Source: Nannocystales bacterium
Lineage (GTDB): Bacteria > Myxococcota_A > Polyangia > Nannocystales > Nannocystaceae
DNA length: 64,000 bases
NCBI GenBank assembly: GCA_050633305.1
Contig: JBOEGF010000018.1
Span: 704,001 to 768,000 of the forward strand
Direction: 5' to 3'
The notes under the pieces were generated by a model. The model was not told where the DNA came from and ran no database searches. It was given only the letters and a program-made list of their open reading frames with translations. Numbering within the stretch: position 1 is the stretch's first letter; each line of letters starts with the position of its first letter. This document shows, in pieces, positions 1 to 64,000 of this stretch. A program made the position numbers and the translations under genes.

Positions 1-480
1 GCCGGGACGGGACTTCTGGGCGAAGCGCTGGCCTCCCACGAGGTGCGTCTCGAGCTGGTCGGTCTGGATGTCAGCGCGGCGATGCTCGCCCAAGTGAGAT
101 GCCCGCTGTATGTCGCATGTCATCGAGGCGACGTACTGACGCGTATTCCCGGCAAAGAACTGTTCGACGGAGCGATGGCGAGCGGGTTGATGGAGTACGT
201 GGTCGATGTGCCCGCGTTGTTCCGCCGAGTCGGCCGACGGTTGCGCGAAGGGGGAGTGTTCGTATTCACGTTTTCTCCGACCTCTGCGGCGGACGTGCGC
301 GCGTTCGACGATGAAAGCGATCTTCACGCGCATGACCCCGAGCATGTTCGCGGCAGCCTGGACGAGGCGGGCTTCGTCGACGCCACAATGAGTCGTGCGT
401 TTCGGGCCTACCAGAACGCAGACGTGTGGGTCCGACACCGCATCGTCATCGCCCGCCGCGGCGCCGTCCTCCGGGCCTGA
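1..480 (+). CDS. Class I SAM-dependent methyltransferase (5'-truncated by window edge)
   Basis: Frame open from base 1: AGTGLLGEAL (motif I tail)...VGLDVSAAML, FDGAMASGLMEYV, LREGGVFVF. Confidence 0.8.
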   Translation, partial: AGTGLLGEALASHEVRLELVGLDVSAAMLAQVRCPLYVACHRGDVLTRIPGKELFDGAMASGLMEYVVDVPALFRRVGRRLREGGVFVFTFSPTSAADVRAFDDESDLHAHDPEHVRGSLDEAGFVDATMSRAFRAYQNADVWVRHRIVIARRGAVLRA

Positions 481-566
481 ACGGTCCCGGGTTTGAAGTC
501 GGTGGGAGGGTGGCTCATGCTCGGGGGGTGGAGGCCCGAACGCACGGTCGTGAAGCAACTCTTCCG

Positions 567-1937
567 GTGACGCGCCGCGGTTCGGTCGGCCGCGGGATCC
601 CAGGGGAGCGCCCCCCGGGGCCCCAAGACATCCCGATCATCGGCACCACGCGGATCTTCGAGCGCGATCAGCTCACTGCGATTCACCGGATCGTTCGTGA
701 ACACGGCGACGTCGTCTCGTACAACATCGGCCCACAGCCGATCTTCTTGGTGAGCAATCCGGAGGACGTGGCCAGGGTTGTGCTGACCGACCACAGCAAG
801 TTCATGAAAGGCGCGCTCACGCACGAGCTTTCGTCGTTTCTCGGCCGGGGGTTGGTGACCAGCGAGGGGCGCTTCTGGAGACGTCAGCGAAAAATCGCGG
901 CTCCCTCGTTCACGCGGCGCCACATCGAGCGATTCGCCGACACGATGGTCGCGTGCACCCAGCACGCGCTCGAGTCGATGGGGGACGGCCCCCGAAACGT
1001 TCACATCGACATGATGGAGATGACGTTGGACATCGTCCTGCAGACGGTGTTCGGGGATGCTGAAGTTCCGGACATCACGGCGGTCGGTCCGCTTGTCGAG
1101 GTGATGATGGAAGGGTTTCATCACGCCCACCTCACCTGGCGCCGTTTGCTGCCCCGAGTGGCAAAAAAATCGACGTTGGCTGAAATCGAAGCGGCGAGCG
1201 AAGCCTTGGACGCGCTGTTCTACGGCATCATTCGACAGCGGCGGCAACGGGGAGGGGACTACGGGGACGACTTGCTGGGGCGGTTGCTCGCCGCACGGGA
1301 TGACGATGGCACCGGCATGACCGACGAGCAGGTCCGAGACGAGGTCGCCACGATCTTCCTCGCGGGTCACGAGACCACCGCGCTTTCGTTGTCGTTCACC
1401 CTGCTCTTGCTCGCCCAGCACCCCGAGATTCAGCAGCAGGCTCGTGCCGAAGTCGACGCGGTGTTGGGCTCACGCGCCGCGACCATGGACGACGTCGCGA
1501 ACCTCCCGTTCATCGATGCCGTGCTCAAGGAGTCGATGCGGGTCTATCCACCGGTCTACGTGTTCGGGCGCGAGGCCCTCGAAGACGTCGAGATCGCGGG
1601 CTGGGTGATCCCCAGGCGTGCTCAGGTGCTCACGCCCGTGTGGGCGATCCATCGCGACCCACGTTGGTACGACGACCCCGAAGTGTTCAACCCCACGCGC
1701 TGGCTCGATGGACTCGCCGACCGTCTTCCCAAGCATGCGTACCTCCCGTTCGGGGGAGGCGCGCGGACCTGCGTCGGCAACCACTACGCGCTGCTCGAAG
1801 GGGTCCTCGGTCTCGCAACCATGCTCCAACAGCTCGAGGTGACACCGGAGCCCGACTTCGAGCTCGAGCTCCTCACCTCGGTGACGCTGCGCCCCAAGCA
1901 TGGGGTGAGCGTTCGGTTGAAGCGGCGTGACACCTAG
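567..1937 (+). CDS. Cytochrome P450
   Basis: AGHETT I-helix, ESMR (ExxR), FGGGARTCVG heme-binding Cys; start approximate (GTG 567). Confidence 0.95.
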   Translation: MTRRGSVGRGIPGERPPGPQDIPIIGTTRIFERDQLTAIHRIVREHGDVVSYNIGPQPIFLVSNPEDVARVVLTDHSKFMKGALTHELSSFLGRGLVTSEGRFWRRQRKIAAPSFTRRHIERFADTMVACTQHALESMGDGPRNVHIDMMEMTLDIVLQTVFGDAEVPDITAVGPLVEVMMEGFHHAHLTWRRLLPRVAKKSTLAEIEAASEALDALFYGIIRQRRQRGGDYGDDLLGRLLAARDDDGTGMTDEQVRDEVATIFLAGHETTALSLSFTLLLLAQHPEIQQQARAEVDAVLGSRAATMDDVANLPFIDAVLKESMRVYPPVYVFGREALEDVEIAGWVIPRRAQVLTPVWAIHRDPRWYDDPEVFNPTRWLDGLADRLPKHAYLPFGGGARTCVGNHYALLEGVLGLATMLQQLEVTPEPDFELELLTSVTLRPKHGVSVRLKRRDT

Positions 1938-1965
1938 CCGTCAGACCCGGGCGCGGATGTCCTTG

Positions 1966-2007
1966 GCCTGAGCCGTCGCGACCCGGGGGGATCGCGACGG
2001 CTCAGGC
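1966..2007. terminator. 16-bp perfect inverted repeat between convergent P450 and selB
   Basis: gcctgagccgtcgcga (1966-1981) / tcgcgacggctcaggc (1992-2007). Confidence 0.6.
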
Positions 2008-4014
2008 GCGCGGCCCGGGGATTCGGTCGTTTCCGCGGCGGACGGTGATCTGGAGCTGATCGAAGTGTTCCATCAGCGGCACGGCGAACTTGCGGCTGAG
2101 CCCGGTCATGGCCTTGAGCGCCTGCACATCGATGGTGCCCGACGCCGCCAGGTGCTCTCGCACGCCGACGAGCAAGCTCTCATGGCTCTGCTTGCTGAAC
2201 GACAAGTCGGCGGTGACCCGGATGAGTCGGCCGGTTCGTTGTAGTCCGCTCACCAGCTCCAACACCTCGGCCGCGGCCAACTCCAAGGACTCGGCCACCT
2301 CCTTGAGTGTGGGCGGTTTGTTCTGGGCGGCCTCGTACAGATCGAGGACCTTCTTCATTCGGGGCGGCAACTCGCCTCCCGCCGCGAGCCCTTTGCCTGG
2401 GCGTGCGAGCGTTCCGGCTTCATCCACGCCTCGCAGTGCTCCTCGTTCGACGGCCCGGTCGATGGCCGCGGCCGCCACGTCGGTCGCCACGCGCTTGCCC
2501 AGCGCGGCTTCGAGGGCAGGCCTGGCCATCCCCGTCTTCAGAGGCTGCGAGCCATGAAACTTGTCGACCGTGGAGATCGCCCGGTCGATCAGCGTCCGAA
2601 TCGCGGAGTCTTCGACGTAGCGGTCGTGGCCGATGCGGGCGGCATACGGCTTCTTCCCCTTGAGCAGTGGGTCGATCGCCGAGCGCACGTCATCCATGCC
2701 CGTGCGTCGGGCAAGCGTCGTTTCGTCAATGCCCAGCAGTCCCGCGTCCTGCACGAGCGCTTCGAGTTGGGCCCGGGGATCGTCGCCATGCAGGGCCCGC
2801 CCCAGAGCGATCCAACGCGGTCGCTGACCACGGCCCGCGGATGGTTCGGGGTCCAGAACGACGCCTCCACCGATCGTCCGGCCTTGATAGTTCTCCGACG
2901 GGTCCGAAAAGGCGCGGACCACAACCCGTGCGCCTCGCCACAGGGGAAGGGGCGTCTCCAAGCGAAACCGGACCAGGCCTTCGCGGCCGCTCTCGATCGA
3001 AACATCTTCTCCGGACGTGTCGGCGGCCTCGCCCTCGAGCGGCTGAACGTACAGCGGGTCGAGTTTCCCGTTGGTATAGGCCGTTCCTACGCACACTTGC
3101 AGTGCGCTCCCAGACTTCCACGGTGCTCCATGGGTCGGAAGGTGTTGCAACCACGCGTGGAAAACCGTCTGCCGGGAGACGGCATCTCCAGCCGTGAGCA
3201 CGTCCCCACGAGATAGGTCCTTCGTTTCGACACCGCCAAGGTTGAGTGCGATGCGAGAGCCCGCCCCGATTCTGTCTTGGGCATCGCCGCGGACTTGAGC
3301 CGCGCGTGTCCGGAGCTGCTGCGGCACACGTCCATCGCCGACCGGCTCGAGCCGTAGCGGGGTCTCTTTGCCAACATCCACCACGCCGCGTTGCAGCGTC
3401 CCCGTGACGACGGTTCCGTGGCCGCGGATCGAGAAGACGCGATCCAGCGGGAGAATCGGATCGCCCTTGGTGCCCCGCCGCGGAACGTGCTCGATCAGTT
3501 TCACGATGGCGGAGCGGAGCGTGTCCAGCCCCTCCTTGGTGTGTGAGCTGCACGGAATGATCGGCGAACTCTCGAAGATCGTCCCGGCCAGCGCTTCCCG
3601 GACATCATCCGCGGCCAGTTCAATCGCCTCTTCGTCGCCATCGAGGCGGTCGACCTTACTCAGAGCAACGACGCCGTGTTTGACCCCGAGCAGCCGGCAC
3701 ACGTTGATGTGCTCCCGCGTTTGCGGCATGACGCCGTCCTCGGCCGAGACCACCAGGATGACCACGTCGATGCCACCGGCCCCGGCGACCATCGTTCGGA
3801 CGAAGTTCTCGTGTCCGGGGACATCCACGATCGACGCTTCGAGCCCGGCCTTGATCGGCCACGGTGCGAAGCCGAGCTCGATCGTGATGCCGCGTCGCTT
3901 CTCTTCGGGCAGGCGGTCGGTGTCGGTGCCGGTCAGAGCACGCACCAGCGTCGTCTTGCCGTGGTCGATGTGCCCCGCGGTCCCGAGAACCAGGGAGCGC
4001 GGGGCTTTAGCCAT
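2002..4014 (-). CDS. selB: Selenocysteine-specific translation elongation factor SelB
   Basis: [38 protein letters not shown]-terminal winged-helix [15 protein letters not shown]. Confidence 0.95.
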
Positions 4015-4112
4015 GTCGGCGAGTGTCGTCCCCTGCGCGCCATCGGACAAGCCCAGCCGCTGTCTGTGCGGCGCTGTGCCGCCAAGCGTCGGTGGTGCTA
4101 CCCTGGCGCAGT

Positions 4113-5195
4113 ATGGGCCAGGCTGAGACGACGCCGCTGCCGGGCGCGATTGGGCGCTACCGCATCACCCGCAAGATCGGCGAGGGCGGCATGGGCGTGG
4201 TCTACGCGGGGTTCGATCCCGAGCTGCAACGCGATGTCGCGGTCAAACTCATCCGCTCTGGCCGGTTCAGGGGCAACGTGCAACTCGCCAGCGATCGTTT
4301 GCGCCGGGAGGCTCAGATCACCGCTCAGCTCGCACACCCCAATGTCGTGACGATCTACGATGTGGGCGAGTCCGACGACGGTGTCTACATCGCGATGGAG
4401 CTCGTCGACGGCCCATCCCTCGCGCGCTGGATGCGGCAGGATGCCCGGACCTGGCGGGAGGTCGTTTCGATGTTCTTCGGTGCAGGACGCGGGTTGGCCG
4501 CGGCCCATGACGAAGGCCTCATTCATCGCGACTTCAAGCCGTCCAACGTGCTGGTCGGGGACCGACGGGCCCGGGTCGTGGACTTCGGGCTTGCCCACGA
4601 TGGGCCGGTTCGGGGTCGTCCTCCAGCGCCGACGGCTGATGTTTTGTCCACCGCACCCAGCGACAGCAGCCGGGGTCGGGTTGACGACATCCTCACGACC
4701 TCTTCGGTCAGCACGACGACCAACGGCGTAGGCGATGTGTCGGTGACGATCTCCTCGCTCCGTGATGCCGCGCCCGGAGACGACGTCGAGACGACAAGCG
4801 CCGATGCGATGACGATCACCACCGATGGTGACGACCCAGTGACGGTCGAGGGCAGCGTCACGACCACCGGGCACTTTATCGGCACTCCCGCCTACATGGC
4901 AGCCGAGCAGTTCCTCGGTGGTGACGCCGACGCGCGGAGCGACCAGTTTTCGTTTTGCGTCTCTTTGTACGAAGGCCTCTACGGCGAGCGTCCGTTCGCA
5001 GGGAGGACAGCCTCGGAGATCGCCCGTAACGTCGTCGCAGGCAATATCCGAGCGACTCCGGGGCGGGCGCGCGTTCCCGGCTGGATTCGAAACATCCTGC
5101 TGCGCGGACTCGATCCAGACCCGGCGCAACGGCACGAATCGGTCAAGGCGCTGCTTGCGTCGGTCTGGTTCACGGCACGAATCATGTTCGATTGA
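4113..5195 (+). CDS. Hanks-type Ser/Thr protein kinase (catalytic domain only)
   Basis: [34 protein letters not shown]. Confidence 0.92.
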
Positions 5196-5258
5196 GCGCA
5201 CGCCGTGTTTTGTGCACGGGGCTTGCAGTGACTCAGGGCGTCTCGACAGGAGTCACCC

Positions 5259-5537
5259 ATGATCGCTCTCGACCGTTCCCCCCCGCGTGCCCTTGGTCCT
5301 CTCGCCACCGCCGTCTACGGCGTCCTCGACAAGTACACGTCGTTTCCGTGGCCGGTGCTCAAGGCACAGTGTCGTCGCAACGGGATCGATCCGCTGAACT
5401 TGTCACCGGCCATGTTGGGCGCGTTGATTCAAGACCTCGCGTTGGCAGTCGGTCGCTTCAACTCGATGTCCGCGGGTCTCTCGGTGCGCCGTGACCTGGT
5501 TGCGCTGCTTCGGGCTGAGACCAACCGATTGCCCTAG
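5259..5537 (+). CDS. Small helical hypothetical protein
   Basis: 92-aa ORF with SD caggag upstream; typical codon usage. Confidence 0.6.
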   Translation: MIALDRSPPRALGPLATAVYGVLDKYTSFPWPVLKAQCRRNGIDPLNLSPAMLGALIQDLALAVGRFNSMSAGLSVRRDLVALLRAETNRLP

Positions 5538-5645
5538 TCCTCGGTTCTGCAGCTCCGCACGCCCGATTCCGGTCCCTTCGATATCCGGCCCTGGCCGGGC
5601 TTGGGAGGCCGATCTGCCGCCGGCCTTGCTGGATCCCGGGCGTCC

Positions 5646-7118
5646 ATGCCATCCCTGCCGTTGATGCGTCTGCGCAGTGCGGCGATAGGTCTCCTCGGTC
5701 TCGCGATCTACGCGTGGTCTGCGGAGGCGTCGGCCAAGGGCAAGCCCAAGAAGACCTGCGAGGTCGAGGTCGCTTCGGGCGACACCCTCAGCGGCATCGC
5801 GGCCAAGCACGGGGTCAGCGAGAAGGCGCTCATCTCAGGCAACCCTGCGCTCAAGAAAAACCCGAATCTTCTGCGCGTCGGTCAGGTCGTCAGCGTTTGC
5901 GTGGACCCGCCCGATGGTGGCGGTTCGGACTCAAAGTCCGGCAAGGCCAAGGGCAAGGCCAACGCGAGCAAGCCCAAGCGTGGTCGTTCGTGCGAAGGCG
6001 GCGGCGAGATCACGAAGCACGAGGTCGCTTCGGGAGACACCCTGAGCCGAATCGCGCGAACCTACGCGGTCAAAGAAAGCTCCATCACGCGCCACAACAA
6101 GGCGCTTCGTGCCGACCCCAACAAACTGAGGGTCGGGCAGGAGATCAACGTCTGCGTGTCCGGGGGAAGCGTAGGCTCTGCGAAGAAGTCGAAGGCCTGC
6201 GACTACATCACCCCGGTCCACACCCACACCGTCGTCCCCGGCGAGCATCTGGGTCAGGTCGCGGGTCGGTACGGCGTCCGAAAACGCGACCTCACCAAAC
6301 TCAACGCGAGGCTTCGCAAGAATCCGGACATGCTCAGGGTGGGGCAGAGTATTCGTGTTTGCCCGGTCATCGCACCCCGCGAACGGACCAAGATCAGCTA
6401 CACGGTCCAGTCCGGCGACAACCTGGGCACCATCGCGCAACGGTACGGGCTCACGCCGAGCGAGCTCGAACGCTACCAGCGAGGGAAGCTCAAGAACCCC
6501 AACGCGTTGCGGGAGGGGCAGTCTCTGACGGTCTGGGCGGATGGCGACGTGGTCGAAGGATTCGCGCGGATCGACCGCGACAAGGGCAAGCTCAAGGCGG
6601 GCGTCCAGCTGCCCCCGGGACGGCACTACGTCGTCAAGTGGGAAGCAGGCGCGTGGGGAACCGGCAAGACCGTCCGCGTGATTCAGTCCGCCGTCGCGAG
6701 CTACAAGCGCAAGCAACCCGGCGGGCCCAAGGTCCACATCGGGGACATCAGCAAGCGTGGCGGCGGCAAGTTCCGACCACACCTCTCCCACCAGCACGGG
6801 CGGGATGTGGACATCGGCTATGTGCTCGAGGGCAAGTATGCCCACGAAAAGCGGTTCCACACCGCGGTCAACGGCAACCTGGACATCGCGCGAACCTGGA
6901 CGCTGATCAAGGCGTTCGTCGACTCAGGCGAGGTCACGTACATCTTCATGGACTATCGAATCCAAGAGAAGCTGTACAAGTACGCCCAGAAGCGCGGGTA
7001 CAGCGAAGACACGCTCGATGAGCTGTTTCAGTACCCTCGTGGCAAGCGTCGGACGCACGGCCTCATCCGGCATTGGAAGGGGCATCACAACCACTTCCAC
7101 GTCCGCTTCCGAAAGTAG
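5646..7118 (+). CDS. Secreted 4x LysM + MepA-like (peptidase M74) murein endopeptidase
   Basis: Signal peptide; four VxSGDTL/GEHL LysM repeats; IGDISKRGGG..HLSHQHGRDVDIGY and HHNHFHVRF Zn motifs. Confidence 0.85.
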   Translation: MPSLPLMRLRSAAIGLLGLAIYAWSAEASAKGKPKKTCEVEVASGDTLSGIAAKHGVSEKALISGNPALKKNPNLLRVGQVVSVCVDPPDGGGSDSKSGKAKGKANASKPKRGRSCEGGGEITKHEVASGDTLSRIARTYAVKESSITRHNKALRADPNKLRVGQEINVCVSGGSVGSAKKSKACDYITPVHTHTVVPGEHLGQVAGRYGVRKRDLTKLNARLRKNPDMLRVGQSIRVCPVIAPRERTKISYTVQSGDNLGTIAQRYGLTPSELERYQRGKLKNPNALREGQSLTVWADGDVVEGFARIDRDKGKLKAGVQLPPGRHYVVKWEAGAWGTGKTVRVIQSAVASYKRKQPGGPKVHIGDISKRGGGKFRPHLSHQHGRDVDIGYVLEGKYAHEKRFHTAVNGNLDIARTWTLIKAFVDSGEVTYIFMDYRIQEKLYKYAQKRGYSEDTLDELFQYPRGKRRTHGLIRHWKGHHNHFHVRFRK

Positions 7119-7127
7119 CCCGAAGCA

Positions 7128-8294
7128 CTACCCCGTGGCTTCGACGATGAGAAGCAGCGTCCACAAGACGTTCGCCTCGTCATCGGTGCACTGCGCTTGG
7201 AGCGGGATGCCGAACGAAGTCACGTCGAGGACGAAGCTGCACGCACCCATGCTGTCGTCCGCGTTGAGGTCGTCGTCCCAGACTTCGTAGAGCCCAGGCA
7301 TCAAGAGCTCCTTGGTGGAGATGTCTTGCAGGATCGCCTCGTTCCACTCTGGTGTGACGGTGTTGGCGATGAACCCGGTCGAGTCCGTCGTGTCGCCGAA
7401 CGTCAGGGTGACGAAGGGGTCGGGCAGCCCGCCGAGGCTGTCCCAAGCGTCGCCGAGCGAGTTGGCGTCCGCGGTTGTTGCGGACAGGACCATGACCTGC
7501 CAAAGCGCCTCGGCGTTGGCTTCGCAGTCGCCGTTGCAGGAGGTGCCGAACGGGCACGTCGCGCAGACCGAGCCCGCCGCGCCGCACGACGCATCGGAAG
7601 CTCCATCGAGGCAGGTATCTCCATCGCAGCAGCCGTCGCAGCTCTCGGCGCAGGCGGAAGAGAGACAAGAGCCCTCGGAGCATGAGAACCCGGATCCGCA
7701 GTTCTCGCAGGTTGCGCCTTGAGCTCCACACGCCGCTGCGCCGGTTGACTCGAGCGGGACGCAGTCTCCGGTTGCATCGCAGCATCCGTCGCAGGTCGTC
7801 TCGCACGGAGGCTCGCACGAGCCCTCGTTGCACGTGCTCCCAGGCGAGCACACCGAACACTGGAAACCATCGTCTCCGCACCCGTCCAGCTCCGTGCCGG
7901 CGCGGCATTCGTCCCCGTCGCAGCAACCGTCGCAGTTGTCGGGGGTGCAGGCGGGAAGTGCCACGCACTGGCCTTCGTCGCAGAACGACGCGGCGTCACA
8001 CGCGACGCACGCCGCCGCAAGGACGCCACAAGCTTGGTCGAGGTCCCCGGCGAGGCATCCGCCGGCTGCGTCGAGACAGCCCATGCACCCGCCGTCAGAG
8101 GCGCTCGAGGGATCGCCGGTGTCATCCGGATCGACCGTGTCCCCTCCGGAGGTGTCGCTGGACTCGACCGGTCCGTCCGTCGCTCCACCACTCTCTGCTG
8201 GTTCGGTGAAGCAGCCGGGGAGCGGACCGAGCACGCCAACCGTCAGGAGGAGGCCTGCGCTCAGACCCCGTGCATCTGAGGCTAGAAGTGGCAC
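7128..8294 (-). CDS. Cys-rich repeat lipoprotein with C-terminal C2-like domain
   Basis: Lipobox LPGC; repeated [10 protein letters not shown]; PDPFVTL...TPEWNE...[14 protein letters not shown]. Confidence 0.75.
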
Positions 8295-9043
8295 TCCACC
8301 ACCATCGCGGTGATGTTGTCGGTACCGCCGGCCTCGTTGGCGCGATCGATCAGCTCGCCAACGGCCGCTTCGAGGTCCTGGTTTCGCTTCGTGATGTCGT
8401 GGATCTGCTCGTCCGTCAGCATTCCGGACAGCCCGTCGCTACAGAGCACGAAGCGGTCGCCGTCTTCGAGGTCCACGCGAGCGATATCGACGACGACGTT
8501 GTCACGCATGCCCAGCGCTCGGGTGATGACGTTCTTGTGGGGGAAGTTTCGGGCTTCCTCCTCGGTCATGTCCGGTCGAGCCTCTTTGTAGTCCTCGAGC
8601 AGAGAGTGGTCGCGTGTCAGCAGGTGAATGATGCCGTCGCGGACGCGATAGACCCGGGAGTCACCAACGTGGGCGACGAAGGCCGAGTTGCCCTTGATGA
8701 TGAACGACACCAGGGTCGTACCCATCCCTCGCAGCTGGGGGTTCTTGGCCGCGCTCTCGTGGATCTTTGCGTTGGCCAACCGGATCGAAGCGACCAGCCG
8801 GTTCTCCACGTAGGACAAGTTGTGGTCGTAGCGGTAGGGCCACGTCGCATCTTGATCCTTGCTGTGGCGGTAGAACTCGCCCATCACCTCGGCGGCGAGC
8901 TTGCTCGCTACCTCGCCCGACGCGTGGCCGCCCATGCCGTCGGCGACCATGAAGAGCTGCTCATCTTCGATCAACGCGAAGTAGTCCTCGTTGTGAGTCC
9001 TCTTCATGCCGACGTCGGTCTTGGCCGCGTATCGGATTCGCAC
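8282..9043 (-). CDS. PP2C-family Ser/Thr phosphatase (Stp1/PrpC type)
   Basis: [41 protein letters not shown]. Confidence 0.95.
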
Positions 9044-9130
9044 CTCGGAGGCATCCTAGCGGACCGGCGAGGGGGAACCAAGGGGGGAGCACCGGACGGA
9101 GGTACCCGGATTTCCCTTGCGAAACGTGAG

Positions 9131-9160
9131 CTTGACTTCTGTTCAGTGTTTCGTCAGAGT
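9131..9160 (+). promoter_or_regulatory. Putative sigma70 promoter with overlapping LexA-box-like site upstream of cinA-recA
   Basis: TTGACT(9132-37)-17 bp-CAGAGT(9155-60); CTTGACTTCTGTTCAGT resembles the Myxococcus LexA consensus CTRHAMRYBYGTTCAGS (13/17). Confidence 0.45.
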
Positions 9161-9184
9161 CAGTGCCCCCGCAACGTGGCTGCC

Positions 9185-10546
9185 GTGCACGAACCTGAAT
9201 CTCAGACTTCCCCAGCCCCCCGCCGCGCTTGCGTCGGGCGTCTGGTTGCGGTGGGAGACGAGTTGCTCAGTGGCGATACCGTCAACACGAACGCGACAGA
9301 CCTCGCGTCCCGGTGTCGCGAGTTGGGTATCACGCTCGACCGCGTCGTCACCGTGCGCGATCGCATCGAAGAGATCAGCGCAGCGATCCGCCAATCCGCA
9401 GACGCGGATGTTTGCTTCGTCTGCGGCGGCTTGGGACCGACCTCGGACGACCGAACGGCCGAAGCCGTCGCCCATGCGGCAGGGGTCGAGCTCAAGCGGG
9501 ACGATGCCGCAGTGGAGCGACTCAAAGCCAAGTTCGCCGCGATGGGCTACGAGATGCCCGCGATGAATCTCAAGCAGGCCGATTTTCCGGCCACCGCCAC
9601 GATCGTCGCCAACCCGATCGGCTCGGCTGAGGGCTTCATGGTCCCGGTGCCGACGGCGGGAGGATGCCCGGTGTACGCCATGCCCGGGGTGCCCCGCGAG
9701 ATGCGTCGCATGTTCGACACGGAGATCGGGCCTGCGCTCGCCAAGCGGTTCGAGCTCTCACCCACGCCGCGTCGGATCTATCGCGCGTTGGGGCGAGGGG
9801 AATCGTCGTTGGCCCACGCGATCGAGCCGATCGTCCAGCAGGCGCGCGAGCGAGCGGGACTCGAATCCTTGTTCGTGCACTACCGGGCCACGTCGCCTCA
9901 GGTGCTCGTCGTACTCGAGGCCGGATCCTCTGTGGGCTCAAACGCCGAGGTGCAGGCGGCTCTGGGCGAACTCGACGCGCAGATCGTCGAGGCGATGGAG
10001 CCGGCGATCTACGGAGTCGGAGAGGAGACGCTCGCCGAACGGGTCGTCGATGCCCTGGGGCGCGCTGGCTTGCGGCTATGCACCGCCGAGTCGTGCACCG
10101 CCGGTGGTCTCGGTGCCACGATTACGGCGGTCCCAGGGTCGTCGGCGGTCTTCGACGGTGGCGTCATCTCCTACGCCAACGCGGTCAAGATCGGTCTGCT
10201 CGGGGTCGATCCTCAGGTTCTGGAAACGCACGGCGCCGTGAGTGAGCCGGTCGCGCGCGCGATGGCTGAAGGCGCGCGCAAAGCGACAGGATCCGATCTC
10301 TCCGTCTCCATCACCGGAATCGCGGGGCCCGATGGTGGCTCCGCCGAAAAGCCGGTAGGAACCGTCCATATCGACGTCTTCGATGGGGACGTCCACCTCC
10401 ACAAGAAACTCAAACTCCGCGGCAACCGTGGCAATGTTCGCCACTGCTCCCACCAATGGGCCCTCAAGCTCGTTTGGGATCGCCTCTGCGCACGCGGCCT
10501 CGCATCAGCCGTTTCCAGTTCACACCCTCAGGAGCCCCTGTCATGA
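9185..10546 (+). CDS. cinA: CinA family protein (molybdopterin-binding-like + NMN deamidase PncC domain)
   Basis: [52 protein letters not shown]; stop overlaps recA start; start approximate (9176/9185). Confidence 0.92.
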
Positions 10547-11673
10547 GCAAGAAGTCCGAACCCAAAGATCCCAAAGCGCAGCGCAACTCGGCCATCGATC
10601 TGGCGCTGGCCACCATCGAGAAGCAGTTCGGCAAGGGGTCGATCATGCGGCTCAACGACGGCAAGACGCCGGGGGGCGAGGTCAAGGTCGTCCCTACGGG
10701 CTGTCTCGCGCTCGACATCGCCACGGGCGTCGGCGGCTTTCCGCGCGGCCGGATCATCGAGATCTACGGACCGGAATCCTCGGGTAAGACCACGATGGCC
10801 CTGCACGCCATCGCAGAAGCCCAACGCATGGGCGGCGTCTGTGCCTTCATCGATGCCGAGCACGCGCTCGATGTTGGCTACGCACGCAAGATCGGTGTGG
10901 GCACCGACGACTTGCTCGTTTCTCAGCCGGACTACGGCGAGCAGGCGCTCGAGATCTGCGACATGCTGGTTCGTTCCGGCGCGGTCGACATCATCGTCGT
11001 CGACTCGGTCGCCGCGCTCACGCCCAAGGCCGAGCTCGAGGGCGACATGGGTGACAGCCACGTCGGTCTCCAGGCCCGGTTGATGAGTCAGGCGCTTCGA
11101 AAGCTGACCGGCTCGATCAACCGTAGCCGCACCATCGTCATCTTCATCAACCAGCTTCGGATGAAGATCGGGGTCATGTTCGGCAGCCCCGAGACCACCA
11201 CCGGTGGCAACGCGCTCAAGTTCTACGCTTCGATGCGCTTGGATATCCGTCGGATCGGCGCCATCAAGACCACCGACGCCGTTGTGGGCAACCGAACCCG
11301 GGTCAAGGTGGTGAAGAACAAGCTCGCGCCTCCGTTCCGCGAGGTCGAATTCGACATCACCTACGGTGAGGGCGTGAGTCGTGAGGGCATGCTCATCGAC
11401 CTGGGTGTCGAGACCAACGTGGTCGACAAAGCGGGCGCGTGGCTCTCGTACAAGGGCGAGCGCATCGGCCAGGGACGCGAGAACGCCAAGGTGTTCCTCA
11501 AGGAGCACCCCGAAATCTCGCAGCGTATCGAAGCCGAGGTCTTGGAGAAGAAAGGCCTCAAGGCCAAGGGCGAGGGCGACGCCGCGGCGGAAGAGCCTTC
11601 GGCACCCACCCCCGTGGAGAAGCCGGTCAAAGAGGTCAAGAGCCGCGGCGGCCGACTCCGGGCTCGCAACTGA
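10543..11673 (+). CDS. recA: Recombinase RecA
   Basis: [59 protein letters not shown]. Confidence 0.99.
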
Positions 11674-11680
11674 TCGGTTT

Positions 11681-11743
11681 CCGACAAGACCCTCGCCCCC
11701 AGCGCCTGTCGGTTCTGGGGGCGTTGCTCGTTTCCCTTGTCGG
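11681..11743. terminator. Stem-loop between convergent recA and radA
   Basis: cgcccccag/ctgggggcg (11694-11723) with outer ccgacaag/cttgtcgg. Confidence 0.6.
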
Positions 11744-11749
11744 CTTGGG

Positions 11750-13132
11750 TCAGGTCTCGAGGGCGAGCTCGAGCGCTTCACTGACGGTCTTGGGTGCGCG
11801 TACCTTCAAGCCCTTGGGGACCTTCGGAAGTTTTCCCGAGCTGCTGGGGGCGATGAGTGCCCGCTTGAAGCCGAGGCGCGCGGCTTCGGCGAGGCGGTTT
11901 TCGATGCGCGCCGCGTGGCGGAGTTCGCCGGTGAGGCCGATCTCGCCGATCGCAACCATGTCTCCTGGCATGGCGATGCGGCGGTGGCTGGAGGCGACCG
12001 CAAGCATCACCGCGAGGTCGGCCGCAGGTTCGAACAGCCGAACACCGCCGGTGACGTTCACAAACACGTCCTGATCCAGCACAAACTGTCCGCCGTGCCG
12101 GTCGAGCACCGCGAGCATCATGGCGAGGCGCGAAGGATCCACACCGACACTGTTGCGCCTGGGAGAGCCTCCCGGAGAGTTGGCCAGGAGCGCTTGGACC
12201 TCGAGCAACAGGGGGCGCGCGCCCTGCATCGAGACGGTGATGCAAGAGCCCGGTGCGTCGGTCGGCCGTTGCGCGAGGAAGGCCTCCGAAGGGTTGTGAA
12301 TCTCGCGAAGGCCCTCACCGGTCATCTCGAATACGCCCAACTCGAGCGTGCTTCCGAAGCGGTTCTTGGAGGCTCGCAGCAGTCGCGTGGCGCGGTCGTC
12401 GTCGCCTTCGAAGCCCAGCACGGTGTCGACCATGTGCTCGAGCAACCGCGGACCGGCGAGCTGACCGTCCTTGGTGATGTGGCCGACGATGACCACGGGG
12501 ACGTCGTGCTGCTTCGCGAAGCTGATCAGCTGCGTGGAGACGGCGCGGACTTGTCCGGTATTGCCTGGCAGGCCGTCGTTCTCGCTGCTGTAGACGGTCT
12601 GCACCGAGTCAACGACCAGTAGCTCGAGTTCGCCGGCCAGCGACAGCTCGCGTGCCGTACTGAGGATGGTCTCGGTTCGTGTCTCGGCGAGGAGAAGAAG
12701 CCGCTTGCCGTCGGCACCGAGACGTCGCGCCCGGCCGGCGATCTGCTGGAGCGACTCCTCGCCGCTGGCGTACAGCACCGACCGCTTCCCGTTTGCGAGC
12801 CGTGCTGCGACCTGCAGGAGAAGGGTGGACTTTCCGATACCGGGCGCGCCGCCCAACAGCACGACCGAGCCGGGGATGAACCCGCCTCCGAGCACGCGAT
12901 CGACCTCCTGCATCCCGGTGGTGACCCGCGCTTGTTCCTCCCCAACATCACTGAGCGCGACGGCCGCGGCTGTCGTTCCACTGGAGAGGACAACGCGGCC
13001 AGGGGTGGCCTCGGCGGGTTCCGTGACCTCTTCGATTGTGTTCCAAGCGCCACAGGAGGGGCACTTCCCGAACCACCCGGACTGGGTCGATTGGCACTCA
13101 GAGCAGATCCATTGCGACCGGGACTTCGCCAT
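11750..13132 (-). CDS. radA: DNA repair protein RadA/Sms
   Basis: CSEC..CPSC zinc finger, GAPGIGKSTLL, KNRFG, Lon-like C-terminus GEIGLTGELR. Confidence 0.98.
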   Translation of the reverse strand: MAKSRSQWICSECQSTQSGWFGKCPSCGAWNTIEEVTEPAEATPGRVVLSSGTTAAAVALSDVGEEQARVTTGMQEVDRVLGGGFIPGSVVLLGGAPGIGKSTLLLQVAARLANGKRSVLYASGEESLQQIAGRARRLGADGKRLLLLAETRTETILSTARELSLAGELELLVVDSVQTVYSSENDGLPGNTGQVRAVSTQLISFAKQHDVPVVIVGHITKDGQLAGPRLLEHMVDTVLGFEGDDDRATRLLRASKNRFGSTLELGVFEMTGEGLREIHNPSEAFLAQRPTDAPGSCITVSMQGARPLLLEVQALLANSPGGSPRRNSVGVDPSRLAMMLAVLDRHGGQFVLDQDVFVNVTGGVRLFEPAADLAVMLAVASSHRRIAMPGDMVAIGEIGLTGELRHAARIENRLAEAARLGFKRALIAPSSSGKLPKVPKGLKVRAPKTVSEALELALET

Positions 13133-13238
13133 CGCGGGACCCTAGCAGCCCCGATGTGGCCAGGCCACGGAAGCGGCGACTGGTCGGCAGGTGCCCCACA
13201 CCGACACTGTCTGTGCCGACCGGTGGTCGCGAGGAAGA

Positions 13239-14009
13239 CTACTGTGCGACGGGTTCGTCGAGTTCAGGGACAGCGTCCGCATCGTCGAGTGCGACTGCTG
13301 TCTCACCTGCTGGCGCTGGTGCGAGACCGGCTTGGGGAGCCGCGGAGAGCTCCGCCGCGGGTGCCTCGTCCTGCTCCGTGTTCTCTGCTTGGAAGGCGTC
13401 CTGGTCCAGCTGCGCCCGCGACGTCTTGCCCTTCTTGCGCCGACGACCCTTTTTGGGCTTGGACTGCGGTTTCTTGGACGTCGCGGACGGCCGGGCCAAG
13501 AGCATCGAAGGTCCGTGCCGGGCGACCATTTTCGCGAGGCTCTCTCGCTGCGGGGCGGAGAGCTTGGCGTGCATCGCTTCGAGGACACCCCGCGCGCTGT
13601 TGTCCATCTCGGCGCGGTGAGCCGTCGCGTCTTCGAAGGCCTCGTCGAGCGCCTCGGTGTCGAGCGTGTCTTCTGCGAGCTCCGCCGCGATCTTCGCGTG
13701 GGCTTCCGCGAGCCCCCTGCGCTGACTGCTGGTGTTCTTGCGGTGCTCCTTCACCATGCTCTTAAAGGATGCGAGCTGCGCCTCGTTGCAGTCGATCTTG
13801 GCGCACATCTTCCCTACACCCACGCCGCTCGAGTCCCCGGCCCGCGTCTTCTCGCGCTTTCGCTTGCCCTTGCGCTTCTTGCCTTTCTTGGCCTGCGCCG
13901 TCGCGTCGTCCTTGGCGTCGCCCTCGTCGCCCGCGAAGCCGAAGTACAGGACAACGACGAGCATCACGCCGCCGATCAGAAACCAGGTGTTACGCGATAG
14001 ACCCAACAT
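13239..14009 (-). CDS. Membrane-anchored Spy/CpxP-like (LTxxQ) periplasmic protein
   Basis: N-terminal TM helix; CNEAQ and LSAPQRESL motifs flanking a helical core; Lys/Arg-rich flanks. Confidence 0.55.
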   Translation of the reverse strand: MLGLSRNTWFLIGGVMLVVVLYFGFAGDEGDAKDDATAQAKKGKKRKGKRKREKTRAGDSSGVGVGKMCAKIDCNEAQLASFKSMVKEHRKNTSSQRRGLAEAHAKIAAELAEDTLDTEALDEAFEDATAHRAEMDNSARGVLEAMHAKLSAPQRESLAKMVARHGPSMLLARPSATSKKPQSKPKKGRRRKKGKTSRAQLDQDAFQAENTEQDEAPAAELSAAPQAGLAPAPAGETAVALDDADAVPELDEPVAQ

Positions 14010-14153
14010 GCAGACGCCCTGGGGGCTCCGATAGCATGTTTTTGGGGGCCGGTCTGGGCCCGGGCGCTACGAGTCCCTGCCGTCAACGCAAACGCCCGGC
14101 GGCCCCGAATCGCGTGGATGCGGAAGCGCCGGGCGGCAGAGGCGTAGACTCGG

Positions 14154-16148
14154 CTAGAACTTGATGCCGACTTGCGCCTGCAGCGTCTGCACCGCGCGAG
14201 CGTCTTCACGCCCGCCGTTGGCCAGGTTGCGGTTGAACGCACCGAGCGGGAAGAGAACGCCGTACTGGATCTGGAAGAAGATCGGCTCTCGCGCGTCGTG
14301 GTAACGCGCTGCGCCGTCGAGCTCGACGCCGTAGCTGAATCGGTTGCCGAGCGTGGACTGACGTTCGACGGCCATCGCGTACTCGATATCCGCCCGAGCG
14401 CTGAAGTGGTCGAAGAAGTAGAAGGCTGCCCACGGCTTGAAGTAGGCCGCGTTCGACACTGTGCCGAGAAGTTCGCGGAACAGCAGCAGATCGGTGTTGT
14501 AGGCCGGGTTGAACCGGAACTGGCTAAACCGACTGTTGTCGTTCTGATTGAGCGGCGAGGCCGGGTCGCTGTCCAGCGGGCTCGCGGTGTCACCCGTGGC
14601 GAAGCCGTGGTCGAAGCCGATGTGGAACCGGTCGTCGAAGAAGCCGTACTTGAACTCCAGCGCGTAACCGAAGTTGAGGATCGACTTCCGGTTGAGCCCG
14701 TCGCTGTTGAGCTCGTTCAGCGAGTTCTGCCCGTCGTCGAGGTCGCTGTCGAAGTCCCGAATCTGGAAACGACCGAAGGTGGCGGCCGCCTCGAGCTCGA
14801 CCCGAAGTGTGCGCCAGTTGACCCGCATCCACGCGTCCGGGGTGACCATCAACGCACGTCGCTGGACGAGGCTGTTGGTGTAGGTCTGGAAGTCGGAGAC
14901 ATCCTCGACGCTCGCGGAGCCGTAGGCGTCGTCGAGGTCTTGGTACCGCAGCCAGCCGATCACGCCGTAGTTGAACACCGGGTTGCCGAGCGAGAGCTTG
15001 CGCTTGAGCATCTCTGGCTCGTCGCGGCGTTCGATCGACGCGGCCCACTGATAGACATTGTCGAACTTCTCGGCGGAGAAGGCCTGGCCGATGGTCCCGC
15101 CTTCGCCGTACTCGGGCCCAAGCAGCTGAGCGGTCGTCGGACCACTGTTGGCCCAGTCCCAGCTCAGGCGGAGCTTGTGGGTCTTGCGACGGTCCTTGCC
15201 GAAGTCGAAGCCCAGGCGGACGGAGTCCACGGAGTCTCCGTGGTCTCGATCGAGCTGCTGGATGATGTCGTCCTTGGCCAGCTTGGAGTAGCCGTTGCCA
15301 CCGTTGGCAACCATTCCCATGCCCCATGACCACGGCATGCGGCCAAACTCGACCTGCAGACCCCACCCGAAGCGGATGTCCCCCCAGGCCCGCTTGACCA
15401 CGACCGAATCCTTGGTGCCCGTCACGCCGGAGGCGGGAGGGTCTTGGCTTCGGGTGTAGAGGTCGAGGGGCGCGTAGGGGTCGCTCCCCAACAACGAGTC
15501 GGGCGTGCTGCCGAGCACCACGTTGTCGAGGATGTCGACCTGGGTGTGTACGTGCACGGTGTCGGTGATGTGCAGCGAAGGCTCGAGGCGCAGGCGCATG
15601 TTCGCGCTCGCGAACCCTTGTCGCCTGTTGCATCGAGTCACCGCGCGCGCCGCTGAGACGCCGCCATCGAGGAGACGGTTGAGGCAGCTGGCATCGTTGG
15701 TGCCGATGATGTTCCCGTCCTCGTCGGTTTCTTGCGACTCCGCCGGGGGATCGAAGAACCGCTGAGGGCGGTCGCCGTCTTCGAGGGTGGCGGGCTCGAG
15801 CAGACCCAGGCCGAGCCGGTGGAAGTAGTCCCCCCGCATCCGCATGTATCCGTTGAGGTCGAACAGCTCGAGTCGGCGAAGTCGGCGAGGCGTGGCAGGG
15901 ACCGGCTCGATCGGGCGCAAGGCTTCTTTGTCCTTGGGCGCCTCCTCGGCAGGTCCTTCCTTCTTCTCTTTGCGACCGCCTCCTCCAGGAGGGGCACCGC
16001 CGGGTCCGATGGGCCCGCCGGGGCCTCCGGCTCCCGGTTGCGCTGCCGCAGTTGTACCGACCCCACCAAGGGCCCCGACCACGAATGACGTGGCCAGTAG
16101 AATGCTTCGAAACGCCGGTACAGGGCGCGAATTCCGGAACCTGGGCAT
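14154..16148 (-). CDS. TIGR04551-type myxobacterial outer-membrane beta-barrel protein
   Basis: Signal peptide; LNGYMRMRGDYF, ANMRLRLEP, DILDNVVLGSTPD, GRMPWSWGMGMVANGG, FRFNPAYNTDLLLFRE; C-terminal Phe. Confidence 0.8.
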   Translation of the reverse strand: MPRFRNSRPVPAFRSILLATSFVVGALGGVGTTAAAQPGAGGPGGPIGPGGAPPGGGGRKEKKEGPAEEAPKDKEALRPIEPVPATPRRLRRLELFDLNGYMRMRGDYFHRLGLGLLEPATLEDGDRPQRFFDPPAESQETDEDGNIIGTNDASCLNRLLDGGVSAARAVTRCNRRQGFASANMRLRLEPSLHITDTVHVHTQVDILDNVVLGSTPDSLLGSDPYAPLDLYTRSQDPPASGVTGTKDSVVVKRAWGDIRFGWGLQVEFGRMPWSWGMGMVANGGNGYSKLAKDDIIQQLDRDHGDSVDSVRLGFDFGKDRRKTHKLRLSWDWANSGPTTAQLLGPEYGEGGTIGQAFSAEKFDNVYQWAASIERRDEPEMLKRKLSLGNPVFNYGVIGWLRYQDLDDAYGSASVEDVSDFQTYTNSLVQRRALMVTPDAWMRVNWRTLRVELEAAATFGRFQIRDFDSDLDDGQNSLNELNSDGLNRKSILNFGYALEFKYGFFDDRFHIGFDHGFATGDTASPLDSDPASPLNQNDNSRFSQFRFNPAYNTDLLLFRELLGTVSNAAYFKPWAAFYFFDHFSARADIEYAMAVERQSTLGNRFSYGVELDGAARYHDAREPIFFQIQYGVLFPLGAFNRNLANGGREDARAVQTLQAQVGIKF

Positions 16149-16268
16149 GAAAGGCGCTGCACGCTATCAGCGCGTTGTCGCACCCGTCAACCGCGTTGGG
16201 ACCTCGTCGCAGCGGGGTGTGCGGTGCGTTCTGCGGGTCGCTCGTTGATGCCGTAGCCTGCGAGCGTC

Positions 16269-17333
16269 ATGACGAGCCCTTGGCAACCTGGACAGCTGTT
16301 GTTTGCTGGCTTCGAGGGCAAGAGCGTGCCCTCCGAGCTTGCGCGGTTGATCGAGCAAGGCCGAGTCGGCGGTGTGATCCTGTTCACTCGGAACCTCGGA
16401 GATCCCCGACACGTCGCGGGGCTGGTGTCGTCACTGCGCGCGTTGGCGCCGGAGCGTGCGCCGCTGACGGTCGCCGTCGACCAAGAGGGGGGGCGGGTGC
16501 AGCGGTTTCGATCGCCGTGGACGCAATGGCCACCCATGCGTCAGCTCGGCGATGTCGACGACCTGGAGCTGACCCGAGCGTTCGCCGACGCGATGGCATT
16601 GGAGCTGACGCAGCTGGGGATCGGCCTGAACTTCGCGCCGGTGATGGATGTCGACACGAACCCTGCGAACCCGGTGATCGGTGACCGCAGCTTTGGTGCC
16701 GACGCGGAACGTGTTTCACGACATGGGGTCGCGTTCATCGAACGGCTGCAGGCGCTGCAGATCGCGGCCTGTGCAAAACACTTCCCCGGCCACGGCGACA
16801 CCCATCAAGACTCGCATCTCGCCTTGCCGCGGCTTCCTCATTCCCTCGAGCGCTTGCAGCAGGTTGAACTCAAACCGTTCGTTGCGGCCGCGGAGGCGAA
16901 GGTTGCCGCGATGATGAGCGCGCACGTCGTCTTCGAGGCGGTGGATCCGAAACGTCCGGGCACGTTGTCTCCGCCGGTCATCGAGCTGCTCCGCGAAGAG
17001 ATCGGATTCGACGGGTTGGTGTTCAGTGACGACCTCGAAATGAAGGCGATCGCGGATCACTACACGCCCAAGCAATTCGTCGTCGGCGCCCTCAAGGCGG
17101 GGGTCGACGCTTTGCTCGTGTGCCGTTCGCTCGACCTGGTCACCGAAACCCTCTCGCGGCTCGAGGCGCTCCCCGACCCGACCATCGAGCGTGCCGTGGA
17201 ACGGATGGTGGCGTTCAAGGCCGCGTTCCCGCCGCCACCGATGCCCGACCCGAAGTCCCCTGCGGCTGTGCCGTACCCTGAGCACGAGGCGCTGGCGAAG
17301 CGTATTGCCGACGGCATCCCGCTTTCGCGGTAG
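16269..17333 (+). CDS. nagZ: Beta-N-acetylhexosaminidase (GH3)
   Basis: [34 protein letters not shown]. Confidence 0.93.
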
Positions 17334-17343
17334 GGTCCCGCCC

Positions 17344-18138
17344 GTGGACGCGTACCTCGACTTGCTCCGAGACGTACTCGACAACGGCGTCGAGCGTAGC
17401 GATCGAACCGGGACCGGCACGCTCGGCGTGTTCGGGAGACAGCTCCGCTTCGACTTGGAGGAGGGGTTCCCGCTGCTCACCACGAAGAAGGTGCACCTGC
17501 GCTCGATCGTTCACGAGCTGCTGTGGTTCCTGCGCGGTGACACCAACGTCGCGTACCTGCAGGAGCACGGGGTTCGGATCTGGAACGAGTGGGCTCGCGA
17601 GGACGGGGACCTCGGTCCGATCTATGGCAAGCAGTGGCGAGCCTGGGGGACGCCGAGCGGGGAGAGCATCGATCAGATCGCCAACGTTCTCGATCAGATC
17701 CAAAACAACCCCACCTCGCGCCGCATGATCGTCAACGCGTGGAACGTGGGCGAGCTGGCCGACATGGCGCTGTCGCCCTGCCATTGCCTGTTCCAGTTCT
17801 TCGTGGCCGAGGGCCGGCTGTCGTGCCAGCTGTATCAGCGCTCCGCGGATGTCTTCCTTGGCGTGCCGTTCAACATCGCCAGCTACGCGCTGCTGACCAT
17901 GATGATCGCGAGGGTGACCGGGCTGCGCCCCGGGGAGTTTGTGCACTCGTTCGGCGACACGCACCTGTATCTGAACCATGTCGAGCAGGCTCGGGAGCAG
18001 CTGACCCGGACGCCGCGCTCGTTGCCGGTCATGAAGATCCTGCGCACCCCGCCAACTCTCTTCGACTTCGAGTACGAGGACTTCGCGCTGGAGGGATACG
18101 ATCCTCTCCCACACATCAAGGCGGCGGTCTCGGTATGA
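17344..18138 (+). CDS. thyA: Thymidylate synthase
   Basis: [41 protein letters not shown]. Confidence 0.98.
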
Positions 18139-18629
18139 AGGTCTCGCTCATCGTCGGCCGCGCTCGCAACGGCGTGATCGGACGCGAGGGCGATCTTCCG
18201 TGGCGACTTCCGGCGGACTTGGCTCAGTTCAAGCGCCGCACCATGGGGCATCACCTCATCATGGGTCGTCGGACGTTCGAGTCGTTACCCGGGATCTTGC
18301 CCGGACGCCCACACGTCGTTCTGACTCGCGACCCCAGTTTCGAGCGGGACGGGGTCCGCGTCTGTTCGAGCCTCGATGCTGCCCTCGAGGTGGCGCGTGC
18401 TGCGGGCGACGACGAGGCCTTCGTGATCGGGGGCGGAGTTGTTTATCGGGAGGCGCTCAGCCTCGCTGACCGGGTGTATCTGACGCGGGTCCACGCCGAC
18501 GTTGAAGGCGACGTGACGTTCGACGAGCTCGACGCGACGCGTTGGGATGAGGTCGAGCGCGAAGACAAAGAAGCCGACGACCGCAACGCACACTCCTTCT
18601 CGGTGTGCGTGTACGAGCGCCGGCGCTGA
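18135..18629 (+). CDS. folA: Dihydrofolate reductase
   Basis: [38 protein letters not shown] overlap with thyA. Confidence 0.96.
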
Positions 18630-18691
18630 GGAACGGGCAGGCTGCTGCCGGCCTGGCCGGATCACCGTGGTGGTCCGGGGGCGTAGGAGGG

Positions 18692-19225
18692 CTACATGCC
18701 CGGGACGCCCTCGATCTTGACCTTGCCGTCCTTACCGACTTCAACCTTCGTACCGTCGGCACCCTTGATCGTGGTCTTGCCGTTTTTCGTCTTGACGACC
18801 GAGCCGTCCGCACCCTCGACGTCCGTGTTCCCGTCCTTGGTTTTTACGGCGTTGCCCTGGCCATCTTTGGCTTCGACGCCGCCCTTGCCGTCGACCTTGG
18901 CTTCGTTGCCCTGACCGTCCTTCGCGTCGACGGTCCCATCGGCACCGACCTTGACCGCGTTGCCTTGACCGTCGGCGGCCTTGATCGTGCCGTCGGCGCC
19001 GACCTTGACTGCGTTGCCCGCACTGTCCTTGGCTTCAGCACTGCCATCTGCGGCCGCGCCAACGGCAGCTGCGCCGTCCTTCTTGTCCGCGTCCTTTCCG
19101 GCCTTGCCGTCGTCCTTCTTCTCAGACTTCGTGGCGTCCTTGTCGGTCGCAGACTTGGCCGCGTCGTCGCAACCCCCCAACGAAAGCGCCAGAGCGAGGG
19201 TGGAAACACTAAGCAGTGTCTTCAT
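18692..19225 (-). CDS. Lipoprotein with ~17-aa (KDGQGNAVKVGADGT) repeats
   Basis: Lipobox LGGC; 4-5 imperfect beta-hairpin-like repeats. Confidence 0.8.
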   Translation of the reverse strand: MKTLLSVSTLALALSLGGCDDAAKSATDKDATKSEKKDDGKAGKDADKKDGAAAVGAAADGSAEAKDSAGNAVKVGADGTIKAADGQGNAVKVGADGTVDAKDGQGNEAKVDGKGGVEAKDGQGNAVKTKDGNTDVEGADGSVVKTKNGKTTIKGADGTKVEVGKDGKVKIEGVPGM

Positions 19226-19412
19226 GGCGGAAGCATACCCTCCGGTCGACCGGACGGTGGCGGGGCCGGCGCAGGTGTCGGTGCGGGTGTGCGACTGCCG
19301 GACGGCGATCCGTCCCATAGTGGGGACCTGTTTGGGACCTCTGGCTTTCGCCGCACGAGGGCATCACGGATACTCAAGGCGCCCACGATTTTTCTCGGGC
19401 GGGTAGGTGGCG

Positions 19413-20288
19413 ATGAGTGTGATGACCACGATGGCAGCGGGTTTGTTGGCGGCGGCAGTCCTTTCAGAGGGCTCACCACCTGCGCAGGAAGTCGGGCCTC
19501 CGGTTCTGACGGGTTCGCTCGAGACCGGACTCTACGCGGGGCAGCAGCCGGAGCAGGACGCGGTTGTCGCCTCGCCACGCTTGCAGCTCGGGGTTCGCGC
19601 GCGCCCGGAGGTCGAACTCAGGGTCTCGCTCGGCGTGGCTTCTCTCACCGCGCAACATCAGCGCGACGGCCGGGTCCGCGCACAAGGACCCGGCAACTTC
19701 GTCTTCGGCGCAGGCTGGGTGAGGGACGGACTGGATGAGCGACACCGAGGACACCTCGGGTTTGCGTTCTCCTTGCCCACCACACTCGACCCGAGTCCTC
19801 ACGTGCTCGATGCGCATCGCCTGGCCCGGGCCACTCGAGGTGGTTTGAACGCGTGGGAGTGGTCGCCCGCGACGATGGGCGTGCTGGTGCCCGTGGGTTG
19901 GTCGATGCATGAGCGGCGCTTCGACGTTGGCGTCGAGGGAGTCCTGGGCGGGCTGTTCTCGGCGGCGGGTGATCTCGATGACCCGGGGTTCGTTGGGCAG
20001 GTTCGCGGCGCGGCCGCAGTCCACGTCTGGAGAGCCCGACTGGGCGGGGCGTTGGCTGCCGTTTACAACGGCCGTGAAGAACTCGGTGCCGTGCAAACCA
20101 GCGTGCAGCCCTTCGTCGACCTCGCGTTGTGCCGGACAAAGCGACTCGCGACGTGTGGTCTCCACCTCGACGCGAGGGCGACCGTCAATGTGGACGCGCC
20201 GTATGGCTACGGACCCGAGGGCATGAGGGTCTGGGGGACCATCGTTGGCCTGCGGTGGACAGTCCGCGACCCACCGAGCGAGACGTAG
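19413..20288 (+). CDS. Secreted hypothetical protein, probable beta-barrel
   Basis: Hydrophobic N-terminus; alternating amphipathic strands ending VGLRW. Confidence 0.6.
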   Translation: MSVMTTMAAGLLAAAVLSEGSPPAQEVGPPVLTGSLETGLYAGQQPEQDAVVASPRLQLGVRARPEVELRVSLGVASLTAQHQRDGRVRAQGPGNFVFGAGWVRDGLDERHRGHLGFAFSLPTTLDPSPHVLDAHRLARATRGGLNAWEWSPATMGVLVPVGWSMHERRFDVGVEGVLGGLFSAAGDLDDPGFVGQVRGAAAVHVWRARLGGALAAVYNGREELGAVQTSVQPFVDLALCRTKRLATCGLHLDARATVNVDAPYGYGPEGMRVWGTIVGLRWTVRDPPSET

Positions 20289-20296
20289 TTCTCGAG

Positions 20297-20362
20297 CGAG
20301 TCCTTCGGGACTCGACCGATGGTTGGAGCCCGGATCGTTTTCGATTCGGGCTCTTTCGTTTG
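20297..20362 (+). terminator. cUUCGg hairpin followed by rho-independent terminator
   Basis: cgagtcc-ttcg-ggactcg (20297-20314); gagcccggatcg-tttt-cgattcgggctc + tttcgtttg. Confidence 0.6.
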
Positions 20363-20782
20363 TGCTCCGACGGACCTCAGATGCGTGGCGCGACGGCACA
20401 CACGGCGAACTGACCGAAGGCCCCCGAGCGTCGCTTCGAGCTTCGAAAAAACGCCTCGGCGACTGACCCTTCACCACTGCACACACGCGAGATGTTCGGA
20501 TGTTTCCTACAAAATCCGAAAAAGCTTAAACACCGCGTAGCGCTCGAAAGTGGACCCCTACAGGCATTTTCTCGAACGCGTTGCGCCACAGCACAACCCC
20601 GAGCTCCACGGGTTGCGGTGCGTGCTCATCCGTCTAAACTTTGTGGGCTTGGAGCAACCCACTTCCGTGTTGTCCGAATAGGACGACGGAGGTCGAGGCC
20701 CGCTTCCACCGCGAGCACAGATCCGGGAAAAAATCCCATCCTTCTTGAGAACCCGAGACGACAAACCTAGTCTGGAAACAAC

Positions 20783-21400
20783 ATGCGCGATTCGAAGCTG
20801 ACGTTGATGCTCATTGGACTCCTTGGAGGTGCCCTTGTGCCCGCCGGGTGTTTCATCACCACTGAATCTGACCGGTACACCGATACCGAGGGCGACGTGA
20901 ACCCTTCCGGTGGGGGCAGCGGATCGAATCCGTGTGAAGTGGGTGCGCCGGGCTGCCCGTGCACCAACTCCGGGACCTGCGACCCGAACCTTCAGTGCGT
21001 CGAGAACACATCCATCGGTGCCAGCTGGTGTTTGCTTCCCGACTGCACGGGCTCGCTCGGCTGTGAGTGCACGATGGGCGGCACCTGTGACACCGGGCTT
21101 CTGTGCGCCGACATCGGTTCCGACCCCGGCATCTGTGTCGACGACGACCCATGCCTCGATGTGGACATCGGCACCGAGGGCTGTCAGTGCACCCAGGGCG
21201 GAGGCTGCGATACCGCTTTGAGCTGCGTGTCCGGGCTTTGCGTGGACGTTCCCTCCAGCGGTACCAGCGGCTCCACCGATCCGACCGAAGGTCAGACCAC
21301 CTCCGGTGGTGACACCTCCAGCAGCACCAGCGGTGCGGACGAATCCAGCGGTGGCAGCGTGGACACCAGCGGCGGCGTCGCTCCCACCACGGGCAGCTGA
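20783..21400 (+). CDS. Cys-rich repeat lipoprotein (GxxGCxC repeats) with S/T-rich tail
   Basis: Lipobox PAGC; three CxxGxxGCxC..C..L.C modules. Confidence 0.8.
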   Translation: MRDSKLTLMLIGLLGGALVPAGCFITTESDRYTDTEGDVNPSGGGSGSNPCEVGAPGCPCTNSGTCDPNLQCVENTSIGASWCLLPDCTGSLGCECTMGGTCDTGLLCADIGSDPGICVDDDPCLDVDIGTEGCQCTQGGGCDTALSCVSGLCVDVPSSGTSGSTDPTEGQTTSGGDTSSSTSGADESSGGSVDTSGGVAPTTGS

Positions 21401-21484
21401 ACCTTCCATCGACGACTTTGACGCGTCAGCCGAGGCTCCGAGCGATTCGCTCGGGGCCTTCGTGCGTTTGTGGACCCCGCAGAA

Positions 21485-23578
21485 CTACGTCGCCGGACGA
21501 CTTCGCCACCGCAGCACGGCTTCGAGTCCGAGCAGGGCGAGCGCAAGCCAAACGAGCCAACGCCACTGCGGCACGTTGACCGCGACACGACCCTCGATGC
21601 CCTCTGAAGACGCTCCCTCGGATTGCACTCGAGCGGTCTGAGACTCTGAAGGGTCGACTTCGACCGAGAACACAGCCTGCTGCGCGCCTTCGCTACGCAC
21701 GGTGTAGTGCCCGGCGACGAATGTGTCTTCGAACGCCACCGCGCCCTCGCTGGGGGCGAGCGAAACCTCGGTACCCTGCGGAGTCACGAAGACGACGGGT
21801 CCTCGCGCTCGCTCGCGACGGGTTTCTCCGGCCGTGAGCCGTGCTCCGACGCCGCCGGACTGCGTGTCCCCGAGGTAGCTCAAGACACCCGACACCATCG
21901 ATACGAATCCCGGGCGCAGCGGGAGGTCCGCCCAGTCTCGGTCGATCGATGTGGTCAACATCGCGACGCGGCCCCCGTCGACAGTCCGCGTGAGGAGGGC
22001 GGGAGCTCCAGAGGTGAAGGACAGGGCGATGCTGGCCTCACGCCGGGGGTCCGGCTCGAGGAGCATGACACGCCGGGCGACCGTTCCCGAGAGTCCGACG
22101 TCTCCATCGAGCCCCGCGAACACCGGATGTCCGAGGTCTGCGGGCGCGATGCCTTCGACCCGTGCCTCGGTGCGGCCCGGCGCGGTGCCGACTTGGACTG
22201 GCCCTCGCATCATCAGCGGAAGGATCGGACCGAACGCGCGGTTGTAGGCGGTCGCGTCGACTCGGTCACCCACGCTGACAAAGACCCCCATGCCACCGCG
22301 GACGCGTTCGATGACCGCACCGGCAACAGCGGGGTCGGGCGCGCGAACGTTGGCGAAGACCAAGACGTCGATGTCCGAGAGTCCTGCGGCACCTTGTTTG
22401 CGAACCCTTTGTGCGAGTTGATCCGGAGCAACCGAGCGGACCCGGACCGTCCGGTCCTCGTTCTGTGCGGCGACGGCGGTGGTCAGGAAGAAGACTTCGT
22501 CGTGCGCTCGGAGCTCGCTCGGGTCGCCGTTGACGACAGCGATCTCGGTTGCGTCTTCGGCCGCAAGCCACAGGTGTCGGCGGTCATCGCTGGGCAGGGG
22601 GTCATCGTCCGGGTCGAGCAGCGCGACGGTGGCCGGGAGGATGTCCGCATCCTCGAGCAGCGTGTGGGTGAACTGGACCGGGACCGCCTCGTCCGGCGGC
22701 AACAAGACCGCGGCGCGGGCGACCTCAGCTTCTCCGATGAAGAGGCCGACCGTCACAGACCTGGCCTCAGCGCCTTCGTCGGCACCGAAGCGCTGCAAGG
22801 TTGCGTCGACACGTGCAGCACGAGGGTCGAGGTCAGGCGCGGGCTCCCACTGGAGGTCGATGATCGCGACGTGTTCGGGAAGCGGTACGTCATCTTCGAT
22901 GGCGGGGATCGGGAGGACGATTGCGCCGCCTTCGGCCGTGGTGGGGAGCGACGCGAGGCCGGCTTCGGTACTGTCCCCCACCGCATAGACGACGCGTTTC
23001 CGATCGTTGGACCCGTTCTCTCGCAGCATGCGTGCGGCTGCGGGGAGCGATGAGGCCAACGGCCATGCGCCGGCCCGTGGCACGTCGCGTTCGAGCCAGC
23101 GTTCGAGGGCTTCTTGGACGCGGGACGGGTCGGCGGTGGGGTCGATTCGAGGACCCTCGGGGTCGGTGGTGACCAGCCCGATGCGGCTTCCCGCGGGGAG
23201 CGAGCTGAGCAAAGTGTCGGCCTGTTCCTTGGCGTGCTCGAGCAAGGTCTTTCCATCGACCCGAAGACCCATGCTGCGAGACCCATCGACGAGCAGGACT
23301 GCGTCGTGAGGCTCAGCGACCATCGTGAGACCGCCATCGTGTTCGGTCGCGGGCCGGGCGAGGGCGAAGAGGAGGAGGCCGAGAAGCAGAAACCGGACGA
23401 TGAGCAGCGGGAGGTCGCGCAGTGACCGGCGGCGGGTCACGGAGGGTTCCGCCGTGGGCAGGAACCGCATCGCGCCGAAGCGGATCTCCAGCGGACGCTC
23501 CCGCCCGAGCAGGTGCGCGATGACAGGGGCTGCAAGACCGAACAGGCCGAGCAGCAGCGCGGGCGCCAGAAAACTCAT
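21485..23578 (-). CDS. BatA N-terminal + vWA domain membrane protein
   Basis: MSFLAPALLLGLFGLAAPVIAHLL (BatA), MIDAS DGSRSM, C-terminal TM. Confidence 0.88.
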   Translation of the reverse strand: MSFLAPALLLGLFGLAAPVIAHLLGRERPLEIRFGAMRFLPTAEPSVTRRRSLRDLPLLIVRFLLLGLLLFALARPATEHDGGLTMVAEPHDAVLLVDGSRSMGLRVDGKTLLEHAKEQADTLLSSLPAGSRIGLVTTDPEGPRIDPTADPSRVQEALERWLERDVPRAGAWPLASSLPAAARMLRENGSNDRKRVVYAVGDSTEAGLASLPTTAEGGAIVLPIPAIEDDVPLPEHVAIIDLQWEPAPDLDPRAARVDATLQRFGADEGAEARSVTVGLFIGEAEVARAAVLLPPDEAVPVQFTHTLLEDADILPATVALLDPDDDPLPSDDRRHLWLAAEDATEIAVVNGDPSELRAHDEVFFLTTAVAAQNEDRTVRVRSVAPDQLAQRVRKQGAAGLSDIDVLVFANVRAPDPAVAGAVIERVRGGMGVFVSVGDRVDATAYNRAFGPILPLMMRGPVQVGTAPGRTEARVEGIAPADLGHPVFAGLDGDVGLSGTVARRVMLLEPDPRREASIALSFTSGAPALLTRTVDGGRVAMLTTSIDRDWADLPLRPGFVSMVSGVLSYLGDTQSGGVGARLTAGETRRERARGPVVFVTPQGTEVSLAPSEGAVAFEDTFVAGHYTVRSEGAQQAVFSVEVDPSESQTARVQSEGASSEGIEGRVAVNVPQWRWLVWLALALLGLEAVLRWRSRPAT

Positions 23579-24546
23579 GCCGCATCTCCTTCGGGGACCA
23601 CACCTTCGAGACGAGCGAGCAGTCCCAGGAAGGACTCGACGATGTCGCCGTCGGTGCGGACCGTGTGGAGCAGCAGCCCCTCTCGGTCACAGCGTTCGGA
23701 GAGCCGGGCTTGGTGTGCCCGTATCGCTTCGAGGTAGCCCTCGCGGATGGCTGCGGCTGCGCCTTCTTTCGGTTTCCGAAGCCCGAACAGGTCGGTGAAT
23801 CTCAGGGTGGTCCGGTCGGTCCAGGGGAACTCGAGTTCGTCTCGGTGAAGGACCTGGAGAAGCACCACATCGTGGCCGCGGGCCCGGATCGACCCCAGCG
23901 CCCCGATCAGAGCGCGGTCGGCCTCGTCATCCTGAGGTTGTCCATCGCCGCTGGGGTCCAGAAAGTCCGACACCACGACGACCACGCTGCGGCGTGGCAA
24001 CCGGGGCGTCATGGCCTCGAGGAGGGGCAGCCAAGGGCAGGTTCCGGCGGGCTCGACATCGCCAAGCTGGGCGGCGAAACCGGCGAGGCGTTCGGGGCTG
24101 GAGCTGGGCCTCGCCAAGGCGTCCTCGAGTGTGCCTTCGCGACCGGTCACCAAGGCGACCGGATCGCCTTGGCCCGATGCGAGCCAAGCCAGACCGCCGA
24201 CGAGGGAGCGTGCATAGCTCAGCTTTTGCGCATCGCCTTTGCCGTAGGCCATCGCGCCGCCCAGGTCGGCGGCGAAGACCACTGAGAGCTCGTCCTCGGC
24301 CTCGGTTTGGCGGAGGACGAGTCGCTCGCGGCGAGCGATCGCCCGCCAGTCGAGGCGTCGCGGATCATCGCCAGGGACGTAGGCTCGGTGGTCTCGGAAG
24401 TCGAGGCCGACCCCGGCACGAGCCGAACGGTGCCGTCCGAGACGGCGGCCGAACACGGGCCGTTGCAACACCAAGGCTCGCGCACGCAACAGCTCCCGCA
24501 GCTGAGCGGGGACGAGCGAGGCCAGCGGCAGGGCACGCTCGCTCAT
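23575..24546 (-). CDS. DUF58 domain protein
   Basis: GRHRS..G.GLDFRDHRAYVPGDDPRRLDWRA, VVVVSDF. Confidence 0.92.
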   Translation of the reverse strand: MSERALPLASLVPAQLRELLRARALVLQRPVFGRRLGRHRSARAGVGLDFRDHRAYVPGDDPRRLDWRAIARRERLVLRQTEAEDELSVVFAADLGGAMAYGKGDAQKLSYARSLVGGLAWLASGQGDPVALVTGREGTLEDALARPSSSPERLAGFAAQLGDVEPAGTCPWLPLLEAMTPRLPRRSVVVVVSDFLDPSGDGQPQDDEADRALIGALGSIRARGHDVVLLQVLHRDELEFPWTDRTTLRFTDLFGLRKPKEGAAAAIREGYLEAIRAHQARLSERCDREGLLLHTVRTDGDIVESFLGLLARLEGVVPEGDAA

Positions 24547-24551
24547 CGGGG

Positions 24552-25595
<1,044 letters not shown>

Positions 25596-25789
25596 GGGCG
25601 CCCGTCACATCCGGACGCCCACACCTCGCCGATTCTCACAGACTCGCATCGCGCGCCGCGGATGATCGTAAATACGGTGCGTTGCAGTGAAACGATGTTC
25701 GTTGAAAGAGGGCGTCAGGTGGGCCAGATTCACCGGTACACTCAACCCGAGGTCGGACAAAATCCGGCGAAATACGGAGAATCAAAACG

Positions 25790-26953
25790 ATGGCGACATT
25801 CAGCGAGGTACTCGCACGCGTGAAGTCCGAGATCCGCGAGGTCTCGGTCGATGAGACGAAACAACAAGCGGTCGACAAGAGCGGCCCTGTTCTCATCGAT
25901 GTTCGAGAGCGCGACGAGTACGAGCAGGGCTACATCAACGGTGCCGAGTGGATCCCTCGCGGGTTCCTCGAGATCAAGGTCGAGGACGCGGTGTCCAACC
26001 GCAACCAGGAGATCATCATCTACTGCGCTGGAGGAACCCGATCGGCGCTGGCTGCCAAGTCGTTGCTCGAGCTGGGGTACACGAACGTCGCGTCGATGGC
26101 CGGGGGATTTCGGGCCTGGAAGAACGCAGGCTTCGGCTTCGAGCGCCCACGGGTGATGAGCCCGGAGCAGATCAAGCGGTACAGCCGGCACATCATGCTT
26201 CCCGAGGTGGGGGAGGCAGGGCAGGCCAAACTGCTTGACGCCAAGGTCTTGTTCTTGGGAGCGGGCGGTCTGGGTTCGCCGTCCTCGCTCTACCTCGCCG
26301 CGGCAGGCGTCGGGACGATCGGCATGGTCGACGACGACGTTGTGGACGAGAGCAACCTGCAGCGGCAGGTCATCCACAACACCGAGCGGCTCGGGATGCC
26401 CAAGGTGGAGAGCGCGAGGCTTACCCTTCAAGCGCTCAACCCCGACGTCGAGGTCGTGCCGCACCAAACTCGCCTGAGCAGCGAAAACATCATGGAGCTC
26501 GTCTCCGGCTACGATGTTGTCGTGGACGGCGCGGACAACTTCCCGACCCGCTATCTGCTCAACGACGCCGCACTGAAGCTTGGCAAGCCGGTCGTGCACG
26601 CGTCGATCTACCGATTCGAGGGCCAGGTCACCACGTTCCTTCCTGGCGAGGGTCCCTGCTACCGCTGCCTCTACCCCGATCCTCCCCCGCCCGGAATGGC
26701 GCCCAGTTGCCAGGAGGCGGGCGTTCTCGGCGTGCTTCCGGGGATCATCGGCAGCCTGCAGGCGACCGAGGCTTTGAAACTCATCTTGGGCATCGGAGAA
26801 AGCCTGAGTGGGCGCCTGCTCGTTTACGATGCGCTCCGGACCAAGTTCCGGACGTTGAAGCTGCGCAAGGACCCGAACTGCCGCGTGTGCTCAAAGCCGC
26901 CCGAGGACATCGAACTCATCGACTACGAAGCCTTCTGCAGCATCGGAGGCTGA
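25790..26953 (+). CDS. moeB: Rhodanese + ThiF/MoeB adenylyltransferase fusion (MoeB/MoeZ family)
   Basis: IDVRE..EY, YCAGGTRS; RYSRH, GAGGLGSP, SNLQRQ, PCYRCLYP, CRVC. Confidence 0.92.
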   Translation: MATFSEVLARVKSEIREVSVDETKQQAVDKSGPVLIDVRERDEYEQGYINGAEWIPRGFLEIKVEDAVSNRNQEIIIYCAGGTRSALAAKSLLELGYTNVASMAGGFRAWKNAGFGFERPRVMSPEQIKRYSRHIMLPEVGEAGQAKLLDAKVLFLGAGGLGSPSSLYLAAAGVGTIGMVDDDVVDESNLQRQVIHNTERLGMPKVESARLTLQALNPDVEVVPHQTRLSSENIMELVSGYDVVVDGADNFPTRYLLNDAALKLGKPVVHASIYRFEGQVTTFLPGEGPCYRCLYPDPPPPGMAPSCQEAGVLGVLPGIIGSLQATEALKLILGIGESLSGRLLVYDALRTKFRTLKLRKDPNCRVCSKPPEDIELIDYEAFCSIGG

Positions 26954-27114
26954 GTCATAGGGCGCGAGAATGAGCCCAAAACGGGGCTAGAAGGGGCCTA
27001 GAACGGGGTGGTTTGGTGTCGGCTTTTGTCGCACCATTGCGCCCCGTTTTCGCGTGCTTCCACCCGATCGGTGAATGTGACGCACACTCGGACTGTCTCT
27101 TCCTCGCCCGACCG

Positions 27115-27798
27115 ATGCGTACTGCACTCCTCCTCTCCGCCGCCTTGATCACCGTTGCGCTCCCTTCGGGGGACGCGCTGGCCAAGCCGAACACGTTTGT
27201 CAGCAGCTCCAAGAAGGGTCCGAAGGGTCTCAAGAAGGGCAAGTTCAAGAGCAAAGGCAAGAAGAGCAAGGGGAAGGGCAAAGGAAAAGGCAAAGGGAAG
27301 GGCAAGGGCAAAGGGAAGGGCGGCTCTGGCGGCGACTCGGGGTCGGGCGACTCCGGGTCGAGTTCGGACGACACGTGCGAGCTTCCCAACGGCGTGACCT
27401 CGATGGTCAAAGGAGCCGGCCAGCGTTTGAGCTTCACCTTCGCCGGCAAGGTCTGGGTTCGAAACGGGAACGCGAGCGGGAGCTTCTTCCTGGCCTTCCA
27501 CCCACAGAGCCCCGGCAGCGCGGTCGTGCACGTCACCTGCCGCTACAACGACTTCACCAACCTCGAGATCTCCGACGCGCGTGCGAGTTTCCGGATGTCG
27601 GGCAACTGTCAGCAGGTCTTCGACGACGGCCGCATCGAGCGCGTCAGCGCGACCAATGACGTCATCATCAACAACGCCGAGACCGACTCGGTTTCGATCG
27701 CGAACGTCGGCCCGGGGCTTTCAGTCCCCGGAGGGGCGGTGAGCTTCGGGAACTTTCAGATGTCCGGTGGGGACAGCGAGTCCCCGCCGCCGAGCTGA
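27115..27798 (+). CDS. Secreted hypothetical protein with poly(Lys-Gly) segment
   Basis: Signal peptide ending ALA; KGKGKGKG tract; beta-rich C-terminal domain. Confidence 0.7.
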   Translation: MRTALLLSAALITVALPSGDALAKPNTFVSSSKKGPKGLKKGKFKSKGKKSKGKGKGKGKGKGKGKGKGGSGGDSGSGDSGSSSDDTCELPNGVTSMVKGAGQRLSFTFAGKVWVRNGNASGSFFLAFHPQSPGSAVVHVTCRYNDFTNLEISDARASFRMSGNCQQVFDDGRIERVSATNDVIINNAETDSVSIANVGPGLSVPGGAVSFGNFQMSGGDSESPPPS

Positions 27799-27913
27799 GC
27801 AGCCTGACCTCCTTGGCGAGGTCCTCTCGGGGAGACTGTAGGGCATCCGTGTCGAGCGACGGATGCCCTTCTTGCGTCCGCCGCAGACCCACGAAGTGCG
27901 CGAACCGCCGCGC

Positions 27914-28708
27914 TCAGCTGCACTGGAACGACGCGTAGCTCCTGCACGCGCCCGCGATGCAGGTGTCTTCCCGGCACGTCTGCAGCGCAAGCGCAGCCGA
28001 CTCTGCACTCGGCGTCAGGCCCGCGCAGCAGTTGTCGAAACACAGTCCGCTGACGGCACAGTCCTGCATGCAGGCGACCGCCGTACTGCAGCCCGGCTGG
28101 GCGTCACATGCCGAGTCCTCCGGCTCGCACTCGTTTCCATGGGTGCAGGAGAAGCAATCGTCGCAAGTCTCCTCGCTCTCGGCGCAGCTTGCAGGCGGGT
28201 CTGTGGTGTCCGATGCATCCGTGGTTTCGGCGGACGTACTCGTACTCGTACTTGTGTCGACGGACGTCGTGCTCGGCGTGGTGTCCGTTGGCATGGTGTC
28301 CGTTGGCGCGGTCGTCGACGTGGTGGACGTCCCCGTGGTGGATGTGCTGCTGTCGCTATCGGTACTCGTCGGCGTGACCGTGGTGCCGCCTTGGGGAAGG
28401 CAGACATTGCCAGTGCACTCCAGGTCGGGTCCGCAGCGTCCCTGCCCATCGCACTCGCAGATCGCGGTGCCCGGGGTGCAGTTCTCCGCGATACAGATGT
28501 TTGAGGGGGTGCAGACCAGGTCAGGCTCGCACGCGCCAGCCAGGCACTCGCACCCGAAGCTGCCCTCGTTGCAGTTGCCCCCGGTCGCGCTTCCGTCTTC
28601 CGTGGCTGGCTCGGTGAAACATCCCGACAACAGCGCGAACAGGGTGGCCAGGCCGAGCGTGCCGATTCGGCGGGTGTTCCTCGTGTTCGAAATGAAATCC
28701 ATGAGCAT
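27914..28708 (-). CDS. Cys-rich repeat lipoprotein with Thr/Ser linker
   Basis: Lipobox LSGC; CxxGxxGCEC modules; C-terminal Cys-rich helical module. Confidence 0.8.
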   Translation of the reverse strand: MLMDFISNTRNTRRIGTLGLATLFALLSGCFTEPATEDGSATGGNCNEGSFGCECLAGACEPDLVCTPSNICIAENCTPGTAICECDGQGRCGPDLECTGNVCLPQGGTTVTPTSTDSDSSTSTTGTSTTSTTAPTDTMPTDTTPSTTSVDTSTSTSTSAETTDASDTTDPPASCAESEETCDDCFSCTHGNECEPEDSACDAQPGCSTAVACMQDCAVSGLCFDNCCAGLTPSAESAALALQTCREDTCIAGACRSYASFQCS

Positions 28709-28876
28709 TCAAGGTCGGGGAACGAATACCCTCGCGGCGAAGACTCCCCAGTCCCCGCGTTTCTTCCCTACGGATCGTAGACCGTTTGCAAGACCGGGGG
28801 ATTCGCGTGTGGTCTCACTCGGCGGCAAAAAATCGGGCATCGGATTCTACGGCCCCGCGCGGTATAGCATGCACTA

Positions 28877-30601
28877 GTGAGAGGCTTCGACGAGGTCGCC
28901 GCGTTCATCCGGCAGCACGAAGTGGGCCGGAGGGCCCATATCGAAACGCCCTTTGGACGTCGATTGGTCTACTACGCCGATTTAACCGCAACGGGACGGT
29001 ATCTGCACTTCGTCGAGCGGTGGATCAACCGGGTGCGGCCCTTCTACGCCAACACGCACACCGCGGTGTCTTCGACCGGTCGCATCATCGGAAGCCTTCG
29101 AGAGAACGCCAGAGGTGTAGTCCGGGATGCGGTTCGTGCAGACCCGGATGATGAGGTGCTTTTTTGCGGGTCGGGGGCGACGGCGGCGATCAACAAGCTC
29201 GTGGGGTTGCTCGGGCTGGCGGCATCGCAACCGCTCCGGGCGCGCTGCAAGACACCGCCGGCCGAACGCGCAGTGGTGTTCATTGGCCCCTTCGAGCACC
29301 ACAGCAACGAGCTCCCGTGGGTCGAGTCCGACGCCGATGTGGTGGAGATCGGTCAGACCGCTGACGGAAGCGTGGACCTCGACGAGTTGCGGGCGGAGCT
29401 CGAGCGCTACGCGGATCGGCCGCTGAAGATCGGCAGCTTCTCCGCTGCATCGAACGTCACTGGGGGCTTCTCGGATGTGGGCGCGATTGCCGAGGAGTTG
29501 CACCGCGGAGGCGCGTACGCGTGCTTCGACTACGCCGCAGGAGGGCCATACATGCCGATCGACATGCATCCGCCCAACCCCGCTCAACGGATGGACGCGA
29601 TCTTCTTGTCGGTCCACAAGTTCATCGGGGGCCCCGAAGCGTCCGGAGTGCTCGTCGCCAACCGCTCCCTGTTTCGCTGCGATACGCCGGTTCGTCCGGG
29701 CGGGGGCACCGTGGAGTATGTGGCTGCCGCAGCCTCGGATGCGATCGACTACACCGTCCGGCTCGATGAGCGGGAGGAGGGGGGGACACCCGACATCCTG
29801 GGGGATGTGCGGGCTGGGACCGCGTTCTTGGTCAAGCAGATGATCGGCGCCGAGGCGATCGTCGAACACGAGTGCGAACTCGCGGCCAAGGTCCTGGAGC
29901 GCCTCGCTGCCCACCCTCGGATCTCTCTGCTCGGTTCGACAACCGCACCGCGCCTGGCGATCCTCTCGTTCAACGTCGACGGGCTGCACCACGACTTCGT
30001 CGCGGGTCTGCTCGACCATCTATTCGGGATCCAGAACCGAGCAGGCTGCTCGTGCGCGGGCCCCTACGGGCACCGCTTGCTGAATATCGGGCGCGAACTC
30101 TCAGAGAGGTTTCGCTCCCTCATCCACGAAGGGGTCGGCGGGATCAAGCCGGGCTGGGTCCGTGTGACGGTCCCGTTCTACGCAACGGCTGAAGATGTCG
30201 AGTTTCTGGTGTCGGCGATCGAGTTCGTCGCCGACCACGGCCGCACGCTTGTTCCGCTGTACGAACTGAGTTGGGCCGACGGCGTGTGGCGGCATCGCGA
30301 GCGCCCGCAACCCGACATCGAGCCCATCGAGCTCACGGTGGAGGCGCTGCAAGAGGCGGCCCAGTCGTTTGCTGCCGGCGATCATGAAGCGCCGATGAGC
30401 GAGCGCGAGATGCTCGCCAACCGGGAGCGATACTTCGAGGAGGCTCGCGCCCTCGTCGACCGATTGCAGGCGCAGTGGCGCACGACGCCCCCGCGGTTCA
30501 ACCCCCCGACGGGACGCGCCGAAGTCGACGAGCTGTGCTGGTTTCAGTACGTGTACTGCGACGAGGTTCCGCAGCCCCCGAGTGCTCACAGCGAGACGTG
30601 A
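28877..30601 (+). CDS. Class V PLP aminotransferase (cysteine desulfurase/selenocysteine lyase-like)
   Basis: YYADLTATGR, EHHSNELPW, SAASNVTG, SVHKFIGG (PLP Lys), RAGCSCAGPY. Confidence 0.88.
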   Translation: MRGFDEVAAFIRQHEVGRRAHIETPFGRRLVYYADLTATGRYLHFVERWINRVRPFYANTHTAVSSTGRIIGSLRENARGVVRDAVRADPDDEVLFCGSGATAAINKLVGLLGLAASQPLRARCKTPPAERAVVFIGPFEHHSNELPWVESDADVVEIGQTADGSVDLDELRAELERYADRPLKIGSFSAASNVTGGFSDVGAIAEELHRGGAYACFDYAAGGPYMPIDMHPPNPAQRMDAIFLSVHKFIGGPEASGVLVANRSLFRCDTPVRPGGGTVEYVAAAASDAIDYTVRLDEREEGGTPDILGDVRAGTAFLVKQMIGAEAIVEHECELAAKVLERLAAHPRISLLGSTTAPRLAILSFNVDGLHHDFVAGLLDHLFGIQNRAGCSCAGPYGHRLLNIGRELSERFRSLIHEGVGGIKPGWVRVTVPFYATAEDVEFLVSAIEFVADHGRTLVPLYELSWADGVWRHRERPQPDIEPIELTVEALQEAAQSFAAGDHEAPMSEREMLANRERYFEEARALVDRLQAQWRTTPPRFNPPTGRAEVDELCWFQYVYCDEVPQPPSAHSET

Positions 30602-30639
30602 CGGCGAGGGGCGAGGGGGGCTGGTAGATTCGGGCATCC

Positions 30640-31533
30640 ATGCGCCTTCACCTTGTCGACGGCACGTTCGAGCTCTTCCGGGCTCACTTCTCCAAGCGCC
30701 CGGGCGCAACTTCGTCCGACGGGCAGGACGTCAAGGCCACCGTCGGCGTTCTTCGCTCGGTGCTGGCTCTGTTCACCGAGGAAGACGAGCTTGCGACCCA
30801 TGTTGCGGTCGCGTTCGACAATCCGATCCGGTCGTTCCGCAACGACATGTTCGACGGCTACAAGACCGGGGAGGGCATGGAGCCTGTTCTCGTCGAGCAG
30901 ATGGACCTGGTCGAGAAGGCGACCGCAGCGATGGGCATCGCGGTGTGGTCGATGGATCGCTGGGAGGCCGACGACGCGCTCGCGGCGGGAGCGGTCAAGT
31001 TTGCCGATGCCGTCGAGCAAGTTCGCGTCATGACCCCGGACAAAGACCTCGGGCAGACGGTCCGCGGGACCTCCATCGTCCAGGTGGACCGGATCCGTCG
31101 CCGGGTCATCGACGAGAATGGGGTCCGCGAAGCGCGGGGTGTCTCCCCGGCGAGCATTCCAGACTATCTTGCGCTGGTGGGTGACACGGCCGATGGAATT
31201 CCCGGGCTCCCCGGCTTCGGCGCAAAGTCTACGGCGACCTTGCTCGCGCACTACGAGCACCTCGAATCAATTCCCGATGACCCTGCGGCTTGGGCGGTCA
31301 AGGTCCGCGGAGCGCAGCGGCTCGGCACGACACTCGCCGAGCGCCGCGAGGACGCGATGCTGTACCGGAGCTTGGCGACGCTGGCCCTCGACGTCCCGCT
31401 CACGGACGATCTCGAGTCCCTTCGGTGGACGGGTCCGACGGGCGATTGGGCATCGGTGTGCGAGTCGCTCGGGCAAGGTGGCCTCGAGCGCCAAGCCCAT
31501 GCGCTTGCGGCGAGCCGTGCTCGGAGTTCGTGA
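30640..31533 (+). CDS. Stand-alone 5'-3' exonuclease / flap endonuclease (PolI 5' domain)
   Basis: LVDGT, VAFD, GYKT, EADD, TPDKDL, LVGDTADGIPGLPGFGAKS (H3TH). Confidence 0.92.
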   Translation: MRLHLVDGTFELFRAHFSKRPGATSSDGQDVKATVGVLRSVLALFTEEDELATHVAVAFDNPIRSFRNDMFDGYKTGEGMEPVLVEQMDLVEKATAAMGIAVWSMDRWEADDALAAGAVKFADAVEQVRVMTPDKDLGQTVRGTSIVQVDRIRRRVIDENGVREARGVSPASIPDYLALVGDTADGIPGLPGFGAKSTATLLAHYEHLESIPDDPAAWAVKVRGAQRLGTTLAERREDAMLYRSLATLALDVPLTDDLESLRWTGPTGDWASVCESLGQGGLERQAHALAASRARSS

Positions 31534-31538
31534 CTCGG

Positions 31539-33782
31539 CTACCCGATGAACGAGCGCAGGTAGTACGCAACCTTGAGGGTGACCGCATGGAACGGGTCGG
31601 CCTGTGCCGTCGACCCGGCCGGCAGGTTGTTGCGGTAGACCAAGAACATGTCGCTTCCCGGGAGGAAGCGCCATCGCAGCCGACTTTGCAGCCCGACCCG
31701 CTCCGATCCCGGTGAGAGGTCCAGACGTACGAGGTTGTCGAACGCCAGGTTCCGTGTGATCGCGATGTCGACGTTTCCATTGGCGAAGCCGAAGTTGAAG
31801 TCTTCGTCTCGGGATTGGAAACGGCCGACCAGGTGGGTGTAGGAGGCTCCGAGCGTGAAGTGCTTGCCCAGGCGGACGGTGGTCGATGCGCTGGGTTGGT
31901 GTGCGGCTCCGCCAAACAGTTGGATGAACTCGTAGCTGAGGTTCCCACCGACGACGCGTCGAGAGGGCAGGGCCGCGTAGGTCCGGTTGCGAAATCCTGA
32001 GTAGTCAGATGACTCGATCGTCTCGCCGTACAGTTCGAAATCCTCCTGCACCACGTCCACAAAGTGCGCGAACGTGTTGCCGATGTTGGCGCCGTTGGCC
32101 CAGTCGAGCTGCAGGTAGCCGCTGGCTTCTTGGCCCAACCGGGCGTCGTACTCAGGCGTGGTTTCCACCGAGAAGGTTGGGCCGAAGTTGACCTCCCGTA
32201 TCGTGGCGTTTTTTGGACGAGGGGCGAACACGAGCCGAGCCTGCTGCCGCGTCGCGTTGGTGCGGCGGTAGAAGCCAAGCCGTGGATCGAAATCGTCATC
32301 GCTCCACAGCCACGACACCCCGGGCCGCACGTACAGCCCGCGATATTCCAGGGAGCCGTACGCTGAGGAGCCGATCTCCGGGGGGGCGAGCGGGAGTTCG
32401 GGCTCGTCCGGAGGCGGGGGGCGGTCCGGCGCCTGCTCTGCCCAGGTGCCCGCGACGAATCCGTAGCCCTGGAGTTTTCCGTCGGCCGCAATGAGCTGCG
32501 CATCGACCCCCCCAGCGGCGTCGTCGTGGCCGGTTGTCCCGACGCGGTGGCGCCCCAACAGCATCATCCCGACGTTGAGTTCTCGTGTGGCTTGCACCCG
32601 AATCCGACCCACGGTGAAGCTCTCTGGGCTGCTCGCTTGAACGCCTCGGGTCGGTTCATCGGTCGCGCCCAACGTCTGGACTTGCAGGAGCCCGTACTGG
32701 ATCACGCCCGTGCGGCCGTAGACCTTGGCACCGCCCAGAATCGGGACCGGGCTCCCTCGCTGTAACCCGATTCTCCGAGAGAAGAACAGCTGTGCTTCGC
32801 TGCGGCGCCCGAAGTTGAACACGTCGAGGCCGTTGATGAAGAACGGTCGGCGCTCGGGGAAAAACAGGGGAAATCGGTTCCGTGCGACCTGAACCGCGTC
32901 CGCTTCGACCTGCGCGAAGTCGGTGAGCAGGCTGGCTTCGGCGTAGGAGGCCGCGCCGAGCTGGACGCGAAAGTCGGCCCCGGTGGCGACGTTGGGTCGA
33001 CGCGTGGGGTCGGCGCTAAACGAGCGGTCGAAGGACGTCTGCGCAAGCAGGTATGGGGTGGCCTCGAAGGCGCGCCCGCCCCGAATCCGCTCCAGCCCCT
33101 CGAGGGTGCCGAACTGACTTGCGGCCATCGCCGAGCGCGGTGGAACGAACAGCCGCCAATCGTAGGTCGCGTTGTCCGTGGGCACATCGCGGGAGAAGTT
33201 GAGCCCCATCGTCGCGACGTCGGCGCTCTTGATCCCAAGAACCGCGAACGGGATCCGGTACTCGACAGAATACCCGTCGTCCCGTCGAACGGTCTCTGCC
33301 GTCCACACGCTGTCCCACTCGGTGATGAAGCTCTGCCCATCCTCGAGGCCGAGGATGTCGATCTGCGCGCCGTCGGCGTTGACCCCGAAGCTGTAGGCGT
33401 TGCGTCGGGTGCGTGTCGGGTCGATCTTCACATAGACCGTGTCGTCCGAGAAAATGCCGCCGTTGTCTCGGCGGAGGGTTCGGACGATGACTTCGCCCGG
33501 ATTGGACTCCGCTTCAATGAAGAAGTAGAGGTACTGGTCGTCGTACGCGACCTTGAACTCCGTGCGCAGGGGCGCGTCTTGGCCGAGGTTGGGGGACCGC
33601 TCGCGAAAGCGATCCTCGGGAGGCGCGAGGGCCCAGGTCTTCTCGTCTGCGCGCCCGTCGATGACCATCTTGTCCACGGTTCGCACTGCGACATAACGCC
33701 GAGGCTGCGGGGTGATGGGCTCGGCCGAGCCGGTCGCTGCAGGCGCAAGGGCGAGCACGACACCGGTAAGAGTTGCGAGCAT
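31539..33782 (-). CDS. CBM9-like + DUF5916 outer-membrane protein
   Basis: IDGRADE..W, YDDQYLY, YSVEYRIPF; DFAQVEAD..RFPLFFPERRPFF; LFFSRRIG. Confidence 0.8.
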   Translation of the reverse strand: MLATLTGVVLALAPAATGSAEPITPQPRRYVAVRTVDKMVIDGRADEKTWALAPPEDRFRERSPNLGQDAPLRTEFKVAYDDQYLYFFIEAESNPGEVIVRTLRRDNGGIFSDDTVYVKIDPTRTRRNAYSFGVNADGAQIDILGLEDGQSFITEWDSVWTAETVRRDDGYSVEYRIPFAVLGIKSADVATMGLNFSRDVPTDNATYDWRLFVPPRSAMAASQFGTLEGLERIRGGRAFEATPYLLAQTSFDRSFSADPTRRPNVATGADFRVQLGAASYAEASLLTDFAQVEADAVQVARNRFPLFFPERRPFFINGLDVFNFGRRSEAQLFFSRRIGLQRGSPVPILGGAKVYGRTGVIQYGLLQVQTLGATDEPTRGVQASSPESFTVGRIRVQATRELNVGMMLLGRHRVGTTGHDDAAGGVDAQLIAADGKLQGYGFVAGTWAEQAPDRPPPPDEPELPLAPPEIGSSAYGSLEYRGLYVRPGVSWLWSDDDFDPRLGFYRRTNATRQQARLVFAPRPKNATIREVNFGPTFSVETTPEYDARLGQEASGYLQLDWANGANIGNTFAHFVDVVQEDFELYGETIESSDYSGFRNRTYAALPSRRVVGGNLSYEFIQLFGGAAHQPSASTTVRLGKHFTLGASYTHLVGRFQSRDEDFNFGFANGNVDIAITRNLAFDNLVRLDLSPGSERVGLQSRLRWRFLPGSDMFLVYRNNLPAGSTAQADPFHAVTLKVAYYLRSFIG

Positions 33783-33785
33783 CGG

Positions 33786-34505
33786 CTAGAAGAGGGACTG
33801 CTGCTCGGGCGCAGGTGCTGGAGGGTCGATCGGATCGAGACACTCCGGGTCGTCATTGCGTACGTCGCTGACCCTACGGGATACCGGGGTGCTGACCAGC
33901 CAATCGTCGGCGATCGGTTGCAGGAACTCGCTGAGCTCCCCCACAGCTTCGGGTGTTCGAGCCCGGGGCGACCACCGGAGCCAGGCGTCGGCTCCACGGG
34001 CATCGAGGATCACGGGCATGCGGTCGTGGTGTGGCGCGACGAGTGGGTTGGGGCGCGTGGTCAGGACGGTGAAGTTGCGAGAGACCTCGCCGGAGCTTGG
34101 GCTGACGTCATCGCGGTAGAGACCGGCGAAGACGAACGGTGCGTCGTCGGGCCGATGAAACCAGTAGGGTTGTCGGGCTCCCTTGGGCCCGCTCCATTCG
34201 AGGAAGCCATTGGTCACCACACCGCATCGGTGAGTCCACACTGCGTCGCGGAACGTCGGCCGGACGTGCATGGTTTCGCTCCGCGCATTGATCATCGGCC
34301 CGCGGGGACTTGGGAATCCCCACGTGCCCCGAGCAACGGCCGGCCTCGGCGCCTCCGGCTCGAGGCACACGATCCAGTGAGCATCGGAGGGCGCCACGTT
34401 GAACCGCGGCTGGTAGGCCTGGGCCAGCGACGGGTTGAAGTCAGCGTCGAGCGCCTGACCCACCGACACGTAGTCCGCTGTAGTCAGGGTAAACCGACCG
34501 CACAT
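33786..34505 (-). CDS. SOS response-associated peptidase (SRAP/YedK/HMCES) abasic-site protein
   Basis: N-terminal MCGRF, FNVAPS, INARSET, GFLEW, HDRMPVIL. Confidence 0.95.
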   Translation of the reverse strand: MCGRFTLTTADYVSVGQALDADFNPSLAQAYQPRFNVAPSDAHWIVCLEPEAPRPAVARGTWGFPSPRGPMINARSETMHVRPTFRDAVWTHRCGVVTNGFLEWSGPKGARQPYWFHRPDDAPFVFAGLYRDDVSPSSGEVSRNFTVLTTRPNPLVAPHHDRMPVILDARGADAWLRWSPRARTPEAVGELSEFLQPIADDWLVSTPVSRRVSDVRNDDPECLDPIDPPAPAPEQQSLF

Positions 34506-34708
34506 TAGGAGATCTCTCCTGGCCCACGCGAGAACCGCCAGGCAGCGGGTTCTCCGCATTCGTGTCGGTCGCAGTTTGAACGGCGGCCTGCGGGTTTCTG
34601 AAGCGTCGCGTCATTGCTCGCTGCCAAGCCCGTGGGGCTGCTGACGAAGAGATCTGCGAGAAACCCGCTCCCGAGCACGGCAAAGCTCTACCGCACCCAA
34701 CGTGGGTT

Positions 34709-34717
34709 TGCTATATC
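34709..34717 (+). promoter_or_regulatory. Extended -10 element (TGcTATATC)
   Basis: TG-n-TATATC about 7 nt upstream of a strongly structured non-coding segment. Confidence 0.5.
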
Positions 34718-34724
34718 CATCCTT

Positions 34725-34960
34725 GTTGAGTGTGGCCTAGCCGACCGGGGCTTCCCCCCTTCCGCATCCAACCCCGGTCGGCTAGGCCCCCAACGTTTTA
34801 TCCCCATGAGTTCCGGGTCTGAATCCGGGCTTCTGGGGTTTCGCCTTTTGGTTCAACTCCGGGCCCCCACCCGAGGGCTGAACCAGGAAACGCAACTCTG
34901 AGAGGAGGCCCCCACCGAGCTGGCGAGGGGAGCGAGTTGCGCGCGGGCGAAACGTTGAGA
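34725..34960 (+). ncRNA. Candidate structured small RNA with C-rich loops
   Basis: 17-bp perfect stem 34734-50/34772-88 with loop cttccccccttccgcatccaa; then a long imperfect hairpin 34791-34957 with many G-U pairs and an apical ccccca loop; no credible ORF. Confidence 0.55.
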
Positions 34961-35200
34961 ACGGCATCATCCTGCGCCGTCACAGATCAGACACCGGGTC
35001 TTCGAGTTCTTCCGGGCTCCGCTCGGGTTTTTTCACCCCCGCCTGCGCTACCGAAACTGCCTCCCCGCGATGGTGCGCAACAGGCTGCCATTGCTTCCGA
35101 AGAGCCAACACCGCACCTGCGTTGGTGCTGGGGGCTGTCATCCCCGAGTGTCGCAATGCGAGTCGCTTTCGGAGGCGAGCAAGCGTGCGATCCTGCACGG

Positions 35201-35848
35201 GTGGTCGACGCCGGAGAACCTGAAATGGTCCGAGCTGAGGAACCCCTACCCAGTTCGGTCGCGGTCGCCGGGCTCGTCCTCGCGGTGAGCAGTGCACTCC
35301 CGTGGACGCCAGAGGGGCATTCGTTCTTGGCTCTGCTCCGCTCCGAGTTCTCCCGTGGTGTGCTCGAAGGACTGCTGATGATGGTCGGGTTCGGCTCGCC
35401 ATTCTTGTTTGGCATCGCAGTCGCGGTCGCGCCCATGGCCTGCCCGCCCGCGGTTGCTCGTCGCATCCTTCGTGTCCCGGTCGCGTTCATGCACAGCCAA
35501 CTCGTCTTGGTCGCGCTGGTGTTGTGGCTCTCCGGGGTCTCCGTGGCCGCGGTGCCACTGCTCGGCTTTGCGTTGGTGTCCGGAGTCCGACTTGCGGTTC
35601 ACACAGCACGGGCTCACGCGGAAGGTGATGGGCCGCGGGTCGGCTGGTACGTGCGGTGGGGCGGCATGGTCGTCGCCGCAATCGCGGCGTGGATGGAGCT
35701 GCAGCGCTCCGGAGACCTCGTGTTCGGCTGGGGCCTGCACGTGGCGCTTCTGGCTGGGCTGGGCATGGCGGGTGCACTTGCTGGACGCGCTCTGGGTTCG
35801 GCGGCGCCGGGGCTCCCCGAGGAGTCTCGCCCCTCGACCCTCTTCTGA
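35201..35848 (+). CDS. Multi-pass membrane hypothetical protein
   Basis: About 6 hydrophobic segments; start uncertain (35156/35201/35225). Confidence 0.65.
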   Translation: MVDAGEPEMVRAEEPLPSSVAVAGLVLAVSSALPWTPEGHSFLALLRSEFSRGVLEGLLMMVGFGSPFLFGIAVAVAPMACPPAVARRILRVPVAFMHSQLVLVALVLWLSGVSVAAVPLLGFALVSGVRLAVHTARAHAEGDGPRVGWYVRWGGMVVAAIAAWMELQRSGDLVFGWGLHVALLAGLGMAGALAGRALGSAAPGLPEESRPSTLF

Positions 35849-35884
35849 TCGATGCGCGTGTGTTCCACGACCCTCGAAGACGCG

Positions 35885-36751
35885 CTAGGGGAATGAGCCC
35901 TTGGCGCCCGCTTCAAGAGACGTGCAGCCCGTGGCGTGTTCGCAGCGTCGAACCACGCTGTTGCCGATGACTTCGTAGGTCGATCCATGCACGAGGATCG
36001 CGGTGTCTTCGTCGATGCCGTATCCGATGCGCTCGGGGTGGCGTGAGAGGATCGCGAGGAGCCGGGGTTCGCGTTCCTTGGCGAGGAAGTGTTGGTCGAC
36101 GATCACGCCTGGGAGAACGCCGAAACCGACATCTTCGACCGGGTCGGGGTTGCCGCGTCGAATGATGACATCGGAGAGAATCGCTGCGCCGGCGGAGTAG
36201 CCTCCGACGATCCCGCCGCGCAGAAGGACGGCGTGCAACGCTTCTTGGACCTTCGTGTCGACGTAGGCGTCCCGCAGTCTGCCCTGCGCCCCGCCGCCGA
36301 GCCACACGCAGTCTGCGTCTTGTAGCGGGGCGAGAAAGCCCCGTTCGTTCGCGCGCGCTGGGTCGAGCGTGTGCAAGACATCGACCTGCCCCACGCGGTC
36401 GCGCCAGCGCTTGGGGAGCTTCTGCAGCGTTGCCGGGTTGCTCGCGCCCTCCGCAGCGGTGGGGATCAGTACGAGCTTGCCGTCGGCACCGCACACTTCG
36501 CAGAAGCGCTTGATGATGTCCGCGCGCAGCGGGCCACCTCCGTGGGCGAGCACGGTTCCCACCAGAGGGACCGAGACACGACGGGAAGGAGGAGGCGGTG
36601 GTGGGGGGATATCGAAGCGTGGCAACGGCGCGGGCGTGCGGCGTTCCGGCTGCGGTGTGGTGTCGAACACTGGCGCATCGACGCGGGTGGGCTCTGGCTG
36701 CGGTGTGCCACAGCCTGCGAACCCTAACGCCGCGATGATCAGTCTGCGCAT
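35885..36751 (-). CDS. Cyanophycinase-like serine peptidase (S51), lipoprotein
   Basis: Lipobox FAGC; WLGGGAQ.RL, GYSAGAA, VDQHF..RE.RL, GIDEDTA. Confidence 0.85.
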   Translation of the reverse strand: MRRLIIAALGFAGCGTPQPEPTRVDAPVFDTTPQPERRTPAPLPRFDIPPPPPPPSRRVSVPLVGTVLAHGGGPLRADIIKRFCEVCGADGKLVLIPTAAEGASNPATLQKLPKRWRDRVGQVDVLHTLDPARANERGFLAPLQDADCVWLGGGAQGRLRDAYVDTKVQEALHAVLLRGGIVGGYSAGAAILSDVIIRRGNPDPVEDVGFGVLPGVIVDQHFLAKEREPRLLAILSRHPERIGYGIDEDTAILVHGSTYEVIGNSVVRRCEHATGCTSLEAGAKGSFP

Positions 36752-36781
36752 CGTTCGAGCTCCCGCGAGTCGACCCAGATC

Positions 36782-37342
36782 CTATGCGTCCGGGCGGAGG
36801 TCGGCTTCGAGTGCGGCGCGCTGCTCGTCGGTCAAGGCGACTTCCACGGTGTGCTCAGGCAAGTCCGAGCCCATCGCGACCGGCGTCACCCCGCCGACCG
36901 GGAACCGCAGGTACTGGACCGAGCTCAGCCGGGTCTCTCCGACCTGACGGTCGTCGAACACGGGTCGGACGAGTGTGCCGTCGGGCAGCTTGGCGTACAG
37001 GTGCTTGGGGAGCTGCAGCCAGGCGCTGAGCTTCACGTCCCGCTCCGCTTCATCGTCGATGCCGATCAGCAGCGTGGAGCCCAGCTCCCCGGGTCCGCCG
37101 AGCAGCTCGTTGTAGGTCTCGAGCTCGTGCTCGATGTCCTTCTCTTTGACGATCCGCTCGACCCGCATCATCTCCTGCACCTGGTAGCGCACGGTGTCCC
37201 GGTTCTCGAACAGGAACACCAAGAAGTCTCCGACGCAAACGCGGCGAGGAGCCTTGGCTGCCAGTGCGAGGGGGCGAAGCTCGGCGCGCTTTTCGGTGTA
37301 GGTGACGTGGTCGAGCAGCTCGTTGCGTAGGACGGGTTTCAT
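36782..37342 (-). CDS. DUF3501 family protein
   Basis: RRVCVGD..FLFENRDTVRYQVQEMMRVE..ELETYNEL, SSVQYLRF. Confidence 0.9.
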   Translation of the reverse strand: MKPVLRNELLDHVTYTEKRAELRPLALAAKAPRRVCVGDFLVFLFENRDTVRYQVQEMMRVERIVKEKDIEHELETYNELLGGPGELGSTLLIGIDDEAERDVKLSAWLQLPKHLYAKLPDGTLVRPVFDDRQVGETRLSSVQYLRFPVGGVTPVAMGSDLPEHTVEVALTDEQRAALEADLRPDA

Positions 37343-38715
37343 GGCTTGGAGTCCTTGTCGGACGGGGTCGCGGGCGGAAGCTCCGCTTTCTTGAACGACT
37401 CGCCACGGTACGCCTTGGCGAGCAGAGACATCGGGTGCATGGGGCGAACGCCAGCGTGTTGCTCGAACTGCAGCGCGGCCAGCGGGCAGTCGGTCGCCCA
37501 GATCTCGGTCTGCGCATCTTTCATGCCTTCGAAGGAGCGCTTGCCGATGCGCTGGGAAGGCTCGAACCCTTCGACCCGCATCGCGTACGTCCCGTCGTGA
37601 CCGCAGCATTCCATCACGGTGGCTGGTTTGACCCCGGGAAGCTTGCGCAGCAGGTCCCGGCCCTTGAATCCTTTGCCTTGGGTCCGCAGGTGGCACGGCG
37701 CGTGGTAGGCCACCTTGCCGTCGGGGCTGCTGGCGAAGTCGGTGTTGAACCGCTCCTCCTTGCGCAGCGACCACAGGAACTCGCTGGGGTCTTGGACGGC
37801 ATCGGCGATCTTCTGAGCGCGCGGCTTGTCGGCCTCCTCGACGAGCTCGGGGTACTCGCGCCTGAGCATCATCGAGCACGTGGGGTTGATTGCGAGGACC
37901 TTCGAGCCAGCATCGACATGGGGTTCGAGCAGGTCGAGGTTGGCCTTGGCCTTCTTGCGGAGCAGTTCCAGGTCGCCTCGCTCCCACGCTGGCATGCCGC
38001 AGCAGTTCAGTCCCTTCACGCAGCCGATATCGACGCCGTTGCGCTCGAGCACTTCGACCGTGTCTTTGCCGATGTCGGGCTCGTTGTGCTCGACGTAACA
38101 GGTCTGAAAGAGCACCGCTTCGCTGCCCGGTGTGTCCTTGACCTTGTTCTCGCGGGCTGCCCACGACGAGAAGGTCTGACCGGCGAAGTCGGGCAGGAGC
38201 TTGTCGCGGTGAATGCCGATGACCTTCTCCATGAACCACCGGTGCAGTCCGACTCGGTTCATCACGTTGGCCATGCCGAGGCTGGCGCGGGCGAGGCCGG
38301 CGGCGGCGTCCGGGTCACGCATCGCCCGGTCTTGGAGCGTGGGGCCGTTCTTCTTGTAGCGGATGGCTTGGTACCGATGGACGAGCTTCGGAAAGTCGAG
38401 TTGAAACTCGTGCTCGTCTCGCGGGGTGTATGGGCACTGGACCTCGCACAGCTTGCACTGGAAGCACGAGTCCATGACCCCGTCGGTCTCTTCGGGGGTC
38501 AGCTTGGTGACGTCGCCGTCGTGTTTGTCGTCGATGAGCTTGAACAGGTCTGGGAACGAGTCGCAGTACTTGAAGCACATGCGGCACCCGTGGCAGACCT
38601 CGAACGTGCGCTCGACTTCTTTGTCGAGGGCGCTCTGGTCCCAGTACTTGTCTTCGCTGGGGTCGTAGGACAGGCCGTCGGTCGGCTGGTACGAGATGTT
38701 CTTGGCGTCGCCCAC
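37339..38715 (-). CDS. Fe-S oxidoreductase (GlpC/HdrD-like, CCG domains)
   Basis: CHGCRMCFKYC, CFQCKLCEVQCPY, CCGMP, YHAPCH, CCGHDG. Confidence 0.9.
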   Translation of the reverse strand: MGDAKNISYQPTDGLSYDPSEDKYWDQSALDKEVERTFEVCHGCRMCFKYCDSFPDLFKLIDDKHDGDVTKLTPEETDGVMDSCFQCKLCEVQCPYTPRDEHEFQLDFPKLVHRYQAIRYKKNGPTLQDRAMRDPDAAAGLARASLGMANVMNRVGLHRWFMEKVIGIHRDKLLPDFAGQTFSSWAARENKVKDTPGSEAVLFQTCYVEHNEPDIGKDTVEVLERNGVDIGCVKGLNCCGMPAWERGDLELLRKKAKANLDLLEPHVDAGSKVLAINPTCSMMLRREYPELVEEADKPRAQKIADAVQDPSEFLWSLRKEERFNTDFASSPDGKVAYHAPCHLRTQGKGFKGRDLLRKLPGVKPATVMECCGHDGTYAMRVEGFEPSQRIGKRSFEGMKDAQTEIWATDCPLAALQFEQHAGVRPMHPMSLLAKAYRGESFKKAELPPATPSDKDSKP

Positions 38716-38796
38716 GGTGCGGCCGGCAGCCTAGCAGGCGCCTGAAGTCGGTGCTCAGCCCCAGGGGAGCGTCGGCCGTGAGGGGCCATCAACCAA

Positions 38797-38836
38797 CGAA
38801 AATGGCGGTGGGACCGAAGTCCGCACCGCCATTTCG
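38797..38836 (-). terminator. Stem-loop (cUUCGg) with U-rich tail after rubrerythrin, inside the gene cluster
   Basis: Minus strand gaaatggcggtgcggac-ttcg-gtcccaccgccattttcgtt. Confidence 0.65.
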
Positions 38837-38855
38837 TGGAACACGATGTTCCGGT

Positions 38856-39275
38856 CTAGCCGATGTCGTTGAGAAGCTTCTGGAAGCGACCCGCGTGGGC
38901 TTTTTCGGCCTTGGCGAGGGTTTCGAACCAGTCGGCGATCTCGTCGAAGCCTTCTTCGCGAGCGGTCTTCGCCATGCCCGGGTACATGTCCGTGTACTCG
39001 TGCGTTTCGCCCGCGACGGCTGCGGCGAGGTTCTCCGCGGTGTCACCGATCGGAAGTCCGGTGGCGGGATCGCCGACCTTCTTGATGTAGTCGAGGTGGC
39101 CGTGTGCGTGGCCGGTCTCGCCTTCGGCGGTCTCGCGGAAGTTGCCTGCGATCTCGGGGTAGCCTTCGACGTCGGCGACTTTTGCGAAGTAGAGGTAGCG
39201 GCGGTTGGCCTGGGATTCCCCCGCGAACGCGGCCTTGAGGTTGTCGTGCGTCTTCGAATCTTTGAGGTCAGCCAT
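38856..39275 (-). CDS. Rubrerythrin (short, no rubredoxin domain)
   Basis: [46 protein letters not shown] aaggag. Confidence 0.95.
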
Positions 39276-39427
39276 GATGACTCCTTGCATGTGCGCCGGT
39301 CGCGGGACCGCTGAAGACGGCCTCCGCGCTCGGCGACGTGCATCGTTAGCATGCTGAGCCGCGGCGAACCATGGGCGAGCGTCAAAGCGGGCCCAAGAGC
39401 GCTGCAAAGGGGGGTAGGCTCGCCCCG

Positions 39428-40492
39428 GTGGACGCACAGGGCTCCGAACCCACACATTTGCCCAATCTTGGAGCCCTCGAGGCCAAGGGGGGCTTGTTCA
39501 CCGCATATGCGGTGCTGCGCTCGGTCCGGAAAGCGCAGACGCGGGCCGGAAAGCCGTTTGTCGAGGTGAAGCTGGTGGATCGCGAAGGGTCCGCCGCTGG
39601 GAAGATCTGGTCAGACAGCTCGCGCGCGATGCAGGCCATCGACGGTCTCGAGGTCGGGGATCACGTCAAGGCTCTGTTCGAGGTCGACACCTACAAGGGC
39701 GCCGTGCAGCTCAACGTCCGCCGGATCCGCAAGGCCGAGGAGGGCGACCCCGGCTACTCCGCGGACTCGCTGATGGAGGAGGGGTACGACCTGGTCTCCG
39801 ACATCCTGTGCAAGACGCTGGTGTTCGACATCGAGACCGCGCCCGCCGTCGACATCCGCAAGGAGCCGTCCACGATCGCGCAGTCCGTGGCCAAGGTCGC
39901 CGAGCGGAAGGACTGGGATCAGTCGAAGGTCATGAGCCTGTCGCCGTACTTCGGCAAGGTCATCTCGTTGGCCGTCGGCGATGGCGAACAGGATCCGCGG
40001 ACGATGGAGGTCACCGTGTTCGTCGTGCTGCCCGAAGGCGTCGACGTGGATGTCGCGGCACTGCCGGCTTGGATTCGTCCTGTGTCCGAGAAGGACCTGC
40101 TTCGCGCGTTCTGGGTTCTCGCTGGTCACGCCGAGGTCGTCGTGACCTACAACGGTCGCGGTTTCGACGTGCCGTTCTTGCAGGGACGCAGTCTGATTCA
40201 CGACATCGATGCCCGCGTCGACCTGTTGTCCAACCGCTTTTCCCTCCGGCCGCACCTCGACCTGTACTACGCGCTGGGCCAGAACGCGGGCCCGTCGTCG
40301 CTCGACGTCGTGTGCTGGGCGCTCGGGCTCACCTCGCCCAAGGAGGACATGGACGGATCCATGGTCGCCTCGACGTACGAAAAGGGCGACATCGCTTCGA
40401 TTGCGCTCTACAACGCCGGCGACGTGCGAGCGACGAGCGGCGTGTACCAGCGGGTGCGGGACAAAGTGTTGCGGTTCCGCGATGACTGGTAG
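39428..40492 (+). CDS. OB-fold + DnaQ/PolB-like 3'-5' exonuclease fusion
   Basis: TRAGKPFVEVKLVDREG...YKGAVQLNV (YhaM-like OB); VFDIET, TYNGRGFDVPFL, YNAGDV (ExoI-III). Confidence 0.8.
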   Translation: MDAQGSEPTHLPNLGALEAKGGLFTAYAVLRSVRKAQTRAGKPFVEVKLVDREGSAAGKIWSDSSRAMQAIDGLEVGDHVKALFEVDTYKGAVQLNVRRIRKAEEGDPGYSADSLMEEGYDLVSDILCKTLVFDIETAPAVDIRKEPSTIAQSVAKVAERKDWDQSKVMSLSPYFGKVISLAVGDGEQDPRTMEVTVFVVLPEGVDVDVAALPAWIRPVSEKDLLRAFWVLAGHAEVVVTYNGRGFDVPFLQGRSLIHDIDARVDLLSNRFSLRPHLDLYYALGQNAGPSSLDVVCWALGLTSPKEDMDGSMVASTYEKGDIASIALYNAGDVRATSGVYQRVRDKVLRFRDDW

Positions 40493-40819
40493 GGGCAGGC
40501 GTGCCCTGGGGATGGCGGGTCTCGGTCGTCACCGCGACCCGACGCCGCTCGAGCAGATTCGCGTCTTTCGCGGCGCCTGCCTACGCCGCGATCAGTTCGG
40601 GGCCCGCATCCCGGCCGTCGCAGCCACCGGCGAACGCCGGCCGGGCCAGGATCGTCGCTAGAGCGTATCCATGCTGCGATCCCCGATTCTGAGTGTCCCG
40701 ATCTGACCGCAGAGCCCTGTCTCGGCGGACGCAGGTTTCCTCACTTGCCGCTGCTGTCGCGTTTTCGGGTCGGGGTCCCTCTTTTGCGGCTCTAACCCCA
40801 GTGGTATACCGCGCTCGCT

Positions 40820-42043
<1,224 letters not shown>

Positions 42044-42065
42044 AGTCCGACGCGTAGACGGCATC

Positions 42066-42677
42066 ATGCCGAAACGAGCCCAGCCCGCCGCGCACGAGGG
42101 AGACCTCGGGGGCGGCTGCTGGGTTCAGTTGATTCCGGGGTTCGTGCACGGGCACGAGTCGGTGATGCAGACGCTTCTGGGGACGCTCCCGCTGCGGCAG
42201 GAGCCGATCACGATGTTCGGCAAGACCCATCTGACGCCGCGCCTGACCAGCTGGCACGGGGACGCTGGATGCGGATATCGATACTCGGGCCGCGGGTTCG
42301 AGCCGCTGCCTTGGGTTCCCGAGCTGGCTGAGATTCGAGACCGGTTGCGCGAGACGACGGGGTACGCGTTCAACAGCGTGCTGGCGAACTTTTACCGCGA
42401 TGGTGCAGATGCGATGGGTGCCCACGCGGATGACGAACGCGAGCTGGGGCCGACCCGAGATGACATCGGAATCGCGTCCGTTTCCCTGGGTGCGCGGCGT
42501 CGCTTCTTGCTACGACGCAAGGCCGGCGGGGAGACGAGGGAGTACGCACTGGGTGCGGGGGACCTCATGGTGATGGGAGGCCGGACCCAGTCGGTGTTCA
42601 AGCACTGGGTCCCGCGGACCAAGAAGCCTATCGGCCCACGGATGAACCTGACCTACCGGGTGATCTTGCCTCGCTGA
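42066..42677 (+). CDS. alkB: AlkB-family 2OG-Fe(II) dioxygenase (ALKBH2/3-like)
   Basis: PRLTSW, FNSVLANFYRDGAD.MGAHADDE, HWVP, RMNLTYR. Confidence 0.9.
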   Translation: MPKRAQPAAHEGDLGGGCWVQLIPGFVHGHESVMQTLLGTLPLRQEPITMFGKTHLTPRLTSWHGDAGCGYRYSGRGFEPLPWVPELAEIRDRLRETTGYAFNSVLANFYRDGADAMGAHADDERELGPTRDDIGIASVSLGARRRFLLRRKAGGETREYALGAGDLMVMGGRTQSVFKHWVPRTKKPIGPRMNLTYRVILPR

Positions 42678-42689
42678 TCGAGCTCGCCC

Positions 42690-43214
42690 TCAGCCGCCGA
42701 TGTAGTCCTTGCAGTCGTCGTTCTGACAGAACATCCCGGCCGGGCAGTGGCTGTGCTCGGTGCACTCCGACCCTGCATCACAGAAGCCGTCGCTGCAGAT
42801 CTGCGCCTCTTCGCACTCCCCGTTGAAGGCGCAGGAGACGTTGGGGACGCACTCGAAGTCGATGCACCCCTGAGCGGGGGCACATTGCTCATCCTGTGCG
42901 CAAGCCCGTCCCCCTCGACAGATGCCGTCCAGGCACGTGAGACCGTCGGGACAGTCTTGATCTCCGCCGCACGGGTTGCAGCCGGTGATGCACACGCACG
43001 CTTCTTCGACACAGATCGAACTCTGGGGACAATCGAGGTTGACCGCACATTCGGCCCCCGGCGGCAGGCTTGTACTTCCGTCTCCAGAGTTCGTGGTCGG
43101 AACATCCGAATCAGTGTCCGAATCTGAACCTGATTGCTGGGCGAGTTCGGACCGCCCGCACGAACTGAACACGAGCACGACCAGAACGCCGACGATGACG
43201 AGCCAGCGGGGCAT
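42690..43214 (-). CDS. Cys-rich repeat lipoprotein (C..D..C....C..G.C repeats)
   Basis: Lipobox FSSC; five 4-Cys repeats. Confidence 0.8.
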   Translation of the reverse strand: MPRWLVIVGVLVVLVFSSCGRSELAQQSGSDSDTDSDVPTTNSGDGSTSLPPGAECAVNLDCPQSSICVEEACVCITGCNPCGGDQDCPDGLTCLDGICRGGRACAQDEQCAPAQGCIDFECVPNVSCAFNGECEEAQICSDGFCDAGSECTEHSHCPAGMFCQNDDCKDYIGG

Positions 43215-43267
43215 CGTGGGTCAGTCCGCGCCTCGGACAGAGTCCGTGAAGAAAAGATCGCGAGCGA

Positions 43268-44524
43268 TCACGCCCCTGGCCGAAACCGCCGAACGGCGAA
43301 CCCTGGGCCTGGGCTCTCGACAACGAGGTCGCCGTCGATGAGCATGGCATTTTTCGGACTGGGGCTCCCGAATGCGCCGTGGGTGCTGAGGGCGGCACAG
43401 CACGTCTCGGCGATGGCGTGGACTTCGAGCGCATCCTGTTCGAACACCGCCCAGCGCTGTTCGCCTTCGATCGCGAGTGCAATTGTTGTAGGACCGACGC
43501 CGTCCTCGATGGGGGCGAGCGCGAAGGTCTCGAGCGCTCCTGTCCCGACGTCGAGAACCCTGACCGTTGGGCTGGAGTTGGTGGACGCTGTCGCGAGGTA
43601 GGCGCGTCCGCTATCCAGGGCAACGTCGCGTCCGCTGCTGGGAAGGAGAAATACAGGAGACTCCCAGTCGAAGACCGTGGTGCTCGACGTCGTGTCCACG
43701 TTGCGCACGAACCAGTGCTGCTCGTTGGATGTTGTGGAGTCCCGTATTCCAAGAAGCCACAAGCCTGCCTCGTCCATCTGGGCAAGAAGCATCGACTCCC
43801 CGGGGGAGAGGAGTGCGGGCCAGAGCTGAGGTTCCGCACCACACTCGTCGACTCGCACGACGTCGCTGCTGTCGGTGAGCAGCCAGGACCCATCAGCCTG
43901 CGCGAACGTGGTGGTGGCGAGCATCGGAGCAGGCACCACGCACAGCGAGTTCATGTCGGTGTCGAAGAGGTGGAGGTCGGTCTGTCCTCTGGAAGCGTCG
44001 ACCGCGACCGCGAGCCTGGTCGCGGAGGCGGCCAGCCCAACGATCGCGCCGACATCGACTTCCCCGAGCTCACCCAGTTCGGCGATGTTGGTGAACTCGA
44101 GTTCGCCCTGGGGGTCCGCGTGCAGCAGCAGTGCGGTCTGTGGGCTCTCCGGGAGCGGTTGTCGCAGTGCCCAGCTGTGGCCGCTGGTGGCGATGCTCGA
44201 GCCAAGATCCGCGAACCCCTGCTCGCGTCCGATCGTGAAGTCGATGCTCCAGTCCAGCGTGAGCTCCGGAACTCCGCACGCACAGCTCGGACCTCCGGAG
44301 GAGGACACCTCGCTGCTTGTCGTCGCGCTGCCCGTCGAGGTCGTGGACGGCGCGGTGGTGTTCGTACCGTGACTTGTGGAACTCGGTGCGCTGCCCGAGC
44401 TCGCAGGGTCTTCGGGTCCCGAAGAGTCGGCGCCCCCGGTCCCGGCCATCTCGGAGGTCGAGACCGCGGGACCGCAAGCGAGCGAACAAGCCGCCAACAA
44501 CCCCCCCCCCCGCGACGCGAGCAT
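43268..44524 (-). CDS. Lipoprotein, S/T-rich linker + probable beta-propeller; G11 tract at 5' end
   Basis: Lipobox SLAC; STTSTGSATTSS linker; beta-rich body. Confidence 0.7.
   Translation of the reverse strand: MLASRGGGLLAACSLACGPAVSTSEMAGTGGADSSGPEDPASSGSAPSSTSHGTNTTAPSTTSTGSATTSSEVSSSGGPSCACGVPELTLDWSIDFTIGREQGFADLGSSIATSGHSWALRQPLPESPQTALLLHADPQGELEFTNIAELGELGEVDVGAIVGLAASATRLAVAVDASRGQTDLHLFDTDMNSLCVVPAPMLATTTFAQADGSWLLTDSSDVVRVDECGAEPQLWPALLSPGESMLLAQMDEAGLWLLGIRDSTTSNEQHWFVRNVDTTSSTTVFDWESPVFLLPSSGRDVALDSGRAYLATASTNSSPTVRVLDVGTGALETFALAPIEDGVGPTTIALAIEGEQRWAVFEQDALEVHAIAETCCAALSTHGAFGSPSPKNAMLIDGDLVVESPGPGFAVRRFRPGA
44501..44511 (-). repeat. G11 homopolymer in signal-peptide coding region
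   Basis: C11 on + strand at 44501-44511. Confidence 0.9.
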
Positions 44525-44536
44525 GGGTCAGGCGAC

Positions 44537-46630
44537 TCATGGACTACAGAGGTCTTCGTTTTCCTCGCCGCCCTCGCACCCGGACAGCTCGGGGAACGAG
44601 CAGACGCCGTCGGGGCAGGAGTTCACAACCTCGCCGGTCCGTAGGAAGCGGTCGAGCTGCTCGTCGGCGGACGGCAACCCGCGCAGCCCGCCGTGCGGAT
44701 CGGTGCACAGCCGCATCGGGACCGGGCAGGCAGGCTCGGGCGGGAGTCCAAAGTCGTACTCGATGTACCCGATGCCTTCGGCCTCGGTGGCGGTCTCCAG
44801 GCCGAACACCTCGCGAACTCCGGACTCCACGTGCGGGGCACCGAGTGAGCGCGCCTGAAAGTGGGCCGACGCGGTGGACACGGAGTGGTCCCCGACGGCG
44901 GCGCGCATCATCAGCTCGTGGACCGGGGAGCCCTCGAACGGGTCGTCGCGCAGGTGGGGGAGGAAGCCGACGGGTTCGGAGCGGTCCCAGAAGTTCTGCG
45001 TCAACGAGAGCGCCATTTGAACGTCTCGTGGGTCTTCGTAGGTGTTGTTCGCGATCGCGAAGAACGGGTCAAACTGCCGGCTACGGGTGAGGAGGGTGAC
45101 GAATGGGGCGCCCATCACGTCGGCGGCGCCCCGGGTCACATCCGTCGACAGGGCCAGGTACACCGTGCCCAGGATGCCGCCGAGGCTGATCCCGTAGTAG
45201 TAGTTCTGCGAGGCGTCCAAGAGCGGCGCGTAGGTCTCGTCTGTTGCAACTGTCCCGGTGACCACTCGGTTGAGCACGAGGGCGTTGATGACGGCCTGCT
45301 GCGTTCGCGCGAACTGGCCCTCGTACTCTTCGATGCGTCCGCTGTCGAAGATGACCCCGAGGAAGGCCTCGTCCGGGGCGGAGAGGCCGATCCAGTCGGT
45401 CGAGTACATCGCGTACCCGTAGGTATCCATGAAATCGAGGAAGTGGTCGCGCTCGATCTCCCCGCGTTCGCCGAGCAGGCCGTGTCCGTATTGCAGCAAG
45501 GCTGCCGGGTTCTCGTCCGACGCGGAGGCCGGGATGAGCATGGTGAAGCGGAAGTCTGCGCTGCCGTTGGCTTCGGGGAGCCCGTCGTTGCCGAGGTTGA
45601 GCACCGAGACAGGTCCCGGAACATCGAGGAACAGCGGCACGGAGAACCGCCCTTCGATGTGATACGCGATTCGGGGGTCGAAGTCGGTGGTCACCTCGAT
45701 CAGCTCGAAGCCAGGAGCGTCGCCCACTTCGGCCAGCGCGACGTCGCGCATGTGCACGAGTCGCTCGGTGTTGTTGGTGTCGCTGGCGGTTGTGAAGTCC
45801 CACGCGAGCTGCAGTGTGTCTCTTTCGACACCAGCATCGCCGAGCCGGGCGAAGATGTCCGCGTACAAGGGGCGACGGCTGCCGAGCTCAGGGTCGCCGG
45901 CTTCGGTGAGGTCGCGAAGGGCAGCGAACGCCTGGGATGCGGCCAACGGCGCCCCCGCATCGTCGACAACGTCTCGGATGGCCACGATGTAGCGGCGACC
46001 CGGGGTCAGGGCGGCGGCAGGGCGAACGAACAGCGTCGCGCGGGTGCTGTCTTCGACCCGCTCGATCTCGGTGAAGTGTGCGACCCGCTCGCCGGACTCG
46101 GCGTCGAGGAGCACGGTGGGTGAGTCGGCGTCGAGCGAGGCCGCCACGTTGGTGATGATCGGGAGGCCGGCTTCGCTCGCGCCGGGCATGTGCACCATCA
46201 TCACCGAGCCCACCGAGAAACCATCGCGCGAGTCCCAAGCCGCATTCATTGGCTTGACGTCGCTCTTGCTGGTGGGCATCAGGGATTCGGAGAGCGCGAG
46301 GCGGCGGCCTGTCTGTGTGCTGTCGTCCGCGACTGTGAAGACATTGTTGGGGAATGGATAGCCGCAGTACTCGGGGACGAGGGGATCACAGTCGAGCTGC
46401 ACCCAGTCCACCTCAGGATCGGGTTCATCTACGCTCGGTCCGCTTGTACTGGACGCGTCGGCGTCGGTATCGGGGACCGTCGTTGCTTCGGTTGTTCCCG
46501 ACGTGTCGGGGCCAGTCGTACTTGTGTCCGTGTCGGAGTCGCCCTGCGGTGTCCCGCTGTCGTCGCCGCAGCCAGTTCCAAGAGCCAATGCACAACACAG
46601 CAAACCCAACCAACGGCGACAAGTGAGCAT
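44537..46630 (-). CDS. Lipoprotein with Ig-like N-domain and alpha/beta-hydrolase domain
   Basis: Lipobox GTGC; YPFPNN..DGFS; YGHGLLG, GISLGG nucleophile elbow, C-terminal DPH. Confidence 0.75.
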   Translation of the reverse strand: MLTCRRWLGLLCCALALGTGCGDDSGTPQGDSDTDTSTTGPDTSGTTEATTVPDTDADASSTSGPSVDEPDPEVDWVQLDCDPLVPEYCGYPFPNNVFTVADDSTQTGRRLALSESLMPTSKSDVKPMNAAWDSRDGFSVGSVMMVHMPGASEAGLPIITNVAASLDADSPTVLLDAESGERVAHFTEIERVEDSTRATLFVRPAAALTPGRRYIVAIRDVVDDAGAPLAASQAFAALRDLTEAGDPELGSRRPLYADIFARLGDAGVERDTLQLAWDFTTASDTNNTERLVHMRDVALAEVGDAPGFELIEVTTDFDPRIAYHIEGRFSVPLFLDVPGPVSVLNLGNDGLPEANGSADFRFTMLIPASASDENPAALLQYGHGLLGERGEIERDHFLDFMDTYGYAMYSTDWIGLSAPDEAFLGVIFDSGRIEEYEGQFARTQQAVINALVLNRVVTGTVATDETYAPLLDASQNYYYGISLGGILGTVYLALSTDVTRGAADVMGAPFVTLLTRSRQFDPFFAIANNTYEDPRDVQMALSLTQNFWDRSEPVGFLPHLRDDPFEGSPVHELMMRAAVGDHSVSTASAHFQARSLGAPHVESGVREVFGLETATEAEGIGYIEYDFGLPPEPACPVPMRLCTDPHGGLRGLPSADEQLDRFLRTGEVVNSCPDGVCSFPELSGCEGGEENEDLCSP

Positions 46631-46714
46631 ATGCGGAGTATACGGGAGGTCTCCGACGCTTCTTGCGCGGCGCTGACTATTCATGGGCCCTGCTCGTCGG
46701 TCATACTTGTGAGC

Positions 46715-47941
46715 ATGTCGGGGGGATGGTTGGCAACGCTGGCGACGCTCGTCGCGAGCGCGCTTGGGATGCCGCTCGCCGACCTCCAGCCCTCGGGCGC
46801 ACAGGATGCCCCGGCGGGTCAGACTGTACCCGAGGGCTCGGTGGACGAATCTACGCCGCCCGCTGAAGAGGAAGACGACGGGGCCTGGCGTTTCGATCCC
46901 GCCCGCTGCGACACCCAGCATGAGGTCGAAGTCCCGCTGCGGCGACGATGGGTGCGTCACCGCGTGCAGTCTCGCGAGACGATCTCCGACATCGCGTTCC
47001 GACATGGCGTCGCCCCCTGGGAAGTTCGTGGTTGGAACGTTCTGGGCGATACGGTCCATCGGGTGAAGCGAGGCGCGCGTCTGAAGATCAAGGCCGCCCG
47101 CATCCCGCCTCCACGAGAGAAGATCGAGTACGAGGTCCAGGAGGGTGATTCCTGGGGCAGTGTTGCGCGTGCGTTCGGTGCGACGCCCTCCGACCTACGT
47201 GCGTACAACTACCCGTATCGGGGAAAGATGGACCCTGGGACCATACTCAAGGTCCACGCAGACCCGATCCTTCGGGACTGGATCGCAGCCACGCCGGCGC
47301 AAGGCGAACTCGTGCCACGCGGTGCGGTGGGGGTCGGTTCGCCGGATATGGGCTCGCTCCTGGGCGGGGTGCGCATTCCCGAGGGAGAAGGCTACTGGCT
47401 CCGGCTCCCTCGTAGCGCCTACGGGACGACGTATGCTGTGACGGCGTTCCTCACCGCGCTGTCGGACTTCCGGGATAAGTCGTCGTGGGCCGGGACGCTG
47501 GCCATCGGTGCGATGAGTGGCCCGCGCGGTGGACCGTTGGGACATCACAAGTCCCACCAGACCGGGCGGGACCTCGACGTCCGCCTGCCGCGACGCGAAG
47601 GCGTCTCCCGCTACGCTGAACTCAAGGTCAGACGAGTCGACTGGGGCGCCGCTTGGGCGTTTGTGCAGGCGCTCTCGTTGGTCGACACCCAGGTGATCTT
47701 CTTGGACTACAAACGCCAGAAGTACCTGTACCGGGCTGCCAAGGCCGCTGGCGCCGATGAGGGAACGTTGAAGTCGATGCTCCAGTACCCGCGGGGGGCG
47801 TACGTTCGTCGCGGGCTGGTGCGCCACTACCCCGGCCACGAAAAGCACTTCCACATTCGGTTCGGGTGCGGGCCGTGCGAGGTCTCGTGCACCACGGCGG
47901 CGCTGACCGAGGCCGCGCAAGCCAACGCGCCCGCCGACTGA
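46715..47941 (+). CDS. 2x LysM + MepA-like murein endopeptidase (paralog of 5646-7118)
   Basis: HRVQSRETISDIA, YEVQEGDSWGSVA; HKSHQTGRDLDV, HEKHFHIRF. Confidence 0.82.
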   Translation: MSGGWLATLATLVASALGMPLADLQPSGAQDAPAGQTVPEGSVDESTPPAEEEDDGAWRFDPARCDTQHEVEVPLRRRWVRHRVQSRETISDIAFRHGVAPWEVRGWNVLGDTVHRVKRGARLKIKAARIPPPREKIEYEVQEGDSWGSVARAFGATPSDLRAYNYPYRGKMDPGTILKVHADPILRDWIAATPAQGELVPRGAVGVGSPDMGSLLGGVRIPEGEGYWLRLPRSAYGTTYAVTAFLTALSDFRDKSSWAGTLAIGAMSGPRGGPLGHHKSHQTGRDLDVRLPRREGVSRYAELKVRRVDWGAAWAFVQALSLVDTQVIFLDYKRQKYLYRAAKAAGADEGTLKSMLQYPRGAYVRRGLVRHYPGHEKHFHIRFGCGPCEVSCTTAALTEAAQANAPAD

Positions 47942-48031
47942 CGCGCAACCCTGGTTGCTCGGGCCTGGGGGTCGAGCGCATCTCATGACCTCGCCACGCC
48001 ACCTCACGGGTCTTCGGGCCCACAGCGTCTC

Positions 48032-48496
48032 TTAGTTCGCGGCGCAACCGTTGGCCGCTTCGCAGGACACGGAGCAATCGGGTGCCTCGCCGCACGTGAC
48101 CGCGCAGGCCGAGCCGCAGTCGACGATCTCGCAGGTTTCCGCGTTCTCGCAGTCGAGGGTGCAGCCGCCCTGCGGGCAAGACAGGGAACAGGTCGTGGCG
48201 TTCGTACAGACGCTCGCGCAGCCCAGTCCGCCGCAGGAGATGTTGCACGTGTCCGTGTTGACGCACTCGGTCGAGCATCCCCCGAGTTCGCAGCTTTGGT
48301 TGCACGTGTCCTCGCCCTCACAGAAGAGTGTGCATCCGGGGAGGGAGCACTGCTGGTTGACCTCGGCCGTGTTGGAGTCCGACCCGCTGACATCGGTCGA
48401 GTCGGCTTGTTCGCCCGTGGTCTGGACGATGAGCACGTCGTCCTCGAGATCGCAGCCGGATGCGAGGAGCAAGGTGAGACAGAGCCGTCGCATCAT
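48032..48496 (-). CDS. Cys-rich repeat lipoprotein (C-x5-C-x3-C-x4-C-x3 repeats)
   Basis: Lipobox ASGC; ATGA overlap with upstream gene. Confidence 0.8.
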   Translation of the reverse strand: MMRRLCLTLLLASGCDLEDDVLIVQTTGEQADSTDVSGSDSNTAEVNQQCSLPGCTLFCEGEDTCNQSCELGGCSTECVNTDTCNISCGGLGCASVCTNATTCSLSCPQGGCTLDCENAETCEIVDCGSACAVTCGEAPDCSVSCEAANGCAAN

Positions 48497-49326
48497 GGGA
48501 GTGCTTCGAGTTGCTTGCGGAGGCGGCCGGCGTGAACGGTGTTGGGGTGTGCCTCGAGGAAGGCCTCGATGCCACGCTTTTCGGCTTCGGTGCGGCCAAG
48601 TTTGCGCAGCGCATCGATACGGCCCAGTTCTGCCTCGCGGCGGAGGCCGCCTCCGGACGATTCGAGGTACCGGTCGAACTGTGCGAGCGCTTTCTTGCCG
48701 TGGCCAGCGGAGAGCTGGAGGCGTCCCAGGGAGACTCGAGCAGCGCGGGCTTGTGGGCTGCGCGGGTGATGTCGGACCAGCGCGCTGTACTTTCGAAGGG
48801 CGTCCTTGGTGTCCTTGGCGGCAAGGGCGTCCTGGGCCGCGCGGAGCAACTCGTCCGCGGACGGTACGGGTGTCGCCTTTCGCCGGGGGGGATCCACCGG
48901 CTCAACCATCTCCGGCTCAACCATCTCCGGAGCAGCTTCGGGGGGCGGCGCCTCGAGTGAACCGGCGACGGGGGAAACCGAAGGGAGCGGTGGTGGGCTG
49001 GAAGCCTTGGACGGGGCGTGCTTACGGACGGCCTCGTCGTCCTGCTGCGGAACCTCAACGTCGGGGGCGAGGGTGCTGGGTTCTTCGGCGCCGAGCAGCG
49101 CCGCGCGCCACGATGGGGTCATCAAGGCCAGGAGCACTGCGGCGGCGAGTAGAATCACAGCCGCCGCTGCGGGGCGAACCCATCGAGGTGCGGCGGGTCC
49201 CCCCGCCCCCGGGACCTCGTCGACCTGCGCCAGTGCGACCTCCAACAGGGCATCGTCGTCCATCTCCCCGGGCAGAGGCTCGTCGCCCAGGGAGGACCAG
49301 TCGAAAGAGTCGGGTGGGTTGGTCAT
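48493..49326 (-). CDS. Putative anti-sigma factor: single TM, Pro-rich linker, periplasmic TPR domain
   Basis: Coupled to ECF sigma; TM AAAAVILLAAAVLLAL; TPR-like helices ending FLEAHPNTVHAGRLR. Confidence 0.65.
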   Translation of the reverse strand: MTNPPDSFDWSSLGDEPLPGEMDDDALLEVALAQVDEVPGAGGPAAPRWVRPAAAAVILLAAAVLLALMTPSWRAALLGAEEPSTLAPDVEVPQQDDEAVRKHAPSKASSPPPLPSVSPVAGSLEAPPPEAAPEMVEPEMVEPVDPPRRKATPVPSADELLRAAQDALAAKDTKDALRKYSALVRHHPRSPQARAARVSLGRLQLSAGHGKKALAQFDRYLESSGGGLRREAELGRIDALRKLGRTEAEKRGIEAFLEAHPNTVHAGRLRKQLEALP

Positions 49327-49919
49327 CGGACGGCCTCCGGCTGGTCGGCGGGTGCACCGATCTTCTGCTCTCGTCGAACGAGCTTTCGGAGCGTGGCAAG
49401 GCCGAGTCGGAGGCGGCCTTTGACGGTGTTGGGACTGACGTCGGTCAGCTCGGCGACCTCATCGAGGGAGTAGCCGAGTGCGTGGTGGAGGACCAGCGCG
49501 CTTCGTTGCGCTTCGGGCAGTTCGCGAAGGTAGGCCTGCAGGCCGCGTGGAAGATCGTCCGAAAGCGGGGAATGGTCGCCCGAGAGGTCCGCTGCGTCTT
49601 CGACGCCGGCCTCGCTCGCGGTCGAGCGCTTTCGTTCGCGCTTGAGGTGTCGGAGCGCCGCGCGAGTCGCGATACGGGCGGCCCAGCGGTCGAGTGATGC
49701 GTCGCCCCGATACGTGTGACAGCTGCGCAGCACTTCCAGAAGCGCGTACTGAGCGGCGTCGTCCGCGTCGGCGGTGGACGCCGCCAAAGACCGAGCGACC
49801 TTGCGGACTCGTGGGAGGACCCGGCGGGCCACGGTCCCCTGTGCGGCTCGGTCGCCCTTCGATGCTCGCTTCGCGAGAGCGACGTCGAGCGACTCGACCC
49901 CGGATGGTTCGTCCCGCAT
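49323..49919 (-). CDS. ECF RNA polymerase sigma factor
   Basis: GDRAAQ, DADDAAQYALL, W..RIA, LPEAQRSALVLHHALGYSLDEVAE..NTVKGRL. Confidence 0.93.
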   Translation of the reverse strand: MRDEPSGVESLDVALAKRASKGDRAAQGTVARRVLPRVRKVARSLAASTADADDAAQYALLEVLRSCHTYRGDASLDRWAARIATRAALRHLKRERKRSTASEAGVEDAADLSGDHSPLSDDLPRGLQAYLRELPEAQRSALVLHHALGYSLDEVAELTDVSPNTVKGRLRLGLATLRKLVRREQKIGAPADQPEAVR

Positions 49920-50006
49920 CAGCGTTGCCCCCGCGATGCTGGAGCATATCTGTCCCGACGGGGTCGCGTACACATCCCCTGGGTGGTCCGGTTCGCGCCC
50001 GTCGGG

Positions 50007-51131
50007 TCAGTCTTTTTTCGCCCGGCCGAGTGCCACCTCGACCCCGGCGGCGACGAGGATGCGGACACGGTCCGGTTCGTGGCGAAACGAGTCCTCGCCG
50101 CTGCGAACCACAATGTCGGCGCGGGAGAGCAAGACGTCGAGCCCGAGGTCGAGGCCAACACGGACTCGTCTCGCCGCATGAACACCAAGCCCCGCGTACG
50201 CGATGCCGCTGGTGAACACTCGAAGCCCGTCGTCGCCTTGTTGCAGCTGCGGGTTGTTGGGGTGGAGCACCCGAGTCACGGGATCCACGGAAAATGCGCC
50301 ACCCGCAGCCACGTCGATTCGAGGAGCGAGCGGTAGCCGGGTGCCAAAGCCGAGCGTGATCGGGTGGCGTCGAACGTCGGCTCGAACCTCGCCAAGCGCG
50401 ATGGCTTGTGTTGCCACGTAGGCGTACCGCGCCCACAGGGCCAGTCGCGGGCGGATCTTCCACGTGACGCGAGCGGCGACGGCGCTCTGCCACGGCATCT
50501 GATCGGAGTAGGTGTTGCCGACGTAGCTCAGCCGCACCCAGATCGGCGCCTGTTCTCGCGTTGGCCACGCGGGGGGGGCGGGCCCGGGTCGTGGCTCGGG
50601 CACGGGGGTCTGCTCGGGCTCGGGCTCGGGTTCCTGCTCAGGCTCGGGCTCAGGTTCCGGTTCCGGTTGGAACTCGGCAGGATCGACCGGCACCATGTCG
50701 CGGACCTCGCCCGCCTGAAGCGCCAGGCCGATACTCACCGTCACGTTGGCGATGACTTCGGCAGCCATGGCATCGAGCGCGTCGCCCTCAAGGCGCCGCG
50801 TCCAAACCGCCTGGGTCGACCCCTCGAACAGATATAGCCGCATCGGTTGAGGTTCGGGGACCAACCACAAGACGTTGTCGATGTCGGTCGTCTTTAGCAG
50901 TGCCTGCGAGCGCGGGCCGAGTTGCGTGATCTCGAAACTCGCCGGGTCGTAGAACTGCAGTTCGAGATCGACCCCAGCCGTCTCGGCATGCGCGACCAGG
51001 GACGCGGCGACCCGCTCATGGCCCGGTGAGCGCGGCAGCTGGAAGCCCACCACGGGCTCGTGCTCTGCGGGCGGGACGGGGTCGGAGAGCACAAGGGCTC
51101 CCAGAAGCGTTCCTGCGATGAGGGCAATCAC
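50007..51131 (-). CDS. Secreted protein with (EP)n spacer and C-terminal beta-barrel-like domain
   Basis: Signal peptide; PEPEPEPEPEQEPEPEPE; amphipathic strands. Confidence 0.7.
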   Translation of the reverse strand: MIALIAGTLLGALVLSDPVPPAEHEPVVGFQLPRSPGHERVAASLVAHAETAGVDLELQFYDPASFEITQLGPRSQALLKTTDIDNVLWLVPEPQPMRLYLFEGSTQAVWTRRLEGDALDAMAAEVIANVTVSIGLALQAGEVRDMVPVDPAEFQPEPEPEPEPEQEPEPEPEQTPVPEPRPGPAPPAWPTREQAPIWVRLSYVGNTYSDQMPWQSAVAARVTWKIRPRLALWARYAYVATQAIALGEVRADVRRHPITLGFGTRLPLAPRIDVAAGGAFSVDPVTRVLHPNNPQLQQGDDGLRVFTSGIAYAGLGVHAARRVRVGLDLGLDVLLSRADIVVRSGEDSFRHEPDRVRILVAAGVEVALGRAKKD

Positions 51132-51225
51132 GCGATGCGCAGGCTACCACCGGTCAGAGGGGGCCGGGTCGTCGAAGCAGACGCTGTCCGGGGAAGGGAC
51201 CGCGCCTGCTCCGAGCAACGGGGTC

Positions 51226-51912
51226 TTAGCCGCAGGTCACGATGCCGTCGCCGCCCGCGGTTCCGAGCGAACCATCGGAGCAGCTCACGACGCAACCGCC
51301 GAGCAGATCGCAGTTGTTCACGGTGCAACCCCCCGCCGGGCAGTTCACGACGCAGGAGGTGGAGCCGTCGCACTCGACGTCGCATGCTTCGGCCGAGTCA
51401 CACTCGACGTTGCAGGGTGCGTTGGCAGGGCACGCGACCGCGCAGTCTGAGGACTCCGCACAGTTTACCGCGCAGCCCAGGTCGTCGGCGCAGGTCATCT
51501 CGCATGTGTCCTCGGCCTCGCACAGGCATTGGTTTTCGACGTCACAGGTTCCGGCTCCATCGGTGTCGAAGCCCGTGTCGTCGGTATCGAACCCACCGCT
51601 CGAACTCGAATCGCCGCCTTCGGTGTCGCCGACATCGGTGTCGGTGCCCGCCTCAGAGTCGGACGCACTCTCCGAGTCCGAGGCGCTGTCGGAGGCGGAC
51701 TCGGATGCCGAGGCGGAGTCGCTGTCGGTCGCCGAGGCCGTGGCGCTGTCCGAGGCGCTGTCGGTCTCCGCGTCGCTGTCTGAGGCCGAGGCGCTATCGG
51801 AGGCGGAACCCTCCGTTCCTGCGATACCGTCGTCGTCGTCCGTGGTTTCGATGATGCAAGCGGGGGTCAAGCTGAGGGCAGCAAACAGGGGAGCAAGGCG
51901 GAACAGGTTCAT
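51226..51912 (-). CDS. Lipoprotein with Ser-Asp/Ser-Ala repeat stalk and Cys-rich repeat domain
   Basis: Lipobox TPAC; SASDSASASDSD...; C-x5-C-x3-C repeats like 48032-48496. Confidence 0.82.
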   Translation of the reverse strand: MNLFRLAPLFAALSLTPACIIETTDDDDGIAGTEGSASDSASASDSDAETDSASDSATASATDSDSASASESASDSASDSESASDSEAGTDTDVGDTEGGDSSSSGGFDTDDTGFDTDGAGTCDVENQCLCEAEDTCEMTCADDLGCAVNCAESSDCAVACPANAPCNVECDSAEACDVECDGSTSCVVNCPAGGCTVNNCDLLGGCVVSCSDGSLGTAGGDGIVTCG

Positions 51913-52015
51913 GCCCCCCACGTGCGGGGATATGGAGGGGCCGGGTCAACGAAACTCGGCTCCTGCGACGCAACTGTGTCGTGGATCAATCGCGCCGGTC
52001 GCGGGTGAATAATCT

Positions 52016-52429
52016 TCAGGCAAGGGCGTCGCGCAGGCGTTGAGCGAGGGCCGCACCCGCCGCGCTGTCGAGGTTCCCCGCAGGCCATCGGAGCCCGAGT
52101 CCAGCAACATCGTCGGGCTTGGGGATGATGTGGAAGTGCACGTGGAACACCGCTTGGTGAGCGCCGGCTCCGTTGTTCTGAAGGACGTTGTACTCGTCGC
52201 ACCCCGAGACCTCCATCACGGCTCGGGCGAGCCGCGGAAGCACGCGTCCGATCGCCGCGGCGGCATCGTCGTTGAGCTCGTGCAGCTTCGCCTTCCGCTC
52301 CTTGGGGATCACCAGGGTGTGGCCTTTGGACAGCGGCCCGATGTCGAGGAACGCGAAGACGTGGTCGTCCTCGTAGACCTTGTGGCAGGGGATCTCACCG
52401 TCGAGGATCTTGTCGAAAATCGTGCTCAT
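52016..52429 (-). CDS. HIT family nucleotide hydrolase
   Basis: TIFDKIL.GEIPC.KVYEDD, GHTLVIPK, QAVFHVHFHIIP. Confidence 0.95.
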   Translation of the reverse strand: MSTIFDKILDGEIPCHKVYEDDHVFAFLDIGPLSKGHTLVIPKERKAKLHELNDDAAAAIGRVLPRLARAVMEVSGCDEYNVLQNNGAGAHQAVFHVHFHIIPKPDDVAGLGLRWPAGNLDSAAGAALAQRLRDALA

Positions 52430-52496
52430 GGCCGTTGCAGCGAGGATGGAGGAGGGGGGGCTCGTTGTCGAATCCGCCGTTGTTATGCTCGCGGCG

Positions 52497-53063
52497 GTGA
52501 ATGAGCGCAGATTGCTGATCCTCGCCGCCGTGGGGGCCTCGGTCGTCGCCTACGTGGTTTATGCGCTGCTTTCGAGGAATGTGGCTGCGCCACCGGAGTC
52601 CGAGCCGACGCGTCCCGGCGCAGGTGCGGTGGAGGCCGCGCGCGAGGAGCCCAAGGAGAAGCGTCGCCCTCGGATGCCCGCGAAGAAGGCGGTTCTTCCC
52701 GGCAAGCCGTCGGTCGCACCACCGCCAGGCGGTCCCCCGCCCCCACTGCCCATGCCGGACATCAGTCTCGATGAGGCGCGGGAAGACTACAGCGACTTGC
52801 TCGCCGAACTCGAGCGCGAGCTGCAGCGGAACAAGGACACCGGAAAGGCGCTCGCCAACAAGCATTGGGTCGAGTACTACCGCCGCGGCCACGAGGTCAT
52901 GACTCCGTTGCGTCGCTATCTCAGCATCGGCAGCGAGGAGGGCAAGACGGAGGTCGCGGGTATGGACGAGGAACTCCGCGACATCATGGGCAAGCTCCAG
53001 ACCGACCCCGCCGACCTCGAAGAGGACCGCCCGAAGCTCGAAGAAAACCCCGCCGAGCCATAG
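52497..53063 (+). CDS. Membrane-anchored hypothetical protein
   Basis: N-terminal TM, Pro-rich linker, helical C-terminus; TGtTATGCT 7 nt before GTG. Confidence 0.65.
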   Translation: MNERRLLILAAVGASVVAYVVYALLSRNVAAPPESEPTRPGAGAVEAAREEPKEKRRPRMPAKKAVLPGKPSVAPPPGGPPPPLPMPDISLDEAREDYSDLLAELERELQRNKDTGKALANKHWVEYYRRGHEVMTPLRRYLSIGSEEGKTEVAGMDEELRDIMGKLQTDPADLEEDRPKLEENPAEP

Positions 53064-53075
53064 GCGCAGACGCCA

Positions 53076-53547
53076 CAAGCCCGCCCAACCGCGACGCCAC
53101 GCAGTCGTTTGCGGGCACCGGAGTCGCAAACGCGACGAGCAACCCCAACCGAGCGCGATGCCGCGCAGTCGTTTTGCGGCCGCCGGAGTCGCAAACGCGA
53201 CGAGCAAACCCACCCAAGCGCGACGGAGCGCAGTCGTTTTTGCGGCCGCCGGAGTCGCAAACGCGACGAGCAAGCCCAACCGAGCGCGACGCAGCGCAGT
53301 CGTTTTGCGGCCGCCGGAGTCGCAAACGCGACGAGCAAACCCACCCAAGCGCGACGCAGTGCAGTCGTTTTGCGGCCGCCGGAGTCGCGAACGCGACGAG
53401 CAAGCCCACCCAAGCGCGACGCCACGCAGTCGTTTTGCGGGCGCCGGAGTCGCGAACGCGACGAGCAAGCCCACCCAAGCGCGACGCCACGCAGTCGTTT
53501 TGCGGCCGCCGGAGTCGCGAACGCGACGAGCAAGCCCAACCGGGCGC
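53076..53547. repeat. Tandem array of 7 x 64-66 bp hairpin-forming units plus a partial unit
   Basis: Units start gcagtcgttt at 53101, 53165, 53230, 53296, 53361, 53426, 53491. Confidence 0.95.
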
Positions 53548-53560
53548 CCACCAGGGGGTG

Positions 53561-53698
53561 AAGCGAAGGGGGCTACGCCCCCGCAGCGAGGGGGACTGTG
53601 AAGTCCCCCTCTAAAAACAACTGCGAGAAGCGAAGGGGGCTACGCCCCCGCAGCGAGGGGGACTGTGAAGTCCCCCTCTAAAACCACTGCGAGAAGCC
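53561..53698. repeat. Two tandem 67-bp copies of a REP-like double-hairpin element
   Basis: aagcgaagggggctacgcccccgcagcgagggggactgtgaagtccccctctaaaa at 53561 and 53628. Confidence 0.9.
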
Positions 53699-54361
53699 GA
53701 CCGCGATGCTCGTGGAGAGCGTGGTGTCTCGATACCGCCAGCTCGCGGACGTCGCGTCCGCCTGCGCACCGGGATCTGCGAGCGGACGGGCGAGGTTCCA
53801 GCGCTGGTCGAGCCCGAGCTTGGCGTCGAACGAGATCGTCTCCGTCACGAACACGTGGGTCCCGAAGCCTACGCCGAGCATCGGGTACCAAGTTCGGGGT
53901 CCAACCGCACGGACGCCATCGTCCGCGGCCCGCAAGGTGTTGGAGCGTCCCGCGCCAACGCGGACGTAGGCAAACGGCCGGACATTGCGGTCTCGTGCGA
54001 AGAACACCTGCGCGAACGGGCTGAAGCCGCCGCGGATGGTGATCTCTTCGCCTCGGGGCTCCACCGCCCAGTCGAATCGACCGCCGATCGCGAGCCACTC
54101 GCTGAGCGCGAAACTGGCAGAAAGACCGCCTGGGATGCGGCGGTAGCCGAAGACGCCCGCCTCCTGGTCACGCAGCCAGAGCTCGCCCTGGGCCTGCGGC
54201 GTCAGCACCGTCCCTTGGATGTAGGCGGCTTCCAGGTCAAAGGCGATGCGACCGCGGTTCGCGACATCACCGGACCCCGGCATGGGCGAGGGCTTGGCTT
54301 CGGCGACTGCGGGGCTCACGAGGAGCGTACATCCGACGACCCAACCCCAACCACCACGCAT
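53678..54361 (-). CDS. Outer-membrane beta-barrel (OmpA-like 8-strand) protein
   Basis: Signal peptide AEA; VRPFAYVRVGAG, LGVGFGTHVFV; C-terminal WF. Confidence 0.7.
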   Translation of the reverse strand: MRGGWGWVVGCTLLVSPAVAEAKPSPMPGSGDVANRGRIAFDLEAAYIQGTVLTPQAQGELWLRDQEAGVFGYRRIPGGLSASFALSEWLAIGGRFDWAVEPRGEEITIRGGFSPFAQVFFARDRNVRPFAYVRVGAGRSNTLRAADDGVRAVGPRTWYPMLGVGFGTHVFVTETISFDAKLGLDQRWNLARPLADPGAQADATSASWRYRDTTLSTSIAVGFSQWF

Positions 54362-54455
54362 GCCCCAATCATAGCGCCACAAGCCGGCGGTAGGGGCGGC
54401 AAGCGTGCATCTCGCGTTCAACACGCGTCCCGAACGCGCTATCACTGCGCAACGC

Positions 54456-56681
54456 ATGAGTGAGATCGACGGATCCTTCTCCGGAGAGACGCTGGATCAA
54501 GCGTTCCTGCAGATGTTTCGAGCGGCGGAACCAGACCCCAGCTCGGAGGCCGGGGACCGCCTCGCTTCGGTGCTGACGCCCGAGGAAGCACTCGCGATCT
54601 TCGACGCCCAGCTGACCAGCCGACACATCGACTTTGCGGCCTTGGCGATGCGAGAGCGCGGCAAGGGCTACTACACCATCGGATCGTCGGGGCACGAGGG
54701 CAACGCCGTGGTCGCGGAGGCGCTGCGGCCGACCGACCCTGCGCTGCTGCACTACCGGTCGGGGGCGTTCTTCCTCCGCCGTGCGCAGCAGCTCGAGTAC
54801 ACCAGCGCGGCACACGACGTGTTGCTGGGTGCCGCGGCTGCTCGGGATGAGCCGATCTCGGGCGGGCGTCACAAGGTGTTCGGCAGCCGCTCCATGGCGG
54901 TGCCGCCACAGACCTCGACCATCGGTTCGCACCTGCCTAAAGCGGTCGGGATGGCGTTCCATCTCAAGCGGGCGGCACGGCTGGGTCTCAACGAGGATAT
55001 CCCGGCGCGGTCCGTCGTGATGTGCAGCTTCGGCGACGCCTCCGCCAACCACTCGACCGCAACCGGGGCATTCAACGCGGCGGGGTACATCGCCCACCAG
55101 AACATCGATCTGCCGTTGTTGTTCGTGTGCGAGGACAACCGCATCGGGATCAGCGTTCGCACGGCGCCCGGCTGGATCTCCCGGCGGTTCGGAGCCAAGC
55201 CGTACCTCAAGTACTTTCAGGCGGACGGCTGCGACTTGATCGATGCGCTTCGCACCGCCCGAGAAGCCGCCGACTTCGTTCGGAACTCCCGCAAGCCGGC
55301 GTTCCTCCACCTCGACGTGGTTCGGCTGTTCGGCCACGCAGGCTCTGACGTGGCGCTTGCGTATCGAACCGTCGAAGAGCTTCGCGCTGAGCTCGCCCGC
55401 GACCCGGTCGCGAGCACGGCCAGGTTGCTGCTCGATGCAGGGATCCTGCACCGAGATGAGTTACTCGAGCGCTACGAAGCGAAACGTGCCGAGGTGGCGG
55501 CGCTGGCCGAAGACTCGATGGCGCGCGAGGGGCTACGGGATGCCGAGGAGGTCATGCGACCGATCAGCCCACGTACGCCTGAAAAGGTCTCGGTCGAGCT
55601 CGGTCGAGCGGTTGAACCTGACGTGCGGCGGGAGTTTTGGGGCGCCCGGTTGCCCGAAGAGGGGGGGCCGCTCGCGCTCTCCGGCCACATCAACCGCGCC
55701 TTGGGCGATGCGCTCGTGAAGTACCCCGAGGTTGCGATGTTCGGTGAAGACGTCGCGAAGAAAGGGGGCGTGTACGGGGTGACCCGCGGTCTGCTCAAGC
55801 GGGCAGGAGGGGTTCGTGTCTACGACACGTTGCTGGATGAGCAGACCATCCTCGGACTCGCGATCGGGGCCGCACAGGTCGGCTGCATTCCGATCCCCGA
55901 GATCCAGTACCTCGCGTACTTGCACACGGCCGAAGACCAACTCCGCGGCGAGGCGGCGTCGCTCCAGTTCTTCAGCCAGGCTCAGTTTCGCAACCCGATG
56001 GTCGTCCGGATCGCGGGTTACGCGTACCAAGCCGGTTTCGGCGGGCACTTTCACAACGACAACTCGATCGCGTTGTTCCGAGACATCCCGGGCATCATCA
56101 TCGCCTCTCCCAGCAACGGTCCCGACGCAGCCGCGATGATGCGGACGTGTCTTGCGTCGGCAAGGGTCGACGGTTCGGTGTCGGTCTTCCTCGAGCCCAT
56201 CGCCCTGTACCACACCCGCGATCTCCACGAAGAGGGCGACGGCCTGTACGCGGCGCCGTACGATCCGAATGGCACCGAAGTCCCCCTGGGCGTTGGCAAG
56301 ACGTATGGCGAGGGAGAGGACCTCACGCTGGTGAGCTTTGCGAATGGGGTCCGCATGTCTCGGAGAGTCATGCGGAAGCTGGAGGCGCAAGGGATCCGGG
56401 CCCGGGTCCTGGACCTCCGTTGGATCGCCCCGCTGCCCGCCGAGGATCTTCTTCGGGAGGCGATGGCAACCGGGCGGGTGCTCGTGGTCGACGAGACGCG
56501 CCGCAGCGGCGGTGTCTCCGAGGGCGTGTTCGCGTCACTCATCGACAATGGCTTCAAGGGCTCGATGTCCCGTGTCGCGGCGGAGGACACGTTCATTCCG
56601 CTCGGCCCGGCCGCGGACCTGGTGCTCGTCACCGAGGACGACATTGAGGCCGCCGCGCTCGAGCTGATGTCGCGCGGCTGA
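54456..56681 (+). CDS. Fused E1 alpha/beta 2-oxoacid dehydrogenase-like TPP enzyme
   Basis: YTIGSSGHE, LHYRS, SFGDASANH, EDN.IGIS; FGEDV..KGGVYGVT, LLDEQTILG, EIQYLAY, VVDE. Confidence 0.9.
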   Translation: MSEIDGSFSGETLDQAFLQMFRAAEPDPSSEAGDRLASVLTPEEALAIFDAQLTSRHIDFAALAMRERGKGYYTIGSSGHEGNAVVAEALRPTDPALLHYRSGAFFLRRAQQLEYTSAAHDVLLGAAAARDEPISGGRHKVFGSRSMAVPPQTSTIGSHLPKAVGMAFHLKRAARLGLNEDIPARSVVMCSFGDASANHSTATGAFNAAGYIAHQNIDLPLLFVCEDNRIGISVRTAPGWISRRFGAKPYLKYFQADGCDLIDALRTAREAADFVRNSRKPAFLHLDVVRLFGHAGSDVALAYRTVEELRAELARDPVASTARLLLDAGILHRDELLERYEAKRAEVAALAEDSMAREGLRDAEEVMRPISPRTPEKVSVELGRAVEPDVRREFWGARLPEEGGPLALSGHINRALGDALVKYPEVAMFGEDVAKKGGVYGVTRGLLKRAGGVRVYDTLLDEQTILGLAIGAAQVGCIPIPEIQYLAYLHTAEDQLRGEAASLQFFSQAQFRNPMVVRIAGYAYQAGFGGHFHNDNSIALFRDIPGIIIASPSNGPDAAAMMRTCLASARVDGSVSVFLEPIALYHTRDLHEEGDGLYAAPYDPNGTEVPLGVGKTYGEGEDLTLVSFANGVRMSRRVMRKLEAQGIRARVLDLRWIAPLPAEDLLREAMATGRVLVVDETRRSGGVSEGVFASLIDNGFKGSMSRVAAEDTFIPLGPAADLVLVTEDDIEAAALELMSRG

Positions 56682-56736
56682 AGCGTCCGCCGTTCACGCG
56701 GTACCCGGGGGCCTGTGGCGGGCTATCCTGTCGGCT

Positions 56737-57840
56737 GTGGAGCACTCCGAGCCACAACCGGGTGCTCACGCGCCGCACGCTCCCGGTCCGTTGGAATCGC
56801 CGGCGGTGGACGTTCCGCCGGACCCTCCCGCGGGGCGATTCGCCAGGTACGGCCGTCTTTTGTGGTGGCTCCACTCGGTGTACGCGCTCGGGCTCGGCAT
56901 CGGGGTCCTGATGTTTGCCCGCAAGGGATTCGGGCACGCTCGGTGGCTCGCGATTTCGCTGGGGACGTTGTGGATCGTCCTGTTGGTGTTCTTCCGCTGG
57001 TTCGGAGGCCGGGCAGGTGCGCCGCAACAGCGCAACGCCAAGATCAAGTTCTACGTGATGACCTATGTCCTGAAGAATCTCTATCAGGGCATGTTGTTCT
57101 TCCTCTTGCCGTTCTACTGGCGCTCGGCGGTCTACGGGGCATCCAGCCAGTGGTTCGTCGTGGTGCTGGGTGTGTGCGCGCTGTTGTCCACGCTCGACGT
57201 CGTATTCGACCAAGTGTTGATGCGGTTCAAGCTCGCCGCGTCGGTCTTCTACTTCCTCACCCTGTTCTGTTGCCTGAACCTGGTCATCCCCGCCATGTTC
57301 CCCAACACGCGGAGTCTGGTCACATTGGTGGCCGCGGCGGTCATCTCCGCGCTCGCGTTTTGGACCATGCACATCCCGGTTCGGTTCCTCGGGCGTCCCG
57401 CCGTCGTCGCGCTCCTGGTCATCTGGAGCGCAGGGTCTTTGGTCGGGGCGTACTTCGGCCGATCGTATGTCCCACCGGTCGCGATGCACGTTGCTTCGGG
57501 CGCCGTCGGACCCGACCTGCTCGACGACGGTCGCCTGTCGATCGAAGCCACCCGGATGCACCACGCCTTGATCGAGGACACCTTGCACGCGGTGACCGAT
57601 GTGTCGATTCCCGGTGGCAAGGGAGACACGCTCACACACGTGTGGAGGAAGGACGGCGCGGTCGTGCATCGGTTCGAGGATGTCGATGCGGAGCCTGCTG
57701 GCGTCGTGGGGCAGGTTCGCCTGTCGTCCTCGTTGGGGCCCGACTGGTGTCCTGACGATCGGGTGGGGCAGTGGTGGGTGGACGTCGAGACGACCGACGG
57801 TCAACTCGTGGGTCGAGTCGCGTTTGAAGTCACGCCGTGA
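56737..57840 (+). CDS. Membrane protein with C-terminal DUF2914 domain
   Basis: Multiple TMs, FFLLPFYWRS; LTHVWRKDG...GQWWVDVETTDGQLVGRVAF. Confidence 0.8.
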   Translation: MEHSEPQPGAHAPHAPGPLESPAVDVPPDPPAGRFARYGRLLWWLHSVYALGLGIGVLMFARKGFGHARWLAISLGTLWIVLLVFFRWFGGRAGAPQQRNAKIKFYVMTYVLKNLYQGMLFFLLPFYWRSAVYGASSQWFVVVLGVCALLSTLDVVFDQVLMRFKLAASVFYFLTLFCCLNLVIPAMFPNTRSLVTLVAAAVISALAFWTMHIPVRFLGRPAVVALLVIWSAGSLVGAYFGRSYVPPVAMHVASGAVGPDLLDDGRLSIEATRMHHALIEDTLHAVTDVSIPGGKGDTLTHVWRKDGAVVHRFEDVDAEPAGVVGQVRLSSSLGPDWCPDDRVGQWWVDVETTDGQLVGRVAFEVTP

Positions 57841-57889
57841 TGCACGACGAAGTCACCGTGCGGACACGCGGGCTGCGTAGACTGTCTTC

Positions 57890-59008
57890 ATGATGCGTCG
57901 CTTCTCGGTCGCGTTCACGCTCCTGCTCGCGTGCGCTGCACCTGGACCCGCCGCGCCTGGGAACTCCACGAGCCCCCAGGTCGCCCCCTCTCGGCCCCGG
58001 TTGCATCCAACGGCACCGTTGAGCACGGTTGTGTTCGGTTCGTGTCTCGACCAGTCTCGGCCGCACCCGATCCTCGGAGATGTGGTCGCCGCCGACCCCG
58101 ACCTTGTCGTGTTGCTGGGCGACAACGTCTACGCAGATGCGGGCGTCGAGGCCGATCTCGAGCGCGCCTATGCGGGACTCGGGGACAGTCCGGGGTTCCG
58201 GCGGATGAGCGCGGCCGCTCCGATTCTCGCGGTGTGGGATGACCACGACTACGGCCGCAACGACGTGGGTAAGGAGTTCGAGCTCAAAGAGGCGTCGAAG
58301 CGCATCATGTTGGACTTCTTCGCCGAACCGGCGGACTCGCCACGGAGGCAACGACCGGGGAACTACGATGCGGTTGTGGTGGGGCCGCCGGGGCAGCGCG
58401 TCCAATTGCTGCTCCTGGACACGCGGTGGTTCCGCGATCCGCTTCGTGCGGGCGGGTCGAGTCGACGGTACCTCCCGCATGAAGAGTCGGGACCAACCGT
58501 CCTCGGAGAGGCGCAGTGGACATGGCTCGAGGCTCGACTGCGGGAACCGGCCGACGTTCGGTTCCTGGTGACGAGCATTCAGCTGGAAGTCGACGAGCAT
58601 CCGTTCGAAGGGTGGGGGCTGTTCCCCGCCGAGCGACGGAGGATGTTCGACCTCATCGCATCCACCGGAGCGGGCGGTGTTGTCGTGGTCAGCGGGGACC
58701 GCCACCGGGGGGAACTCTCGTGCGCGTTCGATCCAGGGATCGGTTATCCGCTCCTCGAACTCACGGCGAGCGCCCTCAACCGGCCCAACTACAACCTCGA
58801 AGACAACCGCTTCCGCCGCCCCGGGGCTCCCTTGATCGGCGACGAAAACTTCGGCCTGGTGAAGGTCGACTGGTCGCACAGAACCCTCAGCATCGGGCTT
58901 CACGGTATTGGCGGGGTTGTGCACTTCACCTCGGAGGTGTCCCTCGATGCACTTCAGCCCGGCCGCGGGATCTCCGGGGTCGCGGATTGCCATGCGCTGA
59001 ACCAATGA
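57890..59008 (+). CDS. phoD: PhoD-family alkaline phosphatase (lipoprotein)
   Basis: FGSC, LLGDNVYAD, WDDHDYG.ND, LLDTRWFR, LGEAQW.WLE, SGDRH. Confidence 0.92.
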   Translation: MMRRFSVAFTLLLACAAPGPAAPGNSTSPQVAPSRPRLHPTAPLSTVVFGSCLDQSRPHPILGDVVAADPDLVVLLGDNVYADAGVEADLERAYAGLGDSPGFRRMSAAAPILAVWDDHDYGRNDVGKEFELKEASKRIMLDFFAEPADSPRRQRPGNYDAVVVGPPGQRVQLLLLDTRWFRDPLRAGGSSRRYLPHEESGPTVLGEAQWTWLEARLREPADVRFLVTSIQLEVDEHPFEGWGLFPAERRRMFDLIASTGAGGVVVVSGDRHRGELSCAFDPGIGYPLLELTASALNRPNYNLEDNRFRRPGAPLIGDENFGLVKVDWSHRTLSIGLHGIGGVVHFTSEVSLDALQPGRGISGVADCHALNQ

Positions 59009-59108
59009 AAAACGCACCACGGATGCGAGCGATTGGTTCGCTGCGTCGTCGAGGTGCGCTTGCAAGTCCCAGCCTTGGACGGCGGAGGGCTTGCCCTGAC
59101 GCGGTGAA

Positions 59109-59786
59109 CTAGATGCCCGCGAGCGGGTCGCGAGAATCGCTGATGTCGACCTTCCGGCCGTCGTTCTTCTTCTTGCCCGTGTTGCGCGGTCGCTTCTTCC
59201 CACCGCCACCGCCATGGCCACTACGTTTCGGCGCCGCGGTGCCCTCGGGGATCTTCGTCCCTGGCGTCCGGTCGGCGCTCCCGCCCTTCGCTGCCTGGGG
59301 CTCTTGGGTGTCTTCGGGGACCGAGCTGGCGCCGATGACTTTCTCCTCGCCGACAGGCTCGGGCGCGGGTGCAGGTTTGGCCTGCTGAGTCATGTACCAG
59401 TACCCGCCACCACCGGCGGCGAGCAACGCCACGACCGCGACCGCCAGCAGTCCTCCGTTGCCCTTGGGCTTGAAGTCGTCATCCCCGTAGTCATCCATCG
59501 GCGCCATCACGGGCGGCGCGGCGGCTGGAGCGGCCGCGGCCGGGGCCATGACCGGAGCCGCGAAGGGGTCGTCTGGCGCAGCCGCGGGTGCTGCCGCCGC
59601 TGGTGGGGCTTCCGCTGGTGGGGTGTCACCGTCATCCGCTTCGGACTCGAGCGCCTCGTACAGCGTCGCAATCTCCTCTTGGATTTGCGGCGGAACGGGT
59701 TCACCGGCCGCTTCGTGTTGGGCCTTCTGCGCCTCGAGAGTCTCGAGTCGGGCAAGGGACTGTTCGATCCACGCCTCGTCGGTCAT
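59109..59786 (-). CDS. Bitopic membrane hypothetical protein
   Basis: Acidic helical N-terminus, Ala/Pro linker, one TM, basic C-terminus ending DPLAGI. Confidence 0.65.
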   Translation of the reverse strand: MTDEAWIEQSLARLETLEAQKAQHEAAGEPVPPQIQEEIATLYEALESEADDGDTPPAEAPPAAAAPAAAPDDPFAAPVMAPAAAAPAAAPPVMAPMDDYGDDDFKPKGNGGLLAVAVVALLAAGGGGYWYMTQQAKPAPAPEPVGEEKVIGASSVPEDTQEPQAAKGGSADRTPGTKIPEGTAAPKRSGHGGGGGKKRPRNTGKKKNDGRKVDISDSRDPLAGI

Positions 59787-59913
59787 TCGTCTGGGTTCCG
59801 TTCGTTGGGGGCAGTTGCACCCGTCCGGCGGAACTATACCGGACCGGCTCGGGTTCGCGCAGCCCCTGGGCGCGCGCTGGCCGAACGGCGCTGGGGTTGG
59901 TATTTCGGCACCT

Positions 59914-60396
59914 ATGGGAGAAGAGGCGGCACCTTCTGACGCAAAGCCCGAGGCGGACGCGGTCCCCGCGGCAGACGCGGACACGAGATCGTCGCCGACC
60001 GAGGCCAAGAGCCGCGGAAGTCGCTGGTGGTACCTCCTGCTCGTCGTCCTCGTGGTCGAGTTCTATGTCTACGGACGGCAAGGGGAGATCCAAGTCTGCG
60101 TGGGCAAACAGGGACAGCACGACTTCGCCCTGCTGGGTCAGGAACGCGGCGACTCCAACCGCTGGCAGTTTCCGCGATGCGAAGCCCGAGAAAACCTTGG
60201 GCTTCGCTCGAACTTCGACGAGCTTGTGGAAGACGCGACCAAGAGCGCCTGCCGCGGGCAGACGATGCTCCGAAACCGCGGCGATGGTCCGGCCTGTGTG
60301 GAGCAGGAGGACGGTTGGCAACGGCAGGTCGAGACGTCGTTTGTCCCACCGTGGGACAGTCGCTACTACGAGCACCTGTTGTGGTTCTTGTTCTAG
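59914..60396 (+). CDS. Membrane-anchored hypothetical protein
   Basis: TM WWYLLLVVLVVEFYVY; four Cys in the exported part. Confidence 0.6.
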   Translation: MGEEAAPSDAKPEADAVPAADADTRSSPTEAKSRGSRWWYLLLVVLVVEFYVYGRQGEIQVCVGKQGQHDFALLGQERGDSNRWQFPRCEARENLGLRSNFDELVEDATKSACRGQTMLRNRGDGPACVEQEDGWQRQVETSFVPPWDSRYYEHLLWFLF

Positions 60397-60557
60397 GCTC
60401 GAGCGCTCGTGTCCAAAGTGCCGGTGGACGCTGTTCGCACGTCGCAGGCGGTGGCCGGGCATGGACGAACACAGGGTTGGGCTGGAGTCCTCGACGTCGG
60501 GTGTGACATCGCTGTGGATCGACGGCCCGTCGGAGGGGTGGCATCCTGCCGCAACCC

Positions 60558-63329
60558 GTGGATTCGCTCCCCGATTCACGCTCTCAGACCCCGACGGACG
60601 CGCCGCCGGTGCACACGTTCGTGCCGGGCGAGAAGATCGGGCGCTATGTGCTGCTCGAAGAAGTCGGGCAGGGCGGGATGGGCGTTGTATTCGCGGCGTT
60701 CGACCCGCAGCTCAACCGCAAGATCGCGCTGAAAATTCTCCGCGCACAGCAGGCCGAGCCGGACAACAAGCGCCAGCTGCGTGCGCGGTTGTTCCGTGAG
60801 GCACAGGCCATCGCGAAGCTTTCGCACCCCAACGTCATCACCGTGTTCGATGTCGGGAACGTCGGGGCGTCGGTGTTCGTGGGCATGGAGTTCGTCGAAG
60901 GACTCACCCTGACCGACTTCCTCGCGACACCACGCCCGTTGGAGTCGATCTTGGACGCGTTTGCCCAAGCCGGGCGAGGGCTGAGCGCCGCGCACCAAGC
61001 CGGGCTCGTGCATCGGGACTTCAAGCCCGACAACGTACTGATGGGGTTCGACGGGATCGCCCGCGTCTCCGATTTCGGTCTCGCGCGTAGCGATCCCAGC
61101 CTCGTGGTCGAGGAAGGGGATTCGGACGAGTTCGAGGCTCACTCCCCGCAGGCGGTGGACGACGTCGACCTTCTCTCCTCGCCGATGACGCAGGCGGGGG
61201 CGGTGGTCGGCACGCCGCGGTACATGGCACCTGAGCAACACGCGGGCGCGCCACCGGACCCGAGAAGCGACCAGTTTGCGTTTTGCGTGGCGCTGTACCA
61301 GGCGCTGTATCGACAGGACCCGTACGTCGCTCACTCGATGGAGCGGCTGGTGCACGCCAAGCAAGAAGGGCGGATCGCGGAGCCCCCGAGCGGGGTCCCG
61401 ATTCCCGGGCGCATCGAGCAGCTGATCTGGCGGGGGCTCGCACCGGATCCGCGCCGACGGTACACAACGATGGAGGCTCTGCTGGAGGACCTCCGGGATC
61501 TTCCCGCCGTGGCGGGCCGTCCGGTGCTTCGATGGGTGGTCGGACTGGGGTTGTCTTCGGCCGCGCTTGGCATTGCCGCGCTGCAGTCCGGTGGCACGAC
61601 CCGGGCACCGTGTGACGACGGTCCGAGTCGTTGGCAAGCGACCTGGAACCCCGAGCGACGGGAGGCGGTTCGGTCTGCGTTCGCGGGGGTCGACCCCGAG
61701 GCGAGTACGCTGTCGTGGCTGTCCGTGGAGCGAGGCCTGGACGCCTACGGAGACGCTTTCAAGCAGCAGTACGCGGAAGCCTGTGCGTCCGTCAAAGGTG
61801 CTCGCCCGGCCGACGACATGTTCTTCCGGCTGCGTCAGTCTTGCCTCATGGAACGTCGGGACTTTGCGGCGTCGCTTGTAGATCTTCTCGAGGACCCCGA
61901 TGCCGCGCTGGTCCACGCCGCGCCACAGGCTGTCGCCGAGCTTCCCGGGATGGCGCGGTGCTCAGAGGTGGCGGGTCTGATCGCACGCGGGATGCCGACG
62001 CGGGTCGAGGAGGAACTCGCTGCCACGGAGTTTCGCGGTGCGCTGATGCAGACCCGAGTTCTGGGATTGGCTGGACAGTTCTCCGCTGCGCAAGCGCGTG
62101 CGACGGAAGCCCTCGAGCGGGCGGAAGCGCTCGGGTTCGGCGAGTTTGTCGCGGAGGGCCACCTCGTGCTCGGCCGAGCGCTGGCCCAGGGGGGTCGATA
62201 CGCGGATGCGGAGCAGCATCTTCGGGAGGCCGTGCTGGGAGGCACGCGGTTTGCCCATGATGAGGCGGCAGCCGAGGCTGCGATCGCGCTCGTGGAGGTC
62301 GTCGGTGTTCGGTTGGATCGCCACGCCGAAGCGGACCTGTGGGAGGCCCAAGCCGGGGCGCGGCTCGACCGGATCGCGGAGCGGGGGATCCTTCGTGCTC
62401 GGCTCGAGAACAGAGCGGGGCGCCTCGACGCGCGGCGTGGTGACAACGCTGCCGCGAGGGCGCACTACACCGTGGCGCTGTCGTTGCGGAGTCAGGTCCA
62501 AGGGATGGACGACCCCGGGCGCGCTGCGTGGCTCATCGACCTGGGCAACGTTGCGTTGGCCGAGGGAGCGTTCGACGAAGCGGTCGAGACCTTCGACCGA
62601 GCACTCGCGCTCGCCGAGGCCACGTTGACCGCGTCCCACCCGGCGCGTGCGGCATCGCTGGCTGCCCTCGGCCGTGTTCACCTGCGACGTGAGGAGTACG
62701 GTCCTGCCCGCGAGGCTCTGCTCGAAGCGAAGTCAGGGCTTCAGGGGTCGTTGGGCGCGGAGCACCCTCGCACTGCCATGGTGTTGCTGGGGTTGGCCAA
62801 CGCGGATGAGGGGCTTGGAAATGCTACCGCCGCCGAGGCCGGGTACGCCCGCGCGGCTGACTTGCTCGGCAGCACCCTCGGTCGCGGGCATGTGGCCTAC
62901 CGCCGCGCGCTGTTGGGACGGTCCCGAAGCGCGCGCCGCAGCGATCAACTCGAGGATGCTGTCGGATGGCTGACCCGGGCTTGTGGAGGTCCGGCGGTGC
63001 CTGCTTCGGTTCGCGGTGCGTGCCTGATGGAGCGAGCCGAGTTCGATTTTGCGGCGGAGCGATTCGTCGACGCGGCGGCCGGGTTCACAAACGCGGCGGC
63101 ACGCTTCGAAACGGGGGCGCTTGCCGATCCGCGACGCCGGGCAGAGGCGTTGTTGGGCGTCGCACGGAGCCAACGCTCGTTGGGCCAGGACGACGAAGCC
63201 GCCCGCACGCTGGGGAGCGCTCGAACGGCGGCAGGGCAGGTGAAGGGCTATGTGCCCAACGTCCGCGCCGACATCGACCGGTTCTCGACTCGGCTGAACG
63301 CGGTGGTCGCCGCCACGCTCGAGGAGTAG
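60558..63329 (+). CDS. Membrane Ser/Thr kinase with extracytoplasmic TPR repeats
   Basis: VGQGGMGVVF, IALK, HRDFKPDN, DFG, GTPRYMAPE; TM; LGAEHPRTA-type TPRs. Confidence 0.93.
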   Translation: MDSLPDSRSQTPTDAPPVHTFVPGEKIGRYVLLEEVGQGGMGVVFAAFDPQLNRKIALKILRAQQAEPDNKRQLRARLFREAQAIAKLSHPNVITVFDVGNVGASVFVGMEFVEGLTLTDFLATPRPLESILDAFAQAGRGLSAAHQAGLVHRDFKPDNVLMGFDGIARVSDFGLARSDPSLVVEEGDSDEFEAHSPQAVDDVDLLSSPMTQAGAVVGTPRYMAPEQHAGAPPDPRSDQFAFCVALYQALYRQDPYVAHSMERLVHAKQEGRIAEPPSGVPIPGRIEQLIWRGLAPDPRRRYTTMEALLEDLRDLPAVAGRPVLRWVVGLGLSSAALGIAALQSGGTTRAPCDDGPSRWQATWNPERREAVRSAFAGVDPEASTLSWLSVERGLDAYGDAFKQQYAEACASVKGARPADDMFFRLRQSCLMERRDFAASLVDLLEDPDAALVHAAPQAVAELPGMARCSEVAGLIARGMPTRVEEELAATEFRGALMQTRVLGLAGQFSAAQARATEALERAEALGFGEFVAEGHLVLGRALAQGGRYADAEQHLREAVLGGTRFAHDEAAAEAAIALVEVVGVRLDRHAEADLWEAQAGARLDRIAERGILRARLENRAGRLDARRGDNAAARAHYTVALSLRSQVQGMDDPGRAAWLIDLGNVALAEGAFDEAVETFDRALALAEATLTASHPARAASLAALGRVHLRREEYGPAREALLEAKSGLQGSLGAEHPRTAMVLLGLANADEGLGNATAAEAGYARAADLLGSTLGRGHVAYRRALLGRSRSARRSDQLEDAVGWLTRACGGPAVPASVRGACLMERAEFDFAAERFVDAAAGFTNAAARFETGALADPRRRAEALLGVARSQRSLGQDDEAARTLGSARTAAGQVKGYVPNVRADIDRFSTRLNAVVAATLEE

Positions 63330-63349
63330 CGGCGGCGCTCCGGGTCGGC

Positions 63350-64000
63350 CTAGAAGCGGCCGGAGAGTGAGAACCCGCTGTAGTTGCGACCGAAGCTGGG
63401 CGAGGCGGTGAGCGTCTCGGCCGGGCGAAGGGCAGTCGGGCTGTTGGCCGCCCGGCGTTTCTTGACGCCGATCACGATGAGGGCGGCGGCGCCACCGAGA
63501 AGGAGCGGAGTGAGCACGGCGCCGGCGATGAGGATTCCGTTGGCACGTGCCCCCGCATCGTTGGCTTCCTGCTGGTCGGCCAGGGCATCGCTGGTGGATT
63601 CCCCTGCGTCGATGGCTTCCTGTTCCGCGGTCTGGGCAGCCTTGAGGTCTCGCTCGGCGTTTTGTCCAAACACGCTGCCAAGCGGGATCATGATCCCGGT
63701 GCCCACGGCAACGACACCGAGCCCCACACCCCCGATGATCAGGCCAAGCCCGTCCGTCGAGGCTCCTTGCTGGATGATGACAGTCTCGGGCTGCTTGTCC
63801 TCGTCGGTCTTGTCCTCGGGCTCGGTCCCGTCTCCCTCACCCGCCGGCGTGGCCGTGTCGCGCTCAGCTTCCTCGATCATCTGATCGAGCTTGGTCGCGG
63901 TCGTCTGGATCTCCGCGATCACAGCGACGCTGTCGCCGTGCACAGCCTGAAAGTTCTTGTAGTAGTCCTGGAGCGTCGACTTGCCCTCGCGAAGCTGGGA
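63350..64000 (-). CDS. Myxobacterial helical + two-TM protein (5'-truncated by window edge)
   Basis: Frame open to 64000; two Gly-rich hydrophobic segments; ends GFSLSGRF. Confidence 0.7.
   Translation of the reverse strand, partial: SQLREGKSTLQDYYKNFQAVHGDSVAVIAEIQTTATKLDQMIEEAERDTATPAGEGDGTEPEDKTDEDKQPETVIIQQGASTDGLGLIIGGVGLGVVAVGTGIMIPLGSVFGQNAERDLKAAQTAEQEAIDAGESTSDALADQQEANDAGARANGILIAGAVLTPLLLGGAAALIVIGVKKRRAANSPTALRPAETLTASPSFGRNYSGFSLSGRF

Follow-up and report, generated by a model that had tools for sequence, protein, structure and literature searches.

Does the long palindrome between two divergent genes of a Nannocystales bacterium encode a functional RNA and, if so, which part matters, what controls it, and what might it do? 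The window is the whole stretch of DNA analysed (64,000 nucleotides, G000:C18:704001-768000, where G000 is the genome under study). The hairpin lies within a 720-nt space, between a leftward SRAP gene and a rightward gene, encoding a membrane-protein-like product, that starts at 35225. The initial annotation had proposed a new structured RNA here, comprising a short perfect stem followed by a long rod. The genes, and the parts of the RNA, are as follows.

31539 to 33782, minus strand: gene for a CBM9/DUF5916 exported protein (Pfam PF06452 and PF19313), the usual divergent neighbour of the RNA; the protein has a signal-peptide-like start
33786 to 34505, minus strand: SRAP peptidase gene (Pfam PF02586, E 7.8e-45), a divergent neighbour in some genera only
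35225 to 35848, plus strand: membrane-protein-like gene without Pfam or NCBIfam match, a downstream neighbour that is not constant across the family
34725 to 34794, plus strand: conserved RNA core, made of terminal helix, asymmetric internal loop, 17-bp stem and 21-nt loop
34725-28 with 34791-94, plus strand: terminal helix of 4 bp, GUUG/CAAC
34734-50 with 34772-88, plus strand: perfect 17-bp stem, its letters checked in place
34754 to 34769, plus strand: near-invariant C-rich loop sequence, a C run of variable length and then UCCGCAU (invariant columns in alignments A2 and A5); the full 21-nt loop spans 34751-71
34795 to 34985, plus strand: 3' extension (the rod of the initial annotation), lineage-variable and branched, with a U run, local hairpins, a three-way junction, an apical CCCCCA hairpin and an end hairpin at 34961-80

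A conserved 70-nt core with a variable extension

What is conserved is not the rod but the initial 70 nt (34725-34794). Folding of the interval 34724-34799, which holds this core, is much more stable than that of shuffled sequences (z -7.19, 0 of 200 shuffles). In an alignment of 27 sequences, 97.9% of 513 cells are paired, and double changes occur at 9 of 19 stem pairs. Neither shuffled nor slid controls reach such values. Note that the aligned sequences are related, so covariation counts overstate the number of independent events. Covariation extends to the terminal helix, which reads GUUG/CAAC, GUCG/CGAC or GGUU/GGCC in different lineages and has a longer form in L091. Hence, the core ends at 34794. 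The G residues of the basal internal loop are conserved. Among congeners, core identity is 96-99% (6 of 6), against 48-82% for the extension, which varies from 16 to 246 nt in length across loci of the family.

The initial annotation had argued for a plus-strand RNA from G-U pairs. In the 27-sequence alignment, G-U combinations occupy 33 cells at 11 pairs on this strand, compared with 2 A-C cells at 2 pairs. Since G-U cells far outnumber A-C cells, the folded RNA is on the plus strand. While the comparative data favour the plus strand, single-sequence folding does not (z -2.86 on the plus strand and -4.13 on the minus strand).

We next consider how widely the RNA occurs. BLAST finds a single copy in G000, and matches in 20 of 60 relatives (17 of 35 within the bacterial family), mostly limited to 34660-34800. 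A covariance model recovers one copy each in 33 of 72 family genomes, covering 9 of 17 genera. Outside the family, 1 of 132 genomes sampled from the class was matched, at a tandem repeat judged to be chance. Pattern scans yielded 20 loci from genomes and 23 from metagenomes. Fifty distinct members remain after four false rows were dropped: L033 (a tandem repeat), L114 (coding), and L128 and L141 (no family stem or promoter). Cultured carriers include Plesiocystis pacifica SIR-1 (L039), in which the RNA adjoins gap and the promoter P3 described below is missing, and Paraliomyxa miuraensis SMH-27-4 (L044), which has all three of the predicted promoters. Genera g2, g3, g4, g5, g8, g9, g11 and g17 gave no match, nor did 6 of 11 g14 genomes; model searches with looser filters were likewise negative in 5 genomes of g2, g4 and g8. 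In these cases absence is not proven.

The RNA gene occurs beside the CBM9 or SRAP genes, beside gap in either orientation, or elsewhere, making three unrelated neighbourhoods. Because these are unrelated, and both orientations relative to gap are found, the hairpin RNA is encoded by a stand-alone gene rather than forming a leader. Small ORFs were considered and rejected; a plus-strand ORF of 95 codons has no Pfam match, and indels in the loop break its frame. An inserted SRAP gene separates the promoter block from the CBM9/DUF5916 gene in g1, g7 and g13 only.

Could the palindrome instead act as DNA, as a terminator or as a mobile repeat? It is long, perfect and located between genes, and a U run follows the hairpin at many loci. 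Furthermore, the RNA contigs described below might be DNA. Against this, the loop is invariant and 47 of 50 loci have a promoter at 7-8 nt upstream. The main site has no upstream sense gene to terminate. A mobile repeat, of the REP or MITE kind, is rejected; each carrier genome has one copy, dispersed copies are not found, and the plasmids and viral contigs searched contain no match. We consider all such explanations extremely unlikely. Conversely, it is highly probable that this is a real, uncatalogued and lineage-specific family of functional RNA. The central proposal of the initial annotation, a new myxobacterial non-coding RNA on the plus strand, has therefore stood up; the element is single copy, conserved and covarying, and is neither 6S RNA nor Pxr. 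An Rfam scan of 33500-36500 produced no match to the RNA, with 6S unmatched up to E 10. One match to mir-324, outside the feature, was rejected as chance.

The rod fared less well. It had been described as a rod-like imperfect hairpin of about 167 nt, built from four helices and compared with 6S RNA. In the ensemble for 34724-34985, forcing the rod costs 6.8 kcal/mol compared with a branched fold. One of the helices, tggttca/tgaacca, is well supported (pair probability about 1.0) and caacgttt/aaacgttg is weak (0.06-0.32), while tcccc/gggga and gggcttct/ggaggccc have a probability of 0.00. The latter two are also broken by G34908A, G34930C and A34931G in two RNA contigs of relatives. An alternative helix, 34891-98 with 34934-41, is supported by the paired changes A34894G and T34938C in contig X5. 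Nor are the apical C-rich loops supported as a family feature; the extension varies in both length and sequence across lineages. A 40-nt stretch (34849-34889), with the apical CCCCCA hairpin, is nonetheless invariant in five close relatives, including L002, L003, L137 and L138, whose neighbouring hairpins have diverged.

A two-fold switch had been proposed in addition, with CAAC at 34791-94 pairing to either of two GTTG sequences. The letters are indeed as quoted: TGCTATATC at 34709-17, GTTG at 34725-28, CAAC at 34791-94, and a second GTTG inside 34950-57. The switch is plausible in G000, where the two folds have probabilities of 0.68 and 0.32 and differ by 1.0 kcal/mol, and the best folds of L004 and L006 include the alternative pairing. 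It is limited to the genus and is not a family feature; most members have no partner in the extension for the alternative pairing. An 8-nt piece of the loop has a second copy in 3 of 16 long extensions, compared with 0.06 expected, and this possibly reflects one event. The loci are L136, L139 and L149, the second copy is about 30 nt into the extension and, in L139, it occupies an open hairpin loop.

Predicted promoters flanking the RNA

Three promoters are predicted around the RNA. P2 and P3 were missed by the initial annotation, and P3 is just outside the interval that it covered.

34709 to 34717, plus strand: P1, extended -10 element of a predicted housekeeping promoter, TGCTATATC, with the start predicted at 34724-25
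34685 to 34713, minus strand: P2, predicted divergent housekeeping promoter (-35 TAGCAA, 17 nt, -10 TAGAGC), overlapping P1
34990 to 35033, minus strand: P3, ECF-type promoter (A/T tract 35028-33, -35 CCGGAA 35010-15, -10 GTGTC 34990-94), directed towards the RNA, with a predicted start near 34985

The P1 signature TGnTAy is present in 47 of 50 loci. In G000, the hexamer TATATC also precedes a tRNA-Val gene. Other tRNA promoters of this genome have similar -10 hexamers, most without the last T. Two extra tRNA gene clusters, C13 (26362-26583) and C27 (100925-101282), resemble an array on a mobile region. P2 is found in 39 of 50 loci and, in all 39, the spacer is exactly 17 nt, even though 15-19 were allowed. 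This promoter presumably serves the leftward genes.

Sequencing runs give a weak hint of expression. We examined 8 of 24 listed runs; seven are RNA and one (X1) is probably DNA. The core is covered by 6 of the 7 RNA runs, with X4 matching only 34613-61. Of six informative RNA contigs, all from relatives, four begin no more than 15 nt away from the predicted start (at about 34710, 34721, 34722 and 34735), and these fit the start near 34724 that had been expected. Whole RNA contigs run from 34722 to 34965 (X5) and from 34735 to 34971 (X10), whereas none stops at the 3' end of the core. Such contigs place the 3' end in this genus at about 34965-71, close to the 34960 first proposed, and fit a predicted long form of about 250 nt. 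Two further contigs, X18 and X19, continue leftwards through P1. Note that all of these contigs are strandless, come from relatives, and may be DNA.

P3 is positioned 54-284 nt downstream of the loop, with a fixed spacer between CCGGAA and GTGTC. It is present in 37 of 38 loci beside the CBM9 or SRAP genes, and in 0 of 7 beside gap; the motif occurs in reverse orientation at 1 of 48, and the background is 4%. A terminator-like site at 35011-27 is better read as P3, since the tract is A in some relatives and T in others, and its hairpin is not conserved. An ECF sigma factor gene (G000:C24:316026-316703, minus strand) has the P3 motif upstream, and is followed by a gene for an anti-sigma factor with a FecR domain. 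Orthologues of the sigma factor are encoded in 67 of 72 family genomes, and the motif is upstream at 32 of the 38 orthologous loci examined.

With a matrix trained on other genomes, 24 non-coding matches scored above 17 bits, compared with 5-8 for column-shuffled matrices. The latter were used because a control on the opposite strand was not separated from the signal (19 for the signal versus 12 for the control above 16 bits). Among sites with a gene ahead, the promoter of the ECF gene itself scores top. After P3, the next 11 distinct sites in G000 precede seven lipoprotein-like genes (called by eye from the signal peptide), the ECF gene, one signal-peptide-like gene and two that are other or unchecked. 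For one regulon lipoprotein, all five orthologues have retained the motif upstream, compared with none of four distant paralogues. Lipoproteins with Ser/Thr/Asp-rich linkers dominate the regulon. Judged from this bipartite motif, ahead of the ECF gene and of co-oriented genes, P3 belongs to a real family of predicted ECF sigma promoters. Since ECFs usually autoregulate, according to the available text of PMC7826278, and the motif precedes the sigma gene, the ECF sigma of C24 is the likely reader of P3; this match depends on autoregulation logic only.

We reasoned that the overlap between P3 transcription and the RNA might be incidental. In that case, a real sRNA would act in trans and P3 would simply add ECF-dependent transcription of the SRAP and CBM9/DUF5916 genes. 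Consistent with this, P3 is lost whenever the RNA adjoins gap, the CBM9/DUF5916 protein has a signal-peptide-like start resembling other regulon members, and two contigs, X18 and X19, continue past P1 to the left. However, G017 retains P3 at a locus with no leftward gene start, where the upstream ORF is directed towards the RNA. The site scores 28.7 bits (the maximum of 3000 random sequences is 14.2), and its motif is degenerate. Conversely, P3 is missing before the CBM9 orthologue in G028, a gene with no adjacent copy of the RNA. The leader would also be unusual, being about 250-530 nt long and containing both an opposing promoter and the 17-bp hairpin; most well-scoring regulon leaders are shorter than about 130 nt. 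Finally, P2 would already serve the leftward genes. G017, G028 and the presence of P2 suggest that P3 goes with the RNA, and not only with the leftward gene, although each uncoupling case is one genome. Incidental overlap is a somewhat unlikely explanation.

A different possibility is that the working RNA is the minus-strand product of P3, resembling MicA or RybB or acting as a CsrA sponge, with P1 making its antisense. Within the genome, P3 outscores all other sites of its class, albeit for a matrix trained on orthologous sites and so biased. The minus strand folds as well in single-sequence tests, has two GGA motifs in its loop and, in close relatives, CAGGAYG in the 5' hairpin. CsrA is encoded in 62 of 72 family genomes (at C32:90795-90950 in G000), but its presence does not follow the RNA. 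Sponges of the CsrB/Rsm type have many ANGGA motifs in hairpin loops. Here, only 0-2 occur per minus-strand transcript, and we rejected this class. The G-U bias described above favours the plus strand. Minus-strand ORFs after P3 are not constant, being 37 to 103 codons or absent across loci. The seven gap-linked copies keep the loop, stem and P1 in the absence of P3. We regard a minus-strand product as very unlikely. Because P3 is missing from these seven copies, and from L013, the RNA appears to work without it.

A possible base-pairing RNA silenced by antisense transcription

How might the RNA and P3 act together? The reading that we favour is of a base-pairing sRNA, similar to 6C RNA, that is shut off by ECF-driven antisense transcription across it. 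As a complete mechanism this is tentative, and we would put it a little short of an even chance. During growth, P1 would make the RNA, in a long form of about 250 nt here, perhaps trimmed to the core. The open C-rich loop (34754-34769) would be the mRNA-pairing surface, recognising G-rich translation-start regions with no need for Hfq, as in 6C RNA. Once the anti-sigma factor releases the ECF sigma factor, P3 would fire. Collision between transcription from P3 and P1, together with loop-to-loop pairing with the antisense RNA, would then remove the sRNA and free its targets. The best target candidates are the ECF sigma mRNA, at its 5' end, and the leader of one regulon lipoprotein; such targets would create a positive feedback loop. 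Hfq was not found in G000. Pairing of the 6C kind is suggested since the loop is C-rich and the host is GC-rich and without Hfq.

Targets are the least certain part, and the start of the ECF sigma mRNA is a weak candidate. This mRNA, which looks nearly leaderless, begins with a 10-bp bulged match to the loop that lies over the start codon. In 19 of 32 orthologous loci, by way of five different sequences, pairing of the 5' end with the loop beats shuffled loops (p <= 0.03). The positive loci are in g1 (5/6), g7 (1/1), g10 (11/11) and g16 (2/2). No such pairing is seen in g15 (0/6), g14 (0/2), g13, g6 or g12, all of which bear the RNA, nor at the locus of the non-carrier g17. The match may reflect the first residues of the protein. 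Ranked by energy, the ECF start is 1840th of 8402 start regions.

For one regulon lipoprotein, the leader contains a match to the loop of 11-13 bp in 3 of 4 g1 genomes. In the fourth genome, as in g10 and g15, this match is degraded. As a group, regulon leaders are not enriched for loop pairing (2 of 19 at p <= 0.05, mean p 0.45). In five genomes, the 11-nt complement of the loop is no commoner than a reversed control, and the 24 non-self matches share no gene. Second-codon usage likewise indicated no shared target. It is unlikely, in our view, that the RNA forms a complete toggle within an envelope-sensing circuit. In such a circuit, loop pairing over the start codon would repress both the nearly leaderless sigma mRNA and the regulon lipoproteins. 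The sigma factor, freed by its FecR-type anti-sigma factor, would in turn transcribe the antisense of its own repressor and lock the regulon on.

Alternatively, the loop might bind a protein, either a pyrimidine-binding or an RNA polymerase-associated factor, with the RNA acting as a decoy or scaffold. No conserved mRNA target was found, the basal internal loop has conserved G residues and, at three tRNA promoters of G000 (C4, C7 and C13), the discriminator CCGCATCC after the -10 element has the letters of the invariant part of the loop. Since tRNA discriminators are C-rich anyway, that match may be chance. The length of the C run varies, as expected for pairing with G-rich leaders, and Ro60/TROVE was not detected in G000 or in genera g1, g10 and g16. 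We judge protein binding to be quite unlikely, and retain base pairing, with antisense control by P3, as the preferred reading.

Comparison with known regulatory RNAs

We compared the RNA with described kinds. Likeness to 6S RNA extends only to the overall length of the long form; here, there is no rod with a central bubble. With RF00013 unmatched, two rod helices at probability 0 and a variable extension, 6S was rejected, and G000 encodes its 6S RNA elsewhere (C32:316129-316308, 62 bits). Bacterial Y RNAs are encoded beside Ro60 and have a GNCGAAN0-1G motif and a tRNA-like domain, as described in the available part of PMC4201824. We rejected this class also, because TROVE matches are missing from G000, g1 (0/6), g10 (0/11) and g16 (0/2), and the 5' end is without the motif. 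The TROVE profile does not follow the distribution of the RNA. Full-length TROVE/Ro60 genes are found in genera g14 and g12 (L111-L116).

Pxr of Myxococcus xanthus is, similarly, a lineage-restricted myxobacterial sRNA, and long and short forms are plausible here too. In the available text of PMC5684412, Pxr is reported from Cystobacterineae and has three stem-loops, pxrR and pxrK upstream, and a sigma54 promoter. Conversely, our RNA has one conserved hairpin and a sigma70-type extended -10 element. There is no match to RF01812 and the neighbours are SRAP, CBM9/DUF5916 or gap, so Pxr was rejected. Whole-genome searches for Pxr matched nothing, but controls were likewise unmatched, making them uninformative. 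An M. xanthus ncRNA survey and a paper on Pxr distribution are cited in the accessible text of PMC8538405. In the literature searched, which largely excludes subscription journals, no publication describes this RNA family or its design. Among myxobacterial sRNAs in the literature found, only Pxr is well studied, and it has been reported from a different branch. The Nannocystaceae family is a second conserved, lineage-specific family. The analysis also defines, as predictions, an ECF sigma factor, its promoter and a lipoprotein regulon.

The RNA likely works most like 6C or cuckoo RNAs. According to the available text of PMC6486639, the C-rich loops of actinobacterial 6C RNA (6C/B11 in M. tuberculosis) pair with mRNAs, and are proposed to do so without a chaperone. 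The similarities are a run of six C residues in a hairpin loop, and a GC-rich host without Hfq. However, 6C RNA has several C-rich loops, whereas here there is one long hairpin with a 21-nt loop and a terminal helix, no Rfam match, a different phylum and a facing ECF promoter. The cuckoo RNAs of Alphaproteobacteria, as far as described in the available text of PMC4615179, share an invariant C-rich loop motif on a stem, and some members of our family repeat the motif. Cuckoo RNAs have 2-4 adjacent hairpins, each with CCUCCUCCC. Here, the motif is different and usually single copy, and the stem is well conserved; we rejected membership of the cuckoo family for the first two reasons.

Judged from sequence, the distinctive feature of the family is its conserved, opposing ECF-type promoter, a predicted design kept across eight genera. 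MicA and RybB are ECF-controlled sRNAs of envelope stress. The likeness is the link between an sRNA and an ECF regulon for envelope proteins. The sign is reversed, however, because here the predicted ECF promoter would give rise to antisense RNA and not to the sRNA itself. If P3 works as predicted, the ECF sigma factor would not produce an sRNA but would eliminate one, through antisense transcription.
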